In this document: piece after piece, positions 1-64,000 of the stretch
Position numbering within the stretch: the first letter of the stretch is position 1
Layout of the letters: each line of letters starts with the position of its first letter
Source of the DNA: Escherichia phage FriedrichZschokke
Direction: 5' to 3' (one strand)
Length of the DNA: 64,000 nucleotides
Sequence record: MZ501067
The notes under the pieces: generated by a model
Database searches by the model: none
Seen by the model: the letters and a program-made list of their open reading frames with translations, nothing else
Told to the model about the DNA's origin: nothing
Program-made: the position numbers and the translations under genes

Positions 1-390
1 ACGAGCATGGCCATGATAATACCCACAATCCATGGCATCTTCGACGTATTGAATCAATTCATAGAACTGTTCACGGGTTAATTGATTGACTTTATCTACA
101 CAACGACGGTCATCTCTTTTTCGCATTGAACTCATACGAATAGTAGTATCATCGTCAATCATCCAGATTCGTTGACCTGCATACATATCAGTAATTGCTT
201 TACGAGTACCGGCAATTCCGTTTACATCATCAGGAATAGTTATAATTTTAGCTCTAGACCCATAGGCATCATAATAAGCTTTTTCTTCATGTTCACGCAC
301 TACAATATGGGGTTCATAATCAGTCGGAAACATATCAAGGGCAGAAACTGCCCCGACACGCTGATAACTTGGAATTACGAATTGAATCAT
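1..390 (-). CDS. Glycosyltransferase, GT-A-like, N-terminal ~130 codons only (3' end runs off the window)
   Basis: Reverse-strand ATG at 390-388 overlaps the gene 42 stop (ATGA). Translation MIQFVIPSYQRVG...RIWMIDDDTTI has a DxD motif typical of GT-A transferases; it does not resemble T4 beta-gt as I recall it. Confidence 0.5.
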   Translation of the reverse strand, partial: MIQFVIPSYQRVGAVSALDMFPTDYEPHIVVREHEEKAYYDAYGSRAKIITIPDDVNGIAGTRKAITDMYAGQRIWMIDDDTTIRMSSMRKRDDRRCVDKVNQLTREQFYELIQYVEDAMDCGYYHGHAR

Positions 391-1127
391 TTCCACTCAC
401 CTTTATAGTCTTTTTTCACAATATGAGTTTCGCCAGTATTCCACCAATGATCAACCAAGTAAAAATGACGAGAATATACATGAAGACTTCCGACATTCCA
501 TATAATAGAACCTGCTTTATACTGACGAGTTGAATCGCCTGCATTCAAATCAGATACTAATTTATCTAATACGTATTTTTGCCATGCATAATCATTACGG
601 AATCCGAAGACCACGTCATTTGAGCGCATGCTTACTACTGCATTGACTTTCTTATCACGAATCAGGTACTGTACTGTATTAGTACACATGAAATCTGACA
701 TACCATCTTTATTGTAGTCAAATTGCATGGATGGACGAGTATAAATCATGATACCACGTCGAGAATCAGAATTTTGACCAAGTTCAGCTAAACACATATC
801 ATACTGGGCATAGTTATCTTCTGACCAGATAGCCCAACCATAATTTGAGTTAATTTCACCTTTAGAAGATGCTACTTGTTGCCAAATCTTTGGTGTTTCA
901 CCTGGAATATCTTTAACAAACAAGCTCTTAGATTTATACCATTCAAGTTCGCGCTGAATGTATTCATCATTAAGAGCGCCAAAAATAAACGGTTCATCTG
1001 CTACAAATGATGCGCCAATAATTTCAATAGTTTTAACACCGGTTTTATCAACTACGAAATCTTTTTCTTTTAATGCAAGCCCCAAATGAAGACGGATTTC
1101 TTCAACTGTCATAGAGTCACTAATCAT
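387..1127 (-). CDS. 42: dCMP hydroxymethylase (thymidylate-synthase fold)
   Basis: 246 aa ORF; length and sequence match T4 gp42 as recalled; lies between imm and the glycosyltransferase as in T-even phages. Confidence 0.92.
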   Translation of the reverse strand: MISDSMTVEEIRLHLGLALKEKDFVVDKTGVKTIEIIGASFVADEPFIFGALNDEYIQRELEWYKSKSLFVKDIPGETPKIWQQVASSKGEINSNYGWAIWSEDNYAQYDMCLAELGQNSDSRRGIMIYTRPSMQFDYNKDGMSDFMCTNTVQYLIRDKKVNAVVSMRSNDVVFGFRNDYAWQKYVLDKLVSDLNAGDSTRQYKAGSIIWNVGSLHVYSRHFYLVDHWWNTGETHIVKKDYKGEWK

Positions 1128-1227
1128 TTAAACCTCAATTGATACATTCATATTTAACTTGTAACAGTAATAAACCCCAACCTAAAATAATAGTTGGAAT
1201 CATAAGAGGAACCGTTACACTATAGTA

Positions 1228-1262
1228 TATACTTATTATAATCATCAAGATTAAAAGCAACA
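1228..1262 (-). promoter_or_regulatory. Middle-type promoter (MotA box GCTTTT, 12 bp spacer, TATAAT) upstream of gene 42
   Basis: Minus strand reads GCTTTTaatcttgatgatTATAAT; the MotA-box/-10 spacing matches the T4 middle-promoter architecture. Confidence 0.4.
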
Positions 1263-1280
1263 CTGCTATAATTTTGCTTT

Positions 1281-1532
1281 TCATTCCTTCTCTCTGATGA
1301 TAATTACCTGATTTGGTTGTGCAGACTTTTTAGTTTCACCCGCAATTGACCAAATAAATGTAATAAACCAACCAATAATTGACCAGTTAAACAGTAAAGA
1401 TGTGAAAAAGATTCCTACTGTCGATTTTGACCCACGCATCAAGGCGATAAACCATGGAAGCATGTATATAATAATAGCCAACACACCTGAAACTAAAACC
1501 ATAAAAATTGAACCTGCTACTAAAGTTTCCAT
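1281..1532 (-). CDS. imm: Superinfection immunity membrane protein Imm
   Basis: 83 aa with two hydrophobic helices (METLVAGSIFMVLVSGVLAIIIYMLPWFIALM...); position immediately upstream of gene 42 as in T4. Confidence 0.8.
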   Translation of the reverse strand: METLVAGSIFMVLVSGVLAIIIYMLPWFIALMRGSKSTVGIFFTSLLFNWSIIGWFITFIWSIAGETKKSAQPNQVIIIREKE

Positions 1533-1539
1533 GTTTTCC

Positions 1540-1920
1540 TCACTTAGTCAAATTTTTTACACATGAATTATAAGAATTCACTACATACTCCATCGGAGCA
1601 TTTTTACCAGTACGCCATTGGTAATTATTAGCCCAATTAGCCCAAAGCTCGGCGCAGTAGTTTTCAATTTTTTCTTCGCGTGTAATTACATCCGAATTAC
1701 GATATGCTTGAGCAGATTCATCTGGACGAATAGCTTCGTCAAAATTCGCCTGCATTTGTTCGACTGTTTGCTTTGGAGCTTCTTTATAACACTTGACATT
1801 AGGATTATAAAATTTGCTTGAACAGTTTACAATTTTTCCTACATCAGACTGATTTACTACCGGTCCTTGAGCTACACAACCAGTAAGACCTAATGCAATA
1901 ACCAAAATAGCGATTTTCAT
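1540..1920 (-). CDS. Putative lipoprotein / secreted protein
   Basis: 126 aa; N-terminal signal sequence with lipobox-like LTGC (MKIAILVIALGLTGC...). Confidence 0.6.
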   Translation of the reverse strand: MKIAILVIALGLTGCVAQGPVVNQSDVGKIVNCSSKFYNPNVKCYKEAPKQTVEQMQANFDEAIRPDESAQAYRNSDVITREEKIENYCAELWANWANNYQWRTGKNAPMEYVVNSYNSCVKNLTK

Positions 1921-1930
1921 AATAATTTCC

Positions 1931-2179
1931 TCAAATGCAAGTAGTAATTACTCCAGTAGTGCTTATGCAGGTATTACCCATTTGCACACCTAAAGATCCA
2001 TTTGTATTCACATGAAGATTATCATCAATTTTAACTGATATTTTACCATTAGTGTGAATAACGGTGCTAGATTCAATCACAGGTTGAGTATCATTTTCAA
2101 CACTAACAAATGGAACTGCTGCTAATGCAACTAAACAAACTGCTAAGCATCCCATAACAATTTTCATTTTATTCTCCAA
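1931..2179 (-). CDS. Small secreted protein
   Basis: 82 aa with N-terminal signal peptide; GGAG Shine-Dalgarno upstream; early promoter directly upstream. Confidence 0.55.
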   Translation of the reverse strand: MENKMKIVMGCLAVCLVALAAVPFVSVENDTQPVIESSTVIHTNGKISVKIDDNLHVNTNGSLGVQMGNTCISTTGVITTCI

Positions 2180-2194
2180 ATCCGTATTAGTTGA

Positions 2195-2240
2195 TAGTTG
2201 TATAGTACCATGGAAGAACAGTCTTGTAAACAGTTTTGTG
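2195..2240 (-). promoter_or_regulatory. Early (sigma70-type) promoter with extended -10
   Basis: Minus strand: -35 TTTACA (2225-2230), 17 bp spacer, TGG-TACTAT -10 (2202-2210), A/T-rich UP-like tract upstream; one copy of a recurrent ~50 nt motif. Confidence 0.55.
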
Positions 2241-2311
2241 AAAATTTTTTAGGGAATTCTAAAGGTCCAGAATCATCTGTTTTTCATAAGTATAGATTTA
2301 TATTACTTGTA

Positions 2312-2335
2312 TGAAAAAGGGACCCGGAGGTCCCT
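2312..2335 (-). terminator. Intrinsic terminator downstream of gene 43
   Basis: Minus RNA agggacc-UCCG-ggucccu followed by UUUUUC. Confidence 0.6.
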
Positions 2336-2347
2336 AGATTTATTCTA

Positions 2348-5044
2348 TCAGCCAAACAGGAAGTCTAACGAAGCTTTTTCTTCATAGTCCATACCAGCCG
2401 ATTCACACATGCCTGCAAGCGGTTTAACAAACGATTTTTGGAACAAAGTTGAGTAGTCAATCCAAGACAGTACGTCAGAACGAATTTCTTTTGGAAGTTC
2501 TGTACCCGACGGCCAAGCAATGCATTTGTCACCAAATGGATTTCCTTCACGCAATGGAAGAACCATTACTTTATTTCCATCCAAAATTGGAGCTACACCT
2601 AAACCGCTAACAGCTCGACGATAAGTTAGCACACCACGAATATGGAACGGACATTTAAATCCTGGCCAACCTTTATCATCATATTTCGCTATATCGTTCG
2701 CAGTTTTTACTTCAGCAATAACTTTATAGTCAAGTTGACGATATTCTTTCTCGAAGTTCTTGTAATATTCTTGGACAGACTCTTCACCTTCCTGAAGAAT
2801 ACGACGAATACTTTCTTCGAGAGCTTCTTGAACCGCTTTAGGTGTTGAACTCTGCTGAGTTTCCATACCCATGATTTTTAGATGTGGTTCAGCAAAACGC
2901 TTATCTTCCATATCATAAACGTTCAGAGCATAACGCTTTTTCGCTTTCCAAAATCCACCAACACCCTTTGAACCGAGCGGAGGGCAAGAAATAGCTTCAC
3001 GGTCCATATGCATCAGATGCTCGCGGTTATTCATATAATCACATAACTCACGATATGCAACATCAATCATAGGTTCCATCTTTTTCTTACCGAACTGATT
3101 CATGAATTCAACTAAATCGTTCTGCTCTTTGAATCGGTCAAGACCAACTTTTTCAATAACTTTATCTACACAAACATATACCGAATCAGTATCACCTGCT
3201 GCGATGAAATCTTCGCCATTAGTTCCACATACTTTATTCAGATACTCATTAATTTTACGAGCAATCCACTGAATACCAACTTGGCCGAAAATTGTGATAG
3301 CAGTAGCATTTCGCAAATCATAGTAACGGAAATGAATATTACCAAGAGCACCGTAAAGGCTGTTAATAAGAATTTTACGGTTCAGCTGATTTGTGTTAGC
3401 AAGTGTAGCCGCTTTTTCACATTCTTCAATCAAACTATTGAGAACAGATTCAGTATAATTCGATAGTTCATTTAAGAAATCATCACTGAACTTAACATAT
3501 CGTTCAACTTCAGGTTTAGTTGAACAAGACCCTGCGCCTTTCATAATAATCTTTTTAATAGCTTCGGCATTCATTTCTTCAGCGAACATTTTCTTTTTCC
3601 AATCTTTACGCTGGAAAAATACTTTAGCGATTTCCTTTGGAATGATACCTTCTTGATGCTTATCATACATCCATCCATTCGGAGAACAAGAATATTCATC
3701 ACTCGGTTTAGGAGCTGTTCCTGCGATATATTCATGAATTGGATGAACTTTAAACTGACCACGAATAGTCTCAGGACTAATGTTAACCTGACGAATAATG
3801 CTCGGATACAGAGACGTCAAGTCAAAACTCATAATATATCGACGAGCAATTGGTTTAGGTTCAAATACGAATGCACCTGGAAAACTTTGTTTAACGTGCG
3901 AACCTTGTTGAGGAATAACCTTATGTTCACCTTTCAATGAGTTAAAAATAATAGCATCCCAAGTTTTAATAGGACTCATTACACCAGAAAAAGGCATTTT
4001 AGCGTAATAAGACATACTTAAAACTAGATCGATAAACCCGCGGATTTTATCAATTGCTTGAACTGATTCTACGTCAATGATGTTATAACTAATGTATCGT
4101 TGATGATTAGTCTCACGAAGTTTATTAATAGGACCATCATACGGTAATTTACCTTTTTTGGTTTCATGTTGAGCAACTGATTCCAAAGAGAATGACGGCA
4201 AATTAGTAAAAGCGAATTTCTTGTACAAATCTAAATAATCAAGAATAGATACGCCATCAATAGAATAAATTTCTTTGCTACCGTACATATTTTGAATTAG
4301 TTTAGATTTTACTCGACCGATTGGAGAGAAACGTTTCATACTACGTTCACCGAGAACCATTTTAACGCGATTCATGATATACGGAACGTCAAATCCCTCA
4401 ATATTCCAACCAGTAAAAATAGCAGGTCGTTTCTGTTCCCAAAGATTAATATATTCCATGAGCATATCACGCTCATTATCGAATGGCATATAAATTACTC
4501 GGTCAAGAATTTCTTGAGGAACTTCATCACCACCTTCACAGTCAAGCTTAGCAGCTAACTTTGCATCCCATTTTGATACTGAACCGTACATTGAATTCAA
4601 AAGGTCGAAAACATAAAAACGATCATCAATTGAATCGTAATGAGTGATAGCATCAATTTCATATTCAGCTTTCATTGGGTCAGGAAATTTATCACCAGTA
4701 ACCTCAATGTCACAGTTAGCTACACGAACAAATTTTCGGTCATAAACAATTTCTGAACCGTATGTATCACTGATATAAGCGAGTTTAAAATCGTTCATAC
4801 CGAGAGCTTCGAGACCGATGTCTTCCATTCGTTTCATCCAATCTCGAGCATCTTTCATTGATGGAAATTTTTGAGGAGCGCAGTTTTTACCATAGATGTC
4901 TTTGTACTTTGACTCTTCCTTACAATGCCTAAACATAGTTGGAAGATATTCTACTTCACGAGTACGTTCCTTTCCGTTTTCATCAATATAACGTTCAACA
5001 ATGTTATTTCCGACTGTTTCGATAGAGATATAAAATTCTTTCAT
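2348..5044 (-). CDS. 43: DNA polymerase (family B)
   Basis: 898 aa ORF; length and sequence match T4 gp43 as recalled; synteny with regA-62-44-45. Confidence 0.97.
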   Translation of the reverse strand: MKEFYISIETVGNNIVERYIDENGKERTREVEYLPTMFRHCKEESKYKDIYGKNCAPQKFPSMKDARDWMKRMEDIGLEALGMNDFKLAYISDTYGSEIVYDRKFVRVANCDIEVTGDKFPDPMKAEYEIDAITHYDSIDDRFYVFDLLNSMYGSVSKWDAKLAAKLDCEGGDEVPQEILDRVIYMPFDNERDMLMEYINLWEQKRPAIFTGWNIEGFDVPYIMNRVKMVLGERSMKRFSPIGRVKSKLIQNMYGSKEIYSIDGVSILDYLDLYKKFAFTNLPSFSLESVAQHETKKGKLPYDGPINKLRETNHQRYISYNIIDVESVQAIDKIRGFIDLVLSMSYYAKMPFSGVMSPIKTWDAIIFNSLKGEHKVIPQQGSHVKQSFPGAFVFEPKPIARRYIMSFDLTSLYPSIIRQVNISPETIRGQFKVHPIHEYIAGTAPKPSDEYSCSPNGWMYDKHQEGIIPKEIAKVFFQRKDWKKKMFAEEMNAEAIKKIIMKGAGSCSTKPEVERYVKFSDDFLNELSNYTESVLNSLIEECEKAATLANTNQLNRKILINSLYGALGNIHFRYYDLRNATAITIFGQVGIQWIARKINEYLNKVCGTNGEDFIAAGDTDSVYVCVDKVIEKVGLDRFKEQNDLVEFMNQFGKKKMEPMIDVAYRELCDYMNNREHLMHMDREAISCPPLGSKGVGGFWKAKKRYALNVYDMEDKRFAEPHLKIMGMETQQSSTPKAVQEALEESIRRILQEGEESVQEYYKNFEKEYRQLDYKVIAEVKTANDIAKYDDKGWPGFKCPFHIRGVLTYRRAVSGLGVAPILDGNKVMVLPLREGNPFGDKCIAWPSGTELPKEIRSDVLSWIDYSTLFQKSFVKPLAGMCESAGMDYEEKASLDFLFG

Positions 5045-5082
5045 AGATATTCCTTAGTTTATAGCCCGAGTTATTAGGCTCT
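5045..5082 (-). promoter_or_regulatory. Gene 43 translational operator (hairpin plus Shine-Dalgarno)
   Basis: mRNA reads AGCC-UAAUAACUC-GGGCU (5 bp stem, 8 nt loop) then AUAAACUAAGGAAUAUCUAUG; matches the gp43 autoregulatory operator as I recall it. Confidence 0.55.
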
Positions 5083-5100
5083 TGATATATTATACTCCAA

Positions 5101-5122
5101 ATAAGGGGCCGAAGCCCCTTGC
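5101..5122 (-). terminator. Hairpin / weak intrinsic terminator between regA and 43
   Basis: Minus RNA aaggggc-UUCG-gccccuu followed by AUUUGG. Confidence 0.45.
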
Positions 5123-5491
5123 TTAATTACCAATCGTATATTTAGGAACGAGTTTCCATTCATGTTTTTGTTTAAAAGAAATAACTCGGAAGTTATTAGT
5201 TAAATCTTTCATAAAAGTTCTTTGACCAGGAACAATTTCAATCAGTCCCCAATCTTCTAACAGCCATGCAATCGAATCACGACGAACTTCATCTTCTTCT
5301 GTCATTTCAACTTGGCGACCATCCATACGAAGCATTTCTTTAAAATGAACGATATAGTATAGTCCTTTTTTCTGAAGAATATGACAGGACTGATACAGAA
5401 CTTTATCTTTATTATTAGCAATTCCCATACGAGTCAAAGTTTCTTTTACTTTCAGAAAATCTTCAGGTTTTTTAAGAGTAATTTCAATCAT
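5123..5491 (-). CDS. regA: Translational repressor RegA
   Basis: 122 aa; position between 62 and 43; matches T4 RegA length and sequence as recalled. Confidence 0.9.
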   Translation of the reverse strand: MIEITLKKPEDFLKVKETLTRMGIANNKDKVLYQSCHILQKKGLYYIVHFKEMLRMDGRQVEMTEEDEVRRDSIAWLLEDWGLIEIVPGQRTFMKDLTNNFRVISFKQKHEWKLVPKYTIGN

Positions 5492-5492
5492 T

Positions 5493-6056
5493 TTACCATT
5501 CCAATGCTAGTTTTTTGAGTTGTTTCTGTTCTTTTACGTTCTTAGTCACTTCTTTCAAAAAATCATCCGTGACTAATCCTTTAAGTTCTTTTAATACTAA
5601 AGGTAGTTTTCCATTTTTAGTAAGAATTGATTTATAGTTAATTGCATCATTTGTATTAACTTGATACCGCTTAGCAAGTAACTTAATAATCAATACTTCG
5701 GTGGAATCTTCAACTAGTTTTGCCCATTTACCATATCTTTTACCACGAGGAACTGCAGCCATTAGATAATTAAAATGAGCTTCATCACTTAAGCCTGATC
5801 CAATTAAATTCATAGCATATACAGCTGGCATGCACTCTGGAAATTGTGATAATGCATTTTCAACCATGAATTTTGAATAATCTTTTTGAGCAATAGAGCA
5901 TTTAGTTTTATTATTAATAGCTCCAATTATTTCAAAAAATTCATTTTCAGCTTTTTCTTTAAAAGTATCAGCAGCAGATTGGACAGCTGTCCAATCTTTA
6001 GAATACCAAGCAACTTGATGCTCGTTTAATTGAATATCATCTTCAAATAAGCTCAT
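5493..6056 (-). CDS. 62: Clamp loader small subunit
   Basis: 187 aa; immediately downstream of 44. Confidence 0.9.
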
Positions 6057-6057
6057 A

Positions 6058-7017
6058 TCACTTCCACTGCATTTCGCATGCTAATTGAATGAAAAGATAA
6101 GCTAAATGCAATTCAGTATTAGCTGCAATACCATGATACTGATTATTTTCGCCGACAATTTCGTACATACGAATAATACTCTGTGGTGTTACACGTGAAT
6201 AGATTTCTTCGGCAAGTTTACCCACGAACCACGAATAATCGGCTGCATATTTTGGTGCTAAAGCTCTGAGTTGTTTAACATCTTTATTTTTGAGAGACTC
6301 AAGAACATCATCAATAGCACCACGATCGTTAGTAACCAGTGATAAAATACCAGCATCCAAAACACCTTTAGATGAATAGCTATCGAGCTCGCCAATAGTT
6401 TTACGAAAATCAGGAAAATTCTTTTTAACCAAAGCTGCTACAACTTTCATATCAGCTATAGCAATACCTTCATGTTTACAGATTTCAGTCAATCGACGAA
6501 TCATCTGCTTCATCATTTCAATTTTATCTTCATCGGTCGGTTGACCGAACGTAATAACTCGGCAGCGTGACTGAAGTGGTTTAATAATACCATCAATATT
6601 GTTAGCAGTAATAATAATACTACAGTTTGAACTATAAGCTTCCATAAAGGAACGAAGATGTCGCTGAGATTCTGCTAAACCTGAGCGGTCAAATTCATCA
6701 ATAACGATTACTTTTTGACGACCATCAAATGAAGCTGCACTCGCAAAATTAGTTAAAGGACCACGAACGAAATCAATTTTACAGTCTGATCCATTTACAA
6801 ACATCATATCAGCATTTACATCATGACACAATGCTTTTGCTACAGTTGTTTTACCTGTTCCTGGAGAAGGAGAATGAAGAATAATATGTGGAATCTTACC
6901 TTTACTTGTAATAGATTTAAAGGTTTCTTTATCAAAGGCGGGAAGAATACATTCATCGATAGTAGATGGACGATATTTCTGTTCAAGAATGTGTTCTTTT
7001 TCATTTACGGTAATCAT
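6058..7017 (-). CDS. 44: Clamp loader ATPase subunit
   Basis: Walker A GTGKTT and DEFD Walker B; start placed at MITVNEK (319 aa) rather than the 5 codon longer ORF. Confidence 0.92.
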
Positions 7018-7048
7018 AATTTCCTCATTCAAGTTTTAGTGTAAATTA

Positions 7049-7068
7049 TAAAGGGCCGAAGCCCTCTA
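7049..7068 (-). terminator. Hairpin / intrinsic terminator between 45 and 44
   Basis: Minus RNA agggc-UUCG-gcccu followed by UUAUAAUUU. Confidence 0.45.
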
Positions 7069-7755
7069 TTAAAAATCGTGGGTAGAATCAGCTTCAAGAG
7101 CTACTACATAATTCGCATGTTCACCTTCAAATTTAGCAGCACCTTGTTTACCTTTTGCCCAGAGCAGAAGTTTATAATTTCCTGGTTGCATTTTCATATT
7201 TGCCATATTGATAATGAAATTAAATGTATTTTCACCATCATAATCACCAAGAGTCAAAGAATATTTAACACGGGTCAGAGCAGAATCTTCTACTTTATTA
7301 AAACCGTTAATTACGATTTTACCTTCTTTTACCGTGATAGCAATTGTATCAATTTGCAGACCACGAGATACACGCAACAGTTGTTGAAGGTCTTCAGCTT
7401 TAATTTCAGTAACAACAGATGCTACCGGGAATGGAATTGGTTTATTAGGAGCAACTACTGTACTCGGATCGGCTGCTGGCCAAAAAATTGTTGAACGGGC
7501 ATCAGCAATTTTAATATTTCCATCTTCTGACTGGGAAATTTCTGCATCATCATTAACTAGAGACAGAATACCGAGAAAACCGTTCAAATCGTAAATTGCT
7601 ACATCAAAATCAATAACGTCAGAAATATTTGCTTCCGCATAAGTTGTACCATTAACTGCGCGAGTCATAATAAATTGACCGGATTTAAGCATAATACCGG
7701 AGTTAATAGTAGCGAAATTTTTAAGCAGAGCAGTAGTATCTTTAGACAGTTTCAT
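7069..7755 (-). CDS. 45: Sliding clamp
   Basis: 228 aa; synteny and sequence match T4 gp45. Confidence 0.93.
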   Translation of the reverse strand: MKLSKDTTALLKNFATINSGIMLKSGQFIMTRAVNGTTYAEANISDVIDFDVAIYDLNGFLGILSLVNDDAEISQSEDGNIKIADARSTIFWPAADPSTVVAPNKPIPFPVASVVTEIKAEDLQQLLRVSRGLQIDTIAITVKEGKIVINGFNKVEDSALTRVKYSLTLGDYDGENTFNFIINMANMKMQPGNYKLLLWAKGKQGAAKFEGEHANYVVALEADSTHDF

Positions 7756-7810
7756 GTAATTTCCTTCAATTCAAATGAGATTTAATTTTATAACTAATTT
7801 AATAAAGCAA

Positions 7811-8200
7811 TTAACGATTAAAATCAGCCGCAATTGTTTCCGCAACAATTTGAGCAGCAACAATTAGACGTTCATCTGCATTACCACAATAATCATCTTC
7901 AAGGCGTTCACCACATGAAGTCATAATAAATTTAGCACCGGCGTTTAGGGATTCTGTAGTATGTTTGCGCATTAGTTCAATCCATTTATTACTTACTTCA
8001 CGATCGATAGCTTCATAATACGCATGACGAGCAGGTGCAGATTTAATTTTGTTCTGAATAACTTCCATTGCGTTATCAGAAAGAGACAAAACCCATGCTC
8101 GACGAATTTTATTTTGGTTTTGTGGATTTGATTCAGAACGCACGTGTTTTGGCTGAATATCTTTTACGTCAACAGTATAATTCACAGTAATTTTAGTCAT
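7811..8200 (-). CDS. rpbA: RNA polymerase-binding protein RpbA
   Basis: 129 aa; position between 45 and 46. Confidence 0.8.
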
Positions 8201-8209
8201 AATACACCT

Positions 8210-8398
8210 TTAGTCATAATAATCAGTAACAGTCCAAGCTTCATTTCTATTGGACATTATTTTTGTATATTCTGCTTTAAATGCATTCCTAAGCATAGAT
8301 TCAGTAACTATATGCTCTTCATTAGAAAAATTATTTCTCAGAATATATCGTTTTATTTCAGGAAAAGTTAATAAATGCTGTCCAGTTGAATATTCCAT
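8210..8398 (-). CDS. Hypothetical protein (62 aa)
   Basis: ORF on the early strand, tightly packed between rpbA and 46. Confidence 0.5.
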   Translation of the reverse strand: MEYSTGQHLLTFPEIKRYILRNNFSNEEHIVTESMLRNAFKAEYTKIMSNRNEAWTVTDYYD

Positions 8399-8453
8399 GT
8401 TTTTCCTCCATAGAGATTATACTCTAATAAATTAAAGCATAATCTCTTATAAA

Positions 8454-10136
8454 TTAAACCATTACAGTAAATCGACCAACTTTCTTCATTTGAAGATGCT
8501 GACCATATTCTTGTGGGTCATGGTCTTTATGCGAAATTATAAAAACATTAGTATTTTTCATTGAATTTATAATATTCGCTACACCTTTAATACCTTCGGC
8601 ATCAAATGACCCATCAAACACTTCATCGAGTATTAATGTACTAATACTAACACCAGATACAATAGAAGCAATATCACGCCAAGTAAATAAAAGAGCAATA
8701 TCAATTCTTGCCTTTTCACCTTCACTAAATGAAGCATAACTAAAATCTTCACGACCACGGGATTTAATTGTCTCATTAAATTCTTCATCTAATGTAAACA
8801 CATAATCCGCTTCCATTATTTTAAGATAGTGGTTAATCTGCTTATTAAATAATGGAATGTACTTTTTAATAATAGCACCTTTAATACCAGAATCTTTGAG
8901 CATATCAGTCAAAATTCCTCGGTGGTATTTTTCCATTACTAAATTAGTTTTTGTCTTAACAATTTTATCAAGTTCTTCTTGAAGCAGTGCTATTTCATCA
9001 GCATGGTCAATAAACTCAGAAGATGCTTTTTCTATAGCTGCTTTAACTTTTTTAGCTTTATCTACTGTCGTGATTAGAGATTGCTTTTTATTGCGAATAT
9101 CATTTGCCAACGACTGCTGGGTTTTAATATTATCTCGGTATTCATCAACAAGAACTTTTAAATTATCACGGTGTGTTGAAAGCTGTTCAAACGAATGCGT
9201 GCATTCAGAAACTTTATCTTTAATTTTAGAAACAACTTTATCACCGGAACTCAATTGTGACAAACAGGTTGGACATAATCCACCTTCGTGATACATATTA
9301 ATGACTTTATTATACGAGTCAATTTTTGATTTAATTAAAACTGCTTCTTGACCGATTTTATTAAATGCATCAGTCGGGTCTTCGTCTAAAACAATATTAA
9401 CTAATCTTTCATTAGCTTCTTCTATTTCCGATTTTAGCGTTCTAGCTTCTTTTGCCAAATCATCATACATATTTTGCAGACGAGTAAGATTGTCACCCGT
9501 TAATTTTTTCTGGCGTTCAACGTTATCATTATATATTTTAATTTGTTGGATAATACTATCTTTTTTAACATCAAGCACTTGGTTTTGTGAATTTAATTCA
9601 CGTATTAGTGCTTTATTAAGCTTATCCATTTCAGCTAATGTTCCTACCTCAAGCAGGTCTTCCACAAGCTTTCTTCGTGCAGGGGTCGACAAACCCATGA
9701 AAGGGGTATACCCTGCTGTACCAAGGACAACAATCTGCTTGAAACTGGCATATGACATTCCGATAAGCTGTTCAAATTCTGCTTGGAAATCTTTACTGCT
9801 GGCAGATTCATTAAGACGTGTACCGTTAACGGTGATTTCGAAAACGTTTGGTTTTTGTCCTCTTTTGATATAGTACTTTTTCTCATCATATTCCATCCAC
9901 AGTTCAACTAAAAGTTCTTTCTTATTTGTGCTGTTTATTAATTGACCTTTCTTTACATCACGAAATGGTTTGCCAAAAAGCCCAAATGTGATGGCTTCTA
10001 ACATAGTAGACTTACCACCGCCATTTCGTCCAGTAATAAGAGTTTTTTGAACCTTATCTAATTGAATGTCAATAGGATTTCCACCTACTGACATTATATT
10101 TTGATACCTAACTCGGTTTAATTTAAAATTCTTCAC
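8454..10136 (-). CDS. 46: Recombination nuclease subunit (Rad50/SbcC-like ATPase)
   Basis: 560 aa; Walker A GRNGGGKST, long coiled-coil middle, C-terminal signature/Walker B region. Confidence 0.93.
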   Translation of the reverse strand: MKNFKLNRVRYQNIMSVGGNPIDIQLDKVQKTLITGRNGGGKSTMLEAITFGLFGKPFRDVKKGQLINSTNKKELLVELWMEYDEKKYYIKRGQKPNVFEITVNGTRLNESASSKDFQAEFEQLIGMSYASFKQIVVLGTAGYTPFMGLSTPARRKLVEDLLEVGTLAEMDKLNKALIRELNSQNQVLDVKKDSIIQQIKIYNDNVERQKKLTGDNLTRLQNMYDDLAKEARTLKSEIEEANERLVNIVLDEDPTDAFNKIGQEAVLIKSKIDSYNKVINMYHEGGLCPTCLSQLSSGDKVVSKIKDKVSECTHSFEQLSTHRDNLKVLVDEYRDNIKTQQSLANDIRNKKQSLITTVDKAKKVKAAIEKASSEFIDHADEIALLQEELDKIVKTKTNLVMEKYHRGILTDMLKDSGIKGAIIKKYIPLFNKQINHYLKIMEADYVFTLDEEFNETIKSRGREDFSYASFSEGEKARIDIALLFTWRDIASIVSGVSISTLILDEVFDGSFDAEGIKGVANIINSMKNTNVFIISHKDHDPQEYGQHLQMKKVGRFTVMV

Positions 10137-10348
10137 AAAAGATTCCTTTTAATGTATCTTTTAGACCATTCTATCATATCATCATAATCTAAAAAGTATT
10201 CATCAAATTCAGCCATGCAAACAACACCTTGTGCTGCTTTTGATGTGATATAAATTATTCCAACATATCTAGAATCTTCTTCGGTATAATCAATATTTGC
10301 TATGAATTCATCATTAATGTCAAATGTCGAAAACTTCACAGTATGCAT
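10133..10348 (-). CDS. Hypothetical protein (~71 aa)
   Basis: ORF between 46 and 47; start moved to an internal Met to limit overlap with the upstream ORF. Confidence 0.4.
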   Translation of the reverse strand: MHTVKFSTFDINDEFIANIDYTEEDSRYVGIIYITSKAAQGVVCMAEFDEYFLDYDDMIEWSKRYIKRNLL

Positions 10349-10583
10349 CCTTAATACAAGATACAGCCATATCTTGTAATGATTTAGGTGTGTCATTATC
10401 TAAAATGTTGAAGTTAAAAGATACAGCCCAGTCAGTGCAGACTGTAACCTTTTTAATACAATTATCTTCAACCTCTAACGGTTCAAACCAATATTCAATA
10501 ATTTCTTTATGCCCAATATCATCTTTTACTTCGCATTCAAAATGCTGACTCATCATAACATTTTTAAATTCATCAAAAGTCAT
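10320..10583 (-). CDS. Hypothetical protein (87 aa)
   Basis: ORF starting 4 nt inside the end of gene 47 (ATGA-type junction). Confidence 0.5.
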   Translation of the reverse strand: MTFDEFKNVMMSQHFECEVKDDIGHKEIIEYWFEPLEVEDNCIKKVTVCTDWAVSFNFNILDNDTPKSLQDMAVSCIKDAYCEVFDI

Positions 10584-11599
10584 TGTGTTGCCTCTACATA
10601 TAGCTGGTTTGCATATTGAATAAGTGCTTCACGGTCAGAATCAGTGATGTCTGGAATTGCATTAATGTATTCTTCCATCAACGTCTGAAGAGATTGAACT
10701 TCAACTTCTTCACTGTCATCTGACTCGACAGAGTTATCAATTTTTGACACAACTCGTAATGAATGCACAACTTTTTCTAGTTCAGATTCGAACTTCGTTA
10801 GATTTTTGTCTACTTCAGTTACTATAACACGTACTGATAGATTTGTAAAATCTTTATAGTCAATTTTTCCTTTAAATGGATAATGAATTCTACGATGCCA
10901 AGTAGTGTTGTTTGGAATAAATTCCATTCGTTCTGTTTCTGTATCAAACATCCAGAACCCGCGAGGGTCATTCTCGTCACCTGCAGTTAGTGTCCATGGT
11001 GTCCCAATATATCTGACGTTAGCAGCCTCAGAGATAGTATGGAAGTGACCAGACCACACTTCTTTATAAGTCTTAAGGAAATCAGGTTCAAGACCATGAG
11101 ATTTCATTCCTTTATAAAAATAAAATCCGTTCAGTTCCCAGTGACCAACGCAAAAAGAAGCAGATGAAGTTTTGATGTGTTCAAGAATTTCACCAGTATT
11201 TTCTTCACACATCCAAGGAATTAAATCAATTAAACATCCGTCAAAATCTACTGTAGTAGGCTTATCATACACTTTAACATTAGGATATTTAGCCAAAAGC
11301 TCAGTAGAGGCATTTGGAGTTAAAGTATTTTTAAAGTGCATATCATGGTTTCCTACAACAGTATGTAGGGTAATACCAGCATCATCAAGCATTTGAACTA
11401 TTTCACGAGCAAACTCCATAGTTTTATGCGTGATTGCTTTTCGCACATCAAAAATATCGCCGTATTGAATCCAGGTAGTAATTCCATTTTTCTTAGAATA
11501 TTCTATTGCTTGTTTAATTCCATCCAACTGAATGGATTGAACCCACTCATCATCGGCTTTAACACCTAAATGCCAATCACCTAAATTTAAAATTTTCAT
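10580..11599 (-). CDS. 47: Recombination nuclease subunit (Mre11/SbcD-like phosphoesterase)
   Basis: 339 aa; metallophosphoesterase motifs (DWHLG, GDIFD, GNHD, GHxH). Confidence 0.93.
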   Translation of the reverse strand: MKILNLGDWHLGVKADDEWVQSIQLDGIKQAIEYSKKNGITTWIQYGDIFDVRKAITHKTMEFAREIVQMLDDAGITLHTVVGNHDMHFKNTLTPNASTELLAKYPNVKVYDKPTTVDFDGCLIDLIPWMCEENTGEILEHIKTSSASFCVGHWELNGFYFYKGMKSHGLEPDFLKTYKEVWSGHFHTISEAANVRYIGTPWTLTAGDENDPRGFWMFDTETERMEFIPNNTTWHRRIHYPFKGKIDYKDFTNLSVRVIVTEVDKNLTKFESELEKVVHSLRVVSKIDNSVESDDSEEVEVQSLQTLMEEYINAIPDITDSDREALIQYANQLYVEATQ

Positions 11600-11758
11600 A
11601 TATCAAGAACCGTCATTGAAATGCAAAATAAAATTATTGAAATAAACCCATCTGGTGTGCTAAAGAACCCAATCCAACATGCTCTAGTGAATAGATAAAA
11701 TGCGAGAAAAAGTATCACATATCCAAGAAATATCATTATATCAAACTCCGTATAAAGC

Positions 11759-11782
11759 TAAAGGGCCGAAGCCCTTTATTTT
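11759..11782 (-). terminator. Palindromic hairpin / terminator after alpha-gt
   Basis: aaagggc-cgaa-gcccttt is a perfect palindrome with T-rich flanks on both strands. Confidence 0.5.
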
Positions 11783-12978
11783 GTAATAATGTCAAACTGT
11801 TCTTTAAAGCAGAAGCTTGAATCTTGATGTTGATACAAAAATTCATACGCTTTTTCTCGCTCACGGTCATAAAGAGCTCGGTCAGATGACAGTTCTTTAA
11901 TACGCTCGAATGTTGATTCCATATCATTTTCATCAAACCAAATGATACCGCTATCATGCGAGGTCAAAGGAGTATTATCAACACGGAATTTTAAATTTTC
12001 GCCAGTAGATTTCCAAAATACCGGAATTGTTCCACATGCACCAAGCTCAAGATGAGTATATTCTAAAGAGCGCTGTAGATATTTTTTATCCAACTTACTC
12101 AACTGATAACCAAAACCGGATTTACTCATACGTTCAAGCATTTCGCTATTTACATAACGGTCAAGAATTTGCGTTGGCAAATTAGGAGCAATTTTAATTT
12201 GGTCTACTTGATGAAGACGATAATACTCGTATGGAATTCCTTTTTCTTTAATAGGAATGAACGCTGGAGAACGTTCCAGACCTTCCATAATAGTACTTAG
12301 TCCTGCAGGTTTAAGATGTTTTTCATGAAAATCAAACATCTGATAAAAACCTTTCCATGTAGTCGTACGACCAATCCAACGGTTGATATTCATGTTAATT
12401 TCAGAAACATCTTTCCAGTAGGTTGACCGAACCTTCGCAATATCCATAGGAGGCTGAAAGTTATATACTGTCGGTGCTTCTTCAATATCATCAAACAGAG
12501 AAACTGTTTCAGGATACCATTCTTTCATCAGAACTTTATTAAAATCACCATTATCAGAATGGCTAAAAATAACATCAGCTCGACGAACAGTTTCTTCTAA
12601 TCCCAAATTTCGGCGCAAAGAAAGAGAAGAATGGTCATGTTGATAAACTACAACACGAACAGAAGGTTTAATGTTATCAATAATTTTTTTATAGTTATTA
12701 ATAGTGTCTTCTTCAACCGAAGTAGCAGGAACTGAATTGATAATTAGAATATCACAATCATTTACCAGCTTAAGTGTTTTATCATATTCTTTTGCCAATA
12801 AAACCGGAATTGAAAATGATTTATAATCATGCGCGCAATTACGAGTAAATGATTTATCTTTAGCATAAACCAAAGTTACTTCATGACCATTTTTAATAAA
12901 CCAATCACGTTGCTCGAGTGAGAATTTTGTTACACCACAACCTTCAAGACCTCGAGCCATAAAAATACATACTTTCAT
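11776..12978 (-). CDS. agt: DNA alpha-glucosyltransferase
   Basis: 400 aa; sequence and position (after 47) match T-even alpha-gt. Confidence 0.9.
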   Translation of the reverse strand: MKVCIFMARGLEGCGVTKFSLEQRDWFIKNGHEVTLVYAKDKSFTRNCAHDYKSFSIPVLLAKEYDKTLKLVNDCDILIINSVPATSVEEDTINNYKKIIDNIKPSVRVVVYQHDHSSLSLRRNLGLEETVRRADVIFSHSDNGDFNKVLMKEWYPETVSLFDDIEEAPTVYNFQPPMDIAKVRSTYWKDVSEINMNINRWIGRTTTWKGFYQMFDFHEKHLKPAGLSTIMEGLERSPAFIPIKEKGIPYEYYRLHQVDQIKIAPNLPTQILDRYVNSEMLERMSKSGFGYQLSKLDKKYLQRSLEYTHLELGACGTIPVFWKSTGENLKFRVDNTPLTSHDSGIIWFDENDMESTFERIKELSSDRALYDREREKAYEFLYQHQDSSFCFKEQFDIITK

Positions 12979-13027
12979 TTAATATCCTCTTTGTTTTGGT
13001 TTATTTTACCAAAAATTTATAAAGCAA

Positions 13028-13048
13028 TATAGGAGCCGAAGCTCCTAT
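13028..13048 (-). terminator. Hairpin / intrinsic terminator
   Basis: Minus RNA uaggagc-UUCG-gcuccua followed by UAUUGCUUU. Confidence 0.45.
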
Positions 13049-13221
13049 CCACATAATACGCCATACAGAGGCTCATTAGAACTTTTAAATTTTATGCGCT
13101 TATATTTTATAGTTCCTTCTGCTTTAGCTTTATCATGAGACTCTTTAAAGAGTCTCATGATTTCCTCTTTAGAGGAACGAATTTTATTATAATCTATTTC
13201 AGAAGTCTGGGTGTTCATCTT

Positions 13222-13428
13222 TCATAACTGCCACCATTTTTTGACTTGATAAGAATCAACCCACACTTTCATATTAGGGTCTGCTCTTACAATAGGAGGA
13301 TTAACTTCTTTAATTGAACTATCATGGTATTCTTTTTCAGAAATTTTCACACAAAGATGACCATTCAAAGATTCAGTAAATCCTGCATTAATTTTAAGAC
13401 GCTTGAATTTTACGTGTGTAAGCATCAA
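13222..13428 (-). CDS. Hypothetical protein (68 aa)
   Basis: ORF on the early strand. Confidence 0.45.
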   Translation of the reverse strand: MMLTHVKFKRLKINAGFTESLNGHLCVKISEKEYHDSSIKEVNPPIVRADPNMKVWVDSYQVKKWWQL

Positions 13429-13711
13429 TCATATCCTCAATTTGCGATCTAGTAGTCTTCCAAAGAATACTGATGAGTTCATCGTTATATGGCTGTTTTA
13501 GAATATCCCGACTTTTCTTGATAGCATATTCGTATTGAGCAAAATTATTGTTTTCAGCTGCAATCTGAGCGTGCTTATAAAGACGATTCAGTTCGCGTTT
13601 GTTTTTAGACAATAACTTATTTGCTTTTCTTTCTGCTTCAAGACGGTTCTTTTCTTCAATAGAAGAAATAAGCTTTTCCACTTCATCATTAATTTCGGGT
13701 TTATCAGTCAT
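13394..13711 (-). CDS. Hypothetical protein (105 aa)
   Basis: ORF on the early strand; predicted helical, charged. Confidence 0.5.
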   Translation of the reverse strand: MTDKPEINDEVEKLISSIEEKNRLEAERKANKLLSKNKRELNRLYKHAQIAAENNNFAQYEYAIKKSRDILKQPYNDELISILWKTTRSQIEDMIDAYTRKIQAS

Positions 13712-13712
13712 A

Positions 13713-13931
13713 TTATTTCTCTAATATAAAATAAAAATCATCATCTGTTAAATGATACCTGTAATTTAATTCTACACCATTAGATTTAAAAGCGGTATCA
13801 TACGGATTTTCTGGATCAATATCAATGTCAAGAGCTAAAACTTCCCTGAGATACATTTTAAGTAAATAGGGAATAGCTTCAACTTCAGGTATTTCTTCCA
13901 AGAATCCGGAGAGGTTAATCGTTAGCCTCAT
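13713..13931 (-). CDS. Hypothetical protein (72 aa)
   Basis: ORF abutting the upstream gene. Confidence 0.5.
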
Positions 13932-14472
13932 ATAAAAAATCCAAACTAGGAGAATCGTCTACAACACTTTTCTTTTCAGCCCCCGGTGTTCTATAGGTTG
14001 ATTCTTCGTAATGCGTCATTTTATCATAGATGTCTTGAATAAAAGTTTCATCTACTAACGCAACCATATCGTCGTCACGGCTGTCATAGACATTGTGAAC
14101 GAAGTAACTATATTTCTTTGCAACTTCCTTACGTTCTTTTTTAATACGCTGGACGAATGCATTAAAACAAGCTTGAGTTATATACGCATGTGGGTTTTTA
14201 TATTTCGTTTCATCAAAATTGTGAAGCCCCTTAATAGAAGCTTCTATACCATCTGCAATCATTTCTTGTTTCCAAGACTGGGTGTATCCTGAAAAGTTGA
14301 AACGTTTAGATAAGCCTTCTGCAATAAGCATAATGGCTAATCCGATAGTATCATTCTGACGAACTACTTTATTTGGGTCTTTATTATTTGCTAATTCTGT
14401 TTTCCAATCAATAATAGCTTGTAAAAGCTCTTTATTGTTTACGTAATTATATTTAGGCTTAGTTTCTGACAT
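13915..14472 (-). CDS. 55: Late-transcription sigma factor
   Basis: Translation [23 protein letters not shown]...; start set at the MSETK Met (185 aa). Confidence 0.9.
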
Positions 14473-14550
14473 TTTCACCTCTTAGCTCAATTCATAGATC
14501 TATTATATCATAATATTTGAAGATCTATCTTAAAGCATAGAGGATATCAG

Positions 14551-14820
14551 TTATCTAAGTAAACAGTATGCTTGGAATACTTTTTCCATCATCTTTTTAA
14601 ATTCATGAATATCTATATAATGACTAGTTAGATCAGCATGATATAAAAAGTCTAAAAACTTTTCATGTGTACTAACATATTCACTTTCATTTAATTCAGA
14701 AACATGGCTTTCCCAATATCCAACACCAGTCTTATTTGGGAAAAATGAAATTTTCATGTATTGGTCAACATAGAAAATGCCATAATTTTCAATAGTAATA
14801 GAAATATTAATAAATTTCAT
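14551..14820 (-). CDS. Hypothetical protein (89 aa)
   Basis: ORF on the early strand. Confidence 0.5.
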   Translation of the reverse strand: MKFINISITIENYGIFYVDQYMKISFFPNKTGVGYWESHVSELNESEYVSTHEKFLDFLYHADLTSHYIDIHEFKKMMEKVFQAYCLLR

Positions 14821-15032
14821 ACATTCATCAACTTAGCCGCTTCAAGAGCTGCATCTAGTGAATCAAATTGGTCAACGTATTCAATCAATTCGCCATAATT
14901 GGCATATAACCACCATTGGCTAAATTCATACTCAAGGATGAATCCGTTTCCTTCAATTTGAGTTAAACCAATGCCATTTGTATTTACTTCATATCCAGCA
15001 AGACGCAAATCGTTAATAAGAGCTTCGTTCAT
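14817..15032 (-). CDS. Hypothetical protein (71 aa)
   Basis: ORF with ATGA overlap to its neighbour. Confidence 0.5.
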   Translation of the reverse strand: MNEALINDLRLAGYEVNTNGIGLTQIEGNGFILEYEFSQWWLYANYGELIEYVDQFDSLDAALEAAKLMNV

Positions 15033-15034
15033 AA

Positions 15035-15361
15035 TTATACCTTAGTAATTTTCAGGTCTGCAAATTTTTTCTTGCGTTGATTTTTCATGCGACGAATAGT
15101 TTTATCGGAAATTTCATGCTTTTGATAAGCTTTAGATTCTACACCAAAAGCTTTAACATCAAATTCTGACAAGATATATTGAACCAACAATTCACGGACA
15201 GTATTGCGTCCAATCTTCTGATCATTCTGTTTCATCGTCTGATGAAGCTCTTTTTCCCATTTATCCAAACTTTGAGGAGTTACAATATCGCCTTTTTCTA
15301 GCAAAGAAACTACTTTATCATATGCGTAAGAATTGATGGCGTTTTTAATTTGAATAGTCAT
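15035..15361 (-). CDS. Hypothetical protein (108 aa)
   Basis: ORF on the early strand. Confidence 0.55.
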   Translation of the reverse strand: MTIQIKNAINSYAYDKVVSLLEKGDIVTPQSLDKWEKELHQTMKQNDQKIGRNTVRELLVQYILSEFDVKAFGVESKAYQKHEISDKTIRRMKNQRKKKFADLKITKV

Positions 15362-15394
15362 ACATTATCCTCAATTGCGTTAAAATTTTATTAT

Positions 15395-15415
15395 CCAAAA
15401 AGGGCCGAAGCCCTT
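15395..15415 (-). terminator. Intrinsic terminator
   Basis: Minus RNA aagggc-UUCG-gcccuu followed by UUUUGGAUAA. Confidence 0.55.
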
Positions 15416-15614
15416 AGCTAAACTTTTTGGCACCCTTCCAGCCTTCATACATCATTGCGGCTGATATTAATATTGCTCCTGAACAACTTGAATATTTGTG
15501 ATTCCAAAACCAGTTTAGAAAAACTTCGTCATCAATACCTTGTGCTATCATATTTTCAAAGAACTGACGACGAGCTTCGGCAATTCGCTGCGATAATTTA
15601 GATTCAGGATTCAT
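15414..15614 (-). CDS. Hypothetical protein (66 aa)
   Basis: ORF on the early strand. Confidence 0.5.
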   Translation of the reverse strand: MNPESKLSQRIAEARRQFFENMIAQGIDDEVFLNWFWNHKYSSCSGAILISAAMMYEGWKGAKKFS

Positions 15615-15753
15615 TTAAATTTTCCAATTACCGTTTTCATCAATGAATTTAATCCAGTCATTTACTGACCACTTAGTTGTATCGCCTTTTGGAGTAACAT
15701 TTAAAGTATATAGCCCTTGCTTAAAAAGCATTCGTTTGATATTCATATTTTCC

Positions 15754-16047
15754 TCAGCTGTAACGATAACACTCGTTTGATTTACGTTTAGCAACTCGTT
15801 GAGAAGTATTATAATCAAAATCATCGTCAATGTAAACTGATTTTTTCAACTTTCTTACTTCACCACGTAATTGGCGATTTAGCTCATCTTTAACTTCTGA
15901 ATCAATACCTTTCATTCTACGCCATTTATCTGAGCGAAAAATGTTTTCAACCATATCTTTATGACTTACCCCATCAGGAGCTTTACGCTTTCCGAAATAG
16001 TCATAATCACGAACTTTCAAGTCTTTACGACGATACGTTTTACCCAT
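15754..16047 (-). CDS. Hypothetical basic protein (~97 aa)
   Basis: Start placed at MGKTYRRK with AGGAAA Shine-Dalgarno; the longer listed ORF would overlap its upstream neighbour. Confidence 0.5.
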   Translation of the reverse strand: MGKTYRRKDLKVRDYDYFGKRKAPDGVSHKDMVENIFRSDKWRRMKGIDSEVKDELNRQLRGEVRKLKKSVYIDDDFDYNTSQRVAKRKSNECYRYS

Positions 16048-16222
16048 GGAGTTTAATTTCCTTAGCAACTGAACTAAATGCAGCACGATCGCAAATCATG
16101 CGTTTATGTAACTTGAGTATAATATAGCAAACTTCAAAACTATTTACATGAGTAACACGAACAGCATTACCATTAATGAGATAATACTGTCCCTTTTTAA
16201 TTTCTTTATCAACCATAACCAT
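16040..16222 (-). CDS. Hypothetical protein (60 aa)
   Basis: ORF directly downstream of an early promoter. Confidence 0.45.
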   Translation of the reverse strand: MVMVDKEIKKGQYYLINGNAVRVTHVNSFEVCYIILKLHKRMICDRAAFSSVAKEIKLHG

Positions 16223-16245
16223 ATCAATTCCTCAAAGGTAATTCA

Positions 16246-16290
16246 TATGTTAATAATACCACGGTTTGAACTTGTTGTAAACAACTTTGT
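16246..16290 (-). promoter_or_regulatory. Early promoter
   Basis: Minus strand: -35 TTTACA (16276-16281), 17 bp spacer, TGG-TATTAT -10. Confidence 0.5.
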
Positions 16291-16349
16291 GAAAAATATT
16301 TCAGGGAATGATAAGAAAGGAACGATAGCTTAGAATGGTAATATACAGA

Positions 16350-16378
16350 ATGTAAGAAAGAAAGGCCCAGAGGGCCCA
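16350..16378 (-). terminator. Intrinsic terminator
   Basis: Minus RNA gggcc-cucu-gggcc followed by UUUCUUUCUUAC. Confidence 0.55.
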
Positions 16379-16380
16379 TC

Positions 16381-16701
16381 TTAGTCTTCTATGATATCTC
16401 TATCATATCCAAGTGAAATGAGAGTTTCTTTGAAGTGTTTAATGTTCTTTTGTCTGGAATCATTAATGAAAATGACTGGATAACGAATGTTAAGAGATGT
16501 GAATCCAGCGCGTTTAGCAAGAGATACAATCAGTTGACGATCATACTCAATCTTACCATTATTAGTAAGAACTTTATAAAAAGTAAAAGGAGCATTGAGC
16601 TCCTTTAGAAGTTTTGTAACTGATTGACATCCAGGACAACGACCTACTTCATCTGGAATTCCATAGACTTCAATCTTATTCTTTAAGTTCGAGTTTTGTT
16701 C
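16381..16701 (-). CDS. nrdH: Glutaredoxin-like protein (NrdH-type redoxin)
   Basis: CPGC redox motif in KIEVYGIPDEVGRCPGCQ; no in-frame ATG near the conserved N-terminus; GTG at 16701-16699 with AAGGA 10 nt upstream is the likely start (107 aa). Confidence 0.6.
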   Translation of the reverse strand, partial: EQNSNLKNKIEVYGIPDEVGRCPGCQSVTKLLKELNAPFTFYKVLTNNGKIEYDRQLIVSLAKRAGFTSLNIRYPVIFINDSRQKNIKHFKETLISLGYDRDIIED

Positions 16702-16987
16702 CACGAGAAATAATTCCTTGGTAAGCCCAATAAGGAGGATTAACAGAATCCTCACCAGAGTTTTCTTCAGGAAAATAAACCTGGATAACGAAGCCGGATT
16801 CATCAAAGGTAAAATAAACCGTAGGCAGTTCACCTAACAAATCGGCACGAGCGTTGATTTCTTCGAGGTCTTGTTCACGTCCAGCCCAGAAGATTGGGTT
16901 CAGACTACATTCATAGAAATAATAGTCATTACCGAACATATCAAAACCATTCCAACTCTCTACTACATACCGCTCAAAACTAATCAT
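16676..16987 (-). CDS. Hypothetical protein (103 aa)
   Basis: ORF whose 3' end overlaps the NrdH-like start in another frame. Confidence 0.55.
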   Translation of the reverse strand: MISFERYVVESWNGFDMFGNDYYFYECSLNPIFWAGREQDLEEINARADLLGELPTVYFTFDESGFVIQVYFPEENSGEDSVNPPYWAYQGIISRGTKLELKE

Positions 16988-16989
16988 AA

Positions 16990-17205
16990 TTAATCCTTTT
17001 TATCAAGAACCGCATTCAGCTTGTTAGTAATTTTATCCAGACGCTCATTGAACTCACTAGAAGATAAGCCCTTTTCTGGAGAAATTAAACTAATCACGAA
17101 AAATACAACAATAAAAGGAATAAGAAAAATAGCTCCAACTGCCATAAACAGAAAGAACGTTACAGTTGTAAGAAAATCAGCTAAACCTTTACGAAATTTA
17201 TACAT
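16990..17205 (-). CDS. Small membrane protein (71 aa)
   Basis: One strongly hydrophobic helix (FFLFMAVGAIFLIPFIVVFFVISLI). Confidence 0.55.
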   Translation of the reverse strand: MYKFRKGLADFLTTVTFFLFMAVGAIFLIPFIVVFFVISLISPEKGLSSSEFNERLDKITNKLNAVLDKKD

Positions 17206-17320
17206 ATTTTACCCTTAATTGATTAACCAAGCATTGATAAGCACTAAACTATATTGCGAATAAAATTCTGGACCAAAATGAAAAATCATATCATTTATAG
17301 TATCCATAATGTAATTCAAT

Positions 17321-17791
17321 TTAATCATGTGTCCACACCCCATCGGTATTTGACCAAAGTCGCTGATTATCTGATCCTCGCCACAGCTTTTTAGTCGGAA
17401 GATTTTTCTCATACTTCCCATCAATAATAACATCAACATATTTAAGCATTTCTAGTTGTTTAATATCTTCAAACTTATATCCTGTCCACAACCAAATGCT
17501 TTTATTGGGATAAAGATTTTTTACTGTTTGAACCACAGAGTGAATCACGTCTCTGTTATCAGGATAAAGAGGGTCACCTCCGGTTATAGTTAATCCTTCT
17601 ATATAATCATTATTCAAACATTCAATTAATTGTTCTAGTGTTTCACCAGTGAATGGAATACCATTTCTAGCATTCCATGTTGATTTATTATAACACCCTT
17701 CGCATTTATGCAAACAACCTGTAACGAAAAGAACGACCCTGCATCCAGGGCCATTCACAAAATCGCAAGGATAAAATCTATCATAATTCAT
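17321..17791 (-). CDS. nrdG: Anaerobic ribonucleotide reductase activase (radical SAM)
   Basis: 156 aa; CxxxCxxC-type cluster (GCLHKCEGC); overlaps nrdD stop by ATGA. Confidence 0.9.
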   Translation of the reverse strand: MNYDRFYPCDFVNGPGCRVVLFVTGCLHKCEGCYNKSTWNARNGIPFTGETLEQLIECLNNDYIEGLTITGGDPLYPDNRDVIHSVVQTVKNLYPNKSIWLWTGYKFEDIKQLEMLKYVDVIIDGKYEKNLPTKKLWRGSDNQRLWSNTDGVWTHD

Positions 17792-19605
17792 TGGTGTTTA
17801 ACCCTATGCATGATTTCTTTATTTTTGCCGAGATTAAATCCGCGTTCGTTCGGATTTCCCAAATAACCACATGTTCTTCTTATTGTGTTCATCTTTTTAG
17901 GATCAGTTTCTCCACAAATAGAACAAACAAATCCATTTTCAGTAGGAGTCATTTCATGGGTACTTCCACATGTAAAACATTTATCTACTGGCATATTAAC
18001 ACCAAAATAATCTAAATGTTGTGCAGCATAATCCCATACAGCCTCAAGACCTTTTAAGTTATTTTTCATATCAGGAAGTTCAACATAAGAAATGTGACCA
18101 CCTGTCGCAATGAAATGATATGGCGCTTCACGAGAAATCTTTTCAAACTGAGTAATATTTTCTTCTACTGAAACGTGGAAACTGTTAGTGTACCAGCCTT
18201 TATCGGTAACATCTTTTACACTTCCATATTTTTCTGTATCAAGTTTACAGAAGCGATAACAAAGGTTTTCAGCAGGAGTAGAATACAAACTAAAAGCAAA
18301 CCCAGTTCTTTCAGTCCACTGTTTAAGACGAGCATTCATTTTAGTTAAAATTTCTCGTCCAATATCACGACCGACAAGAATATTCAATTCGTGAATACCA
18401 ATGTATCCTAAGGACACTGAACTTCTACCATTTTTAAATAACTCAATTATATCGTCATCAGGTTTAAGACGAACCCCGAATGCACCTTCTTGGTAAAGAA
18501 TAGGAGCAACAGTCGCTTTAACTCCTTTTAAGGAACTAATTCTACACATCAATGCTTCAAAACATAAATCCATTCGTTCATTGAACAATTCAACAAATTT
18601 CTGCTCATTGAATTGAGTTCCAATATAAGAATCTAATGCGATACGAGGAAGATTCAGTGTTACAACACCGAGATTATTACGTCCATCAAGAATTTCATTA
18701 CCGGTTGAATCTTTCCACACACTCAAGAAACTACGACAACCCATTGGAGAAACAGGAATAGATGAGCCGGTGATAGCTTTATTGTTCTTAGCCGAAATGA
18801 TGTCAGGATACATTCTTTTGCTTGCGCACTCTAAAGCAAGCTGCTTAATATCATAGTTCGGGTCGTCTTTATAAAGATTAATACCTTCTTCAACGAACAT
18901 AACAAGTTTAGGGAAAATAGGAGTTATCCCATCACGACCAAGACCTTTAATACGATTTTTCAGAATTGCTTTCTGAATCATTCGTTCAGTCCAGTCAGTT
19001 CCCGTACCAAATGTAATTGTTACAAAGGGTGTTTGTCCGTTTGAACTAAAGAGAGTATTTACTTCATATTCATAAGCTTGGAATGCATCGTATACATCTT
19101 TTTCTGTTTTAGATTGAGCATAATTCAATGCATCAGCGATTTGCCATTTTTCTGCATCCTCAATATGTTTTGCATAGGTGCGTTTAACATAAGGAGAAAG
19201 TACTTTATCTACATTAGCAAAAGTCGTTCCGCCGTATTGGTGGGAAGCAACCTGTGCAGTAATTTGTGCCATAATTGCAGTAGCAACGCCAATTGATTTA
19301 GGAGTTTCAATCTGCGCATTACCTAGCTTAAATCCGTTCTCAAGCATTCCTTTTAAATCTACTAAACAACAATTAGTAAATGGAAGAGCAGGGGAATAAT
19401 CAATATCGTGGAAATGAATAATTCCGCTTTCATGCGCTTTCATAATAAAAGACGGGACCATATTTTTGGCAATGTGTTTAGACACAATACCAGCCATAAG
19501 GTCCCGTTGAGTTGGAAAAACACGAGAATCTTTATTGGCATTCTCGTTTAAAAGGTCTTTATTAGTTTTATGAATCAATCCTTCAATTTCTTTTTCAATT
19601 GTCAT
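17788..19605 (-). CDS. nrdD: Anaerobic ribonucleoside-triphosphate reductase (class III), uninterrupted
   Basis: 605 aa continuous ORF; C-terminal glycyl-radical motif RRTCGYLG and Cys-rich Zn ribbon; no intron or endonuclease insert. Confidence 0.95.
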   Translation of the reverse strand: MTIEKEIEGLIHKTNKDLLNENANKDSRVFPTQRDLMAGIVSKHIAKNMVPSFIMKAHESGIIHFHDIDYSPALPFTNCCLVDLKGMLENGFKLGNAQIETPKSIGVATAIMAQITAQVASHQYGGTTFANVDKVLSPYVKRTYAKHIEDAEKWQIADALNYAQSKTEKDVYDAFQAYEYEVNTLFSSNGQTPFVTITFGTGTDWTERMIQKAILKNRIKGLGRDGITPIFPKLVMFVEEGINLYKDDPNYDIKQLALECASKRMYPDIISAKNNKAITGSSIPVSPMGCRSFLSVWKDSTGNEILDGRNNLGVVTLNLPRIALDSYIGTQFNEQKFVELFNERMDLCFEALMCRISSLKGVKATVAPILYQEGAFGVRLKPDDDIIELFKNGRSSVSLGYIGIHELNILVGRDIGREILTKMNARLKQWTERTGFAFSLYSTPAENLCYRFCKLDTEKYGSVKDVTDKGWYTNSFHVSVEENITQFEKISREAPYHFIATGGHISYVELPDMKNNLKGLEAVWDYAAQHLDYFGVNMPVDKCFTCGSTHEMTPTENGFVCSICGETDPKKMNTIRRTCGYLGNPNERGFNLGKNKEIMHRVKHQ

Positions 19606-20075
19606 TTTAAACTCTTTCTAAGCTGCTTCTTAAATGAAGCTATTAACTGTGTTTTGGTGTCAGATTCATTATATTCAAATCCTCTTTGAAGCATCTCGGC
19701 CATCATTTCCTCTTTTCCTAAACGAGAAAATTCCTTTGATTTATCTCCAACAAAGTTAGGGTGAATATTATTTTGGGTGTAATCGGATTTTAAATAAGTA
19801 AGTAAATTTTCTAACCATTCAAGATAATCAACACCTTGTCCCTTTAAGCCAGAACGATTAAATTTATGCTTCATTTGACCTTCTGCGGCATTGCAGAGAT
19901 TACAAAGCAATCCACGTACCTTTCCTGCTTTTGGTCCATTTAATTCATGGTCATGGTCGAGGTGATTAGCTTGAACGTCAGGATTTAGTTCTCGTTGGCA
20001 AATTAAGCATTTACCATTTTGTGCATCATAAAATTTCTGTTTTTCTTCTTTATATAATTTGCCAGTCAATAACAT
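19602..20075 (-). CDS. 49: Endonuclease VII (Holliday junction resolvase)
   Basis: 157 aa, MLLTGKLYKEEKQKFYDAQNGKCLICQREL...; sequence matches T4 endo VII as recalled. Confidence 0.92.
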   Translation of the reverse strand: MLLTGKLYKEEKQKFYDAQNGKCLICQRELNPDVQANHLDHDHELNGPKAGKVRGLLCNLCNAAEGQMKHKFNRSGLKGQGVDYLEWLENLLTYLKSDYTQNNIHPNFVGDKSKEFSRLGKEEMMAEMLQRGFEYNESDTKTQLIASFKKQLRKSLK

Positions 20076-20117
20076 AATAAAACCCTTACCTTAAATAGAT
20101 AAGGGTATTTATTATTT

Positions 20118-20603
20118 TCAAGTATTGTAAAACATTTGATGCAATCGCTTATATTGCCGAATCTTTTGGTCAGAAAAAGAAATTTGAGTTTCAAGCCATT
20201 CAATGTATTCTGCGGCAGCTTGCATCAGGTTACCTTCATAGCCATCGTTATTTTCTTGCGCAGCTAATTTAGCTAATGCGTATGAAATACGTTCACCTTG
20301 AAAATCGGCTTTAGGCTTCTGAACAACTTGATTAGTTCGCTCTACAACTTCTTCAATTTCGCCATTTTCAACGGATTCAGTATTCCATAAGCACCAATAC
20401 GTAATTGGCTTATCGTAGATGTTAATAATCTTTCCATCAGAAAGTTCAATTTCAATAATTCCAGTATCAGGCTCTATATCATCTTCACATTCTTTTGCAA
20501 GTTCACGAACTTTAAAGACAGTACCTGCGCTAAGTTCCGGCCAGTAATTACACAGCCCTGTATCAGCACGATTAATTCTAAACCACTTATCTACTGTAAT
20601 CAT
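20118..20603 (-). CDS. Hypothetical protein (~161 aa), in the position of T4 pin
   Basis: ORF downstream of gene 49; start placed at the second Met; functional identity not verified. Confidence 0.5.
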   Translation of the reverse strand: MITVDKWFRINRADTGLCNYWPELSAGTVFKVRELAKECEDDIEPDTGIIEIELSDGKIINIYDKPITYWCLWNTESVENGEIEEVVERTNQVVQKPKADFQGERISYALAKLAAQENNDGYEGNLMQAAAEYIEWLETQISFSDQKIRQYKRLHQMFYNT

Positions 20604-20726
20604 GTCCCATCTCCATATCAATTAAGTCATTTATCGTTGGTTCATTATATACTGTTTCTTCATCAGTGTAAACCGGTTCTTCCGGCTCTGGCTCTACAGT
20701 TTCCCATCTAGCCGCCCACCAAGGTT

Positions 20727-21047
20727 TTATAGCGTAATCCATTCTCGTACTATCTGAGTTACTACACGTTCACGGGGCTCGACTAGTTCAACAGTCGGAA
20801 CTGCATAATACCAGTCAGAATGGTAAGAACCCGAACGGCATTCATTTACGGAAACATGTACGTTATGTTTTGGACTAAAATAAACACACTGACGATATTG
20901 ACATTTACCATCTTGCACCCAGTCTTCTATTTCGACAGGTTTAAGATAATCGGAAAAATCGAAATCATAGTTTTCCGAAAATGCATCATGGTCTTCAATG
21001 ATTTCGCTCAGAACTGCATCAACATCTAATTTATTTTCAATAGTCAT
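20727..21047 (-). CDS. Hypothetical protein (106 aa), acidic, Cys-containing
   Basis: ORF on the early strand. Confidence 0.5.
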   Translation of the reverse strand: MTIENKLDVDAVLSEIIEDHDAFSENYDFDFSDYLKPVEIEDWVQDGKCQYRQCVYFSPKHNVHVSVNECRSGSYHSDWYYAVPTVELVEPRERVVTQIVREWITL

Positions 21048-21057
21048 TTTTCACCAA

Positions 21058-21267
21058 TTAATTTCGCAATTTATTAAGTTCTTCATAATCAATCCAGGAT
21101 TCTAATCCTGATGGCAAATCAGATTCAATTTCCCAAAGAAGTTCTTCAATTTTATGAAGACGATCTAGTTCTTCAGCAGGAATAGTAACCATTGACGGAG
21201 CTCTTGCTACATTAATATCGTAAATCATATTTACCCCAGTTTGACCATACAATCGCCGTATTTCCAC
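21058..21267 (-). CDS. Hypothetical protein (69 aa)
   Basis: ORF on the early strand. Confidence 0.5.
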   Translation of the reverse strand: MEIRRLYGQTGVNMIYDINVARAPSMVTIPAEELDRLHKIEELLWEIESDLPSGLESWIDYEELNKLRN

Positions 21268-21446
21268 TTAGAAATAGACTTTTCACCGTTAGAATAATAA
21301 ACTTCAAGTTTAGCACGATTATTTTTAATTTGAATAACCTTTGCTGTCATCAAAGTTCCATACCCATAATAAACTGCAACTTCATCACCTACATATACCG
21401 CGCTTCCGCGGTAATCGTGAATATAGTCAGTTCCTTCGAGCATCAT
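21231..21446 (-). CDS. Hypothetical protein (71 aa)
   Basis: ORF with ATGA overlap to nrdC. Confidence 0.5.
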   Translation of the reverse strand: MMLEGTDYIHDYRGSAVYVGDEVAVYYGYGTLMTAKVIQIKNNRAKLEVYYSNGEKSISKWKYGDCMVKLG

Positions 21447-21706
21447 TTAAAATATTCTCGCAGTTGGTCAAATCCACCAATATGACTTCCATCAGGAGCA
21501 AATACCTGGGGCATTGTCAAGCCGATTTGAGTATCACGACCTAGTTTAGTCAGAAGCTCAGCAATTTTCTCATCATCAAAAACACCTTTTTCCGGCATAA
21601 TGTTGATAAATTCAAACGGCTGTTTCTTCACGGTCAAAAGACGTTTTGCATTATCGCAATACACACATTTATGAATGTTGCTATCATAACCATATACTTT
21701 AAACAT
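21443..21706 (-). CDS. nrdC: Thioredoxin (glutaredoxin-fold)
   Basis: 87 aa; CVYC active site (MFKVYGYDSNIHKCVYCDNAKRLL...); matches T4 thioredoxin. Confidence 0.9.
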   Translation of the reverse strand: MFKVYGYDSNIHKCVYCDNAKRLLTVKKQPFEFINIMPEKGVFDDEKIAELLTKLGRDTQIGLTMPQVFAPDGSHIGGFDQLREYFK

Positions 21707-21707
21707 A

Positions 21708-21950
21708 TTATTCCTTAATTCCTAGTACTTGTTTAAAAGTCTCGTCGTAATCAAGACTTTGGCCCGTTTGTTCTTTATGTTTGTATATAATATCACTTAC
21801 TTCTGATAGCATATTTTTATATGAACGAGTTAAAGCAGATTTAAGCACGCTGTATCTATCAGGAAATTTACCATGTTCATTATAATAAGCTATTGCTAAT
21901 TCACGGACTGCCTTTTCAGCAGCCTCCATATATTCTTTACGCTTGGTCAT
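21708..21950 (-). CDS. Hypothetical protein (~80 aa)
   Basis: ORF trimmed to an internal Met to avoid a long overlap with the upstream ORF. Confidence 0.4.
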
Positions 21951-22254
21951 TTTCTTCTCGGTCAAATCGGTGTTTACAATGGCGACATTTATAACGAAGA
22001 TTACTAGTCTGCCAATGGACCAATTGCACCTGTTCAGTACCGCATTCAGGGCAATTAGGAACGTTTTTAGAAGCTCTTTCACGTCGTTCAACCATAGCCA
22101 TAATAGCGTCCCAGGCCGGCGGTTTAAAATCTAAATCGTCGCAGCCGTGAATCTTTCCACGCATTTCCATATCATCTTCCTCACCAGCCATAATAATTTT
22201 AATTAAACTGGAATTACTTGAAGCTGCAATGTCTTCTAATAAACGCTTTTTCAT
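21937..22254 (-). CDS. Zinc-ribbon protein (105 aa)
   Basis: CPECG...CRHCKHRF four-Cys motif. Confidence 0.55.
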
Positions 22255-23180
22255 TTCAATACCTCAATAGCATTACGTAAACCATTTGCTTTTGCATTAA
22301 GAGCTTTTAACAATTTGGTGTGTTCTGCAATTTGGGCTTCAACTTCAATCAAACGGGCATTGAGATATTCACGTTCTTCACTCAGATTATCAACCTTTTC
22401 TACTTTAGGCTCTTTTACAACTGTCTTATATGTATTAGGGTTCTTCAGTTTAATTAGAATGCGTGAACTGTATAACATTGAACCATTATCTTCGGTTTCG
22501 TCATACATTTCCACTACGTCCATAATTTTTAACATCATGCGGAGTTTATAAGACAACGAACGAATAGTTTTGTTGTGCTTATTAATTTCTTTAGCTGTCA
22601 TGGTGCCAAGATTACGTGAGTAATAATAAGGAACCTGGATATTAATTAATACTGATGAACCACCTGGCTTGTGTGTTACTTCATCAGCAATAACCCAGTC
22701 CTTAACATGAACTGTATTTGTACGGTCATCGCCCGCGGTAAATAGTTTGCGAGCATGCTTAAAAAGCATATTCACTTGGTCATTGAATTGACAAGCAAAT
22801 TTATCAGCAAATTTAGTTTCAGGAATGGTAGAAAACCAATCAGCCAAATGAGTCTTTTTAACATCATTAACAATAGTAAATTCAACAAAATCGGTTATAG
22901 ATGTCTCAGATTTAATGAAGCTCGGCTTCATAAAGTTTTTAATGTTCTCATGAGCTACAGTAGAAGATAACATACGAGAACGTTTAAACCATTCAAGCAA
23001 ATTGCCTAACGAATGAGAATAAGCGTTTTGAGTATCTTTACAGATATGATTTTCCCGACCAACATATTGAAGGAAATCACGAAGAATATTATTGATTACT
23101 GCTCTGTGCCCGATCTGATAATTACGGTGTTTAGTAATAAGACTGTCAAAATAATCAATATAATGTTTACGAGTTTTCAT
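22251..23180 (-). CDS. Unknown-function protein with C-terminal coiled coil (A, 309 aa)
   Basis: N-terminal MKTRKHY...; last ~45 aa strongly heptad-like ([42 protein letters not shown]). Confidence 0.6.
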   Translation of the reverse strand: MKTRKHYIDYFDSLITKHRNYQIGHRAVINNILRDFLQYVGRENHICKDTQNAYSHSLGNLLEWFKRSRMLSSTVAHENIKNFMKPSFIKSETSITDFVEFTIVNDVKKTHLADWFSTIPETKFADKFACQFNDQVNMLFKHARKLFTAGDDRTNTVHVKDWVIADEVTHKPGGSSVLINIQVPYYYSRNLGTMTAKEINKHNKTIRSLSYKLRMMLKIMDVVEMYDETEDNGSMLYSSRILIKLKNPNTYKTVVKEPKVEKVDNLSEEREYLNARLIEVEAQIAEHTKLLKALNAKANGLRNAIEVLK

Positions 23181-23234
23181 GTTCTTCTCACTTGGTTAAT
23201 GATTTATACTCCGAGCCATCCTTGGCTTTAAATT

Positions 23235-24233
23235 TTACTTAATTAACTGTAAAGCCTGTTCTAAACGATCAAGACGATTAACAGATTCTTCCCAAATCCT
23301 TTTAGCCTGCTCATATTCTTTCTGCGCTTTATTAGAAATTTCTAGAACTTCTTTATAAGCTTTTTCTAATGCAATAACTTCTGGACGAATTTCTACCGGT
23401 TCAGGTGAATCATCAAGATTATTCATTAGTTCCTCAAGGGTAGTTTCTTCTTTAGGAGTATTCACAATTTCCTCACATTTTTGTTGATAAATTTCTTTAT
23501 CAGTAGGTGAATAAGCACATTTCACTTCACGAAGACTAATTACAATTTTATATCCTTCCCATCCGCATATATTCTTAAAAGGATATGTATGAATATTTTC
23601 TACCGTTTCCATACAAAGTAATGCAGTCTCTAACTGACGAGTTATAGTGCTAGCAATTGAGAAAAATTTATTAATATTCTTTTGGTTAGCGTTTGGTGTA
23701 AAAAATCCATAATTCACAAAAATAGCTACTTTATTTTCATCAAGATCATATTCTTTTACGATAATCATATCAGAAGCCAAAGGATGAATTTGACGATAAT
23801 CGCCATAACATAATTTAGAAGCTGATTTTAGAATTTGTCCTTTGAAAAGTCTGAAATTACTAATCCAACGGCGAGTAAAAATATTCTCAGGGTCTTCTTT
23901 ATTAAGATGATAAGAATTAACATCACCGAACCAATTATATCCTACTACATCTTTGGTTCGTTTAATTTCTTTCCCAAAATTACCAAGAATATCCCGATTA
24001 ACCAAATATGAAAGAAGACGAGACTCTTTAAAGGTTTTCTTGATAACATCTTTATCTACACGGCTAGAAATTTTACGAATTTCATGAATAAATTTAGCAG
24101 AAGAAACAATACTTGCATCAACACTATTGAGCCACTGATTGATAATAGAAAGAACGCTATTTTGACCAAACATCGGTATAGCTTTATCATCAATAACTCT
24201 ATTGAATGATTTAATATATTCGTTGCGAGTCAT
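23235..24233 (-). CDS. Unknown-function protein with C-terminal coiled coil (B, ~332 aa)
   Basis: Start placed at MTRNEYIKSF (downstream of the promoter); C-terminal ...KAQKEYEQAKRIWEESVNRLDRLEQALQLIK. Confidence 0.6.
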   Translation of the reverse strand: MTRNEYIKSFNRVIDDKAIPMFGQNSVLSIINQWLNSVDASIVSSAKFIHEIRKISSRVDKDVIKKTFKESRLLSYLVNRDILGNFGKEIKRTKDVVGYNWFGDVNSYHLNKEDPENIFTRRWISNFRLFKGQILKSASKLCYGDYRQIHPLASDMIIVKEYDLDENKVAIFVNYGFFTPNANQKNINKFFSIASTITRQLETALLCMETVENIHTYPFKNICGWEGYKIVISLREVKCAYSPTDKEIYQQKCEEIVNTPKEETTLEELMNNLDDSPEPVEIRPEVIALEKAYKEVLEISNKAQKEYEQAKRIWEESVNRLDRLEQALQLIK

Positions 24234-24254
24234 ATTAATCTCCTCAGTAGAAAG

Positions 24255-24295
24255 TAAGAACATTATACCACATCCTTGTGGCGAAGTAAACTAGT
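24255..24295 (-). promoter_or_regulatory. Early promoter
   Basis: Minus strand: -35 TTTACT, 17 bp spacer, consensus -10 TATAAT (24262-24267). Confidence 0.5.
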
Positions 24296-25310
24296 TTAGT
24301 GCATTTAGTGCGTTGTTCAATTTAGAACGTTGCTTCGTGAGATTTTTTACTTTTTCTTGAGCTTTTTCTAGCATCTTTTCAGCTTCTAACGCTTCATTAG
24401 TTGCTTTAACGAGTTCATCATCTACTGCCTTGATAGACTTCTCAATCGCATCCGCGTGCCATTTTTCAACAGGTTTAAGACTAGGATTTTCAACAGGAAG
24501 AAAATTCACTTTATTAAATTTCCATGCATCTTTATTACCTGAACTATACATCCAAAATTTAGGATCGTTTGATGAGCAATTAGATAAATTTAAGTTATCT
24601 TGTACTTCCTGCTTTTTCTCTTGCGTGACTTCGTCTTTTCTCAAAAAATCATATTTAAATGAAACGATCATATCAAGTTCATATGTTGTTGTATGTTCCC
24701 AATTTCGCTCAAAACGAGGTAAAATCTTAGATTGAACAGCAGCAACAACATCCATATACTTAAATGCTTCTGTCAGCTGTGATTTAAGACATTCACAAAT
24801 TGAACGAGAATTTTTAGTATTAGGTTTAAAGCTAATTCGTGCAGTTCTATTATTTTCTTTAGATGGTCTTACTTCCATTTGAAGAGTATAACCATCAAAT
24901 TTCAGATTCTTTAAGTTAATATCAGAGCCTTTTAATCGACTAGCAGTAGACAAAATTTGCTTTAATTGTTTACGAAATAGAGCAATAAATCTCCATTCAA
25001 TACGATAATGATTTGGATTAAAAAATCCTGTTGATAAATCAACCTTACTCTGACCAACGCCTTGAACAAATAGAGGATTTTTATAATCAATAGTTTTACA
25101 GAAATCGGTGAGCTGCTCACGAGCAGTCATTTGTGTAATATATCCCGCTTTACTAAAATGACGTAACCATTCACTGCTATTCATATACTTAAAGTGAATG
25201 GAACTATTAACTCTATCAGGGTCTAAATTATTTTGGTACAAAAATGTCATAACATTACGGGTATAGCTGGCATTACGAACCATATCTTCAATTTGAGAAC
25301 GAGTTTTCAT
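24291..25310 (-). CDS. Unknown-function protein with C-terminal coiled coil (C, 339 aa)
   Basis: N-terminal MKTRSQIEDM...; C-terminal ...EALEAEKMLEKAQEKVKNLTKQRSKLNNALNALN. Confidence 0.6.
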   Translation of the reverse strand: MKTRSQIEDMVRNASYTRNVMTFLYQNNLDPDRVNSSIHFKYMNSSEWLRHFSKAGYITQMTAREQLTDFCKTIDYKNPLFVQGVGQSKVDLSTGFFNPNHYRIEWRFIALFRKQLKQILSTASRLKGSDINLKNLKFDGYTLQMEVRPSKENNRTARISFKPNTKNSRSICECLKSQLTEAFKYMDVVAAVQSKILPRFERNWEHTTTYELDMIVSFKYDFLRKDEVTQEKKQEVQDNLNLSNCSSNDPKFWMYSSGNKDAWKFNKVNFLPVENPSLKPVEKWHADAIEKSIKAVDDELVKATNEALEAEKMLEKAQEKVKNLTKQRSKLNNALNALN

Positions 25311-25318
25311 AGTGTTCC

Positions 25319-26227
25319 TTAAGATTTAAGTAAATCAACAATTTTAATTAATTTTTCACGCTCAGATTTAGCTTTACTACTCAATCCAGATAGTCTGAAA
25401 ATTTCATCGTCATACTGTTGAATAGAAATATTCAGCTCTTCAATTTGCTTATTAAAATAATCAATTTGCTCAGAATGTTTTTCATTACTGCGAACTGGTA
25501 CAGGTTTTGTAGGCAATTTAGTTAAACTGGATTCATCCGGGCGATAAATTAAAATACAACTTGAACCAATCGGGCATTTAGCACCAGACACATATTCTAA
25601 TGTTCCGGCTTCTTTTAAAACTTCAAAAGCTAAACAGAGATGATGCCCCATATTAACATAATCTGTAGAGCGAGCTCTGACGTAATAATCATCGCCGCGA
25701 ATACTAAATTTAAAGCATTTAAGGTCTTCTGTATTATTGGTCTTAAAAATCATTTGTTTATCTAGACCTTTAGCTAATCGAGCGCCTAATGCTAATAATC
25801 GTCGTTGATTTTCCCACAAATCTGCGATCATTTGGTCAAATGATAATTTCGGCATTAGTCGACCGTAAAGATCATAGCCTTTATTATAATTGCGAAGAAT
25901 TTCACTCGCGTTAATACGAGACAATGCTCCAATTTTATTAAGGGCTTTCATGATGCGATTAGATAAACCCATTCCAGACCCGTTTGTTCGTTGTAAATGT
26001 TTATCTAATCCAAACCCAATATCAACTTTAAATTTATCTAAAATTTCAGCATGAACATCTCTGTCAATAACATTCAAATCCAAAGTTGGGTTAAATCTAT
26101 GAAAAAATTTATCTGGCTCTCCACGACGAAGTACAGTCCATTCATTCAATTTTTTATTAACTAAAGATTTAATTACTGCATTGACATTATTAATTACTAC
26201 TGACATATTTTCCTCACTCAATTTCAA
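25319..26227 (-). CDS. Unknown-function protein with C-terminal coiled coil (D, 302 aa)
   Basis: C-terminal ...QIEELNISIQQYDDEIFRLSGLSSKAKSEREKLIKIVDLLKS. Confidence 0.6.
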   Translation of the reverse strand: MKLSEENMSVVINNVNAVIKSLVNKKLNEWTVLRRGEPDKFFHRFNPTLDLNVIDRDVHAEILDKFKVDIGFGLDKHLQRTNGSGMGLSNRIMKALNKIGALSRINASEILRNYNKGYDLYGRLMPKLSFDQMIADLWENQRRLLALGARLAKGLDKQMIFKTNNTEDLKCFKFSIRGDDYYVRARSTDYVNMGHHLCLAFEVLKEAGTLEYVSGAKCPIGSSCILIYRPDESSLTKLPTKPVPVRSNEKHSEQIDYFNKQIEELNISIQQYDDEIFRLSGLSSKAKSEREKLIKIVDLLKS

Positions 26228-26621
26228 TTTTACTAAATACGCAGAATATGATGGAAAAGACTATATAAGCACCGCATACAGATTGAACTAATACCATTCC
26301 AAAGAACCAAACAATATTATCAAACAATGTCTGTTTTACGTCGAAAGGACGTAAACTTACAGTAATATTATCGCCTTTTTCTATTGATGAATACATCTCT
26401 GGGGAAATATATTCACTAAATCTATAACCGTCTTTGAGTTCATATACGGCAATAAACGATAAACTAGACCCCTTTCCTTGAGTTCCTGTAAAGGTATTAA
26501 CCACAGTAACATCATAATCTTTATAATGCATATAATCATTAATTGCGTAATAACCATATGCAATTGCTATACATAAACAACATATCAATAAATTCAATCT
26601 TTTAATTATCAACTGTTTCAT
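26214..26621 (-). CDS. Membrane protein (135 aa)
   Basis: N- and C-terminal hydrophobic helices flanking a soluble middle. Confidence 0.55.
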   Translation of the reverse strand: MKQLIIKRLNLLICCLCIAIAYGYYAINDYMHYKDYDVTVVNTFTGTQGKGSSLSFIAVYELKDGYRFSEYISPEMYSSIEKGDNITVSLRPFDVKQTLFDNIVWFFGMVLVQSVCGAYIVFSIIFCVFSKIEIE

Positions 26622-26644
26622 AATAATCTCAATTAAAAGGGCTT

Positions 26645-26680
26645 AGAACCATTATACCATCCTTGGTATAAAGCGGTTAT
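26645..26680 (-). promoter_or_regulatory. Middle-type promoter (MotA box GCTTTA, 12 bp, TATAAT)
   Basis: Minus strand reads ccGCTTTAtaccaaggatggTATAATgg. Confidence 0.45.
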
Positions 26681-27204
26681 GCGAGTACCGTCTTTAACCG
26701 TTCTTCAAACTTCCGAAGAGTATTTTGGCGTTCAGCTCTTTGCTTTTTGTAAGTTTCAATACGCTCTGAAATGAGAGTGTATCGTTCATTTACTGATTCT
26801 TTCATAAAATCAGGAATTTCACGAGAAGCTTTAATCTCGTCAAATTTATCAATAACAGCTTGCTCTTCAGCAATTAAGTTATCATACATCAAAATATCTT
26901 TCTTGATGAACTCAATATCTTCTTGAGTTACACGAGATAACTTAGATGCTTTATCCTTTTTGTACTGTTCATTAGTATCACGAGACCAGTGTAATGTACG
27001 ATTTTTATTCGTATTCTTATAAATTTCTACAATACCAATCTCATCAATAATAACGATCCAATTCCAACGGGATTTGTAAATTTGTCCTCCATCAACTGTG
27101 ATTTCACCTCCGATTGAGATGTCATTAAAGAACTTGCTTTGTGCTTCAGATTTAAATTTACCATCGTTGTAATTTACCAAGTTGAAAATATCTTTAGCGT
27201 TCAT
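26677..27204 (-). CDS. Hypothetical protein (175 aa)
   Basis: ORF with GGAGG Shine-Dalgarno; early promoter upstream. Confidence 0.55.
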   Translation of the reverse strand: MNAKDIFNLVNYNDGKFKSEAQSKFFNDISIGGEITVDGGQIYKSRWNWIVIIDEIGIVEIYKNTNKNRTLHWSRDTNEQYKKDKASKLSRVTQEDIEFIKKDILMYDNLIAEEQAVIDKFDEIKASREIPDFMKESVNERYTLISERIETYKKQRAERQNTLRKFEERLKTVLA

Positions 27205-27225
27205 TTTCTGTTCCTCCGTAGTTGA

Positions 27226-27270
27226 TAGTTGTATAGTACCACAGAGGAACAGTCTTGTAAACCACTAAAA
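27226..27270 (-). promoter_or_regulatory. Early promoter
   Basis: Minus strand: -35 TTTACA (27256-27261), 17 bp spacer, TGG-TACTAT -10 (27233-27241). Confidence 0.55.
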
Positions 27271-27579
27271 GAAGCTTCTTTCACAATTTTTTCCACTGAA
27301 CCACGCGCTCACTGCTTTCTTAGTCTCAGGAGCAGTGTTATCCATAAACCATTCAAAGGCAGCCTTTTTATGATTCTGGAGGGCTTCTCGGGCTTTAATC
27401 TGCTCACGGTCTATTAACACTAACATGTGAGCCTTTCTTGTCACCAAGGGCTTCTTATGATTCTTGGAGTATTCCCAGTCATTTGTCCAACGCATTGTCG
27501 TTGCGAACTGATGAACCGCGTCTTTAATTTTAGTTTCGTAAATTTCACGAGCCTTTGAGTATAACATCACTACCTCCAT
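27265..27579 (-). CDS. Hypothetical protein (104 aa)
   Basis: ORF on the early strand. Confidence 0.5.
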   Translation of the reverse strand: MEVVMLYSKAREIYETKIKDAVHQFATTMRWTNDWEYSKNHKKPLVTRKAHMLVLIDREQIKAREALQNHKKAAFEWFMDNTAPETKKAVSAWFSGKNCERSFF

Positions 27580-27668
27580 TTACCAGTTTAATTCTAATCA
27601 TCTTTTTGATGGCAGTCCATATAATCTATTTCTGAACTGCCTTTTTGTCATAGAAGTCCTCTTATGAA

Positions 27669-28637
27669 TTATTTCAGAAGAGTAACCTCAGCAATTTCTT
27701 CCCAACCGTTTTTGTCGGTCATAATAAAGTCAGCAAGATAAAGAGCAGTACGCAGTGAAACATTACGTAAACGGTTAACATTGACTTTCATCCATGATAA
27801 TGCTTTATAAGTTTCTTCATCAGAAAGACCGCGTTTTTGCATCATGTCAGTTGAAAGAATAACATCTTCAACCCTGACCATAATTTCTTCATTAGTGTGA
27901 ACACCCAAATCCAAATAAACTGAGCGGGACACTAATGCTTGTAAATGTGGAGCAAGTTTAGTACCACGGTCTAATTCGCGGTCAATGTCAACGTTTGTGA
28001 TAAAAACAATCGTTCCTTTAAATTCAAACTCACGCTCAATGCCTTTTTCTTCTAAGTAAGAAGATGCGGTGCTCCAGCAGACTTTACGGGTCTCTCCAGT
28101 GTCCAGAGCGGCTTTTAGAAGATTAAGAATGTCCATATCAGAGAAAACATCCACATCATCAATCAAAAGGACATAATTCTCTTCACGATTATTCCAAAGC
28201 TGTTCATAAAGACCGATACCAGAGATTTTACCATTAATGCTTTTATATTCAATGTATCCAATATCATTTGCTTTATTTAAAGCTTTATCTAAAGAATACG
28301 TTTTACCAATACCCGCCGCACCAGAGATAATTAATGAACGAATGTTTCCGTTAATAATACCATTCGTCATCATTCCCATAACATTAAATCTTTTATTAAT
28401 GCGGGTTTTCATGTCTTCATACGATTCTTTAACTTCTTCAACTTTTACACCATCATATGAAATGTCTGATTTGTAAACCCAAACACCGCGACGCTTACCG
28501 TCAATTTCAACAAAAACTTTACCATCTCCTTGTGCATCTACCGGAGCATTATCTGGGAACCATTCGCCTAAGAGCTCAAAAGTTCCAGAGATTTCTTTAC
28601 CGAAGTAGATACCCTTATTGATAGTTACAGTTTTCAT
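27669..28637 (-). CDS. P-loop NTPase (AAA-like), unknown function
   Basis: 322 aa; Walker A GAAGIGKT and Walker B VLLIDDVD; ~100 aa N-terminal domain precedes the ATPase core. Confidence 0.65.
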   Translation of the reverse strand: MKTVTINKGIYFGKEISGTFELLGEWFPDNAPVDAQGDGKVFVEIDGKRRGVWVYKSDISYDGVKVEEVKESYEDMKTRINKRFNVMGMMTNGIINGNIRSLIISGAAGIGKTYSLDKALNKANDIGYIEYKSINGKISGIGLYEQLWNNREENYVLLIDDVDVFSDMDILNLLKAALDTGETRKVCWSTASSYLEEKGIEREFEFKGTIVFITNVDIDRELDRGTKLAPHLQALVSRSVYLDLGVHTNEEIMVRVEDVILSTDMMQKRGLSDEETYKALSWMKVNVNRLRNVSLRTALYLADFIMTDKNGWEEIAEVTLLK

Positions 28638-28694
28638 TTTATTCTCCTTTGATTTGATAGGACTACTATAACATAGTCCTATCAGTTTGTATAC

Positions 28695-28895
28695 TTATTT
28701 TGACATTTCTTCGATGTCACGACGATACCCGTCACGAACTTCACGAAGAGCTTCAAGGCCACACATAGGCTCGATACCAGTAATGTGAACTTGATTAATC
28801 TGATACTCTACATCTTCTAACTGAGCGAAAACATAACGACGTTCAGCTGCACACCCAGATTTAGCTTTACCGAAACGTTTATTCAAAGTAGTCAT
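28695..28895 (-). CDS. Hypothetical protein (66 aa)
   Basis: ORF on the early strand. Confidence 0.5.
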   Translation of the reverse strand: MTTLNKRFGKAKSGCAAERRYVFAQLEDVEYQINQVHITGIEPMCGLEALREVRDGYRRDIEEMSK

Positions 28896-28926
28896 TTTGT
28901 ATCTCCAATTTACTCATTTGTTTTGA

Positions 28927-28970
28927 TAGTTGTATAGTACCATAAAGCTTTATGCTTGTAAACAGTTTTG
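28927..28970 (-). promoter_or_regulatory. Early promoter
   Basis: Minus strand: -35 TTTACA (28958-28963), 18 bp spacer, TGG-TACTAT -10. Confidence 0.5.
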
Positions 28971-28980
28971 TGAAAAATTT

Positions 28981-29011
28981 TTGAAATAAAAAAGGGAGCC
29001 CGAAGGCTCCC
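28981..29011 (-). terminator. Strong intrinsic terminator
   Basis: Minus RNA gggagcc-UUCG-ggcuccc followed by UUUUUUAUUU. Confidence 0.7.
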
Positions 29012-29013
29012 TA

Positions 29014-29562
29014 TCATTTATAATAACTTCGGTGGTTTTCAAGATAGACCTTCTCAAGGAAGTCATCCCAGAAACTCATGTCTACTGTTTTAGGCATACC
29101 GTTCTTAGAAGCTTCAGTAGATGCTGCTTCTACTTGATCGACCACATCTTCCAAAAACTCTTGAACTGTTTTAAATGGATGTTTACCCAACTTCACGTCG
29201 AGAATAAATGGAGCATCTTGAAGTGGATAGACTAAGTCACCAGTTTTGTAAATTTCCAATAGTTGGAGTCCACCACGACAAGCATGACTTAGTGCTTTCC
29301 AATCAATGCCTTCATTGGCTTCGGCCTTACGAGCACGTTCACCGTATTCAGCATCTAATTTGTTCAGTGACTGCTTAAGCTCAATAAGAGAAAGCGTTGT
29401 CTGATATTTACGACCCAACACAGTGTAGAACGTTTGTGGGCCTGTTTTCTCATGATTATGGAACACCCATTCACAGAATTCGTTTTCTGGAAGACGATGC
29501 TTAATATCTTCAACTTTAGTACGACGCTGCTTAATGGAACCGTCTTCTTGGTAATCAACCAT
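29014..29562 (-). CDS. Hypothetical protein (182 aa)
   Basis: ORF starting at the ATG embedded in the CAATG junction at 29560-29564; plausible globular sequence throughout. Confidence 0.55.
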   Translation of the reverse strand: MVDYQEDGSIKQRRTKVEDIKHRLPENEFCEWVFHNHEKTGPQTFYTVLGRKYQTTLSLIELKQSLNKLDAEYGERARKAEANEGIDWKALSHACRGGLQLLEIYKTGDLVYPLQDAPFILDVKLGKHPFKTVQEFLEDVVDQVEAASTEASKNGMPKTVDMSFWDDFLEKVYLENHRSYYK

Positions 29563-30026
29563 TGCTCAGGGATTTGATTAACTACTTTCAATACATCACG
29601 TAATGCAGCCAAACGAGAACCCTTGACGCCGTATTTAGAAGCTTGCTTGCGGACATATCCTAAATATGATTTCATGTTAGTCGTATAAAAACGAGAACGG
29701 TTGTCTTGAATAAACTTCCACACATCAGGCAAATCGGATTTAACCACTAGTTCAGGTGGAGTGTGAAGCATATCCAACGCTACAGTTTCACCATCTGCTG
29801 CTAATTTAAAGAAATATTTAAGACTGTATAGTTCATGGTCAATATCATCTTTAGTGTTTTTAGATGATGTATTGTTAGTATTTTTACTCATATGCTCTTT
29901 AACATTTCCGATAAGAATATCACGAGCAGGAGGAACAAAGATTTCTTTAAAATCTACATCAGATTCTGGGGTAGAAGTTCCATAAAGATGACTACCAAAA
30001 TAGCTTTTCATTACTGTTTTCATCAT
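29364..30026 (-). CDS. Nucleotidyltransferase-fold protein (Pol-beta superfamily), 3' end uncertain
   Basis: N-terminal GSHLYGTSTPESDVDF (GS...DxD NTase signature). The ORF runs 66 codons past a CAATG junction into low-complexity sequence overlapping the next gene; the native end is probably near 29562. Confidence 0.5.
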   Translation of the reverse strand: MMKTVMKSYFGSHLYGTSTPESDVDFKEIFVPPARDILIGNVKEHMSKNTNNTSSKNTKDDIDHELYSLKYFFKLAADGETVALDMLHTPPELVVKSDLPDVWKFIQDNRSRFYTTNMKSYLGYVRKQASKYGVKGSRLAALRDVLKVVNQIPEQWLITKKTVPLSSVVLKLKILSIVFQKTNSVNGCSIIMRKQAHKRSTLCWVVNIRQRFLLLSLSSH

Positions 30027-30484
30027 TCAGCCTTATATTCAATAACAGGACATACTTTAGCTTTACGAGCTTTTAAAAATTCAACGATAACCGATTTCTT
30101 GGGTTGAATAGGAGGTAAACCTTTATACGCCCTATCAATATTTTCTACGTGTAAAGCATAATCCTTTTTCCATTTATAATCTTTATATTTTTCACGCAAA
30201 TGTGCAGGAATAACAAATGAACCGATAATAAGTAAAACAACCAAAAGCGCAAGTATAAATGCTGATGGAAGCAAAGTCCATAAACTACCAAAAATAATCC
30301 AACGTTGTAGGCTTTCTGCACAAATAATTGTTAGCCCTACGAGTATAGCACATCCAAAAATAGAAACGAAAAATGTAGGAATGGCAATAGACCAAAAATA
30401 TGCGCACAGTGTCTTAGGTCGTTGCCATTCATCGTTAAACAATTTGAATAATTTATAGTGCCAAGAGTTTTCATTAATAATCAT
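30023..30484 (-). CDS. Membrane protein (153 aa)
   Basis: Two to three hydrophobic helices (FWSIAIPTFFVSIFGCAILVGLTIICA; LLPSAFILALLVVLLIIGSFVI). Confidence 0.55.
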   Translation of the reverse strand: MIINENSWHYKLFKLFNDEWQRPKTLCAYFWSIAIPTFFVSIFGCAILVGLTIICAESLQRWIIFGSLWTLLPSAFILALLVVLLIIGSFVIPAHLREKYKDYKWKKDYALHVENIDRAYKGLPPIQPKKSVIVEFLKARKAKVCPVIEYKAE

Positions 30485-30486
30485 AA

Positions 30487-31008
30487 TTATTCTTTCATTG
30501 AAGGCGTAACGGTTGTTAAATACTTAATCATAGCTTCAGCTTCTGATTTTGATAGTGAAATTTCTTCACCGTTTTGGCGAATAGAAACAAAATCTGGATG
30601 ACGATCACCACCAGCTTTTAAAACACACATATAAGTATCAGCTTCGCCTTCAATATTTGAAATGATTGAAGCAGTTCCACATGAATGAGGTTTTTGATAA
30701 ATCAATACAGCTTTTCTTCCACCATTTGACTGTTCATAGGCTTTTAATACATCAAGCAAATCAGTTCTTTTATCAATAGCTAAGATGTTATTTTCATCTT
30801 CAATATTAAATCCTTCGGATACTTCATAAAGAGTTACCCATAAATCACCGATGTCAATAACAGCATTTACTTTTCCACGGCTTTCAAGAGTATGACAAAT
30901 TTTCTTGATTTCGTCATAACTCATTTTAATAATATCATCTCCTTGACTAAGGAAGATGTCATTTTTAAATTCAACACGAATTAAACCGCTTCCACTTGAA
31001 ATAAACAT
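30487..31008 (-). CDS. Hypothetical protein (173 aa), paralog 1 of a tandem pair
   Basis: C-terminus ...ISLSKSEAEAMIKYLTTVTPSMKE resembles the C-terminus of the adjacent 184 aa ORF. Confidence 0.55.
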   Translation of the reverse strand: MFISSGSGLIRVEFKNDIFLSQGDDIIKMSYDEIKKICHTLESRGKVNAVIDIGDLWVTLYEVSEGFNIEDENNILAIDKRTDLLDVLKAYEQSNGGRKAVLIYQKPHSCGTASIISNIEGEADTYMCVLKAGGDRHPDFVSIRQNGEEISLSKSEAEAMIKYLTTVTPSMKE

Positions 31009-31014
31009 ATTTCC

Positions 31015-31569
31015 TCACTTTGAAATCATAGTTGGAATAACAGAATCAAGATAAGTCTTTAGTGCAATAGCTTCGTCTTTGGTAAATGTGACAATATGTG
31101 CTCGAGAATCATCAATTTGACGAATAGTTAAGACATCTCCATCTTCATAACATTTTGATACGTTTAAAACAGTTTCATCATTCTGATTGCAAGCGTTAGT
31201 AATAATAGCATTGCAATTTTTAAACCATTTTAAACTATGTTTTCTTTCATTAGAATAATAAAAATATTTAATCTTATCTATAAAACTATCCCAATGGATA
31301 ACTGATAAGCATATTGACTCGCTTTCAATATTAAATCCTGGGCATGAAGAATAAAAATGAATTTTATGCTCATCATTAATGCTTACAATTTTATCAGTAT
31401 AAGGATTTTCAATTTGGGTTAAATGAATGATTTCACTAGGCGTAAAATATAGCATATCGTCTTCTTGTGTCAAACGATACATATTATTTACTTTTTCTAT
31501 AGCCAATTCACCAAAAAGTGAACTAACTTCTAATACTAATCGTTTCATATTAATCCTTTTTATTGGCAC
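31015..31569 (-). CDS. Hypothetical protein (184 aa), paralog 2 of a tandem pair
   Basis: C-terminus ...VTFTKDEAIALKTYLDSVIPTMISK. Confidence 0.55.
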   Translation of the reverse strand: MPIKRINMKRLVLEVSSLFGELAIEKVNNMYRLTQEDDMLYFTPSEIIHLTQIENPYTDKIVSINDEHKIHFYSSCPGFNIESESICLSVIHWDSFIDKIKYFYYSNERKHSLKWFKNCNAIITNACNQNDETVLNVSKCYEDGDVLTIRQIDDSRAHIVTFTKDEAIALKTYLDSVIPTMISK

Positions 31570-31828
31570 GAATTTGTTCTAAAATTTTAGAGTATTCCTT
31601 TGTATCAGATTTACGTACAATCGATACACTATACGGCATACTATCGGTGTCTTTTATAAAGCGTTCCAAATGACACTCTAATAAAATTTCTGGATTATAA
31701 ATCGTGTACATCAAATTACCTGTTGCTCCACGATATTGACAGATTTCTACTGATTGAACACCATTCCATAATTTTGTTAAGACCAAATCACCTACTTCTA
31801 ATTTAGGAAAGCCCATGTTATTCACCAA
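31550..31828 (-). CDS. Hypothetical protein (92 aa)
   Basis: ORF on the early strand. Confidence 0.5.
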   Translation of the reverse strand: MVNNMGFPKLEVGDLVLTKLWNGVQSVEICQYRGATGNLMYTIYNPEILLECHLERFIKDTDSMPYSVSIVRKSDTKEYSKILEQIRANKKD

Positions 31829-32003
31829 TTAAAGTTTCAATATAAGAATCAAGATTTACTTTAGCTTCTTCCATAAGAGTTTTGTATTTAATCTTGTTAG
31901 CATGTCCGGAGAAAGCTGATTCATCAATAACTGTTGATGTATGAACAGCTCTACTATACGTCTCAATTAATTCTCTTAATTTAAAAGCCTGCTCACTTGT
32001 CAT
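31818..32003 (-). CDS. Hypothetical protein (61 aa)
   Basis: ORF on the early strand. Confidence 0.45.
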   Translation of the reverse strand: MTSEQAFKLRELIETYSRAVHTSTVIDESAFSGHANKIKYKTLMEEAKVNLDSYIETLIGE

Positions 32004-32128
32004 TACATACTCCTTTGAATCATATCAATAATATTGTTCACCAGATTATAGGTAAACATTGGGTAATTATATTGAATCATCACATATATAACAAACAAAA
32101 CTTTCATTCTCTTCTCCTTGACAGTTGA

Positions 32129-32170
32129 CAAGATTACTATACCATAACCTTGCCAACTTGTAAACCGTTA
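32129..32170 (-). promoter_or_regulatory. Early promoter
   Basis: Minus strand: -35 TTTACA (32159-32164), 17 bp spacer, -10 TATAGT. Confidence 0.45.
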
Positions 32171-32341
32171 AATGTTGTTTTCAATAAAATTCTGAAGCTT
32201 TGTGTGAGCATCAACCATGATTTTCATTTCTTCCTTTGCGAAAGCTGTATCTCTTTCCCGAGCAGAATACTCATAGTCAGAAACTGCATTAGCATATTCT
32301 TCAATTAGCTTCATTAAAAACATCTGCTTTTCAGTTTTCAT
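32168..32341 (-). CDS. Small hypothetical protein (~57 aa)
   Basis: ORF read by hand from the reverse strand (MKTEKQMFLMKLIEEYANAV...); below the length cut-off of the supplied ORF track. Confidence 0.35.
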   Translation of the reverse strand: MKTEKQMFLMKLIEEYANAVSDYEYSARERDTAFAKEEMKIMVDAHTKLQNFIENNI

Positions 32342-32525
32342 TATTCCACCTAATCATTTCAAGATATTGAACTAACTTAGCTTTAGATTTATCCAAATCC
32401 TTTTTAGCTGCTTCTATACCGTCGTATGAATATCCTTCACAATGCTCAACTGCTAATTGATATGAATCTATTTCAATATCACGTGCTAATTTAATGATTT
32501 TTTCAAACTGTTCGCGTGTTAGCAT
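32331..32525 (-). CDS. Hypothetical protein (64 aa)
   Basis: ORF on the early strand. Confidence 0.45.
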   Translation of the reverse strand: MLTREQFEKIIKLARDIEIDSYQLAVEHCEGYSYDGIEAAKKDLDKSKAKLVQYLEMIRWNNEN

Positions 32526-32527
32526 AA

Positions 32528-32767
32528 TTAAACTCTCGTATTATGATCGATAATTTCATCAAGAAACATATCTAACGCTTCTAAAGCATTATCAACTTTA
32601 GTTTCAAAGTCTTTAATGCCTTTATTCGAAATACCCGATGAATACCAAGCAAAGTCAATCAGCTCTTCATCTGCTCTACGAATTGAAGCCACTAATTCCT
32701 TGATTTTATCTGCTCGCTCTATACTAATCATTATTCCACCACATATGACAGAGAGAATATTGCACAC
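32528..32767 (-). CDS. Hypothetical protein (79 aa)
   Basis: ORF on the early strand. Confidence 0.45.
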
Positions 32768-32919
32768 GCCATATGCGTTGCAGCTTCATCACACATATTA
32801 TAACGTTTCTTCAAAACTTCAACAAGTTCTTCACTAGTAACTTCATCCATGTCGACGAAAAAATCACCATTAATGATGACGTAGATATTTCCTTCTTGAT
32901 TGAGTGCTTCAATTTTCAT
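32731..32919 (-). CDS. Hypothetical protein (~62 aa)
   Basis: Start placed at MKIEALNQ with AGGAGAA Shine-Dalgarno, downstream of the promoter at 32940-32980. Confidence 0.45.
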
Positions 32920-32939
32920 GATGTTCTCCTCTTTATTCG

Positions 32940-32980
32940 ATAGTTGTATAGTACCACAACTCAAACGGAAAGTAAACCGG
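32940..32980 (-). promoter_or_regulatory. Early promoter
   Basis: Minus strand: TGG-TACTAT -10 (32947-32955) with TTTACT-like -35 about 18 bp upstream. Confidence 0.45.
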
Positions 32981-33010
32981 TAAAATGAAAAAAGTCTCCC
33001 GAAGGAGACT
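32981..33010 (-). terminator. Strong intrinsic terminator
   Basis: Minus RNA agucucc-UUCG-ggagacu followed by UUUUUCAUUUU. Confidence 0.7.
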
Positions 33011-33014
33011 AATG

Positions 33015-33401
33015 TTATTCGAGGGAAAGAAGATACTTACTCTGGTAAAACATTCCAGTAATATCATCTATCGTGCTTTGAATGGCTGGAGGCATTTCTT
33101 TATAAATGCTGTTAGATTGGTCTAGTATGCGATCAATCATTTTAATTGTGTCGGTAGGAAGTTTACTGGCATCTGGAATTGAAGGTGTGTATTTTCTACC
33201 AGAATACCCCAAATATTGCTCACCAAATTTATCAATCAAATCTGGCAACTCGGAGAAAATAAAATCGTATGCTTTGTGTCTAGCATAACTTTTAGTTTCA
33301 AAATGTGCAGAATGAAAATAAGCTTGTGCAGCCATTAATAAACCTAAGTATTCATCTGCCTTTGAAGGTTTTCCACTTTGTGAAAAGTCGCTGAATTTCA
33401 T
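33015..33401 (-). CDS. Hypothetical protein (128 aa)
   Basis: ORF with ATGA overlap to rI. Confidence 0.55.
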
Positions 33402-33691
33402 TCAGTCTCCAATTTAATGTTCATAATTCTAGCGTATGATTGTGCCATCTCCGCGCCTCGTTCTATACATTCAAAATCAGAAGAGCACGGGTCATTTTTA
33501 TAGGTCGTTCTCATAAAACTATAGAATTGTTCAGACGATTCTACGCTTTTATTTTCAAAAAGCATATAAACATGTCTAATACCAGATTCCATAAATTTAT
33601 CAAAATGAGGATTGACATTCGCTTCAATCGATGGAGATAAAACAAATGACAATCCTAGCATGGCAAATAGTGCCGTTGCTTTTAAGGCCAT
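33398..33691 (-). CDS. rI: Lysis-inhibition regulator RI (signal-anchored periplasmic protein)
   Basis: 97 aa, MALKATALFAMLGLSFVLSPSIEA...; matches T4 RI as recalled. Confidence 0.85.
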   Translation of the reverse strand: MALKATALFAMLGLSFVLSPSIEANVNPHFDKFMESGIRHVYMLFENKSVESSEQFYSFMRTTYKNDPCSSDFECIERGAEMAQSYARIMNIKLETE

Positions 33692-33703
33692 AAAGGCCTC
33701 CTA

Positions 33704-33916
33704 TCATTTTTGTCCTGTATTTACTTTATGCCGATGCACGGCCTTAACTTTATCAAGGTATTTTTCAAAATTTCGCAATCTAGTATAGTCTGCCGGAGAT
33801 TGGTTGAGTGATACTTCTCGACGCAAAGCTGAAATAACATTTCCAACTTCCCTACGAATTTCATCTAATTGAAGCACAGTAAGATTGCGAAGTTGCTTTT
33901 CAGTTAATTGTAGCAT
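33704..33916 (-). CDS. Hypothetical protein (70 aa)
   Basis: ORF preceded by a TATAAATA late-promoter motif. Confidence 0.5.
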
Positions 33917-33942
33917 ATATACCCCTTTAGTTAGATAAACCT

Positions 33943-33950
33943 ATTTATAA
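33943..33950 (-). promoter_or_regulatory. Late promoter core (TATAAATA)
   Basis: Exact TATAAATA on the minus strand about 27 nt upstream of the ORF start at 33916. Confidence 0.5.
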
Positions 33951-33958
33951 CTTTTGCA

Positions 33959-34540
33959 CTAACCGAGCTTTTTAGTTAATTCATTCCAATGTTTTCTACA
34001 CAAAGAAACATAAATTTCATCACCAATACAGATTTGATTACCTTCTTTAACTGGTGTTCCATCTTCCATTAATCGAGCTGTCATAATCGCTTTTTTGCCG
34101 CAATGACAAACTGCCTTTAGTTCAATAAGTTTATCTGCAATCGCTAAAAGTTCTTTAGAACCTTCAAACAATTTTCCAGCGAAATCAGTCCTTAATCCAT
34201 AAGCCATAACAGGAACATTATATGTATCAACAATTCGGCTCAATTGATGTACTTGTTCAGTTTTTAAAAATTGGGCTTCATCTACAAATACGCAATGAAT
34301 ATCTTTTTGTGCTTCAGCCCATTTATAGAACTCGAAAATATCCATATCATCTGTAATAATATTCGCTTCCTGTTTAATTCCAATGCGAGAAACGACTTCG
34401 CAGACAGAATCGCGAGTATCAATAGCAGGCTTAAGAACTAATACACTCATTCCACGTTCTTTATAATTATGTGCAGCAGTCAAAAGAGAAGCAGATTTTC
34501 CAGCATTCATTGCTGCATAAGTAAAAATTAAACTCGCCAT
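33959..34540 (-). CDS. tk: Thymidine kinase
   Basis: 193 aa; P-loop NAGKSAS; C-terminal Zn-binding Cys pairs; matches T4 Tk. Confidence 0.93.
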   Translation of the reverse strand: MASLIFTYAAMNAGKSASLLTAAHNYKERGMSVLVLKPAIDTRDSVCEVVSRIGIKQEANIITDDMDIFEFYKWAEAQKDIHCVFVDEAQFLKTEQVHQLSRIVDTYNVPVMAYGLRTDFAGKLFEGSKELLAIADKLIELKAVCHCGKKAIMTARLMEDGTPVKEGNQICIGDEIYVSLCRKHWNELTKKLG

Positions 34541-34549
34541 ATCACCTTC

Positions 34550-34735
34550 TTAAAGCGTATTCACATAAGCTATTAATTCATTTTCTTTCTTATCAAACCG
34601 ATCAGCAAATTCTTCCTGCTGTTCGGGAGATAGCGGGCCGTATTCATCATAAAAGGTGTTTGCTTCTATATGCTCATCTAGAAGTTCATGGATAAGCTCA
34701 AACAATTTATCTTTTTGTTCTTTACTCAGACTCAT
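34550..34735 (-). CDS. Hypothetical acidic protein (61 aa)
   Basis: ORF on the early strand. Confidence 0.5.
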   Translation of the reverse strand: MSLSKEQKDKLFELIHELLDEHIEANTFYDEYGPLSPEQQEEFADRFDKKENELIAYVNTL

Positions 34736-34901
34736 ATATTAATTTCCAGGAGTTTTAAAATAATTCGCTTTTGCTTAAATATTTCCATAGTTAAATGACC
34801 AGTATCTTTTTGACCGATTCCAATGGCAAAACCTTTATTAACAGCGAGTTCAATTAAATTATCAAGCTCACGTAACACTTCGTATTGTAACTCAAAACTA
34901 T

Positions 34902-35129
34902 TCATTTTGGTTTACCTTCTTTAACGAAATCAGGATAAGGATAAAATCCTGAATAAAATCCTTCACCTTTATGATTGATGCATCCTTTATTAGAACAATA
35001 GCACCAATAATCGAAATCACAAGCCATTTCATCATTACATAAAGCAAAAACAACAGGCCATTTACACTTTTCACAATGGGCATTTTTAAGAATACTAGTT
35101 TGGCTCATAACCATGTAACCTTTAAGCAA
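34902..35129 (-). CDS. Cys-rich small protein (up to 75 aa; start uncertain)
   Basis: Multiple CxxC pairs (CEKCKW..., CYCSNKGC). Confidence 0.45.
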   Translation of the reverse strand: MLKGYMVMSQTSILKNAHCEKCKWPVVFALCNDEMACDFDYWCYCSNKGCINHKGEGFYSGFYPYPDFVKEGKPK

Positions 35130-35317
35130 TATTCTTCTACATGTTGTTTACGACCTTTCTTATCAATAAAGGTATATTCAACGAATGTTCCAATGTAGTC
35201 TTTATCTACATCATGTGGACTATTAATTGGACATTTAGTACGGCAAATGCGTTCCCATTGACGAATAATTTCCACTTTGTTTTTAGGATCAAACGGATGT
35301 GGGTAATGTACTTTCAT
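35105..35317 (-). CDS. Hypothetical protein (70 aa)
   Basis: ORF on the early strand. Confidence 0.5.
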   Translation of the reverse strand: MKVHYPHPFDPKNKVEIIRQWERICRTKCPINSPHDVDKDYIGTFVEYTFIDKKGRKQHVEEYCLKVTWL

Positions 35318-35768
35318 AATCCACCACTATTAAATCAATATCAGGAGTAAACATGTCGATTAATTTAGAAACCTTATCCCAATCGCCGCCAGCAATACCA
35401 CAACCTATGCGTGGAATGTAAATTACTGGTTTAAACAAAAGGGTTTCTGCCTGTAGATTTAATTCTATCATGCAGTTTACTAAAGCACCATAATCAAGAT
35501 TAGGACCTGGTTCGTATTGCGTATACAGGTTATAGCATATACCAAAACCATTAGGTTTATGTTTAAAAACAATAGACATATCGCCTAATTTATCACGAGA
35601 ACCGTACTCAGTAGTGGTTTTATCTATTTCTAAAATTTTGGGATAGGCTCTTGCTAATTGACCAGCTACACCTGAACCCATAGTATGAAAACAATTGCAC
35701 CCGTGCGCAATAATATTACCTTGAAGAAATAGGGCGACAATATCGCCCTTGATATATTTTACAATCAT
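35289..35768 (-). CDS. Macro-domain-like protein (predicted ADP-ribose binding/processing)
   Basis: 159 aa; GDIV...NIIAHGCNCFHTMGSGVAGQLA and later IGCGIAGGDW fit the two glycine-rich loops of macro domains (cf. DAIVNAAN...GGGGVxxAI and GxYGYP). Confidence 0.6.
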   Translation of the reverse strand: MIVKYIKGDIVALFLQGNIIAHGCNCFHTMGSGVAGQLARAYPKILEIDKTTTEYGSRDKLGDMSIVFKHKPNGFGICYNLYTQYEPGPNLDYGALVNCMIELNLQAETLLFKPVIYIPRIGCGIAGGDWDKVSKLIDMFTPDIDLIVVDYESTLPTSV

Positions 35769-36106
35769 CTAGTACTCAATCCTCGATTATAAGAATCTAC
35801 CAAACGGTCAACCATTGAATGACAAGCGGCTTTATCTTTCTCCTCCGCAACTGAACATTCTAAGGTATTCCACTTTTTAGCATATCGTTTTAACAATGTA
35901 TCATTTTTGTATCTGCTTGATTTATCTCTTTCTCCGTCTTTATATGCATATATTAATTTCTGCGCAAATTCAGCTTGGCATGCTTTATTTTTCCCGCAAT
36001 AATCCGCTGCAGTACGGTTTACATACTCTCTAATTTCAGTATATGATGTATCTGCTAACGCAGAAAATGAAATTAATCCTATACATAAAACCAAAATTTT
36101 AGTCAT
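35765..36106 (-). CDS. Secreted protein (113 aa)
   Basis: N-terminal signal peptide (MTKILVLCIGLISFSALA); several Cys. Confidence 0.55.
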   Translation of the reverse strand: MTKILVLCIGLISFSALADTSYTEIREYVNRTAADYCGKNKACQAEFAQKLIYAYKDGERDKSSRYKNDTLLKRYAKKWNTLECSVAEEKDKAACHSMVDRLVDSYNRGLSTR

Positions 36107-36644
36107 TTACTATTTCCAAAAGTTTATTATTTTTAAGGTAATTAGCCTTTTCTAGGACTTCAGAAGCATATTTAGAACCTGCTTTAACATTCCATCCCGA
36201 ATTATAAGAGGATATTGCTTTTCTTATATCGCCCTTATGTATATTTAACCAATAAGAAAGTTCAATGTACGCCCAGGAAGCTGAATTGGACCGTTTATTC
36301 AACATTCTTTTTATTTCAGCATCGGTCATATTATAACCAAGTTCCTTAACTCTTGCTCGCATAGTAGGCAAATAATTTTGGAACATTCCGTAGGCGTGAT
36401 GCTTTGGTTTAGATTTTAAATTAACTCCGCCAGAGCTTTCTTGCCATAAAATAGCAGCCATTATATGACCTAATCCGCTCTTGTGGATATTTTTATGTGT
36501 TTTATATTTTCCATCCTTAGAAAATTGTTCCCCGAATTGATACGCGTAACGCATGTTATCGAGTTGGACATTACTGAAAGTATGCTCGGAGCTATGTGCC
36601 ATCATTGAAATGGCCAATAGACCAGCGAGTAGTGCTTTTCTCAT
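36099..36644 (-). CDS. Secreted lytic transglycosylase-like protein (SLT domain)
   Basis: 181 aa; signal peptide; QESSGG...YGMFQ motif typical of the SLT catalytic region. Confidence 0.6.
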   Translation of the reverse strand: MRKALLAGLLAISMMAHSSEHTFSNVQLDNMRYAYQFGEQFSKDGKYKTHKNIHKSGLGHIMAAILWQESSGGVNLKSKPKHHAYGMFQNYLPTMRARVKELGYNMTDAEIKRMLNKRSNSASWAYIELSYWLNIHKGDIRKAISSYNSGWNVKAGSKYASEVLEKANYLKNNKLLEIVND

Positions 36645-36651
36645 GCTTACC

Positions 36652-37113
36652 TCATTGAGTTTTAATTACTGCTTTAGAAGCCTTTCCTGGTAAACGACGA
36701 CTGTTGATAATTGCCATCCTGCATTGAAGTGACGGGTCTTTGAACTTCTCATTAGGCTTACAAACCGTAAATCCAAGCCAAAGATTTCCATCTGTGATTT
36801 CTAAACGTCCAGGACGATATTCAACCCCATCAATAAAATCCTCGTCAATGTCAGGACGCGGAGGCATACTCAGGAATTCATTAACTTCTAAAACATGGTC
36901 TTTTATTTTATGGAATAATTCAAAAACATATGTCTCATCAATCTCCCGTTGAATTGCACGATCAAGAAGATGTTGAGAATATTTTAGATGAAACGATGAG
37001 ACTCCTGCTGCTTTTGATGCCTCACGAATCTCATTGTTAATTTGACGAAACTCCGACTCAAAGTGACGACGAAGCTTATTTCGACGGATAAAAACTTCTG
37101 TATTGATAGTCAT
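36652..37113 (-). CDS. regB: Endoribonuclease RegB
   Basis: 153 aa; position and length match T4 RegB; early promoter upstream. Confidence 0.75.
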   Translation of the reverse strand: MTINTEVFIRRNKLRRHFESEFRQINNEIREASKAAGVSSFHLKYSQHLLDRAIQREIDETYVFELFHKIKDHVLEVNEFLSMPPRPDIDEDFIDGVEYRPGRLEITDGNLWLGFTVCKPNEKFKDPSLQCRMAIINSRRLPGKASKAVIKTQ

Positions 37114-37134
37114 GTTGTTCTCCTCTTAACTGAT

Positions 37135-37175
37135 AGAAAAATTATACCACAGTCAAGAGGAAAAGTAAACAGTTA
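37135..37175 (-). promoter_or_regulatory. Early promoter
   Basis: Minus strand: -35 TTTACT, 17 bp spacer, consensus -10 TATAAT (37141-37146). Confidence 0.5.
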
Positions 37176-37451
37176 TTCTTTAAATCTAATCAATTTATTC
37201 ATAGACTTTGAAACTTCTGCACGAACCTCATGTAAGTTTTTAAGCTGTTCAAGACGCTGCTCATAGTAAGCAATTTCATCTTCTTCGAGACAGTCCTGTG
37301 AATCTTCTTTAAGATAGCGTGCATAGTCCTGGAAAGCTTTACGGACTACTTCCTGGAAGTCATCAAGACTTTGAATTTTCTTAGGAGCGGCAGATACACG
37401 ACGAGGGGCAGTATAATACTCATAACCAAACCCTGCACTTAATTGAGCCAT
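37173..37451 (-). CDS. Hypothetical protein (~92 aa)
   Basis: ORF trimmed to an internal Met (MAQLSAGF...). Confidence 0.45.
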
Positions 37452-37717
37452 TAGTATTTTTCCTCTGGTTGGAACACAGCACGGCAAGCCCACATACTTG
37501 CTTCTTTGAGTTTCGTTTTAGCAATAGTTAACTGATCGAGGCTTTCGGCGTAATTCTTCGCGAGTTCATCATCTTCACAGCTATCAAATGCTTCCCAGAA
37601 TTCATCGTATAAAGCGTCAAAGATAAGTCCTAAACGAACTTCAGCGTCTTTGATAGCATTCACTTTACCGATTTTCTCTTCAGTATGCGGCTTATAACCT
37701 TTAATGTCTTCAATCAT
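37451..37717 (-). CDS. Hypothetical protein (~88 aa)
   Basis: ORF trimmed to an internal Met (MIEDIKGY...). Confidence 0.45.
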
Positions 37718-37931
37718 ATTTGACTTCCTCACCAGTACATAAATCGTATTCAACTAAACGAATAGGTTCATGAATGCCATATCCCTGAACAGAAATTTCT
37801 GTAGTAGGATAAATTCCATCAATATCACCCATATTCCACGCTTCGTTAAATTGCTGTTCGCCTGAATTACTAAACCACTCGGCGAAAGCATTTAGCACAT
37901 CTTTAGAACCTTCAATAATTATCTTTGCCAT
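37710..37931 (-). CDS. Hypothetical protein (73 aa)
   Basis: ORF with ATGA overlap to the GrcA-like gene. Confidence 0.5.
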   Translation of the reverse strand: MAKIIIEGSKDVLNAFAEWFSNSGEQQFNEAWNMGDIDGIYPTTEISVQGYGIHEPIRLVEYDLCTGEEVKYD

Positions 37932-38293
37932 TATAAGCTCTCAGTAAAGGTACGAGCAATAACGTCGCGCTGCTGTTCCGGAGTCAGAGAGTTAAAGCGA
38001 ACTGCATAACCGGATACACGGATGGTCAGCTGCGGATATTTTTCCGGATGCTTAACTGCATCTTCCAGAGTTTCACGACGCAGAACGTTAACGTTCAGGT
38101 GTTGACCACCTTCAATTTTAACTGTAGGCTGTGGCTCAATTTCAATTTCACGAGCATGCAAACCGTAGAAAATTTCTGGGTCTACAAAAGAGTCCTCTTT
38201 AAAGGTTTTAGAGACAATAATTCGTGCTTGAATACCATCTTCAAAATAAATAGTACCTTTATGTGTGCCTTCAAGAATTTGATATGCTTTCAT
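37931..38293 (-). CDS. grcA: Autonomous glycyl-radical cofactor (GrcA/YfiD-like)
   Basis: 120 aa; C-terminal ~60 aa (...[33 protein letters not shown]) carries the RVSGY glycyl-radical motif and appears near-identical to E. coli GrcA as recalled. Confidence 0.8.
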
Positions 38294-38300
38294 ATAAACC

Positions 38301-38627
38301 TCAATTAGAAAATAAATTTATCCAAGATTGTTCTTTAATTAAAAATGGCTCAGAATCATATGCCATTAAACTTTGGGTGATTAGTCCTTTAAAAGGTCCA
38401 TCAATAAATTCCATGGTAAAATATGGAATTTTATTCATTAACTGTGCGTTAGGAGCAGTGCACAAAACTCTGCATCCTTTGAATACACCTTTTTGTAATT
38501 TGTATTGCTTGGGATAAAATTCGCTTAAAATGTTGTTATTTGCCAAAATTTCAAAATGATTTACCAATTTATTTTTAATAGTTTTTGGCGAAAAATAGAG
38601 ATATTCGAAAAGCTGTGTGTCTGTCAT
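38301..38627 (-). CDS. Hypothetical protein (~108 aa)
   Basis: ORF trimmed to an internal Met. Confidence 0.45.
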
Positions 38628-39223
38628 TATTGCATTCCGATTACGAAAAACTGTGGACGAGTAATACCACCAATGCAACATTTACTATTACAGCAGTAGT
38701 GTACAGTGTCAATATGGACGCTATAAATCTTATCCATATCAGGAGATTTGACAGGCTCATCAATTATATACAAAATTCGCGAAAGCGATAAACCTCTGAA
38801 CTTGCTTCCTTTATTACCAATAAAACTGCGTACAGAATCAGTAAATAAACGAAAACGTATATCATCATTAGAATAACGCGAAAATTCCTTTTTAATGTTA
38901 TTTGCAGAAATTTTAGCGTAAGCTGAAGTATTAGAAAGAACAATAACTGTTCCGCCATCATACAGCCAATTAGCAGCAAAGTTAGTCACAGCAATTGATT
39001 TACCAGATTGACGTCCACCATCTATACGAAGTGTGCAGTACTGCTTAAGTAATTCTTCAAATGGCGGGATATATTCGTTTTTACAAATTTCTTCTACTCT
39101 AGCATCAGAATGGTGTGTAAAAGCATTCATCAGGGATAGATACGGGCCAGTTAAAAATGTTCTCATATTTTCTCTCTTAATTTTTGGGCCATTCCATGGC
39201 ACATGAGTTGTCCATTCCTGCAT
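38627..39223 (-). CDS. P-loop NTPase-like protein (198 aa)
   Basis: Walker A-like GGRQSGKS and Walker B-like LYIIDE; C-terminal Cys cluster. Confidence 0.5.
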   Translation of the reverse strand: MQEWTTHVPWNGPKIKRENMRTFLTGPYLSLMNAFTHHSDARVEEICKNEYIPPFEELLKQYCTLRIDGGRQSGKSIAVTNFAANWLYDGGTVIVLSNTSAYAKISANNIKKEFSRYSNDDIRFRLFTDSVRSFIGNKGSKFRGLSLSRILYIIDEPVKSPDMDKIYSVHIDTVHYCCNSKCCIGGITRPQFFVIGMQ

Positions 39224-39301
39224 TACCCATTACCGCGCTTTGGCTCGACCTTATCACAGGTTGACGGGAATACCTCAAATGAGGTCCAGGCTGTTCCCAT
39301 A

Positions 39302-39775
39302 TTATTTGAACGATTTAACGTACTGAATAGAACCTTTACTATTTACAAAGGCAATTTTACCATTTTTACTATACATGGTAGCAGTACGTTGATAACCATA
39401 AGTTTGTTTACCAGATTGATAACCAACTAATGCGAAATTATCTTCGCCCATTTTATTCTGTTTAGCGCGAATGCGTTCATGACCATGTGCCATAAGAACC
39501 TTAGCATCACCGGTTGCAATGGATCGACGAGTTTTTTCATCTTCAACTGTATTAACAAAGTCGTCAAATGAATCAAATTTAGCATGAGATTTATTATACA
39601 GTTTTCCATCTACTGCATAATTATATCCCTGTACATCCATCTCAACTTCTGTACCATCATCCAATACAGCAGTGATTTTTTGACCTTTTTTAAATTTCAA
39701 AAGATCAGTAAAAGATTCAGCAATAATTTGAGAATTAATAGCTGCTTCAGTGATAAATTCTTGATATGTTTTCAT
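39302..39775 (-). CDS. ipIII: Capsid internal protein (IPIII-like)
   Basis: 157 aa; N-terminal capsid-targeting sequence MKTYQEFITE shared with the adjacent IP gene; basic. Confidence 0.7.
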   Translation of the reverse strand: MKTYQEFITEAAINSQIIAESFTDLLKFKKGQKITAVLDDGTEVEMDVQGYNYAVDGKLYNKSHAKFDSFDDFVNTVEDEKTRRSIATGDAKVLMAHGHERIRAKQNKMGEDNFALVGYQSGKQTYGYQRTATMYSKNGKIAFVNSKGSIQYVKSFK

Positions 39776-39791
39776 ATGATTCCTTTAATTT

Positions 39792-40109
39792 TTATTCTTT
39801 AGGAAAATTTTTAGAATATGCGTCGTAAAGCTTATTTCCAATACGACGAAAAACTCTAGCTGCAAAACGATTTTCTGGGTTTTTAATCATAATTTGCATC
39901 ATATAAGTACCCGCGTCTGAAAGAGCTTCTTCATAGTACCCGTTAATTTCTTTAAGAGTCCTACGTTTACCACCAGGACCATCAACAGTGATTTTCCATT
40001 TACCTGTAGAAGTGCGACTCGGCGGCTCAACTTGTTCAATCCAAATATAACCGCCTTCTACACGTTGTCCTGCAGCAGATTCTGCAATAAATTCTTGATA
40101 TGTTTTCAT
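39792..40109 (-). CDS. ipII: Capsid internal protein (IPII-like)
   Basis: 105 aa; N-terminal capsid-targeting sequence MKTYQEFIAE. Confidence 0.7.
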   Translation of the reverse strand: MKTYQEFIAESAAGQRVEGGYIWIEQVEPPSRTSTGKWKITVDGPGGKRRTLKEINGYYEEALSDAGTYMMQIMIKNPENRFAARVFRRIGNKLYDAYSKNFPKE

Positions 40110-40118
40110 ATGTTTCCT

Positions 40119-40535
40119 TTAAATGTAAATATTTTTACCGTAATACTTATACCAATGTGGTTTCATTAAAATTTTTTCATCAAGTCGTTGTTGACTCAAT
40201 TTAATAGCTGATTTGCATGGATTATAATCATTTTTCCATTCTACTGGAATATCGCTGATGTCAGGAACTTCAGTATCTTTTATACTGAACCCTCGTTTTA
40301 AGCATTCCGTTATAATGTCTAATTGACGCTTTCGCAAAAATTCTAACTTATCGTAAAAGAAAGTAACATGACCAGAACCTAAAATAAATTTAGAAGATAT
40401 TTTAAAATCTTTAACGCGCTTACCGTTTGCCACATGCTTACGAACTATACCAAAAACACGCGGCAATTCACGGTATTCTGCGATTAAATGTTGATCAGCA
40501 AGTTCAGATACTAAAGTCAAATTAATACGAGTCAT
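40119..40535 (-). CDS. denV: Endonuclease V (pyrimidine-dimer DNA glycosylase)
   Basis: 138 aa, [17 protein letters not shown]...; matches T4 DenV. Confidence 0.93.
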
Positions 40536-40554
40536 TTTATCCCTCCAAGTAACT

Positions 40555-40594
40555 GTGAATATACTATCACAATTCTAGGAGAAAGTAAACAACT

Positions 40595-40595
<1 letters not shown>
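40555..40595 (-). promoter_or_regulatory. Early promoter
   Basis: Minus strand: -35 TTTACT, 17 bp spacer, -10 TAGTAT. Confidence 0.45.
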
Positions 40596-41563
<968 letters not shown>

Positions 41564-41582
<19 letters not shown>

Positions 41583-42052
41583 TCAGTGATAAAGTTATTT
41601 AAATTTTGAGTATATTTCTTTTCATCAAAAATCCTTTGTTGTCTGCGTAGCCGCCATGGCATTTCAATGAACGTGTACCATATCCCAGATAATATTGCTG
41701 CTGTAAAAATATTAACAAGTATGGTTAAAAGAATCCAATCTCCTATTCTGTCCATTGGATTTTTTATAAAAAAGTAAAATACGAATGATGTCACAGGAAA
41801 ACTAATAATGTACCACAGAATCATAATTTTATCTGTGAACCAATCAGCATTTGTTAACTTAGCACGACCATTATGAATACACACGAATTTATCATCTGTT
41901 ATAATAGATGGCTTAGCTGCTTGATATCCCATTCTAAACTCCCTAATCAACAAATTTTTCATATCTTCGGAACAACCATTCCAGTCAACTCTATTAACTG
42001 AAATGCCATCATCCCCATCATCTAAATCATACCAGCGAGTTTTTAAAATCAT
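41564..42052 (-). CDS. Membrane protein (162 aa) with C-terminal FITECRKLK motif
   Basis: Two hydrophobic helices; C-terminus NNFITECRKLK. Confidence 0.55.
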
Positions 42053-42423
42053 TTAATTTTCCTACAATCATTCACGAATTCTTTCATTGATTCATTTTCA
42101 ATATAAGACATGTAGTTATTATATTCTTTTAATTGTATTTTGTAATCCTTTTTTCTTTGCCAATTTATTTTAAAATTATCATAATGAAAATATAAAATGA
42201 TACTAAAGAATGAAAATAATGAAATTGCTATAGTATAATGAAGTTCACTCCAAACTTCTATTATATCTACTATACCGCTGACGTTACTGCGGATGTTTAA
42301 AATAATACAGTCAATCATTAATCCAATAAGACTACCAGCAAGAGCTGCAGCCAACGCCACAGCAAAAATTAAAAATGACTCAGAAAAAGAATATTTGACT
42401 TTATTTAGTTTTGGCTTTTGCAT
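42049..42423 (-). CDS. Membrane protein (124 aa) with C-terminal FVNDCRKIK motif
   Basis: Two hydrophobic helices; C-terminus KEFVNDCRKIK. Confidence 0.55.
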   Translation of the reverse strand: MQKPKLNKVKYSFSESFLIFAVALAAALAGSLIGLMIDCIILNIRSNVSGIVDIIEVWSELHYTIAISLFSFFSIILYFHYDNFKINWQRKKDYKIQLKEYNNYMSYIENESMKEFVNDCRKIK

Positions 42424-42797
42424 CGTGATTCCTTAACAAATTTCATAATTTCATTAAATTCATACATATTTAGTTTAAGCTGGTGTTCCTTTTTAATCTT
42501 TTTACACTGAGCTTTCCATTCACGTACACGTTTACGATAATGCCTTCCTTGATACCAATATCCTACCCAATTTACAGGTACCAATAAAAATGGAACTACT
42601 AATGGAAGAATTAATACTAACAAAAATATTACGCCAGATTTAATATCAGTCATAAAGTCTATAACCATTCCAACAATCAATAGAATTACAAATGATATAG
42701 CTGTCACAGGACCTATTAATACATCAGTAGGAATTAGCTGACGTTTTAGTTCATACTTCACAGGTTCACTTGGAAGGTATAGTGATGGCTTTGACAT
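42405..42797 (-). CDS. Membrane protein (~130 aa) with C-terminal FVKESRCK motif
   Basis: Two hydrophobic helices; start trimmed to an internal Met; still overlaps its upstream neighbour. Confidence 0.5.
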   Translation of the reverse strand: MSKPSLYLPSEPVKYELKRQLIPTDVLIGPVTAISFVILLIVGMVIDFMTDIKSGVIFLLVLILPLVVPFLLVPVNWVGYWYQGRHYRKRVREWKAQCKKIKKEHQLKLNMYEFNEIMKFVKESRCKSQN

Positions 42798-43371
42798 ATT
42801 CTCTACATTCCTTAACAAATTTTTCTAATAATAAATCGCTTTCAAAATTAGGATTTTCTACGAATTTATCAAAAAGATCATCAACAATAGTTAAGATATT
42901 CTTTTTACTAAGAATACGTTTATTTTCATGCTTTGTTTCAGAATCAACTATAAGAGTAAAGAAATATTTCTTGCCCTGAAATTTTACAGTAGTATCAATA
43001 TAGAATAAATTTGACTTTTGTAAATTACGTTTAAACCATGCATCACTTAAACTATAAACACCAAGATAATCATAATCGTCGTTTAAATAACATACTGTCC
43101 ATTCAGGAGAAATGAAATCAGTAAATTCAACATCAAAATCACATGTTAATGAATGAATTGATTCAATACTGTTAATAAGTATTCCAGGACGTATTAAAGA
43201 CTTTTTACCTTTATAAAATCCAGAAAGACTTTCATCAGTTTCATATGAAGAACCCCAATAATAATTACGTCCTTCTGCCATACGTTTAAGAGCATTTAAT
43301 AATTGGTCTGGAACATCAACCTGTCTTTGGAACTCTTCAAACATTGAATTGAAATCACTTTGCATTTTCAT
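42766..43371 (-). CDS. Hypothetical protein (201 aa) with near-C-terminal FVKECRE motif
   Basis: Soluble; ...LLEKFVKECREYVKAITIPSK. Confidence 0.55.
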   Translation of the reverse strand: MKMQSDFNSMFEEFQRQVDVPDQLLNALKRMAEGRNYYWGSSYETDESLSGFYKGKKSLIRPGILINSIESIHSLTCDFDVEFTDFISPEWTVCYLNDDYDYLGVYSLSDAWFKRNLQKSNLFYIDTTVKFQGKKYFFTLIVDSETKHENKRILSKKNILTIVDDLFDKFVENPNFESDLLLEKFVKECREYVKAITIPSK

Positions 43372-43392
43372 TCCTACTTACTCCAAGTAATA

Positions 43393-43408
43393 GGGGCCGA
43401 AGCCCCTT
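43393..43408 (-). terminator. Hairpin / weak terminator
   Basis: Minus RNA aggggc-UUCG-gccccu with a modestly U-rich tail. Confidence 0.4.
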
Positions 43409-43412
43409 ATCA

Positions 43413-44006
43413 TTATTTCAGAGAATTAATGTATTCCTGAACATCGGCAGAGGTAGTTTCAACCCCAGAAATATTGCCATTAAAGGTTTCAACTCGAGCA
43501 AGAGTATCTTCAATATCAACCTTAGTCAGTGCTGCAATTTCAACTACATCATCAGCAGTACTAATTCCAAGGGCATTTGCTGCACGAGTTTCACGGATAT
43601 ATTCCAATTTAACTGCAAGTTCTTGGCGAGCATCATCCAATTCAACTACTTTCTTGGCGATTTCAATTCGCATTTCAGCATAACCATCAGCTTTAGTAGT
43701 CAACTGTTCAGCTGTTCGACGATATAGCAAGCCGAGTTTAGCATGCATTGTTACATCTTGACCTTCAGAAAGAAGCTTGCGAATTTCACGCTCTTTTGAT
43801 TCGGCCTGTCGATTCTTTTCGACAATAAGTTCACGAATACGTTTTTCTTCATTAATAGATTTAACAGAAGCAGTTTTTAGATCTTTAATCTTATCAAGTA
43901 GTTTTGCTGCCGCAGCAGTATACTGTTCTTCAACAGATAGATTTTTAGCCATAGCAGAACCAAGTTTAGTGCGAATAAACTCAACAATTTTCTTCAGTGT
44001 GTTCAT
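43413..44006 (-). CDS. Coiled-coil protein (197 aa), PspA/IM30-like by composition
   Basis: Entirely helical, charged, heptad-rich; resemblance to PspA judged by eye only. Confidence 0.5.
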
Positions 44007-44063
44007 AGTATTTCCTTAGGTTGGTATAATTAGATAATATCACGTTTCTAATAGATTGTAAAC

Positions 44064-44399
44064 TTATTCTTCGTCTAGCTCGTCGATAAAGGCGTCGATG
44101 GCCTCGACAACGGCATCATTGATAGCCAATAAAATAAAATCATCGTCAGTACCTTTAGAAGATTTTAAAGCATTGATATATGCTTGGTTGGCGAGTTCCC
44201 AAGCCTTTTTAAAATAAGGAGCTTCATCATCGGGGCCAACGAAACGTACGCCTTCAAAGATACGGTTAGCATAATCCAATACCCAATGTACAGGTATGTT
44301 TTGAGAACGTTCGTTAAACTCTTTAAATTCCTTAGATTCAAAAAGCTCTTCAGGATAATCATTTCTATTACAAAAAGCTTTACTAAAGTTACGTTTCAT
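44064..44399 (-). CDS. Hypothetical protein (111 aa)
   Basis: ORF downstream of an early promoter. Confidence 0.5.
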   Translation of the reverse strand: MKRNFSKAFCNRNDYPEELFESKEFKEFNERSQNIPVHWVLDYANRIFEGVRFVGPDDEAPYFKKAWELANQAYINALKSSKGTDDDFILLAINDAVVEAIDAFIDELDEE

Positions 44400-44419
44400 A
44401 ATGTTTTCCTTGTGATGAT

Positions 44420-44460
44420 AAGTCTATAGTAACGCCTTCATACTTAGATGTAAACTATTT
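44420..44460 (-). promoter_or_regulatory. Early promoter
   Basis: Minus strand: -35 TTTACA (44449-44454), 17 bp spacer, -10 TACTAT (44426-44431). Confidence 0.5.
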
Positions 44461-44610
44461 CAACATCGCCTTTTGCTGTTTTATAACCTTCAGCCCAAGA
44501 TACAACCGAGTTTTTATCTGAAGATTCAAATTCTGGCATTGGGCTTTCGCCAATGTTCACGCAGTATGTTTCTTCATTTTCGTCGAACCAAATAATTAAA
44601 GTAGTCATTT
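44449..44610 (-). CDS. Small hypothetical protein (~53 aa)
   Basis: ORF read by hand (MTTLIIWFDENEETYCVNIGESPMPEF...); below the track cut-off. Confidence 0.35.
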
Positions 44611-44676
44611 ATTTCTCCGTTTCTGTATTTGTTTTGATAAGTCTATAATAACACCATCCTTGGTGTTTGTACACAA

Positions 44677-44952
44677 TTATTTCATATTATTGAAATATTC
44701 TTCTGCGATTTCGTCGTTATCATGGTAAACTTTAGAAGACAGTTTAACATAACCTTCAGCAGTGAACATGTTAATCACAACCTTTACAGTATACCACTGA
44801 CCATCTTCATTACCCATTACTGCGTAAGTTTCAAACATCGGATGGTCAGGACCGATAACTTTAATATCATTCACTGTACGACCGAAATCTTCTGAAACAC
44901 ATTTCATAAAGAAGTTGAACAGTTCGCCGTAATTATCCATTTTATTCTCCAA
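44677..44952 (-). CDS. Hypothetical protein (91 aa)
   Basis: First ORF downstream of the early promoter at 44977-45020. Confidence 0.5.
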   Translation of the reverse strand: MENKMDNYGELFNFFMKCVSEDFGRTVNDIKVIGPDHPMFETYAVMGNEDGQWYTVKVVINMFTAEGYVKLSSKVYHDNDEIAEEYFNNMK

Positions 44953-44976
44953 GTTGTTTTCTGTATCAGTAGTTGA

Positions 44977-45020
44977 TATTGATATAGTACCATGGAAGAA
45001 CAGGGATGTAAACAGTTTTG
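44977..45020 (-). promoter_or_regulatory. Early promoter
   Basis: Minus strand: -35 TTTACA (45007-45012), 17 bp spacer, TGG-TACTAT -10 (44984-44992). Confidence 0.55.
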
Positions 45021-45140
45021 TGAAAAAATTTTTTAAAAAGTTTTGGGGAATTCTGGGGCAGGGAGGGGCAATTAAAGGATAGGATAATATATTATAACGG
45101 GTAGAAACTAAATGATGTCTGGAGAGGCCCAGAAAGGCCT

Positions 45141-45176
45141 AGATGCCAAAAAGCCCCAACCTTTCGGTCGGGGCTA
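45141..45176 (-). terminator. Intrinsic terminator at the end of the tRNA / small-RNA transcription unit
   Basis: Minus RNA agcccc(gacc)-GAAA-(gguu)ggggcu followed by UUUUGGCAUCU. Confidence 0.6.
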
Positions 45177-45227
45177 AGCCTTGCGGCAACCTTGTCGGGG
45201 TTCCACCTGCTAAGGCAAGTGTTTGTA

Positions 45228-45318
45228 CGAAACGCCGGGATTCGAACCCGGTTATTAAGCAGTTGACGCTACTCAATATTTTTAAAAGGCCATATCTCGA
45301 CCATATCCGAACGTTCCG
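45228..45318 (-). ncRNA. tRNA-like element / possible small stable RNA (no anticodon arm recognised)
   Basis: Perfect T-arm (CCGGG-UUCGAAU-CCCGG) and a 7 bp acceptor-like helix (45312-45318 with 45228-45234), but the interior does not fold as D and anticodon arms by eye. Confidence 0.25.
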
Positions 45319-45491
45319 TCAAAAACGCTACTCGGCTTACGGCAAAGATATTTCCTCGAATCGATAATTCGGTGCGCCGTTTCTGCTGTGATGTAAGGGG
45401 ATATTAACAAATCATAAAGATTTATTAAGACCAGTCCTTACTCAGGGAACATCAGTCCGACGTCTTGCCGGTAGCGACCCGGCTTCTTGTT

Positions 45492-45567
45492 TGGTCGAGG
45501 CAGTAGGGATCGAACCTACGACCCAGGACTTAGAAGGTCCTTGCTCTTCCTTCTGAGCTATGCCCCG
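45492..45567 (-). tRNA. tRNA-Arg (anticodon UCU)
   Basis: Hand-folded cloverleaf: 7 bp acceptor, T-loop UUCGAUC, anticodon loop CUUCUAA; CCA encoded. Confidence 0.85.
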
Positions 45568-45571
45568 TAAT

Positions 45572-45647
45572 TGGGGTGACCGATGGGAGTCGAACCCATG
45601 ACTACGAGAATCACAATCTCGAGTTCTACCAACTGAACTACGGCCAC
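45572..45647 (-). tRNA. tRNA-His (anticodon GUG)
   Basis: Hand-folded cloverleaf: anticodon loop UUGUGAU, discriminator C73, CCA encoded; no G at position -1 (U instead). Confidence 0.75.
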
Positions 45648-45761
45648 ATTAATACCTACTCCAACAATCAAGATGTCTTCACACGAAATTAAGAGAAGAG
45701 TGATCAGTTCAACCCCTATAATCGCGTCAAGTAGATATTAATGTGACAGTTGTCACAAATT

Positions 45762-45836
45762 TGGCGGACGTGATAGGATTCGAACCTATAACCAATCGCT
45801 TAACAGGCGATCGCTCTGCCATTGAGCTACACATCC
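45762..45836 (-). tRNA. tRNA-Asn (anticodon GUU)
   Basis: Hand-folded cloverleaf: anticodon loop CUGUUAA, T-loop UUCGAAU, CCA encoded. Confidence 0.8.
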
Positions 45837-45840
45837 AAAT

Positions 45841-45927
45841 TGGTGGGGAGTGGTGGAGTCGAACCACCCGAGTCGCAATGACAATGGATTTACAGTCCAC
45901 ACCGCTACCTCTACGGGATAACTCCCC
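45841..45927 (-). tRNA. tRNA-Tyr (anticodon GUA), long variable arm
   Basis: 87 nt; perfect acceptor GGGGAGU/ACUCCCC; anticodon loop CUGUAAA; variable region resembles E. coli tRNA-Tyr; CCA encoded. Confidence 0.8.
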
Positions 45928-45940
45928 TTAATTCTTAATT

Positions 45941-46015
45941 TGGTGGCCCTGGGTGGAATTGAACCACCATCTGGCGATTATGAGTCGCTTGCTTGAACCT
46001 TCCAGCTACAGGGCC
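45941..46015 (-). tRNA. tRNA-Ile (anticodon CAU, lysidine-type; Met not excluded)
   Basis: Anticodon stem-loop AGCGA-CUCAUAA-UCGCC closely resembles E. coli tRNA-Ile2; paired head-to-tail with tRNA-Thr as in the T4 Thr-Ile dimer. Confidence 0.75.
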
Positions 46016-46016
46016 T

Positions 46017-46092
46017 TGGTGCTGATTGACGGAATCGAACCGCCGACCTTCTCATTACAAGTGAGTTGCTCTACCTACTGAGCTAAATCAGC
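46017..46092 (-). tRNA. tRNA-Thr (anticodon UGU)
   Basis: Hand-folded cloverleaf: anticodon loop CUUGUAA; CCA encoded. Confidence 0.8.
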
Positions 46093-46097
46093 AAAAC

Positions 46098-46187
46098 TGG
46101 CGGAGGCGATAGGATTTGAACCTATGAGTCGCCGGAGCGACTGCCGGTTTTCAAGACCGGTGCATTAAACCACTCTGCCACGCCTCC
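46098..46187 (-). tRNA. tRNA-Ser (anticodon UGA), long variable arm
   Basis: 90 nt; anticodon stem-loop CCGGU-CUUGAAA-ACCGG; CCA encoded. Confidence 0.8.
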
Positions 46188-46189
46188 AG

Positions 46190-46263
46190 TCTCCATACAA
46201 GGATTTGAACCTTGGACCTCCTGATCCCAAATCAGGCGCTCTACCAAACTGAGCTACACGGAG
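46190..46263 (-). tRNA. tRNA-Pro (anticodon UGG)
   Basis: Anticodon loop UUUGGGA; CCA not encoded; 2 nt from tRNA-Ser (dimeric precursor arrangement). Confidence 0.8.
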
Positions 46264-46273
46264 TAAATTAAAT

Positions 46274-46347
<74 letters not shown>

Positions 46348-46352
46348 AAATT

Positions 46353-46439
46353 TGGTGCGAGAAGTGGGACTCGAACCCACAAGGAAATCATTCCGCAGCA
46401 TTTTAAGTGCTGTGCCTTTACCAATTTGACCATTCTCGC
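46353..46439 (-). tRNA. tRNA-Leu (anticodon UAA), long variable arm
   Basis: 87 nt; anticodon stem-loop CAGCA-CUUAAAA-UGCUG; CCA encoded; 1 nt from tRNA-Gln. Confidence 0.8.
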
Positions 46440-46440
46440 G

Positions 46441-46513
46441 CTGGGAATAAAGGACTCGAACCTTTGCATCCTGGAATCAAAATCCAGTGCCTTACCAACT
46501 TGGCTAATTCCCA
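46441..46513 (-). tRNA. tRNA-Gln (anticodon UUG)
   Basis: UGGGAAU acceptor; anticodon stem-loop CUGGA-UUUUGAU-UCCAG; resembles E. coli tRNA-Gln; CCA not encoded. Confidence 0.85.
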
Positions 46514-46610
46514 ATTATTAACAAAGGCTCTTAAGCAAGAACCCTTGATGATAGAGGGTATTAATCAGTGCGGTATGAGTTAATAATAACAAATAATTCT
46601 TAAAGCATAT

Positions 46611-46904
46611 TTACCATTTATGATAATACATATTTACGATGCATTCAAGACCCAAAGGATTCTTGAAAATATCATATTCAAGAGGACCTTTTTCTGTTTC
46701 AATAAAGAAATCAAAATTTACTGTATTAAATTTACGGTCTTCCTTTACTAATTTAACTTGAGAAGATGAACGGTCAATGTAAACCTTTTCAACTTCAAAA
46801 CATGTTAAAATGCCATAATCATCAATCAAGGCTTTAGCTGCTTCTTGATCATATTTATATCCATTTTCAATGGATGATACTTTCGCATAAAGAATCATTA
46901 TCAA
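46611..46904 (-). CDS. Hypothetical protein (97 aa)
   Basis: ORF immediately upstream of the tRNA cluster. Confidence 0.5.
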   Translation of the reverse strand: MIMILYAKVSSIENGYKYDQEAAKALIDDYGILTCFEVEKVYIDRSSSQVKLVKEDRKFNTVNFDFFIETEKGPLEYDIFKNPLGLECIVNMYYHKW

Positions 46905-47284
46905 CCTTCATCAACAATAGTGTGCGTATTGGCATTAACTATTTGCCACCAATCAAAGCGATTAAAACCATACATCGGTTTGTTTTCATTTTCTTTGATA
47001 ATGTCACGGAGTTCATCTTCGGTAGCGGCTTTCGCTATTAAATCAGCATATCCACCACGAGGATAATAATTATCACCTGCAAAAAGTAAAAAGTTTGGTT
47101 TAATGTTATTGAACTCTTCAAGAGTAATAACTTTTCCTGATGGTAGTTGAACAATCTCTACATATTTATATCCCAATTTTTGAGCAGCATCTACTGCTTC
47201 AAGCAAAGTATCATGAGCCCATCCAATTTGACAACCTGGCTTTTCAGATGGATTAGCCTGATAATCCGCATACACTTTGTACAT
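46901..47284 (-). CDS. Hypothetical protein (~127 aa)
   Basis: ORF trimmed to an internal Met (MYKVYADYQ...). Confidence 0.5.
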   Translation of the reverse strand: MYKVYADYQANPSEKPGCQIGWAHDTLLEAVDAAQKLGYKYVEIVQLPSGKVITLEEFNNIKPNFLLFAGDNYYPRGGYADLIAKAATEDELRDIIKENENKPMYGFNRFDWWQIVNANTHTIVDEG

Positions 47285-47285
47285 T

Positions 47286-47471
47286 CTATTCACCTTTAGA
47301 AATTTTATCCATAACGATAGCAATTAAACCAATTAAAAATGCTACTACAAGTGAAAAAACATTTTCTGCTGTAGTCAATAATCCGCATATAAATCCAACA
47401 AACATTGAAAAACTAAAAGCGGAAGCAGAAATTGCAATAGCAACATTTCGAATTAATTCACAACGTTTCAT
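47286..47471 (-). CDS. Small membrane protein (61 aa)
   Basis: Two hydrophobic segments; early promoter directly upstream. Confidence 0.5.
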   Translation of the reverse strand: MKRCELIRNVAIAISASAFSFSMFVGFICGLLTTAENVFSLVVAFLIGLIAIVMDKISKGE

Positions 47472-47492
47472 TTTATTCTCCTCAGTAGTTGA

Positions 47493-47535
47493 TAGGGTAA
47501 TAGTATCACAACTAAAACCCTATGTAAACAACTTT
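47493..47535 (-). promoter_or_regulatory. Early promoter
   Basis: Minus strand: -35 TTTACA (47523-47528), 17 bp spacer, TGA-TACTAT -10 (47500-47508). Confidence 0.5.
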
Positions 47536-47547
47536 GTGAAATATTTA

Positions 47548-47835
47548 TTACAAAAGATTTTTAGCAATAATCTTGAGATGTGCCGCAGAAATGTGTTTAG
47601 CTTTAAACAACGCAGTTTCTTCAGCAGGAGAGATAACGATTGTAGCACCATCCTTTTTAGCAGACCACCCATCACCTAGGTAAACAGTACCTTTGATTTC
47701 TTCGCCATCAACCAGACTAATCATTGGTTTACCTTCTCGTCCTTTATTTGCTTTAATAACTTCAGAAGTAAGAGTAGCCTCGGTAATGGTAGAAACCGGG
47801 GTAGTTGTAGAAGTAAATTCTTTGAAAGTTTTCAT
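47548..47835 (-). CDS. ipI: Capsid internal protein I
   Basis: 95 aa; N-terminal capsid-targeting-type leader MKTFKEF...; matches T4 IPI as recalled. Confidence 0.85.
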   Translation of the reverse strand: MKTFKEFTSTTTPVSTITEATLTSEVIKANKGREGKPMISLVDGEEIKGTVYLGDGWSAKKDGATIVISPAEETALFKAKHISAAHLKIIAKNLL

Positions 47836-47858
47836 TTTATTTTCCTAATTAATTTTGA

Positions 47859-47900
47859 TGAGATAATAGTATCACTACCTCATCAACGTGTAAACAACTT
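47859..47900 (-). promoter_or_regulatory. Early promoter
   Basis: Minus strand: -35 TTTACA (47889-47894), 17 bp spacer, TGA-TACTAT -10 (47866-47874). Confidence 0.5.
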
Positions 47901-47907
47901 TGTGAAA

Positions 47908-48604
<697 letters not shown>

Positions 48605-48605
<1 letters not shown>

Positions 48606-49318
48606 TATAGTACCTTTAGTGTATTTTTAATTTTAGAAAAAAGCTCTTCAAGAGAACCATCGTTTGTAATTACTAAATCGCCATCACGAATTGGCAATCC
48701 AGCTTCTGTAATATGAGTATCATTGGATTTTTGACCAGGACGAACTACATGAATTACTGTAGCACCCATCGCCCTAGCCGCATCCATTTCATGATCTTGA
48801 CGAGTATCAGGAACGATATAATAATCATAACCTGAGTTAAATTTATCAAGATAATCTAAAGCAAATAATTTTACCCAATACATGCGGTCGAAGTTATTAA
48901 CAATCAAATCCGTACCTAGGGCTTGCATCAGACGACGGACTGACCATTGATCTTCAATATTATTTATAACGTCAGCAATCTTGTTAAATGCTACGAAATT
49001 AACTGCGTCATCAAAAACAAACACACCTTTAATTGGGCTTTTACTATTAAGATAGCAAAATGCTTGTTCCATAATCGTAATTACTTCTAATTTAGTCAGA
49101 TTTAAATTAGTTTCACGATCATAGTCAATTCCTTCAAACTCTTTACGAGTTAAACAAGGATAGTCAGTGTTTGCTGCAAATACACCCCATGCATAAGCCA
49201 ATGCATCTTTAATAGGACCAGCAAGTTGATATTTAACTGCAGAATAATTGCTCATGATAAAATCTGCAGTAGTATCTTTTCCACTACGCTTTACACCACT
49301 TAAAAAGATTAGTTTCAT
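48605..49318 (-). CDS. 1: Deoxynucleoside monophosphate kinase
   Basis: P-loop LSGVKRSGKDT; start placed at MKLIFLSG. Confidence 0.9.
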
Positions 49319-49367
49319 ATGTTTCTCCTCAAATTTAATTAAGATTATAACACACAAAACTGAAGCA

Positions 49368-49898
49368 TTAAACTTCTGCTATAATTTTTCCATCTTTTTC
49401 TACTTGAAAATACGTATAAGGAATCGTTGCTGTGCATACTAAGGCTGGGTCTGAATCTTCTGTGTAGCTAAATTCTACTTCAGATAGGTCAGAAACCCAA
49501 GGCTTATAAAAATTTATTGACATCACGATTTCAGTTTTGCTATTATCTAAGATGTAAAGCGTAATGTACTCAGGACCTGTTTTTTGGGCAGTATTTTCAC
49601 CTGTAAGATAGTTACTAGTTCCTAGCATCCATTCATACATTCCTATCCACGACTTAAGTTCTTCATCAACTATAAATCTCACGATGAGTGGATCATACTC
49701 GAATGTAACACCAGGACGTTGTGCTCGGCCCAGTCCAAACGGCCCAGTCACGGTATCAGTAACAGGTATTCTAATTCCCGGAATAGGAACTGACTGAGCA
49801 TTTAAAGTAAAAGCAGATGTAGTATTACTATGCGGTATTGATACTACAAAGTTAGTTGTATTTGCTTGGTTAAAAATTTGTTGCAGAGCTTGCGACAT
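49368..49898 (-). CDS. 3: Tail completion / sheath stabiliser protein
   Basis: Start placed at MSQALQQIF (176 aa), consistent with T4 gp3 length. Confidence 0.75.
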   Translation of the reverse strand: MSQALQQIFNQANTTNFVVSIPHSNTTSAFTLNAQSVPIPGIRIPVTDTVTGPFGLGRAQRPGVTFEYDPLIVRFIVDEELKSWIGMYEWMLGTSNYLTGENTAQKTGPEYITLYILDNSKTEIVMSINFYKPWVSDLSEVEFSYTEDSDPALVCTATIPYTYFQVEKDGKIIAEV

Positions 49899-50004
49899 AT
49901 ATTCCTCATAATGCTTTATAACTGTTGGTGGTATAATGGGTCTAAGTCCCTTCCATTCAATTCCATTTAGAACAAACAATAGAAAAGAATGGAAGATAAT
50001 AGAA

Positions 50005-50829
50005 TTAGATATTTGACCAGACTTTGTTTGCAGAGAAACGTTTTCCTTTTGAAACGAACTGCTGAAGTGGCATTAACACAACGTTCGCCCAGTCTTTCGG
50101 GGCGATTTCAACAAGGCTACCCATAATATTACCAGGTATATATGCCTTAATCATTTGGTCTGCACCCCTAAATCCTTTCACTTGACTCCAATCAATTTTT
50201 AATTTCGTTTTATTAGTAATAGTAGGTGTATTTGCATATTGCTTTAAAAGCTCTTCTAGAAATTGCTGACGAGCTTTAGGTGGAATATAGTGCAAGTTCA
50301 ATCCGTACATTAAGTTATGCTTACCTAAACCAAGATAAATTATCAAAGGAAATTTATCCCAGTAAGGAAGAGTTTCCTTGTGTTTAGCATCATAAGCAAA
50401 AGCATATATTCGTCCCGGCTGCGGGCGAACAACTTTATGTCCTTTTACTTGCTTAATAGTTTCAGCAAACCACTTTCTGGTTTTATTATTAATTGCTGCA
50501 CCTTCATTACGAATTTTATCGCGCAATGTTTGTCTGAATGAATTTATCATAAGCAGTTGTCTTTCTTGCTTATTGAGTTTATTCATTGGTTTTGATTCAA
50601 GCTTTTGAATCTTTTCAGCCGTTTTAATTCCTGAAGCATATTTTGACATTGCTGAAGTAAACGTAGAGTATTTGATTCCTCTTTCTTCAGCAAATTGCTT
50701 TCCTGTCATTCCTTTTGCTTTGGCCTTTTTATATTCAAGACCTATCTGAATCCATTTCTTTTCGTTTAATGATTGCTTAACCTTTGGAACTTGGGGAGTG
50801 CTTTCATTAATTATTTGAAAAATAGCCAT
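50005..50829 (-). CDS. 2: DNA end-protector protein
   Basis: 274 aa; synteny 1-3-2-4. Confidence 0.8.
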
Positions 50830-51281
50830 TATGCCCCCTTAAAGCCAAGAGCTCGTAATCCATCTTCTGTTAGAATTCTAAATTTTATTCCACGCTTTTC
50901 AGCTAAAGCTTGCGCTGCTTTCCATTTGTCGGTATTAACGGAATATGTATAAATTTCATTCATAAATCTTTTCTTCGCTGCGGTTGTTAGATGTGCTGGT
51001 TTAACTGGTGGTTGTGTTTCTTTTTTAGGTTTTATTTCAATAAAAAATTCTTGTCCAGAAGAATCTTTCATCCAAATATCCATGAAGTATCTACGTTTTT
51101 TCCCTTCTGCATTACAAAAATAAGGAATTACTGCTGTTTCACTACCCCATGCAATAATTTCTGGATTTTTATCTAACCATTCAAAAAAGAATTTTTCCCA
51201 ATTTGATCTATACGTAATTTTTTTAGGGTCACCTCTATACTTTGATATATTTTTAGGAACCCATTTTCCAGAATATGCCAT
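50829..51281 (-). CDS. 4: Head completion protein
   Basis: 150 aa; ATGA-type junction with gene 2. Confidence 0.8.
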
Positions 51282-51292
51282 TGGATTCTCCT

Positions 51293-51300
51293 TATAAATA
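51293..51300 (+). promoter_or_regulatory. Late promoter core (TATAAATA) for gene 53
   Basis: Exact TATAAATA 29 nt upstream of the gene 53 ATG. Confidence 0.6.
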
Positions 51301-51307
51301 GATAATA

Positions 51308-51315
51308 TATTTATA
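51308..51315 (-). promoter_or_regulatory. Late promoter core (TATAAATA) for gene 4, divergent from the gene 53 promoter
   Basis: Exact TATAAATA on the minus strand ~27 nt upstream of the gene 4 ATG. Confidence 0.55.
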
Positions 51316-51328
51316 AACAGGAGGGCCC

Positions 51329-51919
51329 ATGCTCTTTACATTTTTTGATCCGATTGAATATGCGGCCAAAACGGTGAATAAAAACGCGCCGACTATTCCT
51401 ATGACAGATATTTTTAGAAACTATAAAGACTATTTTAAACGCGCTCTTGCGGGATACCGCTTACGTACTTATTATATTAAAGGTTCACCACGCCCGGAAG
51501 AATTAGCAAATGCTATATATGGAAATCCGCAGTTGTATTGGGTTTTATTGATGTGTAATGATAATTATGATCCGTATTATGGATGGATTACTTCGCAAGA
51601 AGCTGCTTATCAAGCATCTATACAAAAATACAAAAACGTAGGTGGAGACCAAATAGTATATCATGTGAATGAGAATGGTGAAAAATTTTATAATTTAATA
51701 TCATACGATGATAATCCATATGTTTGGTATGACAAAGGTGATAAAGCTAGAAAATATCCTCAATATGAAGGAGCACTTGCTGCGGTAGATACGTATGAAG
51801 CTGCTGTTCTTGAAAATGAAAAACTTCGTCAAATAAAAATAATAGCAAAATCAGACATCAATTCATTTATGAACGACCTTATACGTATAATGGAGAAATC
51901 TTATGGAAATGATAAGTAA
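51329..51919 (+). CDS. 53: Baseplate wedge protein
   Basis: 196 aa; first plus-strand late gene; synteny 53-5-6-7-8. Confidence 0.9.
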   Translation: MLFTFFDPIEYAAKTVNKNAPTIPMTDIFRNYKDYFKRALAGYRLRTYYIKGSPRPEELANAIYGNPQLYWVLLMCNDNYDPYYGWITSQEAAYQASIQKYKNVGGDQIVYHVNENGEKFYNLISYDDNPYVWYDKGDKARKYPQYEGALAAVDTYEAAVLENEKLRQIKIIAKSDINSFMNDLIRIMEKSYGNDK

Positions 51920-53630
51920 TAACCTTAATTGGTTTGTTGGTGTTGTTGAAGATAGAATGGACCCATTAAAATTAGGTCGTGTTCGTGTTCGTGTAGTTGG
52001 TCTGCATCCACCTCAAAGAGCACAAGGCGACGTAATGGGTATTCCAACTGATAAATTACCATGGATGTCAGTTATTCAACCTATAACTTCTGCAGCAATG
52101 TCAGGAATTGGAGGTTCTGTTACAGGGCCAGTAGAAGGAACTAGAGTTTATGGTCATTTTTTGGACAAATGGAAAACTAACGGAATTGTCCTTGGCACGT
52201 ATGGTGGGATAGTTCGCGAAAAACCTAATAGACTTGAAGGATTTTCTGACCCAACCGGGCAGTATCCTAGACGTTTAGGAAATGATACTAACGTACTAAA
52301 CCAAGGCGGAGAAGTAGGATATGATTCCTCTTCTAACGTTATTCAAGATAGTAACTTAGACACCGCAATAAATCCCGATGATAGACCACTATCAGAGATT
52401 CCAACCGATGATAATCCAAATATGTCAATGGCTGAAATGCTTCGCCGTGATGAAGGATTAAGACTAAAAGTTTATTGGGATACCGAAGGATATCCGACAA
52501 TTGGCATTGGTCATCTTATCATGAAGCAGCCAGTTCGTGATATGGCCCAAATTAATAAAGTTTTATCAAAACAAGTTGGTCGTGAAATTACCGGAAATCC
52601 AGGTTCTATTACAATGGAAGAAGCGGTAGCTTTATTTGAGCGTGATTTGGCTGATATGCAACGTGACATTAAATCACATTCTAAAGTTGGCCCAGTTTGG
52701 CAAGCAGTTAATCGTTCTCGTCAAATGGCGTTAGAAAATATGGCATTTCAGATGGGTGTTGGCGGTGTAGCTAAATTTAACACAATGTTAACTGCCATGT
52801 TAGCAGGAGATTGGGAAAAAGCATATAAAGCCGGTCGTGATTCATTGTGGTATCAACAAACAAAAGGCCGTGCATCCCGTGTTACCATGATTATTCTTAC
52901 GGGGAATTTGGAATCATATGGTGTTGAAGTGAAAACTCCAGCTAGGTCTTTATCGGCAATGGCTGCGACTGTAACTAAATCTTCTGACCCTGCTGACCCT
53001 CCTATTCCAAATGACTCGAGAATTTTATTCAAAGAACCAGTTTCTTCATATAAAGGCGAATATCCTTATGTGCATACAATGGAAACTGAAAGTGGACATA
53101 TTCAGGAATTTGATGATACCCCTGGGCAAGAACGATATAGATTAGTTCATCCAACTGGAACTTATGAAGAAGTATCACCGTCAGGGAGAAGAACAAGAAA
53201 AACTGTTGATAATTTGTATGATATAACCAACGCTGATGGTAATTTTTTGGTAGCCGGCGATAAAAAGACTAACGTCGGTGGATCAGAAATTTATTACAAC
53301 ATGGATAATCGTCTTCACCAAATAGATGGAAGCAATACAATATTTGTACGTGGCGATGAAACTAAGACGGTTGAAGGTAATGGAACTATCCTAGTTAAAG
53401 GTAATGTTACTATTGTAGTTGAAGGTAATGCTGACATTACAGTTAAAGGAGATGCTACCACTTTAGTTGAAGGAAATCAGACTAATACAGTAAATGGAAA
53501 TCTTTCTTGGAAAGTTGCTGGGACAGTTGATTGGGACGTTGGTGGTGATTGGACAGAAAAAATGGCATCTATGAGTTCTATTTCATCTGGTCAATACACA
53601 ATTGATGGATCGAGGATTGACATTGGCTAA
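51903..53630 (+). CDS. 5: Baseplate central spike with lysozyme domain
   Basis: 575 aa; N-terminal OB region, central T4L-like lysozyme domain (MAEMLRRDEGLRLKVYWDTEGYPTIGIGHL), C-terminal beta-helix VxGxxxxx octapeptide repeats. Confidence 0.95.
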   Translation: MEMISNNLNWFVGVVEDRMDPLKLGRVRVRVVGLHPPQRAQGDVMGIPTDKLPWMSVIQPITSAAMSGIGGSVTGPVEGTRVYGHFLDKWKTNGIVLGTYGGIVREKPNRLEGFSDPTGQYPRRLGNDTNVLNQGGEVGYDSSSNVIQDSNLDTAINPDDRPLSEIPTDDNPNMSMAEMLRRDEGLRLKVYWDTEGYPTIGIGHLIMKQPVRDMAQINKVLSKQVGREITGNPGSITMEEAVALFERDLADMQRDIKSHSKVGPVWQAVNRSRQMALENMAFQMGVGGVAKFNTMLTAMLAGDWEKAYKAGRDSLWYQQTKGRASRVTMIILTGNLESYGVEVKTPARSLSAMAATVTKSSDPADPPIPNDSRILFKEPVSSYKGEYPYVHTMETESGHIQEFDDTPGQERYRLVHPTGTYEEVSPSGRRTRKTVDNLYDITNADGNFLVAGDKKTNVGGSEIYYNMDNRLHQIDGSNTIFVRGDETKTVEGNGTILVKGNVTIVVEGNADITVKGDATTLVEGNQTNTVNGNLSWKVAGTVDWDVGGDWTEKMASMSSISSGQYTIDGSRIDIG

Positions 53631-54159
53631 TATACTTCCAATGAGCGCTGATTTAGGAGAATCCATGGAAGGTTCTTCTATCGACGTCACCTTTACCGCT
53701 CAATTAGAAACAGGTGAAACGTTAGTATCTATAAATATAACTAGTTACGAAGAAACTCCTGGGGTTTTAGTAGAAGAAAATCGCTTATATGGAACATATG
53801 AATCTGTATTTGGTTTCGGAAATGACGCGTTGAAATATCGTTTAGGCGATGAATTTAAAACTGCTGCTTCATGGGAAGAACTTCCTACTGATTCTGATAC
53901 TCAGTTGTATTTGTGGAAAGCTCCTCAAAATCTCCAGAAGACATTCACTTACGAAGTAACATTAATATATGACTACCAAGAACAAAGTGAATCTGGAGGT
54001 TCTGGCAGTAATTCTAGGTCATCTTCTGATACTACTGAACCGACAGATCCTCCTGCTCCAGTAAGAAAAACTCTCGTTAAAAATTATACTAAAACTATAG
54101 TTGGAAATTGGAGTCGTTGGGCTAATAAATTAAGAAGCTATGTGTATGAGAGGTCATAG
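53602..54159 (+). CDS. 5.1: Baseplate-associated protein
   Basis: 185 aa ORF between 5 and 5.4. Confidence 0.65.
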
Positions 54160-54453
54160 ATGTCAGGATTAAGTTATGATAAATGTGTTACTGCTGGTCA
54201 TGAAGCATGGCCTCCAACAGTTGTGAATGCTACACAAAGTAAAGTATTCACTGGAGGAATTGCTGTTCTCGTAGCAGGTGATCCAATTACAGAACATACA
54301 GAAATTAAAAAGCCATATGAAACACATGGCGGAGTGACACAACCCAGAACTTCTAAGGTATATGTCACTGGAAAGAAAGCTGTTCAAATGGCTGATCCAA
54401 TATCATGCGGTGATACTGTGGCTCAGGCATCATCTAAAGTATTCATTAAATAG
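54160..54453 (+). CDS. 5.4: PAAR-repeat spike-tip protein
   Basis: 97 aa; size and position match T4 gp5.4. Confidence 0.8.
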
Positions 54454-54461
54454 GATTTAAA

Positions 54462-56444
54462 ATGGCAAATACCCCTGTAAATTATCAATTAACAAGAACA
54501 GCAAATGCTATTCCCGAGATATTCGTCGGGGGTACGTTTGCTGAAATAAAACAAAACCTCATTGAATGGCTTAATGGCCAAAATGAATTTTTGGATTATG
54601 ATTTTGAAGGCTCAAGATTAAACGTTCTGTGTGACCTTTTGGCTTATAATACATTGTACATTCAGCAGTTTGGTAATGCTGCTGTATATGAAAGCTTTAT
54701 GCGTACTGCTAACTTACGAAGTTCAGTTGTTCAAGCTGCACAAGATAACGGATATTTACCTACTTCAAAATCCGCTGCGCAGACCGAAATTATGTTAACA
54801 TGCACCGACGCATTGAATAGGAATTACATTACTATTCCTCGCGGAACTCGCTTTTTAGCATATGCAAAAGATACTTCTGTTAATCCATATAACTTCGTTT
54901 CTACCGAAGACGTTATTGCCATTCGTGATAAAAATAACCAATATTTTCCGCGTTTAAAATTGGCCCAGGGACGTATAGTAAGAACTGAAATCATTTATGA
55001 TAAATTAACACCTATTATCATTTATGATAAAAATATTGATAGAAACCAGGTTAAATTATATGTTGATGGAGCGGAATGGATTAACTGGACGAGAAAGTCA
55101 ATGGTTCATGCTGGTTCAACATCAACGATTTACTATATGCGTGAAACTATTGATGGAAACACTGAATTCTATTTTGGCGAAGGTGAAATTTCTGTTAATG
55201 CTTCTGAAGGAGCTTTGACCGCTAATTATATCGGAGGTCTTAAACCTACCCAGAACTCTACGATTGTTATTGAGTACATCAGTACTAACGGTGCAGATGC
55301 GAATGGCGCAGTCGGATTTTCATATGCAGATACATTAACAAATATAACTGTCATCAATATTAATGAAAATCCAAACGACGACCCAGATTTTGTCGGAGCA
55401 GATGGCGGCGGTGATCCAGAAGATATTGAGCGTATTCGCGAATTGGGTACTATTAAACGCGAAACCCAGCAACGCTGCGTAACTGCGACTGACTACGATA
55501 CATTCGTTTCAGAGAGATTTGGTTCTATTATTCAAGCTGTTCAGACTTTCACTGATTCTACTAAACCTGGGTATGCATTTATTGCTGCTAAACCTAAATC
55601 AGGATTGTATTTAACTACTGTGCAACGTGAAGATATTAAAAATTATCTCAAAGACTATAATTTAGCTCCTATTACGCCATCAATTATTTCTCCTAATTAT
55701 CTTTTTATTAAGACTAATTTAAAAGTCACATATGCCTTAAATAAGCTGCAAGAATCCGAACAGTGGCTCGAAGGTCAAATAATTGATAAAATTGATCGTT
55801 ATTATACCGAAGATGTAGAAATTTTTAACTCGTCTTTTGCCAAGTCTAAGATGTTGACATATGTAGATGATGCAGATCATTCTATCATTGGTTCATCAGC
55901 GACAATTCAAATTGTTCGTGAAGTACAAAACTTCTATAAAACGCCTGAAGCAGGTATTAAATACAATAATCAAATAAAAGATCGTTCTATGGAATCTAAT
56001 ACGTTTTCATTTAATTCTGGACGAAAGGTTGTAAATCCTGATACTGGTTTAGAAGAAGATGTATTATATGACGTTCGTATAGTATCAACAGACCGAGATT
56101 CTAAAGGAATTGGTAAAGTTATTATTGGTCCATTTGCTTCTGGCGATGTTACAGAAAATGAAAACATTCAGCCGTATACAGGAAACGATTTTAACAAATT
56201 AGCAAATTCTGATGGACGCGACAAATACTATGTTATCGGTGAAATAAATTATCCAGCTGACATGATTTATTGGAATATCGCTAAAATTAATTTAACATCT
56301 GAAAAATTTGAAGTTCAGACTATTGAATTATATTCTGACCCAACCGATGATGTTATCTTTACTCGTGATGGTTCACTGATTGTATTTGAAAATGACTTAC
56401 GTCCACAATACTTAACTATCGATTTGGAGCCTATATCACAATGA
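54462..56444 (+). CDS. 6: Baseplate wedge protein
   Basis: 660 aa. Confidence 0.9.
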   Translation: MANTPVNYQLTRTANAIPEIFVGGTFAEIKQNLIEWLNGQNEFLDYDFEGSRLNVLCDLLAYNTLYIQQFGNAAVYESFMRTANLRSSVVQAAQDNGYLPTSKSAAQTEIMLTCTDALNRNYITIPRGTRFLAYAKDTSVNPYNFVSTEDVIAIRDKNNQYFPRLKLAQGRIVRTEIIYDKLTPIIIYDKNIDRNQVKLYVDGAEWINWTRKSMVHAGSTSTIYYMRETIDGNTEFYFGEGEISVNASEGALTANYIGGLKPTQNSTIVIEYISTNGADANGAVGFSYADTLTNITVININENPNDDPDFVGADGGGDPEDIERIRELGTIKRETQQRCVTATDYDTFVSERFGSIIQAVQTFTDSTKPGYAFIAAKPKSGLYLTTVQREDIKNYLKDYNLAPITPSIISPNYLFIKTNLKVTYALNKLQESEQWLEGQIIDKIDRYYTEDVEIFNSSFAKSKMLTYVDDADHSIIGSSATIQIVREVQNFYKTPEAGIKYNNQIKDRSMESNTFSFNSGRKVVNPDTGLEEDVLYDVRIVSTDRDSKGIGKVIIGPFASGDVTENENIQPYTGNDFNKLANSDGRDKYYVIGEINYPADMIYWNIAKINLTSEKFEVQTIELYSDPTDDVIFTRDGSLIVFENDLRPQYLTIDLEPISQ

Positions 56445-59400
56445 CAGTAAAAGCACCTTCAGTCACTAGTCTCAGAATTTCCAAGTTATCCGCAAATCAG
56501 GTGCAAGTACGCTGGGATGACGTTGGTGCTAATTTCTACTATTTTGTAGAAATCGCTGAGACAAAAACAAACTCGGGGGAAAATCTCCCGAGTAATCAAT
56601 ACAGATGGATTAACTTAGGATATACTGCAAATAACAGCTTCTTTTTTGATGATGCTGATCCATTGACATCATACATTATCAGAGTAGCTACAGCTGCGCA
56701 AGATTTTGAGCAGTCTGATTGGATTTATACCGAAGAGTTTGAAACTTTTGCTACAAATGCTTATACATTTCAAAACATGATTGAAATGCAATTAGCCAAT
56801 AAATTCATTCAGGAAAAATTTACTCTTAATAATTCTGATTATGTTAATTTTAATAATGACACTATAATGGCTGCATTGATGAATGAATCATTTCAATTCA
56901 GCCCATCGTATGTTGATGTTTCATCAATAAGTAATTTTATTATTGGTGAAAATGAGTATCATGAAATACAAGGTTCTATTCAGCAAGTATGTAAGGATAT
57001 TAACCGAGTTTATTTGATGGAATCAGAAGGAATTCTATATCTTTTTGAGCGCTATCAACCTGTAGTTAAAGTATCCAATGATAAAGGACAAACTTGGAAA
57101 GCTGTAAAGCTCTTCAATGACCGTGTAGGATATCCTTTATCTAAGACAGTATATTACCAATCTGCGAACACAACATACGTTCTAGGATACGACAAGATTT
57201 TCTATGGCCGCAAATCTACTGATGTTAGATGGTCAGCTGATGATGTCAGATTTAGTTCACAGGATATAACATTCGCTAAACTTGGTGACCAATTGCATCT
57301 AGGATTTGATGTAGAAATTTTTGCCACTTATGCGACTTTACCAGCGAATGTATACCGCATTGCAGAAGCTATTACTTGCACCGATGATTACATTTACGTT
57401 GTCGCCAGAGACAAAGTTAGATACATAAAAACGAGTAATGCACCTATAGATTCTGATCCATTATCTCCAACATATTCGGAAAGACTTTTTGAACCTGATA
57501 CCATGACTATAACTGGAAATCCTAAAGCAGTATGCTATAAAATGGATTCTATCGGTGATAAAGTTTTTGCTCTTATTATTGGTGAAGTTGAAACATTGAA
57601 TGCTAATCCGAGAACATCAAAAATAATTGATTCTGCTGATAAAGGAATATATGTTTTAAATCATGATGAAAAAACATGGAAAAGAGTTTTTGGTAATACC
57701 GAAGAAGAAAGAAGACGTATTCAACCCGGATATGCGAATATGTCAACTGACGGTAAATTAGTTTCTCTGTCTTCGAGTAATTTTAAATTTTTAAGTGATA
57801 ATGTTGTTAATGACCCTGAAACTGCAGCAAAATATCAGTTAATTGGTGCTGTCAAATATGAATTTCCTCGTGAATGGTTAGCTGATAAGCATTATCATAT
57901 GATGGCATTTATAGCAGATGAAAAGTCTGATTGGGAAACTTTTACTCCTCAGCCGATGAAATACTATGCAGAACCATTCTTTAACTGGTCTAAAAAATCT
58001 AACACACGTTGTTGGATAAACAACTCTGATAGGGTTGTAGTAGTTTATGCTGATTTAAAATACACTAAAGTTATAGAAAATATTCCGGAAACATCACCAG
58101 ATAGATTAGTTCATGAATACTGGGATGATGGCGATTGCACTATAGTAATGCCAAATGTTAAATTCACTGGATTTAAAAAATATGCATCTGGGATGCTTTT
58201 CTATAAAGCCTCTGGTGAAATAATTTCTTACTATGATTTTAACTATCGCGTGAGAGATACAGTAGAAATTATTTGGAAGCCAACTGAAGTATTTTTAAAA
58301 GCATTTTTACAAAACCAAGAGCATGAGACTCCTTGGTCACCAGAAGAAGAGCGTGGATTAGCTGACCCTGATTTAAGACCATTAATTGGCACAATGATGC
58401 CTGATTCTTATTTGTTACAGGATTCGAATTTTGAAGCATTTTGCGAAGCATATATTCAATATCTTTCTGATGGATATGGAACTCAGTATAACAATTTACG
58501 AAATTTAATTCGTAACCAATATCCACGAGAAGAGCATGCATGGGAATATTTGTGGTCAGAGATATATAAAAGAAACATTTATTTAAATGCTGACAAACGC
58601 GATGCTGTTGCGAGATTCTTTGAATCACGTAGCTATGATTTTTATTCTACTAAAGGAATTGAAGCATCATACAAATTTCTTTTTAAAGTTCTTTATAATG
58701 AAGAGGTTGAAATTGAAATTGAATCTGGGGCTGGTACTGAATATGATATAATCGTTCAATCTGATTCTTTGACTGAAGACTTAGTAGGACAAACGATTTA
58801 TACAGCTACAGGAAGATGTAATGTTACTTATATAGAAAGAAGCTATTCTAATGGTAAATTGCAATGGACCGTAACTATTCATAATCTTTTGGGACGATTA
58901 ATTGCTGGTCAAGAAGTTAAAGCAGAAAGACTTCCTAGTTTTGAAGGCGAAATTATTCGTGGAGTTAAAGGAAAGGATTTGCTTCAAAATAATATAGACT
59001 ATATTAATAGAAGTCGATCATATTATGTAATGAAAATTAAATCCAATTTACCTTCTTCTCGTTGGAAATCTGACGTTATTCGTTTTGTTCATCCAGTAGG
59101 ATTTGGATTTATAGCAATTACCCTTTTAACGATGTTTATTAATGTTGGTTTAACTCTTAAACACACAGAGACTATAATTAATAAATACAAAAACTATAAA
59201 TGGGATTCTGGATTGCCTACTGAATATGCTGATAGAGTAGCTAAATTGACTCCAACTGGTGAAATTGAGCATGATTCGGTAACAGGCGAAGCAATTTATG
59301 AGCCTGGCCCAATGGCTGGTGTAGAATATCCTCTTCCTGATGACTATAATGCTGAAAATAATAATTCAATATTTCAAGGTCAATTGCCGTCTGAACGACG

Positions 59401-59539
59401 TAAATTAATGAGTCCTTTATTTGATGCATCTGGAACAACATTTGCGCAATTTAGAGATTTAGTTAATAAACGTCTAAAAGATAATATAGGAAATCCAAGA
59501 GACCCTGAAAATCCAACACAGGTTAAAATAGATGAATGA
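56441..59539 (+). CDS. 7: Baseplate wedge protein
   Basis: 1032 aa. Confidence 0.9.
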   Translation: MTVKAPSVTSLRISKLSANQVQVRWDDVGANFYYFVEIAETKTNSGENLPSNQYRWINLGYTANNSFFFDDADPLTSYIIRVATAAQDFEQSDWIYTEEFETFATNAYTFQNMIEMQLANKFIQEKFTLNNSDYVNFNNDTIMAALMNESFQFSPSYVDVSSISNFIIGENEYHEIQGSIQQVCKDINRVYLMESEGILYLFERYQPVVKVSNDKGQTWKAVKLFNDRVGYPLSKTVYYQSANTTYVLGYDKIFYGRKSTDVRWSADDVRFSSQDITFAKLGDQLHLGFDVEIFATYATLPANVYRIAEAITCTDDYIYVVARDKVRYIKTSNAPIDSDPLSPTYSERLFEPDTMTITGNPKAVCYKMDSIGDKVFALIIGEVETLNANPRTSKIIDSADKGIYVLNHDEKTWKRVFGNTEEERRRIQPGYANMSTDGKLVSLSSSNFKFLSDNVVNDPETAAKYQLIGAVKYEFPREWLADKHYHMMAFIADEKSDWETFTPQPMKYYAEPFFNWSKKSNTRCWINNSDRVVVVYADLKYTKVIENIPETSPDRLVHEYWDDGDCTIVMPNVKFTGFKKYASGMLFYKASGEIISYYDFNYRVRDTVEIIWKPTEVFLKAFLQNQEHETPWSPEEERGLADPDLRPLIGTMMPDSYLLQDSNFEAFCEAYIQYLSDGYGTQYNNLRNLIRNQYPREEHAWEYLWSEIYKRNIYLNADKRDAVARFFESRSYDFYSTKGIEASYKFLFKVLYNEEVEIEIESGAGTEYDIIVQSDSLTEDLVGQTIYTATGRCNVTYIERSYSNGKLQWTVTIHNLLGRLIAGQEVKAERLPSFEGEIIRGVKGKDLLQNNIDYINRSRSYYVMKIKSNLPSSRWKSDVIRFVHPVGFGFIAITLLTMFINVGLTLKHTETIINKYKNYKWDSGLPTEYADRVAKLTPTGEIEHDSVTGEAIYEPGPMAGVEYPLPDDYNAENNNSIFQGQLPSERRKLMSPLFDASGTTFAQFRDLVNKRLKDNIGNPRDPENPTQVKIDE

Positions 59540-60536
59540 TTCAAGTGTTATCTATCGTGCGATAGTTACTTCAAAATTTAGAACAGAAAAAATGTTGAAT
59601 TTTTATAATTCAATTGGAAGTGGTCCGGATAAAAACACTATCTTTATCACATTTGGAAGATCAGAACCGTGGTCATCAAATGAAAATGAGGTGGGCTTTG
59701 CCCCACCTTATCCTACCGATTCTGTATTAGGTGTAACTGACATGTGGACTCATATGATGGGAACAGTAAAAGTTCTTCCATCAATGCTTGATGCTGTTAT
59801 TCCTCGCAGAGATTGGGGAGATACTAGATATCCGGATCCATACACATTTAGAATTAACGATATTGTAGTGTGTAACTCAGCTCCTTACAACGCTACTGAA
59901 TCAGGCGCAGGCTGGTTAGTATATCGTTGTTTAGATGTTCCTGATACCGGAATGTGTTCAATCGCATCTTTAACTGATAAGGATGAATGCCTTAAGTTAG
60001 GTGGAAAATGGACTCCTTCTGCTAGGTCAATGACTCCTCCTGAAGGTCGAGGAGATGCTGAAGGAACAATTGAACCTGGGGACGGATATGTTTGGGAATA
60101 TCTATTTGAGATTCCGCCTGATGTATCTATAAATAGATGCACGAATGAATATATCGTGGTTCCTTGGCCTGAGGAATTAAAAGAAGACCCGACTAGATGG
60201 GGATATGAAGATAATCTCACTTGGCAGCAAGATGATTTTGGATTAATTTACCGTGTTAAGGCAAATACTATCCGTTTTAAAGCATATTTAGATTCAGTTT
60301 ATTTTCCTGAAGCTGCATTGCCAGGAAATAAAGGATTTAGACAAATATCAATAATCACGAATCCTCTTGAAGCTAAAGCTCATCCAAATGACCCAAACGT
60401 TAAAGCTGAAAAGGATTATTATGATCCGGAAGATTTAATGAGGCATTCGGGCGAAATGATTTATATGGAAAATAGGCCACCTATTATTATGGCAATGGAT
60501 CAGACAGAAGAAATCAATATTCTGTTTACATTTTAA
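59532..60536 (+). CDS. 8: Baseplate wedge protein
   Basis: 334 aa. Confidence 0.9.
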   Translation: MNDSSVIYRAIVTSKFRTEKMLNFYNSIGSGPDKNTIFITFGRSEPWSSNENEVGFAPPYPTDSVLGVTDMWTHMMGTVKVLPSMLDAVIPRRDWGDTRYPDPYTFRINDIVVCNSAPYNATESGAGWLVYRCLDVPDTGMCSIASLTDKDECLKLGGKWTPSARSMTPPEGRGDAEGTIEPGDGYVWEYLFEIPPDVSINRCTNEYIVVPWPEELKEDPTRWGYEDNLTWQQDDFGLIYRVKANTIRFKAYLDSVYFPEAALPGNKGFRQISIITNPLEAKAHPNDPNVKAEKDYYDPEDLMRHSGEMIYMENRPPIIMAMDQTEEINILFTF

Positions 60537-60541
60537 ATTAA

Positions 60542-60565
60542 GGGAGCCCATGGGCTCCCTTTTTC
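60542..60565 (+). terminator. Intrinsic terminator after gene 8
   Basis: Plus RNA gggagcc-CAUG-ggcuccc followed by UUUUUCUUU. Confidence 0.65.
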
Positions 60566-60567
60566 TT

Positions 60568-60575
60568 TATAAATA
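60568..60575 (+). promoter_or_regulatory. Late promoter core (TATAAATA) for gene 9
   Basis: Exact TATAAATA 25 nt upstream of the gene 9 ATG. Confidence 0.6.
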
Positions 60576-60599
60576 CTATAAACTCATAAGGAAACCGCT

Positions 60600-61466
60600 A
60601 TGTTCATTCAAGAACCAAAGAAATTGATTGATACCGGCGAAATTGGTAACGCTTCTACTGGTGATATCTTATTCGACGGTGGTAATAAAATTAATAGTGA
60701 TTTTAACGCAATTTATAATGCGTTTGGCGATCAACGTAAAATGGCAGTAGCAAATGGCACCGGAGCAGATGGTCAAATTATCCATGCTACTGGATATTAT
60801 CAAAAACACTCTATTGCAGAGTATGCAACTCCAGTAAAAGTTGGCACTAGGCATGATATTGATACCTCTACCGTAGGTGTTAAAGTTATCATTGAAAGAG
60901 GCGAACTCGGCGATTGTGTTGAATTCATTAATTCTAACGGATCAATATCAGTTACTAATCCTTTGACAATTCAAGCTATTGATTCAATTAAAGGTGTTTC
61001 AGGTAATTTAGTAGTAACTAGCCCATATAGTAAAGTTACTTTACGCTGTATTTCATCTGATAATTCTACGTCGGTTTGGAATTATTCTATTGAAAGTATG
61101 TTTGGACAAAAGGAATCACCAGCTGAAGGTACATGGAATATTTCTACATCTGGATCAGTTGATATTCCACTATTTCATCGCACTGAATACAATATGGCTA
61201 AATTACTAGTTACATGCCAATCGGTAGATGGAAGAAAAATTAAAACAGCAGAAATAAATATTCTTGTGGATACTGTCAATTCAGAGGTAATTTCTTCTGA
61301 ATATGCTGTCATGCGAGTTGGGAATGAAACCGAAGAAGACGAAATCGCTAATATTGCATTTAGTATTAAAGAAAATTACGTAACGGCGACTATAAGTTCT
61401 TCAACTGTCGGTATGAGAGCAGCAGTTAAAGTTATCGCTACGCAGAAAATCGGGGTGGCTCAATAA
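60600..61466 (+). CDS. 9: Baseplate protein, long-tail-fibre socket
   Basis: 288 aa. Confidence 0.9.
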   Translation: MFIQEPKKLIDTGEIGNASTGDILFDGGNKINSDFNAIYNAFGDQRKMAVANGTGADGQIIHATGYYQKHSIAEYATPVKVGTRHDIDTSTVGVKVIIERGELGDCVEFINSNGSISVTNPLTIQAIDSIKGVSGNLVVTSPYSKVTLRCISSDNSTSVWNYSIESMFGQKESPAEGTWNISTSGSVDIPLFHRTEYNMAKLLVTCQSVDGRKIKTAEINILVDTVNSEVISSEYAVMRVGNETEEDEIANIAFSIKENYVTATISSSTVGMRAAVKVIATQKIGVAQ

Positions 61467-63274
61467 TGAAACAAAATATTAATATCGGTAATGTTGTAGA
61501 TGATGGTACCGGTGACTACCTGCGTAAAGGTGGTATAAAAATAAATGAAAACTTTGATGAGCTTTATTATGAACTCGGTGATGGTGATGTTCCATATTCA
61601 GCCGGTGCCTGGAAAACTTATAATGCTTCATCAGGACAAACATTAACAGCAGAATGGGGAAAATCGTACGCTATTAATACATCTTCTGGAAGAGTGACTA
61701 TAAATCTTCCAAAGGGCACAGTTAATGATTACAACAAGGTAATTAGAGCTAGAGACGTATTTGCTACATGGAACGTCAACCCAGTTACACTAGTAGCTGC
61801 TTCCGGAGATACGATTAAAGGGTCTGCAGTACCAGTTGAAATTAATGTTCAATTCAGCGATTTAGAACTAGTGTATTGTGCCCCAGGACGTTGGGAATAT
61901 GTCAAAAATAAACAAATTGACAAAATTACCAGTTCAGACATTAGTAATGTAGCTCGTAAAGAATTTTTAGTCGAAGTCCAAGGACAAACAGACTTTTTAG
62001 ATGTTTTCCGTGGAACCAGTTATAATGTAAATAACATCAGAGTAAAACATCGTGGTAACGAATTGTATTACGGCGATGTGTTTAGCGAAAACAGCGATTT
62101 TGGCTCTCCGGGCGAAAATGAAGGAGAACTAGTTCCTCTTGATGGATTTAATATTCGATTAAGACAGCCTTGTAATATTGGTGACACTGTTCAAATTGAA
62201 ACATTTATGGATGGTGTATCGCAGTGGAGAAGTTCATATACAAGACGTCAAATTAGATTGTTAGATTCAAAATTAACGTCAAAAACTTCTTTAGAAGGAA
62301 GCATTTACGTTACTGATTTATCAACAATGAAATCAATTCCATTTTCAGCTTTTGGATTAATTCCAGGTGAACCTATTAATCCTAATTCTCTTGAGGTTCG
62401 TTTTAATGGAATTTTACAAGAATTGGCTGGAACAGTTGGAATGCCATTATTTCATTGTGTCGGTGCAGATTCAGACGATGAAGTAGAATGCTCTGTTTTA
62501 GGTGGAACTTGGGAACAATCTCATACCGATTATTCAGTTGAAACTGATGAAAACGGCATACCGGAAATTTTACATTTCGATAGAGTATTTGAGCATGGTG
62601 ACATTATCAATATCACCTGGTTTAATAATGATTTGGGTACATTATTAACGAAAGATGAGATTATTGATGAAACTGATAATCTCTATGTATCGCAAGGACC
62701 AGGAGTAGATATTTCCGGTGATGTAAATTTAACAGACTTTGATAAAATTGGATGGCCAAATGTAGAAGCAGTTCAATCTTATCAACGCGAATTTAATGCT
62801 GTTTCAAATATCTTTGATACGATTTATCCTATTGGAACTATATATGAAAACGCTGTTAATCCAAACAACCCTGTTACATATATGGGATTCGGCTCATGGA
62901 AATTATTTGGGCAAGGAAAAGTTTTAGTTGGATGGAATGAAGATATTTCGGATCCGAATTTTGCTCTAAATAACAACGATTTAGATTCTGGCGGAAATCC
63001 TTCGCATACTGCAGGTGGAACAGGTGGTTCTACTTCTGTTACATTGGAAAATGCTAATCTTCCTGCAACTGAAACAGATGAAGAAGTTCTAATAGTTGAT
63101 GAAAATGGATCAGTCATTGTTGGTGGGTGTCAATACGATCCAGATGAATCCGGTCCAATTTACACTAAATACCGTGAAGCTAAAGCATCTACTAACTCTA
63201 CTCACACTCCGCCAACATCAATAACTAACATTCAACCATATATTACAGTTTATCGTTGGATAAGGATTGCATAA
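61466..63274 (+). CDS. 10: Baseplate wedge / short-tail-fibre attachment protein
   Basis: 602 aa. Confidence 0.9.
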
Positions 63275-63933
63275 TGAGTTTACTTAATAATAAAGCGGGA
63301 GTTATTTCCCGCTTAGCCGATTTTCTTGGTTTTAGACCTAAAGCTGGTAATATAGATGTAATGAATCGTCAATCAGTTGGGTCAGTGACAATTTCTCAAT
63401 TAGCGAAAGGATTCTATGAACCAAACGTAGAATCAGCTATTAATGATGTTCATAATTTTTCTATAAAAGACGTTGGTACAATTATTACTAATAAAACTGG
63501 TGTTTCTCCTGAGGGTGTTTCTCAAACCGATTATTGGGCATTTTCTGGAACTGTAACAGACGATTCTCTTCCTCCGGGTTCTCCTGTTACGGTATTAGTA
63601 TTTGGTCTTCCAGTTTCAGCAACTACTGGAATGACGGCAATTGAGTTTGTTGCAAAAGTTCGTGTTGCCCTTCAAGAAGCTATTGCGTCATTTACTGCTA
63701 TTAACTCATATAAAGACCATCCAACAGATGGTAGTAAATTAGAAGTTACTTATTTAGATAATCAAAAACATGTATTAAGCACATATTCTACATATGGAAT
63801 AACTATTTCACAGGAAATTATTTCTGAGTCTAAACCTGGCTACGGTACATGGAATTTATTAGGCGCACAAACTGTAACTTTAGATAATCAGCAGACTCCT
63901 ACAGTATTTTATCATTTTGAGAGAACAGCATGA
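63274..63933 (+). CDS. 11: Baseplate wedge / short-tail-fibre attachment protein
   Basis: Start placed at MSLLNNKAG (219 aa) on a TAATG junction with gene 10. Confidence 0.88.
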
Positions 63934-64000
63934 GTAATAATACATATCAACACGTTTCTAATGAATCTCGTTATGTAAAATTTGATCCTACCGATACGAA
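63930..64000 (+). CDS. 12: Short tail fibre, first ~23 codons only
   Basis: [23 protein letters not shown]... matches the T4 gp12 N-terminus; ATGA junction with gene 11. Confidence 0.85.

What the first reader, a model, noticed from the sequence alone, without database searches (positions are those of the whole stretch)
1..390. GT-A glycosyltransferase where T4 carries beta-glucosyltransferase
The gene immediately downstream of gene 42 starts MIQFVIPSYQRVG... and has a DxD motif (IDDDTT), which marks a GT-A fold. T4 beta-gt is a GT-B enzyme with a different N-terminus as I recall it. Together with the alpha-gt at 11776-12978, this suggests a T2/T6-style DNA glucosylation scheme (alpha-glucosylation plus a second sugar added by a beta-glucosyl-HMC-alpha-glucosyl transferase) rather than T4's. 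The gene is truncated by the window edge.
Basis: partly seen in the sequence, partly recalled or inferred. Interest (0 to 1): 0.5.

Follow-up and report, generated by a model that had tools for sequence, protein, structure and literature searches.

The report
T2/T6-type second-sugar DNA glucosyltransferase gene

Summary
Observation confirmed. Window 390..1 (minus strand) holds the first 130 codons (MIQFVIPSYQRVG…WMIDDDTT…) of a gene that overlaps the stop of gene 42 by 4 nt (ATGA) and runs off the window edge.

Interpretation supported.
- The fragment is 130/130 identical to the 280-aa 'hmC beta-alpha-glucosyltransferase ba-gt' of phages FriedrichMiescher (Bas39) and TB37. It is 129/130 identical to T2 and 126/130 to T6.
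- It matches Pfam PF20691 (TAGT) above the gathering score and PHROG 842 at E = 3e-41. It has no similarity to T4 beta-gt.
- The window also encodes gp42 (97% identical to T4) and an alpha-gt (99.5% identical to T2).
- No T4-type beta-gt was found in the window or in the flanking parts of the closest genome.

Published HPLC/MS shows that TB37 DNA is about 2/3 gentiobiosyl-hmC, about 1/3 hmC, with only a trace of alpha-glucosyl-hmC. TB37 has an identical ba-gt and a 99.8%-identical alpha-gt, so this phage is probably T6-like.

The gene, its GT-A fold and the alpha-gt + TAGT pairing are all already published; T4's alpha + beta pair is the rare case. Verdict: already known, low interest.

The parts
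1..390 (-). 5' part (codons 1-130 of 280) of the beta-alpha-glucosyltransferase gene (ba-gt / ggt; Pfam TAGT), cut by the window edge
   Evidence: 100% DNA identity to MZ501066 ba-gt. 130/130 aa identical to Bas39 and TB37, 129/130 to T2, 126/130 to T6.
148..156 (-). D79-D80-D81, the DxD metal / UDP-sugar-binding motif of the GT-A fold
202..219 (-). G58-I-A-G-T-R63, conserved GT2-like loop with invariant G58, I59, T62 and R63, preceding the DxD strand
   Evidence: Invariant columns in A2. A role in donor binding is inferred from GT2-family knowledge and was not tested.
358..372 (-). P7-S-Y-Q-R11, the N-terminal 'PxYxR' strand-loop typical of GT2/GT-A nucleotide-binding sites. R11 is invariant in the family and is H in T2.
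387..390 (-). ATGA overlap of the gene 42 stop and the ba-gt start (suggests translational coupling); SD-like AAGGTGAG at 403..396
387..1127 (-). Gene 42, dCMP hydroxymethylase, which makes the hmC that is later glucosylated
   Evidence: Pfam Thymidylat_synt. 97% identical to T4 gp42.
11776..12978 (-). alpha-glucosyltransferase (a-gt), which makes the alpha-glucosyl-hmC acceptor for ba-gt
   Evidence: Pfam AGT 787.6 bits. Identity 99.5% to T2, 99.8% to TB37, 91.5% to T4.

Best explanation
The window comes from a Tequatrovirus (a T-even coliphage close to FriedrichMiescher/teqdroes/TB37). Bases 390..1 are the first 130 codons of ba-gt (also called ggt, beta-glucosyl-HMC-alpha-glucosyltransferase, Pfam TAGT).

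The pathway is as follows. gp42 makes 5-hm-dCMP, which is incorporated during replication. The GT-B alpha-gt puts an alpha-linked glucose on hmC in DNA. This GT-A enzyme then uses UDP-glucose to add a second glucose in beta-1,6 linkage to that glucose, giving gentiobiosyl-hmC.

The mechanism is inferred, not shown here. It is expected to be an inverting GT-A. D79-D81 would hold the divalent metal and the UDP pyrophosphate. The PSYQR and GIAGTR loops would bind the nucleotide. The invariant E174-D175 ('ED') pair, which lies beyond the window edge, would supply the catalytic base for the glucose 6-OH.

The gene is probably co-transcribed and translationally coupled with gene 42 (ATGA overlap). 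The virion DNA is most likely T6-like: about 2/3 gentiobiosyl-hmC, about 1/3 bare hmC, little alpha-monoglucosyl-hmC and no beta-glucosyl-hmC.
For: Identity and position:
- 100% DNA identity over window 1-1130 to MZ501066, where the full 280-aa CDS is annotated 'hmC beta-alpha-glucosyltransferase ba-gt'.
- 129/130 and 126/130 aa identical to the T2 and T6 enzymes, in the same position after gene 42.

Family and fold:
- PHROG 842 E = 3e-41. Pfam PF20691 above the gathering score for the fragment, and covering the whole profile for the full-length protein.
- Conserved R...DDD...ED(M)Y residues fit the phage GT-A active-site motif R...DDD...EDY/F reported in bioRxiv 10.1101/2023.12.21.572611.

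Partner genes:
- alpha-gt and gp42 are present in the window.
- T4 beta-gt finds nothing by tblastn in the window or in Bas39 positions 1-98999 and 161000-169509.

Function of the orthologues:
- Deleting T6 ba-gt leaves only alpha-glucosyl-hmC (PMC11078745; PMC13160076).
- TB37, with an identical ba-gt protein and a 99.8%-identical alpha-gt, has about 2/3 alpha-gentiobiosyl-mdC, about 1/3 hmdC, only a low background of alpha-monoglucosyl-mdC and no detectable beta-glucosyl-mdC by HPLC/MS (PMC13390438).
Against: - Only 130 of 280 codons are in the window. The C-terminal 150 codons, including the putative catalytic ED motif, are unseen for this particular phage.
- The window is not identical to any record (best 98.5% over 25 kb).
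- The rest of this phage's genome is unknown, so the absence of a beta-gt elsewhere rests on a close relative.
- The extent of gentiobiosylation cannot be read from sequence. T2 has a 99%-identical enzyme yet only about 5% gentiobiosyl-hmC.
- The AF2 model is of moderate confidence (mean pLDDT 72; residues 130-140 and 189-211 are below 50).
- No catalytic residue was tested.
Confidence: 0.9

Rival explanations
1. The gene is present, but in this phage it is inactive or weakly active (disrupted beyond the window edge, or hypomorphic as in T2). The DNA would then be mostly alpha-monoglucosyl-hmC (T2-like) rather than gentiobiosyl-rich (T6-like).
For: The 3' 150 codons are outside the window. T2 has a 99%-identical enzyme but about 5% gentiobiosyl-hmC (PMC6024577). 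Laboratory T6 records carry lesions in this gene: TAG at codon 10 in MH550421 and DDD->DD in AP018814. So inactivating changes do occur.
Against: The window fragment has the family-consensus residues at all invariant positions, including R11, where T2 has H. It is 100% identical in DNA to Bas39 over this stretch. TB37, with the identical protein, has about 2/3 gentiobiosyl-hmC.
Confidence: 0.1
2. It is a TAGT-type enzyme that glycosylates bare hmC directly, as the TET-associated GT-A enzymes and JGT act on their bases, rather than extending alpha-glucosyl-hmC.
For: It belongs to Pfam TAGT, whose other members glycosylate 5hmC directly (bioRxiv 10.1101/2023.12.21.572611). Solitary TAGT homologues exist in phages that have no alpha- or beta-gt (PMC13216743).
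Against: In T6, deleting ba-gt converts gentiobiosyl-hmC to alpha-glucosyl-hmC. About 25-33% of hmC stays bare in T2, T6 and TB37 despite this enzyme. No beta-monoglucosyl-hmC was detected in the Durham Tequatrovirus phages, which encode alpha-gt and this TAGT.
Confidence: 0.04
3. It is a glycosyltransferase for a non-DNA substrate (LPS, protein or teichoic-acid-like), and its place next to gene 42 is a coincidence.
Against: Near-identity to the genetically characterised T2/T6 enzyme. Conserved linkage to gene 42 in at least 521 phage records. The Pfam family is defined by association with DNA-base modification genes.
Confidence: 0.01
4. It is a diverged T4-type beta-glucosyltransferase (GT-B) that adds a beta-linked first glucose to hmC.
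For: It occupies the position syntenic with T4 b-gt, and several GenBank records label it 'b-gt' or 'putative beta-glucosyltransferase'.
Against: No sequence similarity to T4 beta-gt. GT-A rather than GT-B fold. Different length (280 vs 351 aa). Homology with T4 breaks off within the last roughly 5 codons of gene 42.
Confidence: 0.01

Closest known systems
T2/T6 beta-glucosyl-HMC-alpha-glucosyltransferase (ba-gt / ggt; UniProt Q06717 and Q06718 as cited in PMC6024577)
   Same: 129/130 (T2) and 126/130 (T6) identical residues over the part in the window. Same position directly after gene 42 with the same ATGA overlap. Same partner genes (gene 42, alpha-gt)..
   Different: The window has R11 where T2 has H, and Y40/D55/R106 where T6 has N/G/H. 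The 3' 150 codons are not in the window.
ba-gt of Escherichia phages FriedrichMiescher (Bas39, MZ501066) and vB_Eco_TB37 (OZ035850)
   Same: 130/130 identical protein. 390/390 identical DNA for Bas39. The neighbouring genes are in the same order and orientation. TB37 DNA has been chemically shown to carry gentiobiosyl-hmC.
   Different: The window as a whole is only 98.4-98.5% identical to these genomes over 25 kb and differs in length by about 1.6 kb further on. It is therefore a different isolate.
Pfam PF20691 TAGT (TET-associated glycosyltransferases) and trypanosome JGT: GT-A enzymes that glycosylate modified bases in DNA
   Same: Family membership by HMM. GT-A fold. R...DDD...ED-aromatic motif.
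   Different: TET-associated members and JGT put the first sugar on the hydroxymethyl base. This enzyme extends an existing alpha-glucose. It is linked to a thymidylate-synthase-like hydroxymethylase (pre-replicative hmC), not to a TET/5mYOX enzyme.
T4 beta-glucosyltransferase (b-gt, GT-B, Pfam PF09198)
   Same: Syntenic slot between uvsX and gene 42. Uses UDP-glucose. Makes a beta linkage. Acts on phage hmC DNA after replication.
   Different: Unrelated sequence and fold. Its acceptor is bare hmC rather than alpha-glucosyl-hmC. In T4 the slot also holds the homing endonuclease gene segA.

Membership tests
T2/T6 beta-glucosyl-HMC-alpha-glucosyltransferase (ba-gt) | Sequence orthology to the T2 and T6 enzymes | tested here: met
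   129/130 (T2) and 126/130 (T6) identical. PHROG 842 E = 3.3e-41.
T2/T6 beta-glucosyl-HMC-alpha-glucosyltransferase (ba-gt) | Located immediately downstream of gene 42, in the slot between gene 42 and uvsX | tested here: met
   ATGA overlap with gene 42 in the window. The uvsX side lies outside the window but is seen in Bas39, TB37, T2 and T6.
T2/T6 beta-glucosyl-HMC-alpha-glucosyltransferase (ba-gt) | Co-occurrence with the hmC pathway and an alpha-gt that makes the acceptor, with no T4-type beta-gt | tested here: met
   gp42 and alpha-gt are in the window. tblastn with T4 beta-gt finds nothing in the window or in the remaining parts of Bas39. The rest of this exact phage's genome is not available.
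T2/T6 beta-glucosyl-HMC-alpha-glucosyltransferase (ba-gt) | Intact full-length ORF (280 aa) including the C-terminal half with the conserved ED motif | not testable with these tools
   The window ends at codon 130. The gene is intact in the closest relatives.
T2/T6 beta-glucosyl-HMC-alpha-glucosyltransferase (ba-gt) | Transfers glucose from UDP-Glc in beta-1,6 linkage onto alpha-glucosyl-hmC in DNA (gentiobiosyl-hmC product) | not testable with these tools
   Literature only: the T6 ba-gt deletion (PMC11078745) and HPLC/MS of TB37, which has the identical protein (PMC13390438).
Pfam PF20691 TAGT / GT-A fold glycosyltransferases | HMM score above the Pfam gathering threshold | tested here: met
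   Fragment 31.7 bits and full-length relative 38.9 bits, against a cut-off of 27.5. Profile positions 2-205 of 205 are covered.
Pfam PF20691 TAGT / GT-A fold glycosyltransferases | GT-A (nucleotide-diphospho-sugar transferase) fold | tested here: met
Pfam PF20691 TAGT / GT-A fold glycosyltransferases | DxD motif at the end of the fourth strand, conserved across the family | tested here: met
   D79-D80-D81 are invariant in 9 homologues down to 28% identity. They follow predicted strand E74-77.
T4 beta-glucosyltransferase (GT-B, PF09198) | Sequence similarity to T4 b-gt / GT-B two-Rossmann-domain fold | tested here: not met
   Best BLASTP E = 2.2. No PF09198 hit. GT-A fold.

The most novel reading that the evidence does not exclude
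The allele in this window (R11; P251 in its identical relatives) is the fully active, wild-type form of ba-gt and gives T6-like DNA with about 2/3 gentiobiosyl-hmC. On this reading, the textbook T2 phenotype (only about 5% gentiobiosyl-hmC) would be caused by a hypomorphic T2 allele carrying R11H and P251S, rather than by any regulatory or alpha-gt difference. R11 is invariant and P251 is conserved in 8 of 9 homologues. T2's alpha-gt is 99.5-99.8% identical to those of the window phage and TB37.
Probability: 0.3. Interest if true: 0.3.

Novelty: already known. Interest (0 to 1): 0.08.

Why it matters
The type of sugar on hmC decides which host defences a T-even phage escapes. Examples are Brig1 and Brig3/BapA glycosylases, GmrSD/BrxU type IV enzymes, CRISPR-Cas and McrBC. 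Knowing that this phage has alpha-gt + ba-gt predicts gentiobiosyl-hmC DNA. From the published work on T6, that implies DNA resistant to Brig1 in vitro, although T6 is still restricted by Brig1 in vivo, and sugars that BapA cannot remove. For annotation, the finding shows that labels such as 'b-gt' or 'beta-glucosyltransferase' in many GenBank records at this locus are wrong. Nothing here is new biology: the gene, its fold, its distribution and the DNA chemistry of a phage with the identical protein are all published.

Tried and rejected
- Big-database protein search with the 130-aa fragment returned only 4 partial proteins. Repeating it with the full-length Bas39 protein gave the full-length homologues needed for modelling.
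- Sequence searches of the PDB found nothing significant, with a single sequence or with a profile. The best hit was E = 0.25 to the GT2 enzyme AvpGT. It is consistent with the fold result but not evidence by itself.
- NCBIfam has no model for this protein.
- The sigma-70 promoter scan of 1-2400 was not above shuffles (14 found against 10.7 +/- 3.5 expected), so no promoter is claimed.
- I first assumed the window was FriedrichMiescher itself and stitched a 'genome' from its record and the window. One search showed the window is only about 99.4% identical beyond the first 1.1 kb and about 1.6 kb shorter further on. The beta-gt absence test therefore covers the window plus a relative's flanks, not the true genome.
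- The plus-strand ORFs overlapping the region (172-408 and 369-533, TTG starts) were dismissed as antisense artefacts of the AT-rich coding sequence.
- A T4-type beta-gt and a non-DNA glycosyltransferase were considered and rejected.

Full report
**1. What is in the sequence**

On the minus strand, window 390..1 reads as 130 sense codons with no stop. It starts MIQFVIPSYQRVG and contains WMIDDDTT. D79-D81 lie at window 156..148.

The ATG at 390..388 overlaps the TGA of the 246-aa ORF at 387-1127. That ORF is 97% identical to T4 gp42, the dCMP hydroxymethylase. An SD-like AAGGTGAG sits 6 nt upstream of the ATG. The ORF runs off the window.

**2. Where the window comes from**

Megablast of 1-1130 finds 549 phage records, nearly all Tequatrovirus (T-even) phages. 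In 521 of them the match covers at least 80% of the query, that is, both gene 42 and this gene. The best is Escherichia phage FriedrichMiescher (BASEL Bas39, MZ501066), at 100% over 1-1130.

Over 25 kb the best identity is only 98.5%. The register with Bas39 also shifts by about 1.6 kb further along. The window is therefore a related but different isolate.

In Bas39 the gene is an 843-nt CDS (280 aa) annotated 'hmC beta-alpha-glucosyltransferase ba-gt'. It lies between gene 42 and uvsX.

**3. Identity of the protein**

| Comparison | Identity to the window fragment |
|---|---|
| Bas39 ba-gt | 130/130 |
| TB37 ba-gt | 130/130 |
| T2 (two independent records) | 129/130; only R11H in this part, plus P251S later |
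| T6 | 126/130 |

- It hits PHROG 842 'beta-glucosyl-HMC-alpha-glucosyltransferase' at 3.3e-41.
- It hits Pfam PF20691 TAGT at 31.7 bits (cut-off 27.5). The full-length Bas39 protein covers the whole TAGT profile at 38.9 bits.
- T4 carries segA and b-gt in the same slot. T4 b-gt (351 aa, MKIAIINMG...) shows no similarity; the best E is 2.2.
- DNA homology between T4 and the window ends within the last roughly 5 codons of gene 42. This marks the edge of the exchanged cassette.

**4. Fold**

There is no solved relative by sequence.

Nine full-length homologues (99-28% identity) were aligned and modelled. The model has pLDDT 72 and pTM 0.75, with residues 1-90 mostly above 85.

These residues are invariant across the family:
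- P7, S8, Y9 and R11
- G58, I59, T62 and R63
- D79, D80 and D81
- D175 and Y177

This fits the R...DDD...EDY/F motif described for phage GT-A DNA glycosyltransferases (10.1101/2023.12.21.572611).

A 2026 paper independently places the T6 enzyme in PF20691 and assigns it the GT-A fold, as sister to GT2 (PMC13216743).

**5. The glucosylation scheme**

The window also encodes an alpha-gt (Pfam AGT, 787.6 bits). It is 99.5% identical to T2's, 99.8% to TB37's and 91.5% to T4's.

tblastn with T4 b-gt finds nothing in the window or in the Bas39 segments that flank it.

Published evidence:
- T2 and T6 make gentiobiosyl-hmC with ba-gt (PMC6024577).
- Deleting ba-gt in T6 leaves only alpha-glucosyl-hmC (PMC11078745; PMC13160076).
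- Twelve of fourteen T4-like RB phages have a-gt + ba-gt.
- Only 6 of 753 glucosyltransferase-encoding phage genomes have T4's alpha + beta pair.
- HPLC/MS of Durham phages found TB37 (together with Some, NR1, QOTSP and three other Tequatrovirus phages) to have about 1/3 hm-dC, about 2/3 alpha-gentiobiosyl-mdC and only a low background of alpha-glucosyl-mdC. No beta-glucosyl form was detected (PMC13390438).

TB37's ba-gt is 280/280 identical to Bas39's and identical to the window fragment. The most likely DNA chemistry of the window phage is therefore T6-like.

**6. Mechanism**

Shown here: gene identity, family, fold, conserved motifs and partner genes.

Shown in the literature for orthologues: the requirement of ba-gt for the second glucose, and the product.

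Inferred:
- An inverting GT-A mechanism, with D79-D81 binding the metal and UDP-Glc.
- E174/D175 (outside the window) acting as the catalytic base on the 6-OH of the alpha-glucose.
- Co-transcription and translational coupling with gene 42, from the ATGA overlap.

**7. Limits**

- Only 46% of the gene is in the window.
- The rest of this phage's genome is unseen.
- The proportion of gentiobiosylation cannot be read from sequence.

**8. Verdict**

The feature is already known: it is annotated in hundreds of genomes and characterised genetically and chemically. It is also the majority arrangement in the genus. Interest is low.

The only mildly new point arose in passing. T2's enzyme differs from the TB37/Bas39/window consensus only at R11H (a family-invariant residue) and P251S (conserved in 8 of 9 homologues), while its alpha-gt is nearly identical. 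This offers a simple, testable explanation for T2's low gentiobiose content.

Noticed in passing
L004:3283-4125 and L008:3286-4128 (T2 ba-gt), compared with window 358-360 (codon R11): Both T2 records differ from the window/Bas39/TB37 protein only by R11H and P251S. R11 is invariant and P251 is conserved in 8 of 9 homologues down to 28% identity. T2's alpha-gt is 99.5-99.8% identical to those of the window phage and TB37. Yet T2 has about 5% gentiobiosyl-hmC against about 2/3 in TB37. T2's ba-gt may be a hypomorph.
   Followed up: partly
L002:3138-3980 (T6 MH550421) and L013:921-1760 (T6 AP018814): The two T6 records each carry a different oddity in ba-gt. MH550421 has TAG at codon 10, so the annotated start is M20, which would remove the first beta-strand. 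AP018814 has Q10 intact but a one-codon deletion that turns DDD into DD. Only MH550421 has the TAG among 487 matching records. These may be laboratory-stock mutations or sequencing errors. Either is odd for the phage known for 72% gentiobiosyl-hmC.
   Followed up: partly
window 391-405 (minus strand), last ~5 codons of gene 42: DNA homology between T4 and the window/T2 stops abruptly after ...AAAAAAGAYTAT. The C-terminus of gp42 differs (KGEWK in the window; VGKY... in T4). This is the right-hand junction of the ba-gt versus segA + b-gt cassette swap.
   Followed up: partly
L003:4571-5236 (T4 segA) and L010:4886-5680 (T4 mobB): In T4 each glucosyltransferase gene has a homing-endonuclease gene beside it: segA beside b-gt and mobB beside a-gt. 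Both are absent at the corresponding places in TB37, T2 and T6; mobB is also absent in the window, and segA in Bas39. This hints that homing endonucleases helped move or fix the T4-specific glucosyltransferase alleles.
   Followed up: no
window 1-64000 vs MZ501066: The window is 100% identical to FriedrichMiescher over 1-1130, but 99.45% over 1-5124 and 98.5% over 25 kb, and about 1.6 kb shorter somewhere between 5124 and 61065. It is a mosaic relative that is not in the phage collection.
   Followed up: partly
window 2318-2335 (minus strand): A strong terminator-like hairpin, AGGGACCTCCGGGTCCCT followed by TTTTT, lies 13 nt after the stop of gene 43 (DNA polymerase, 2348-5044). It is palindromic, so it also scores on the plus strand.
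   Followed up: no
window 338-354 (minus strand), codons 13-18 of ba-gt: A GC-rich hairpin, GGGGCAGTTTCTGCCCT, lies inside the otherwise AT-rich coding sequence. It is conserved in T2 and T6. No function is evident and it may be chance.
   Followed up: no
table (GenBank annotations at this locus): Many records label this gene 'b-gt', 'putative beta-glucosyltransferase', 'glucosyl transferase' or 'hypothetical protein', and label gene 42 'thymidylate synthase'. These are annotation errors that could mislead automated prediction of DNA modification type.
   Followed up: no

What the first reader, a model, noticed from the sequence alone, without database searches (positions are those of the whole stretch)
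17788..19605. nrdD is uninterrupted, and the window contains no homing-endonuclease genes
The anaerobic ribonucleotide reductase gene is a single 605-codon ORF, whereas T4 nrdD carries a group I intron with a homing endonuclease as I recall it. I also see no GIY-YIG or HNH ORFs anywhere in 64 kb, including the tRNA region and the nrdC-tk stretch where T4 carries such genes. This phage appears intron-free and endonuclease-poor here.
Basis: partly seen in the sequence, partly recalled or inferred. Interest (0 to 1): 0.4.

Follow-up and report, generated by a model that had tools for sequence, protein, structure and literature searches.

The report
Intron-free nrdD, no homing endonucleases
This T4-like phage segment has an uninterrupted anaerobic ribonucleotide reductase gene and none of the selfish "homing endonuclease" genes that T4 carries here, but that is the normal state for T4's relatives, and T4 is the exception.

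Summary
The window is a Tequatrovirus segment running from gene 42 to gene 11.

**nrdD.** nrdD (17788-19605, minus strand) is one 605-codon ORF. It is exactly 1033 nt shorter than T4's unspliced locus and 600/605 aa identical to spliced T4 NrdD. It reads straight through Tyr180, the codon the T4 intron splits. Rfam finds no intron in the window even at E<=1, while the same model scores the T4 intron at 105 bits.

**Homing endonucleases.** All six T4 homing-endonuclease genes of this interval are absent: mobB, mobC, I-TevII, mobD, segB and segC. Two slots hold other cargo.
- The mobD slot holds a membrane protein and a y05I-like paralog.
- The segB slot holds four extra tRNAs.

These searches found no GIY-YIG, HNH, NUMOD or LAGLIDADG domain, and the positive controls passed:
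- Pfam on all 124 coding-strand ORFs
- PHROGs on ten ORFs (nine island ORFs plus gene 49)
- a six-frame search with T4 Seg/Mob profiles

**One nuance.** Gene 49, directly beside nrdD, is endonuclease VII. It is an HNH-like resolvase, not a homing enzyme.

**Prevalence.** The nrdD intron occurs in 25 phage records. About 670 records carry this gene block. Published reviews already call T4 "an oddity" for its 15 endonucleases. Interest is low and the state is already known.

The parts
17788..19605 (-). nrdD, anaerobic (class III) ribonucleotide reductase large subunit, uninterrupted 605-codon ORF
   Evidence: ORF list. Pfam NRDD 1-562/562 E=4.7e-170 plus Gly_radical. 600/605 aa identical to spliced T4 NrdD. 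The glycyl-radical motif RRTCGYLG and the C-terminal CxxC...CxxC are visible in the translation.
19067..19068 (-). Empty intron insertion site: the position where T4 carries its 1033-nt group I intron with I-TevII (phase 1 in the Tyr180 codon)
   Evidence: blastn blocks abut here and T4 is exactly 1033 nt longer. Junction reconstruction. No Rfam intron in the window. T4 control scores 105 bits.
19027..19069 (-). Cluster of 10 silent differences from T4 (coding nt 537-579) at and just 3' of the insertion site; this is the common intronless allele
   Evidence: Densest mismatch cluster in the gene, site-specific permutation P=0.002, gene-wide P=0.06. The window-type 100-mer is at >=95% identity in 517 records. 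The T4-type spliced junction is never contiguous above 95%.
17321..17791 (-). nrdG, radical-SAM activase. Its start overlaps the nrdD stop by 4 nt (17788-17791), leaving no room for the mobC gene that T4 has here
   Evidence: ORF coordinates. Pfam Fer4_12 E=1e-47 and Radical_SAM. T4 has mobC between nrdG and nrdD. mobC tblastn best E=0.028, and that hit lies elsewhere.
19602..20075 (-). Gene 49, endonuclease VII (Holliday-junction resolvase). It is the only HNH-like (His-Me finger) nuclease in the window and is not a homing endonuclease
   Evidence: 100% aa identity to T4 gp49. Pfam Endonuclease_7 E=5e-22 plus Endonuc-dimeris E=1.5e-33. PHROG endonuclease VII E=5e-61 and weak 'HNH endonuclease' E=5e-6.
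12979..13044 (-). Empty mobB slot (intergenic region between a-gt and a-gt.2)
   Evidence: blastn jumps from T4 37817 to 38679, skipping mobB at 37885-38679. mobB tblastn best E=1.5.
30023..31008 (-). mobD slot occupied by other cargo: a 153-aa predicted membrane protein (30023-30484) and a 173-aa y05I-like protein (30487-31008), a paralog of the neighbouring mobD.1
   Evidence: 962 bp with no T4 match at the place where T4 has mobD. Pfam T4_y05I_N/C E=3e-33 and 3.5e-23. PHROG 'membrane protein' E=1e-49 and an unknown-function family. mobD tblastn best E=0.94.
45568..46016 (-). segB slot occupied by four extra tRNA genes (His, Asn, Tyr, Met) in place of T4's segB and tRNA-Ile
   Evidence: ARAGORN and Rfam. 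blastn gap at 45538-45995. segB tblastn best E=0.2. The same arrangement is described for T2L, RB1 and RB3 (PMC2330249).
54156..54161 (+). Empty segC slot: gene 5.1 abuts gene 5.4, so T4's segC and 5.3 are both missing
   Evidence: blastn jumps from T4 80217 to 80775. T4 annotation. segC tblastn best E=0.063.

Best explanation
The window carries the ordinary intronless nrdD allele and unoccupied (or differently occupied) homing-endonuclease sites, as is typical of Tequatrovirus phages.

Group I introns and free-standing seg/mob genes are optional selfish elements. They spread in mixed infections by cutting an empty allele and being copied in during double-strand-break repair, together with some flanking sequence. 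This phage lineage does not carry them in the gene 42-gene 11 interval.

The consequences are simple. nrdG and nrdD are directly coupled by an ATGA overlap. NrdD is translated from an unspliced message. Two of the slots hold alternative accessory cargo. T4, with 15 such genes, is the outlier.

Shown: absence of the intron and of all six T4 elements; absence of any recognisable endonuclease domain; rarity of each element among relatives; the exclusive association of T4-type exon flanks with intron presence.

Inferred: that the site was never invaded rather than cleaned up afterwards; that T4's divergent flanks arrived with the intron by co-conversion.
For: Single 605-aa ORF. Exactly 1033 nt shorter than T4 and 600/605 aa identical across the junction. 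No Rfam intron at gathering thresholds or at E<=1, with a working positive control. Clean blastn breaks at all six T4 endonuclease slots. No tblastn or profile hit in six frames, with leave-one-out controls recovering segB, segC, mobB, mobC and mobD. Pfam and PHROGs negative with positive controls passing.

Prevalence, as records with >=80% coverage: intron 25, mobB 26, mobC 32, mobD 47, segB 126, segC 38. The nrdG-nrdD-49 block is in 669 records. The window-type junction is at >=95% identity in 517 records. No record has a contiguous T4-type junction above 95% identity.

Literature: variable intron occurrence in T-even phages, and T4 as 'an oddity' with 15 endonucleases (PMC2988022). segB-less tRNA regions with extra tRNAs in T2L, RB1 and RB3 (PMC2330249).
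Against: Nothing contradicts the absence. The limits are as follows.
- Several small ORFs have no known function, for example 16676-16987, 28695-28895 and 44444-44608. A completely new endonuclease class could not be recognised by these searches.
- The leave-one-out GIY-YIG profile missed I-TevII, so the home-made six-frame search is not sensitive to very divergent members.
- Record counts include duplicates, laboratory T4 stocks and partial entries.
- megablast only sees elements more than about 85% identical to T4's.
- 'Never invaded' versus 'lost' is not resolved.
Confidence: 0.9

Rival explanations
1. Secondary loss. The lineage descended from a T4-like, element-rich ancestor and lost the intron and the endonuclease genes by precise deletion or by recombination with empty alleles, as in the homing-endonuclease gain-decay-loss cycle.
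For: The general life-cycle model of homing endonucleases (established knowledge). T4 itself carries decayed copies: mobA is a 37-aa remnant and I-TevIII is truncated, which shows that decay happens in this group.
Against: The window has no remnants or pseudogene fragments of any of the six elements in six frames. The slots are either seamless junctions (the nrdG/nrdD 4-nt overlap, 5.1/5.4 abutting) or hold unrelated genes. Among hundreds of intronless relatives none carries the T4-type exon flanks that a recently cleaned allele would be expected to keep.
Confidence: 0.1
2. Refractory target. The 10 silent differences clustered at and just 3' of the insertion site make this nrdD allele a poor substrate for I-TevII. 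The intron would then be absent because it cannot home here, not merely because it has not arrived. This does not exclude the main explanation.
For: The densest T4-versus-window mismatch cluster in the gene lies exactly at the site, all silent, with site-specific P=0.002. I-TevII binds a long stretch spanning the insertion and cleavage sites and cleaves at a distance from the insertion site (PMC1865063). I recall the cut being about 13-15 nt 3' of the site, which would fall inside the cluster, but I did not verify that here. The intron is confined to 25 records although its sequence is >=99% identical in all of them.
Against: The same pattern is what co-conversion of donor flanks predicts, with no resistance needed (co-conversion is described in PMC2988022). 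The gene-wide test is only P=0.06. T-even intron endonucleases are described as making sequence-tolerant minor-groove contacts (reference titles). No cleavage data exist for this allele.
Confidence: 0.2
3. A hidden, unrecognised homing endonuclease sits among the small unknown-function ORFs of the non-T4 islands.
For: Some island ORFs have no Pfam hit at all (16676-16987, 28695-28895, 44444-44608, 34732-34905). Their PHROG families, where tested, have unknown function.
Against: They are 54-103 aa, shorter than all but the shortest T4 examples, once T4's decayed copies mobA and I-TevIII are set aside (T4's intact ones are 140-264 aa). None has a GIY-YIG, HNH or NUMOD signal even at E<=1 when scanned singly. 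Most of the rest belong to conserved T4-group DUF families (DUF7200, DUF7205, DUF7438, Phage_tudor, Phage_zn_bind).
Confidence: 0.03
4. Artefact: the intron or endonuclease genes were dropped by assembly or by editing of the sequence.
For: None. One possible sequencing-type error exists elsewhere, a 1-nt deletion in a G-run in nrdC.11.
Against: Hundreds of independently sequenced phages have the same uninterrupted junction at 95-100% identity and the same nrdG-nrdD-49 block. All the junctions keep their reading frames.
Confidence: 0.01

Closest known systems
Intronless nrdD alleles of T-even phages (e.g. RB51, RB23, RB61, RB68, AR1, EC121, vB_Eco_TB37)
   Same: The 100-nt stretch around the insertion site is 99-100% identical. 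The whole nrdG-nrdD-49-pin block is 97.5-98.5% identical with the same gene order.
   Different: Nothing of substance. No record in the collection was shown to be the same phage: best 98.5% over 3.5 kb, and 98.5-98.9% with 96-98% coverage over 20 kb.
Phage T4 nrdD (sunY) with its group I intron encoding I-TevII
   Same: Same gene, same neighbours. The protein is 600/605 identical after splicing, and flanking DNA is 95-97% identical.
   Different: T4 has a 1033-nt intron (Rfam RF00028, 105 bits) carrying the 258-aa GIY-YIG endonuclease I-TevII, and mobC between nrdG and nrdD. The window has neither. The exon sequence just 3' of the site differs at a cluster of silent positions.
segB-less tRNA regions of T2L, RB1 and RB3 (PMC2330249)
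   Same: No segB, and extra tRNA genes in its place. These include tRNA-Asn, which that paper maps as SegB's preferred cleavage site in T2L.
   Different: The paper reports that T2L also has two extra ORFs. I did not align the window with those sequences, so exact correspondence is untested.
T4 endonuclease VII (gp49), His-Me finger / HNH-like resolvase
   Same: The window ORF 19602-20075 is 100% identical in protein sequence and matches both Pfam domains of the family.
   Different: It is a junction-resolving and packaging enzyme, not a mobile homing endonuclease. It has no NUMOD-type DNA-binding modules.

Membership tests
Class III anaerobic ribonucleotide reductase large subunit (NrdD) | Full-length NRDD catalytic domain | tested here: met
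   Pfam PF13597 matched 1-562 of 562, E=4.7e-170.
Class III anaerobic ribonucleotide reductase large subunit (NrdD) | C-terminal glycyl-radical domain with the RxCGY motif | tested here: met
   Pfam Gly_radical E=2e-24. 'RRTCGYLG' is visible in the translation.
Class III anaerobic ribonucleotide reductase large subunit (NrdD) | Adjacent radical-SAM activase NrdG | tested here: met
   ORF 17321-17791, Fer4_12 E=1e-47 plus Radical_SAM, overlapping the nrdD stop by 4 nt.
Group I self-splicing intron | Match to the group I catalytic core (Rfam RF00028) | tested here: not met
   No match in the 64 kb at gathering threshold or at E<=1. The T4 nrdD intron control scores 105.3 bits.
Group I self-splicing intron | Extra, non-coding sequence interrupting the host gene relative to intronless or spliced orthologs | tested here: not met
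   The gene is 1818 nt, equal to spliced T4 length. One ORF, collinear with spliced T4 NrdD.
GIY-YIG homing endonucleases (I-TevI/II, SegA-G) | GIY-YIG catalytic domain, usually with NUMOD-type DNA-binding modules | tested here: not met
   No PF01541, PF19835 or NUMOD hit in any ORF. The six-frame Seg/I-Tev profile has best E=4. Controls are positive.
HNH homing endonucleases (MobA-E, I-TevIII) | HNH catalytic motif in a free-standing or intron-borne ORF | tested here: not met
   No PF01844, HNH_3, HNH_4 or HNH_5 hit. The six-frame Mob profile has best E=1.7. Controls are positive. gp49 is HNH-like but belongs to Endonuclease_7.
LAGLIDADG, His-Cys box, PD-(D/E)XK and EDxHD homing endonucleases | The corresponding catalytic domains | tested here: not met
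   No such Pfam family appears among the hits. The only PD-(D/E)XK-type hit is TnsA-like_N in gp4, the conserved head-completion protein.
Recombination endonuclease VII (gp49) | Endonuclease_7 catalytic domain plus the T4-type dimerisation domain | tested here: met
   PF02945 E=5.4e-22 and PF09124 E=1.5e-33. 100% identity to T4 gp49.
Susceptible I-TevII homing site | Cleavage of the intronless allele by I-TevII | not testable with these tools
   Only sequence comparison is possible: 11 differences from the T4 exon junction in 100 nt, 10 of them in nt 537-579.

The most novel reading that the evidence does not exclude
The tight cluster of silent substitutions at the nrdD insertion site is shared by most intronless Tequatroviruses. 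It could mark a homing-site variant that I-TevII cuts poorly. That would explain why a >=99%-conserved, mobile intron is confined to a few percent of sequenced relatives.
Probability: 0.2. Interest if true: 0.3.

Novelty: already known. Interest (0 to 1): 0.07.

Why it matters
It matters little beyond correct annotation. The patchy distribution of T-even introns has been documented since the late 1980s, and the unusual endonuclease load of T4 is stated in reviews (PMC2988022). The useful outcome is practical. The window can be annotated as a standard intronless Tequatrovirus segment with empty mobB, mobC, I-TevII and segC sites and substituted mobD and segB sites. In a mixed infection with T4, those sites are the loci expected to be overwritten by T4 sequence (marker exclusion). 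The junction-allele survey gives a small, clean illustration that T4's exon flanks travel with the intron.

Tried and rejected
- Hidden endonuclease in the non-T4 islands. I mapped every stretch without T4 homology (13 islands). I scanned their ORFs on both strands with Pfam and nine of them (plus gene 49) with PHROGs. None is an endonuclease.
- Decayed remnants. tblastn with nine T4 endonucleases, plus six-frame searches with home-made GIY-YIG and HNH profiles, found nothing better than E=0.028 and E=1.7 respectively.
- Incomplete T4 reference set. Loci L004 and L005 (the rest of T4) never appeared in the script folder. So segD, segE, segG, mobE, I-TevI and I-TevIII could not be added to those local searches.
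- Sub-threshold intron signal. The permissive Rfam scan shows only tRNA-related noise.
- Sensitivity of the concatenated Pfam scans. I worried that packing ORFs into pseudo-proteins would hide weak domains. An embedded control with mobD and I-TevII was still detected at E<=0.01.
- Shadow ORFs. I did not Pfam-scan shadow ORFs inside conserved genes. All DNA outside the islands is collinear with T4 non-endonuclease genes, so there is no room for an extra gene.
- Exact source. I did not identify which deposited phage the window comes from. The best matches are 98-99% identical.
Full report
**What the window is.** The region around the finding matches hundreds of Tequatrovirus (T4-like) genomes. 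The best match is 98.5% identical over 3.5 kb (Escherichia phage vB_Eco_TB37), and RB51 is at 97.5%. A gene-by-gene tblastn of T4 proteins against the window and a blastn map show that the window is collinear with T4 from gene 42 to gene 11. The order is: partial glycosyltransferase, 42, imm, 43, regA, 62, 44, 45, rpbA, 46, 47, a-gt, 55, nrdH, nrdG, nrdD, 49, pin, nrdC...tk...regB...denV, e, the tRNA cluster, ipI, 57, 1, 3, 2 and 4 on the minus strand. Genes 53, 5, 6, 7, 8, 9, 10 and 11 follow on the plus strand.

**The observation about nrdD.** ORF 17788-19605 (minus strand) is a single 605-codon ORF. It matches Pfam's NRDD model end to end (E=4.7e-170) and the glycyl-radical domain. The T4 record annotates nrdD as two joined pieces, with I-TevII between them. 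T4's unspliced locus is 2851 nt and the window's gene is 1818 nt, so the difference is exactly 1033 nt. The two alignment blocks abut at coding nt 536/539. Placing the T4 intron after coding nt 538 gives a 5' exon ending in U and an intron ending in G, as expected for a group I intron. The window protein is then 600/605 identical to spliced T4 NrdD and reads straight through '...AYEYEVNTLF...', with the insertion point in phase 1 of Tyr180. In window coordinates the empty site lies between 19068 and 19067.

**Introns in the window.** Rfam at curated thresholds finds only the 11 tRNAs. At E<=1 there is still no group I or group II intron. As a positive control, the same search on the T4 nrdD region finds Intron_gpI at 105.3 bits against a threshold of 50.

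**The observation about homing endonucleases.** In T4 the equivalent interval holds six such genes (Table 1 of PMC2988022):
- mobB, between a-gt and a-gt.2
- mobC, between nrdG and nrdD
- I-TevII, in the nrdD intron
- mobD, between nrdC.11 and mobD.1
- segB, between tRNA-Arg and tRNA-Ile
- segC, between 5.1 and 5.3

None has a tblastn match in the window below E=0.01, and the blastn map shows a break at each slot. Four slots are seamless:
- The mobB slot is a 66-nt intergenic gap.
- At the mobC slot, nrdG overlaps nrdD by 4 nt.
- The intron site is empty.
- At the segC slot, gene 5.1 abuts gene 5.4.

Two slots hold other cargo:
- The mobD slot carries 962 bp of non-T4 DNA. It encodes a 153-aa predicted membrane protein and a 173-aa y05I-like protein, which is a paralog of the adjacent mobD.1.
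- The segB slot carries four extra tRNA genes: His, Asn, Tyr and Met.

**Could a different endonuclease be hiding?** I listed every stretch of the window without T4 homology, which gave 13 islands of at most 962 bp. I scanned their ORFs on both strands singly with Pfam at permissive thresholds and nine of them (plus gene 49) with PHROGs. The ORFs with hits belong to conserved T4-group families of unknown function: DUF7200, DUF7205, DUF7438, Phage_tudor, Phage_zn_bind and y05I. The rest have no hit. None shows a nuclease domain.

I then scanned all 124 coding-strand ORFs of 40 aa or more, packed into pseudo-proteins of at most 1032 aa. I also scanned the six baseplate genes and the partial ORF at the left edge. 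No GIY-YIG, SegE_GIY-YIG, HNH-family, NUMOD or LAGLIDADG model was hit.

Three controls support the negative result:
- All six T4 endonucleases are recognised by the same tool when scanned singly.
- The two weakest, mobD and I-TevII, are still recognised when embedded in a 1001-aa pseudo-protein.
- A six-frame search with profiles built from T4 Seg/I-Tev and Mob proteins found nothing better than E=1.7 in the window. Leave-one-out versions recovered segB, segC, mobB, mobC and mobD in T4, though not the divergent I-TevII.

**One nuance.** The ORF immediately beside the finding, 19602-20075, overlaps the nrdD start. It is gene 49, endonuclease VII, 100% identical to T4's. It matches Endonuclease_7 and its dimerisation domain and, weakly, a PHROG labelled 'HNH endonuclease' (E=5e-6). 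From established structural knowledge, endonuclease VII has the beta-beta-alpha-metal (His-Me finger) fold shared with HNH enzymes. So 'no HNH ORFs anywhere' is not strictly true at superfamily level. But gp49 is a junction resolvase present in T4 and its relatives, not a mobile element. The other nucleases in the window are likewise ordinary T4 genes: gp46/47, RegB, DenV and the TnsA-like fold of gp4.

**How unusual is this?** It is not unusual. The nrdG-nrdD-49 block is present with at least 80% coverage in 669 phage records. The T4 nrdD intron is present in 25, several of them T4 stocks or duplicates. The other elements are similarly rare by the same criterion: mobB 26, mobC 32, mobD 47, segB 126 and segC 38. 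These counts include redundant and partial records and only elements close to T4's, so they are rough, but the direction is clear.

The literature says the same:
[quoted passage not shown] - T2L, RB1 and RB3 were shown to lack segB. T2L carries four extra tRNA genes, and SegB's preferred cut site lies in its tRNA-Asn gene (PMC2330249).
- A survey of phage ribonucleotide reductases notes the nrdD intron only 'in some T-even phages' (PMC3653736).

**A small extra result.** The differences between the window and spliced T4 nrdD are not evenly spread. The densest cluster in the gene is 10 silent changes in coding nt 537-579, and it sits exactly at and just 3' of the insertion site. The site-specific permutation gives P=0.002, and the test for a cluster this dense anywhere in the gene gives P=0.06.

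I queried the phage collection with 100-mers centred on the junction. The window-type sequence is present at 95% identity or better in 517 records. No record has a contiguous T4-type junction above 95% identity, and most are at 93%. So the window has the common intronless allele, and T4's exon flanks are found only together with the intron.

The simplest reading is co-conversion: the flanks were imported with the intron, as the review describes for td. An alternative is that the common allele is a poor I-TevII substrate. That is not excluded, and it does not conflict with the main explanation. I-TevII binds across the insertion and cleavage sites and cuts at a distance (PMC1865063). I recall the cut being about 13-15 nt 3' of the site, which would fall inside the cluster, but I did not verify that here.

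**How it works.** NrdD is translated from a continuous message and is coupled to nrdG through an overlapping ATGA, with no need for splicing. The absent elements are optional selfish DNA that spreads by double-strand-break repair in mixed infections. This lineage does not carry them in this interval. If co-infected with T4, these loci would be expected to be converted to the T4 form. That expectation is inferred from the T4 x T2L results in PMC2330249 and PMC2988022 and was not tested here.

**Limits.**
- The window lacks td and nrdB and nine of T4's 15 endonuclease slots, so the phage as a whole cannot be called intron-free.
- Whether the sites were never invaded or were cleaned up later is not resolved. 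The absence of remnants and of T4-type flanks favours the former.
- A wholly new endonuclease class among the 54-103-aa unknown ORFs cannot be formally excluded, but it is unlikely.

**Verdict.** The state described is the known, majority condition of T4 relatives. Interest is low and the novelty rating is 'already known'.

Noticed in passing
window 29014-30026 (indel near 29560): nrdC.11 (nucleotidyltransferase, Pfam RlaP) is split into two overlapping ORFs (29364-30026 and 29014-29562) by a 1-nt deletion in a G-run (GGG in T4, GG here). This is either a real frameshift/pseudogene or a homopolymer sequencing error.
   Followed up: partly
window 17321-17791: NrdG is only 80% identical in protein (86% in DNA) to T4's, while the neighbouring nrdD, 49 and 55.8 are 93-100% identical. 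The divergent patch borders the slot where T4 carries mobC. This is reminiscent of reports that nuclease genes sit at boundaries of genetic exchange (title of PMC10448857).
   Followed up: no
window 45492-46513: There are eleven tRNA genes (Arg, His, Asn, Tyr, Met, Thr, Ser, Pro, Gly, Leu, Gln) against eight in T4. tRNA-Ile and segB are missing, and His, Asn, Tyr and Met are extra. tRNA-Asn is the preferred SegB cut site in T2L according to PMC2330249.
   Followed up: partly
window 1-390 (minus strand, runs off the left edge): The gene downstream of gene 42 is not T4's beta-glucosyltransferase. It has no T4 DNA match and weakly hits Pfam TAGT (TET-associated glycosyltransferase, E=2e-7). This suggests a different hydroxymethylcytosine glycosylation scheme; I recall T2 and T6 having a beta-alpha-glucosyltransferase here.
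   Followed up: partly
window 39302-40109: T4's ipII and ipIII are replaced by two unrelated ORFs: 157 aa (Pfam DUF7412) and 105 aa. Both begin MKTYQEFI(T/A)E, as the T4 ipII and ipIII N-termini do. This looks like the shared capsid-targeting leader of internal proteins, so they are probably alternative internal (injected) proteins.
   Followed up: no
window 30487-31569: There are two tandem y05I-like genes: 30487-31008 and mobD.1 at 31015-31569. T4 has one. The extra copy, plus a membrane-protein gene (30023-30484), sits where T4 has mobD.
   Followed up: partly
window 21058-21446: T4 gene 49.3 is replaced by two small ORFs. One (21058-21267) matches a PHROG annotated 'antitoxin from a toxin-antitoxin system' (E=2e-39) and weakly matches Pfam T7 gp5.9 RecBCD inhibitor (E=0.004). 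It is a possible anti-defence gene.
   Followed up: no
window 14551-14820 and 16676-16987: Two extra small genes are absent from T4. One is a DUF7200 ORF between genes 55 and 55.1. The other is a 103-aa ORF with no Pfam hit between nrdH and 55.8 (PHROG 2749, unknown function).
   Followed up: no
window 37451-37753, 47548-47835, 47908-48363, 35289-35768: Several known counter-defence genes are present, as in T4: vs.4 (Acb2/Tad1 hairpin domain), ipI (nuclease inhibitor IPI) and 57B (Acb1). The macro-domain gene tk.4 is only 57% identical to T4's.
   Followed up: no

What the first reader, a model, noticed from the sequence alone, without database searches (positions are those of the whole stretch)
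22251..26227. Four adjacent ~300-340 aa genes that each end in a ~45-residue coiled coil
Four consecutive minus-strand ORFs (309, ~332, 339 and 302 aa) have unrelated-looking N-terminal bodies but each ends in a strongly heptad-like, charged C-terminal helix. Three of them begin M(K)TR-. This looks like a diversified paralog family sharing one oligomerisation or docking module, sitting in the variable stretch between nrdC and tk. I do not recognise the family; the shared-module reading is inference.
Basis: partly seen in the sequence, partly recalled or inferred. Interest (0 to 1): 0.72.

Follow-up and report, generated by a model that had tools for sequence, protein, structure and literature searches.

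The report
T4 nrdC.3–nrdC.6: coiled-coil-tailed paralog array
Four neighbouring early genes of a T4-like phage are diverged copies of one gene, each with a globular head, a floppy linker and a coiled-coil tail. One copy (nrdC.5) is already known to disarm the bacterial Dsr1 immune protein, so the other three are good candidates for further anti-immunity factors.

Summary
The window is a Tequatrovirus (T4-like phage). The four minus-strand ORFs are the orthologues of T4 nrdC.3, nrdC.4, nrdC.5 and nrdC.6 (309, 332, 339 and 295 aa).

Each ends in a 45–59-residue helix:
- The heptad register is unbroken, with hydrophobic period 3.45–3.50 (p 0.0002–0.014 against shuffles).
- AlphaFold2 models it as one long helix behind a disordered linker (nrdC.5 and nrdC.6 modelled).

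The bodies only look unrelated. Four lines of evidence say all four are paralogues, though the nrdC.6 link is weaker by sequence:
- profile-profile comparison,
- bridging sequences,
- the same order of secondary-structure elements in the two models,
- shared Foldseek hits.

They form one superfamily restricted to T4-like phages. Pfam and PHROGs currently split it into three or more families.

The tail is the most conserved part. All regions are under purifying selection. The nrdC.3 head is an allele replacement relative to T4.

Published work shows that T4 nrdC.5 neutralises the Dsr1 defence and that the nrdC.1–6 block is dispensable.

My best reading is a counter-defence paralogue array with variable heads on a constant oligomerising stalk. 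Oligomerisation, and any function for nrdC.3, nrdC.4 and nrdC.6, are inferred rather than shown. Interest is moderate.

The parts
22251..23180 (-). nrdC.3 orthologue, 309 aa; head, short linker and C-terminal heptad helix
   Evidence: ORF. phrog_1435 at 3.8e-115. T4 synteny. Full-length alignment with nrdC.4. hhalign to the nrdC.4 family 98.4%.
22254..22406 (-). nrdC.3 C-terminal heptad helix (residues ~259-309)
   Evidence: Heptad score at or above the 90th percentile of window ORFs over residues 259-309. Period 3.45, p = 0.014. a positions = VRLILAI, d positions = LLVHLLL.
22298..23044 (-). Divergent head cassette of nrdC.3 (allele replacement relative to T4)
   Evidence: DNA identity to T4 is 53-70% here, against mostly 93-99% in the adjacent genes. 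This allele is ~75% identical in protein to Mosigvirus nrdC.3 but only 60% to T4 nrdC.3.
23235..24233 (-). nrdC.4 orthologue, 332 aa (start at ATG 24233, not 24263)
   Evidence: phrog_1435 at 4.2e-167. Close homologues carry PF26897 Phage_T4_Y04OP.
23238..23381 (-). nrdC.4 C-terminal heptad helix (residues ~285-332)
   Evidence: residues 285-332. Period 3.45, p = 0.0002. 62% cross-genus identity against 45% for the head. dN/dS 0.04.
24262..24290 (-). Early-promoter-like site upstream of nrdC.4 (GTTTACT-17-TATAAT with TG)
   Evidence: Consensus scan and sequence. Consensus match only; function not shown.
24291..25310 (-). nrdC.5 orthologue, 339 aa (DUF7235); T4 NrdC.5 is a published anti-Dsr1 factor
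   Evidence: PF23882 at 5e-123. ~91% identical to T4 nrdC.5. AF2 model m163c2652fc9f, pLDDT 73.8. Function from PMC9391042.
24486..24632 (-). nrdC.5 disordered linker (residues 227-275)
   Evidence: pLDDT below 50 over residues 227-275. Least conserved region within Tequatrovirus, 75.9%.
24294..24473 (-). nrdC.5 C-terminal helix (residues 280-339)
   Evidence: AF2 single helix 280-338, tail 10-residue-block mean pLDDT 81-92. Top heptad score in the window. Period 3.50, p = 0.0002.
25319..26206 (-). nrdC.6 orthologue, 295 aa (ATG 26206; the mechanical ORF starts at TTG 26227)
   Evidence: phrog_2257 at 2.4e-152. Homologues carry PF26899 Phage_T4_Y05B. AF2 model m505f9d7a3abb, pLDDT 82.4.
25322..25474 (-). 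nrdC.6 C-terminal helix (residues 245-295)
   Evidence: AF2 helix 245-294. Period 3.45, p = 0.0026. 65% cross-genus identity against 37% for the head. dN/dS 0.01.

Best explanation
These are the T4 genes nrdC.3, nrdC.4, nrdC.5 and nrdC.6. They form a tandem array of four anciently duplicated, strongly diverged paralogues (13-24% pairwise identity) of one protein superfamily found only in T4-like phages (Straboviridae).

**Shared architecture (shown).** Each protein has three parts:
- an N-terminal alpha/beta head of about 220 residues (helix pair, small hairpin, helix pair, then beta-beta-alpha-beta-beta);
- a disordered linker of variable length (about 15-60 residues);
- a 45-59-residue amphipathic heptad helix ending in a family-wide motif, roughly (Q/E)R.KL..A(L/I)..LK.

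**Proposed function (inferred).** I propose they are early, dispensable counter-defence proteins.
- The conserved helix self-associates into a coiled coil, so several heads hang from one stalk on flexible tethers.
- The diversified head of each paralogue binds and blocks a different host immune protein.

**What is shown and what is not.** For nrdC.5 the target is known genetically: it neutralises the SIR2-family NADase defence Dsr1. Paralogy, architecture, constraint on the tail, head variability and dispensability are all shown. Oligomerisation by the helix, direct binding of Dsr1 by the head, and any anti-defence role for nrdC.3, nrdC.4 and nrdC.6 are inferred.
For: **Identity and synteny.** 97-99% DNA identity to many Tequatroviruses. 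T4 gene order gp49-pin-49.2-nrdC...rI-tk.

**Paralogy.**
- nrdC.3 and nrdC.4 both fall in phrog_1435 and align over their full length.
- hhalign on family alignments gives 98.4% (C3-C4), 94.4% (C4-C5), 93.8% (C3-C5) and 87.1% (C5-C6).
- With tails removed it gives 98.3, 94.2, 80.5 and 59.9%.
- Unrelated neighbouring proteins score 1.4% or less.
- Bridging proteins: P0191 hits phrog_26858, phrog_2351 (the C5 family, 3.9e-11) and phrog_1435 (the C3/C4 family, 2.3e-9). P0198 hits phrog_2257 (the C6 family, 4.3e-14), phrog_26858 and phrog_2351.
- Conserved motifs appear across all families in alignments A2, A3 and A5.

**Structure.**
- The AF2 models of nrdC.5 and nrdC.6 have the same element order, a linker with pLDDT below 50, and a long terminal helix.
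- Both models hit the same uncharacterised 309-334-aa proteins of Pectobacterium PM2, Klebsiella Mineola, Citrobacter Merlin and Yersinia fHe-Yen9-01 in BFVD. The nrdC.6 model also hits a 308-aa phage fPS-65 protein that is probably nrdC.3-type (assignment not checked).

**Coiled coil.**

**Constraint.**
- The tail is the most conserved region across genera: 62 vs 45% (C4), 40 vs 25% (C5) and 65 vs 37% (C6).
- dN/dS is 0.01-0.27 in every region.

**Head variability.** The nrdC.3 head is replaced relative to T4.

**Accessory nature.**
- Copy number varies by genus: four in Tequatrovirus, three in Gaprivervirus and Dhakavirus, two in Mosigvirus, one in more distant phages. The genes always lie downstream of nrdC.
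- Natural deletions and fusions occur.
- Loss of the nrdC.1-6 block is viable in T4 (PMC9825161).

**Function.**
- Expressing T4 nrdC.5 restores plating of a deletion mutant on cells carrying Dsr1 (PMC9391042).
- The neighbouring gene 49.2 inhibits OLD in T6 (PMC13096335).
Against: - Only nrdC.5 has any functional evidence, and even there no direct interaction or mechanism has been published.
- No oligomer was modelled or measured. A long amphipathic helix could instead dock on a partner.
- The middle heptads of nrdC.4 and nrdC.5 carry Ala, Ser and aromatic residues at core positions, which is not a textbook parallel dimer.
- dN/dS gives no sign of pervasive positive selection in the heads within Tequatrovirus.
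- The sequence link of nrdC.6 to nrdC.3 and nrdC.4 is weak on its own (11% and 2.5%). It rests on nrdC.5, the bridging proteins and structure.
- T4's own nrdC.6 is frameshifted before the end of the helix, so that copy is dispensable on laboratory hosts.
Confidence: 0.55

Rival explanations
1. The conserved C-terminal helix is a docking element, not a self-association element. All paralogues use it to bind one common partner, either a host machine or a phage protein. The heads then deliver different activities to that partner.
For: - The terminal motif (..R.KL..A(L/I)..LK) is conserved across families that share under 20% identity elsewhere, including distant members P0191, P0195 and P0198.
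- The tail is more constrained than the head. Simple homo-oligomerisation needs only the heptad pattern, not specific residues.
- Ala-rich core positions in nrdC.5 and nrdC.4 would suit packing against another helix.
Against: - No candidate partner is known.
- The period of 3.45-3.50 and the L/I/V-rich a/d positions over 6-8 heptads are typical of self-associating coiled coils.
- Motif conservation could equally reflect a folding or register-setting element.
Confidence: 0.2
2. The paralogues hetero-oligomerise through their related tails into one mixed complex that carries several different heads.
For: - All four tails end in the same register and the same terminal motif.
- The genes are adjacent and co-oriented. 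An early-promoter-like site lies upstream of nrdC.4, and nrdC.5 is described as an early gene.
Against: - Copy number ranges from one to four between genera, and natural single-gene losses occur, so each copy must work without the others.
- nrdC.5 alone, expressed from a plasmid, restores infection in a phage lacking part of the block.
- Tail sequences outside the last ~10 residues differ strongly between paralogues (tail-only comparison).
Confidence: 0.1
3. The family is not a counter-defence family. Its members are early host-takeover or regulatory proteins, and the Dsr1 phenotype of nrdC.5 is indirect, for example by suppressing whatever phage signal triggers Dsr1.
For: - No direct NrdC.5-Dsr1 interaction has been published.
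- Purifying selection throughout fits a housekeeping-like accessory role.
Against: - The whole block is dispensable on laboratory hosts.
- It is variable in content between close relatives.
- It lies next to other counter-defence genes: 49.2 (anti-OLD) and pin (host Lon protease inhibitor).
- This is the usual signature of host-range and anti-defence genes.
Confidence: 0.15
4. The four are unrelated proteins that each happen to end in a charged helix.
For: Pairwise BLASTP finds only nrdC.3-nrdC.4. Pfam and PHROGs keep three separate families.
Against: - Profile-profile comparison, including heads only.
- Bridging sequences.
- Shared secondary-structure order.
- Shared remote Foldseek hits.
- Same length class, same N-terminal TR.EY motif and same terminal motif.
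Confidence: 0.02

Closest known systems
T4 NrdC.5 (Pfam DUF7235, PF23882), the anti-Dsr1 counter-defence gene (Srikant, Guegler & Laub, eLife 2022, PMC9391042)
   Same: The ORF at 24291-25310 is its orthologue: PF23882 at 5e-123, about 91% amino-acid identity, same position. It is an early, dispensable accessory gene.
   Different: The mechanism of NrdC.5 is unpublished. The window allele differs at about 9% of residues, so its specificity is unverified. The paper does not describe the coiled-coil architecture or the relationship to nrdC.3, nrdC.4 and nrdC.6 (none in the searchable literature).
Pfam Phage_T4_Y04OP (PF26897), Phage_T4_Y05B (PF26899) and DUF7235; PHROGs 1435, 2351, 2257
   Same: These are the database families that contain the four proteins. 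Pfam already joins nrdC.3 and nrdC.4.
   Different: The databases treat them as three unrelated families of unknown function. Here they are linked, together with phrog_26858, 12512, 23608 and 31182, into one superfamily with one architecture.
DSAD1, the phage inhibitor of the SIR2 NADase defence DSR2
   Same: A phage protein that neutralises a defence-associated sirtuin, as NrdC.5 does for Dsr1. Published work shows DSAD1 binds DSR2 directly and represses it (abstracts).
T4 counter-defence clusters (dmd-tifA-adfA 'anti-TA island'; gp49.2 anti-OLD next to this locus)
   Same: Early accessory genes that cluster, are dispensable on laboratory strains, vary between relatives, and are gained or lost by microhomology recombination.
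   Different: Those clusters hold unrelated small proteins. This locus is a tandem array of paralogues of 300-340 aa sharing one fold and a coiled-coil tail.

Membership tests
DUF7235 / T4 NrdC.5 (PF23882) | Whole-protein match to the Pfam model above its gathering score (30 bits) | tested here: met
   nrdC.5 ORF: 410.9 bits, 5e-123, model 1-307 of 307. nrdC.3, nrdC.4 and nrdC.6 give no PF23882 hit at E up to 1, so they are not members of this Pfam family in the strict sense.
DUF7235 / T4 NrdC.5 (PF23882) | Neutralises Dsr1-mediated defence | not testable with these tools
   Shown for T4 NrdC.5 only (PMC9391042). Needs plaque assays for this allele and for the paralogues.
Phage_T4_Y04OP (PF26897) / phrog_1435 | Full-length profile match | tested here: met
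   nrdC.3 at 3.8e-115 and nrdC.4 at 4.2e-167 to phrog_1435. Close homologues of nrdC.4 carry precomputed PF26897. The local Pfam copy lacks this model, so the Pfam match itself is indirect.
Phage_T4_Y05B (PF26899) / phrog_2257 | Full-length profile match | tested here: met
   nrdC.6 at 2.4e-152 to phrog_2257. Homologues at 44-55% identity carry precomputed PF26899. The Pfam model is not in the local copy.
Single nrdC.3-6 superfamily (proposed here) | Detectable homology of the heads, not only the tails | tested here: met
   Heads only: C3-C4 98.3%, C4-C5 94.2%, C3-C5 80.5%, C5-C6 59.9%. Bridging proteins. C6 against C3 and C4 directly is weak (0.2-3.4%).
Single nrdC.3-6 superfamily (proposed here) | Same fold and architecture | tested here: met
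   The nrdC.5 and nrdC.6 models share element order, linker and terminal helix. They share four remote BFVD hits. No direct superposition tool was available.
Coiled coil | Long uninterrupted helix with heptad (3.5-residue) hydrophobic periodicity and hydrophobic a/d positions | tested here: met
   No standard predictor (COILS, MARCOIL) was available, so a simple in-house score was used, with gp46 (Rad50-like) as positive control.
Coiled coil | Actual self-association into a two- to four-stranded bundle | not testable with these tools
   Only monomer prediction is offered. Needs AlphaFold-Multimer or AF3, or SEC-MALS or crosslinking.
Thioredoxin/glutaredoxin (the GenBank label on many homologues) | Thioredoxin fold and CxxC active site; Pfam thioredoxin or glutaredoxin match | tested here: not met
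   No such Pfam or NCBIfam hit. No CxxC in any of the four translations. A different predicted fold. The label is carried over from the neighbouring nrdC gene.
DSAD1-type anti-DSR inhibitors | Sequence or fold similarity to DSAD1 | tested here: not met

The most novel reading that the evidence does not exclude
The family is a 'variable head on a constant stalk' counter-defence platform.
- The coiled-coil tail makes multivalent bundles whose tethered heads lock oligomeric abortive-infection effectors, such as the Dsr1 NADase, in the inactive state.
- Each paralogue covers a different immune system.
- New specificities arise by swapping head cassettes between the conserved N-terminal and tail anchors. 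The nrdC.3 allele replacement and the natural in-frame nrdC.6::nrdC.4 hybrid would be examples.
- A bolder version: the head is a decoy of a phage structural protein of the tail-terminator-like alpha/beta class, sensed by the defence system.
Probability: 0.15. Interest if true: 0.75.

Novelty: new member of a known kind. Interest (0 to 1): 0.45.

Why it matters
T4 is the reference phage, yet about half of its genes have no known function.
- Linking nrdC.3, nrdC.4 and nrdC.6 to the one characterised member (nrdC.5, anti-Dsr1) turns three 'hypothetical proteins' into specific candidates for counter-defence factors.
- It predicts a common mechanism, an oligomeric stalk with a variable target-binding head, that simple truncations and head swaps can test.
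- It merges at least seven PHROG families and three Pfam families into one Straboviridae-wide superfamily.
- It corrects a widespread 'thioredoxin' misannotation.
- If the paralogues target different defence systems, the locus would help explain host-range differences among therapeutic T4-like phages.

Tried and rejected
- **Pairwise BLASTP of the four proteins.** Only nrdC.3-nrdC.4 was detectable. Shallow-alignment hhalign was inconclusive for the rest. Deeper family alignments were needed.
- **Word-indexed protein search with nrdC.5.** It returned only homologues of 81% identity or more.
- **The search for related loci in viral contigs.** It returned only the same four genera.
- **Exhaustive HMM search of 1.84 billion representatives.** It found just 25 hits. 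The family is therefore narrow at sequence level, with no cellular homologues. Hits labelled E. coli, Shigella, Enterococcus or Bacillus mostly sit on ~167-kb T4-like contigs or small fragments, and I read them as phage sequence within those assemblies, which I did not verify.
- **PDB sequence searches.** Nothing was found except a spurious coiled-coil match to vaccinia A27.
- **NCBIfam.** No meaningful hits.
- **nrdC.8 as a fifth member.** Rejected. It ends in a charged helix, but hhalign gives under 1% and its periodicity is not significant (p = 0.12).
- **Neighbours of distant family members (259-aa and 241-aa proteins in L020 and L021).** Not related; they served as negative controls.
- **P0192, an nrdC.5 tail on an unrelated N-terminus.** It lies on an 803-bp contig only, so it cannot be told apart from an assembly chimera.
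- **Region-wise dN/dS as a test for positive selection in the heads.** Purifying selection everywhere.
- **Literature.** No paper mentions nrdC.3 or nrdC.6, and the only mention of nrdC.4 is a genome announcement. No paper mentions these Pfam names.

Full report
**What the window is**

The 4.7-kb stretch around the finding is 97-99% identical to many Tequatrovirus (T4-like) genomes. T4 gene order is kept: gp49 (endonuclease VII) 19602-20075, pin, 49.2, nrdC 21443-21706, nrdC.1, nrdC.2, the four ORFs, nrdC.7 to nrdC.11, mobD.1, rI, and tk near 33959.

The four ORFs are the orthologues of T4 nrdC.3, nrdC.4, nrdC.5 and nrdC.6. All four are 'hypothetical' in the T4 record. Many GenBank records label them 'thioredoxin'. 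I reject that label: there is no thioredoxin or glutaredoxin family hit, no CxxC motif, and a different predicted fold.

**Checking the observation**

The ORFs are at 22251-23180 (309 aa), 23235-24233 (332 aa), 24291-25310 (339 aa) and 25319-26206 (295 aa), all on the minus strand.

Two starts need correcting:
- For nrdC.4, the mechanical ORF begins at 24263. That ATG lies inside the -10 element of an early-promoter-like site (GTTTACT-17-TATAAT, 24290-24262). The ATG at 24233 has a GAGGAG Shine-Dalgarno sequence.
- For nrdC.6, the ATG at 26206 has a GAGGA Shine-Dalgarno sequence and matches the T4 annotation.

For the tails I wrote a simple heptad score (hydrophobic a/d, polar or charged elsewhere, Pro and Gly penalised).
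- Among 72 ORFs of at least 100 aa in the window, nrdC.5 ranks 1st, nrdC.3 3rd, nrdC.4 5th and nrdC.6 8th.
- Rank 2 is the SMC/Rad50-like ORF at 8454-10136 (gp46), which is a suitable positive control.
- The register runs unbroken through the last 45-55 residues and is the same at all four C-termini.
- Fourier analysis of hydrophobicity peaks at 3.45-3.50 residues, the coiled-coil value. Against 5000 shuffles of the same residues, p = 0.014, 0.0002, 0.0002 and 0.0026.
- The a and d positions are mostly L, I, V and A.

AlphaFold2 (23-row superfamily alignments) models nrdC.5 with mean pLDDT 73.8 and nrdC.6 with 82.4. In both, the tail is a single straight helix (residues 280-338 and 245-294, tail 10-residue-block mean pLDDT 81-93). 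It sits behind a linker with pLDDT below 50 (227-275 and 229-241).

**Are the four related?**

BLASTP sees only nrdC.3-nrdC.4 (27% identity over 160 residues). PHROGs puts those two in one family and the others in two further families. Newer Pfam releases likewise have three families: Phage_T4_Y04OP, DUF7235 and Phage_T4_Y05B.

I collected orthologues from other Tevenvirinae genera and ran an exhaustive HMM search of 1.84 billion representative proteins. That search found only 25 relatives. With the resulting family alignments, hhalign gives the following:

| Pair | Full length | Aligned ranges | Tails removed |
|---|---|---|---|
| nrdC.3-nrdC.4 | 98.4% | – | 98.3% |
| nrdC.4-nrdC.5 | 94.4% | 65-325 vs 49-325 | 94.2% |
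| nrdC.3-nrdC.5 | 93.8% | 65-309 vs 52-339 | 80.5% |
| nrdC.5-nrdC.6 | 87.1% | 51-127 vs 88-145 | 59.9% |

Unrelated neighbouring proteins score 1.4% or less, so the signal is not a coiled-coil artefact.

Bridging proteins connect the families directly:
- P0191 (a Klebsiella-phage protein in phrog_26858) also hits the nrdC.5 family at 3.9e-11 and the nrdC.3/4 family at 2.3e-9.
- P0198 hits the nrdC.6 family at 4.3e-14, phrog_26858 at 7e-11, and the nrdC.5 family.

Multiple alignments show shared motifs:
- N-terminal TR.EY;
- [FL]K.S..LS...A...L.NF.K;
- F...F..N...LL..A.RL..GD;
- L..AL..M..VE;
- the terminal ..R.KL..A(L/I)..LK.

The two AF2 models have the same order of elements: helix pair, small hairpin, helix pair, beta-beta, alpha, beta-beta, linker, long helix.

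In Foldseek against BFVD, both models hit the same uncharacterised 309-334-aa proteins of Pectobacterium PM2, Klebsiella Mineola, Citrobacter Merlin and Yersinia fHe-Yen9-01. The nrdC.6 model also hits a 308-aa protein of phage fPS-65 that is probably nrdC.3-type (I did not check this assignment), as well as proteins of Acinetobacter and Enterobacter T4-like phages.

I conclude that all four are paralogues of one Straboviridae-restricted superfamily. nrdC.6 is the most diverged copy. Its direct sequence link to nrdC.3 and nrdC.4 is weak (11% and 2.5%), so that link rests on nrdC.5, the bridging proteins and structure.

**Evolutionary behaviour**

Copy number varies by genus, and the genes are always just downstream of nrdC and nrdC.1/2:
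- Tequatrovirus has four copies.
- Gaprivervirus and Dhakavirus have three (nrdC.6-, nrdC.5- and nrdC.4-like).
- Mosigvirus has two (nrdC.6- and nrdC.3-like).
- Two distant metagenomic T4-like contigs each show one copy.

The tail is the most conserved part across genera: 62 vs 45% for nrdC.4, 40 vs 25% for nrdC.5, and 65 vs 37% for nrdC.6.

Within Tequatrovirus all regions are under purifying selection, with dN/dS 0.01-0.27. The nrdC.4 and nrdC.6 tails are at 0.04 and 0.01. These are therefore functional genes.

The nrdC.3 head is an allele replacement. DNA identity to T4 drops to 53-70% between 22298 and 23044, while the adjacent genes (nrdC.4 to nrdC.8) are mostly 93-99% identical. The window allele is closer to Mosigvirus nrdC.3 (about 75%) than to T4 nrdC.3 (60%).

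Deletions and fusions between members occur in nature:
- Salmonella phage Manna carries an in-frame hybrid, nrdC.6(1-~272)::nrdC.4(250-332).
- ACG-C40 and Pinarejo carry remnants.
- A metagenomic protein (P0056) joins a truncated nrdC.5 (from about residue 145) to the C-terminal part of nrdC.3.
- T4's own nrdC.6 is frameshifted within the tail.

**Function**

The only experimental evidence is for nrdC.5. A T4 clone that had lost it could not plate on ECOR17, or on MG1655 carrying ECOR17 dsr1. Expressing nrdC.5 from a plasmid restored plating (PMC9391042). Loss of the nrdC.1-6 block is viable in genome-reduced T4 (PMC9825161). The nearby gene 49.2 inhibits the OLD defence in T6 (PMC13096335).

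My best-supported model has two parts:
- the conserved tail self-associates into a coiled coil, giving a multivalent bundle;
- the diversified heads, on flexible linkers, bind and block host immune proteins, one specificity per paralogue, with Dsr1 the target of nrdC.5.

Architecture, paralogy, constraint, variability and dispensability are shown. Oligomerisation, direct binding, and the roles of nrdC.3, nrdC.4 and nrdC.6 are inference.

The main rivals are:
- a tail that docks on a common partner, which the family-wide terminal motif and the Ala-rich cores would suit;
- hetero-oligomers among the paralogues, which variable copy number and the stand-alone activity of nrdC.5 make unlikely;
- a non-defence early function with an indirect effect on Dsr1.

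**Comparison with what is known, and verdict**

The genes themselves are long-known T4 ORFs, and one has a published counter-defence phenotype, so this is not a new kind of system.

Three things are not in the databases or the searchable literature:
- the unification of three Pfam families and at least seven PHROG families into one superfamily;
- the head-linker-coiled-coil architecture;
- the resulting nomination of nrdC.3, nrdC.4 and nrdC.6 as paralogues of a counter-defence protein.

I rate this as a new member of a known kind, with moderate interest (0.45).

Noticed in passing
L001 12067-12894 (T4 nrdC.6) compared with window 25319-26206: The T4 reference nrdC.6 (275 aa) ends ...KQIEELIFLFNNMMMKFSDYLD. 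The window and other phages read ...KQIEELNISIQQYDDEIFRLSG...LLKS. The T4 copy is frameshifted and lacks most of the terminal helix, so it may be a pseudogene in the laboratory strain.
   Followed up: partly
window 22298-23044: The nrdC.3 head is only 53-70% identical in DNA to T4, while the adjacent genes (nrdC.4 to nrdC.8) are mostly 93-99% identical. At least three nrdC.3 alleles exist: window type, T4 type (60% amino-acid identity) and Mosigvirus type (~75%). This points to cassette-like replacement between conserved ends.
   Followed up: yes
L026 3215-4252 (Salmonella phage Manna); L024 3805-4216 (ACG-C40); L025 3930-4160 (Pinarejo); protein P0056: Natural rearrangements inside the array. 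Manna has an intact 345-aa in-frame hybrid: nrdC.6 head plus half its helix, joined to the nrdC.4 linker and tail at a (D/E)EI microhomology. ACG-C40 has an out-of-frame nrdC.5/nrdC.3 remnant. Pinarejo has an internal deletion of nrdC.6. P0056 is an nrdC.5::nrdC.3 fusion.
   Followed up: yes
window 26677-27204 (nrdC.8): This 175-aa protein also ends in a charged helix and has the 4th-highest heptad score in the window. Its 3.5-residue periodicity is not significant (p = 0.12), and hhalign shows no relation to the family.
   Followed up: yes
window 20727-21047: Orthologue of T4 gene 49.2 (94% DNA identity). The T6 version was recently shown to inhibit the OLD defence (PMC13096335). Counter-defence genes therefore lie on both sides of nrdC.
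   Followed up: partly
GenBank records under: nrdC.1 to nrdC.10 homologues are widely annotated 'thioredoxin'. The label appears to be carried over from the gene names. None of the four proteins studied here has a thioredoxin fold, family hit or CxxC motif.
   Followed up: yes
window 30024-31014: The mobD homing-endonuclease gene of T4 has no match in the window. About 1 kb of other sequence lies between nrdC.11 (29014-30023) and mobD.1 (31015-31546).
   Followed up: no
window 27669-28637 (nrdC.10): This 322-aa protein gives weak P-loop matches (AAA_14, AAA_16, nSTAND3), all below the Pfam cut-offs. It could be an ATPase of unknown role within the same accessory block.
   Followed up: no
L023 120-641 (protein P0192): A 173-aa metagenomic protein has last 51 residues near-identical (one substitution) to the nrdC.5 tail but an unrelated N-terminal 120 residues. 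It lies on an 803-bp contig, so a real module transfer cannot be told apart from an assembly chimera.
   Followed up: partly
window 24236-24246 and 26210-26216: The ribosome-binding sites of nrdC.4 (GAGGAG) and nrdC.6 (GAGGAA) were noted. The nrdC.4 site contains GGAG, the RegB endoribonuclease target typical of T4 early mRNAs (PMC1702504 lists nrdC.8 in this context). That would fit early expression with rapid shut-off.
   Followed up: no
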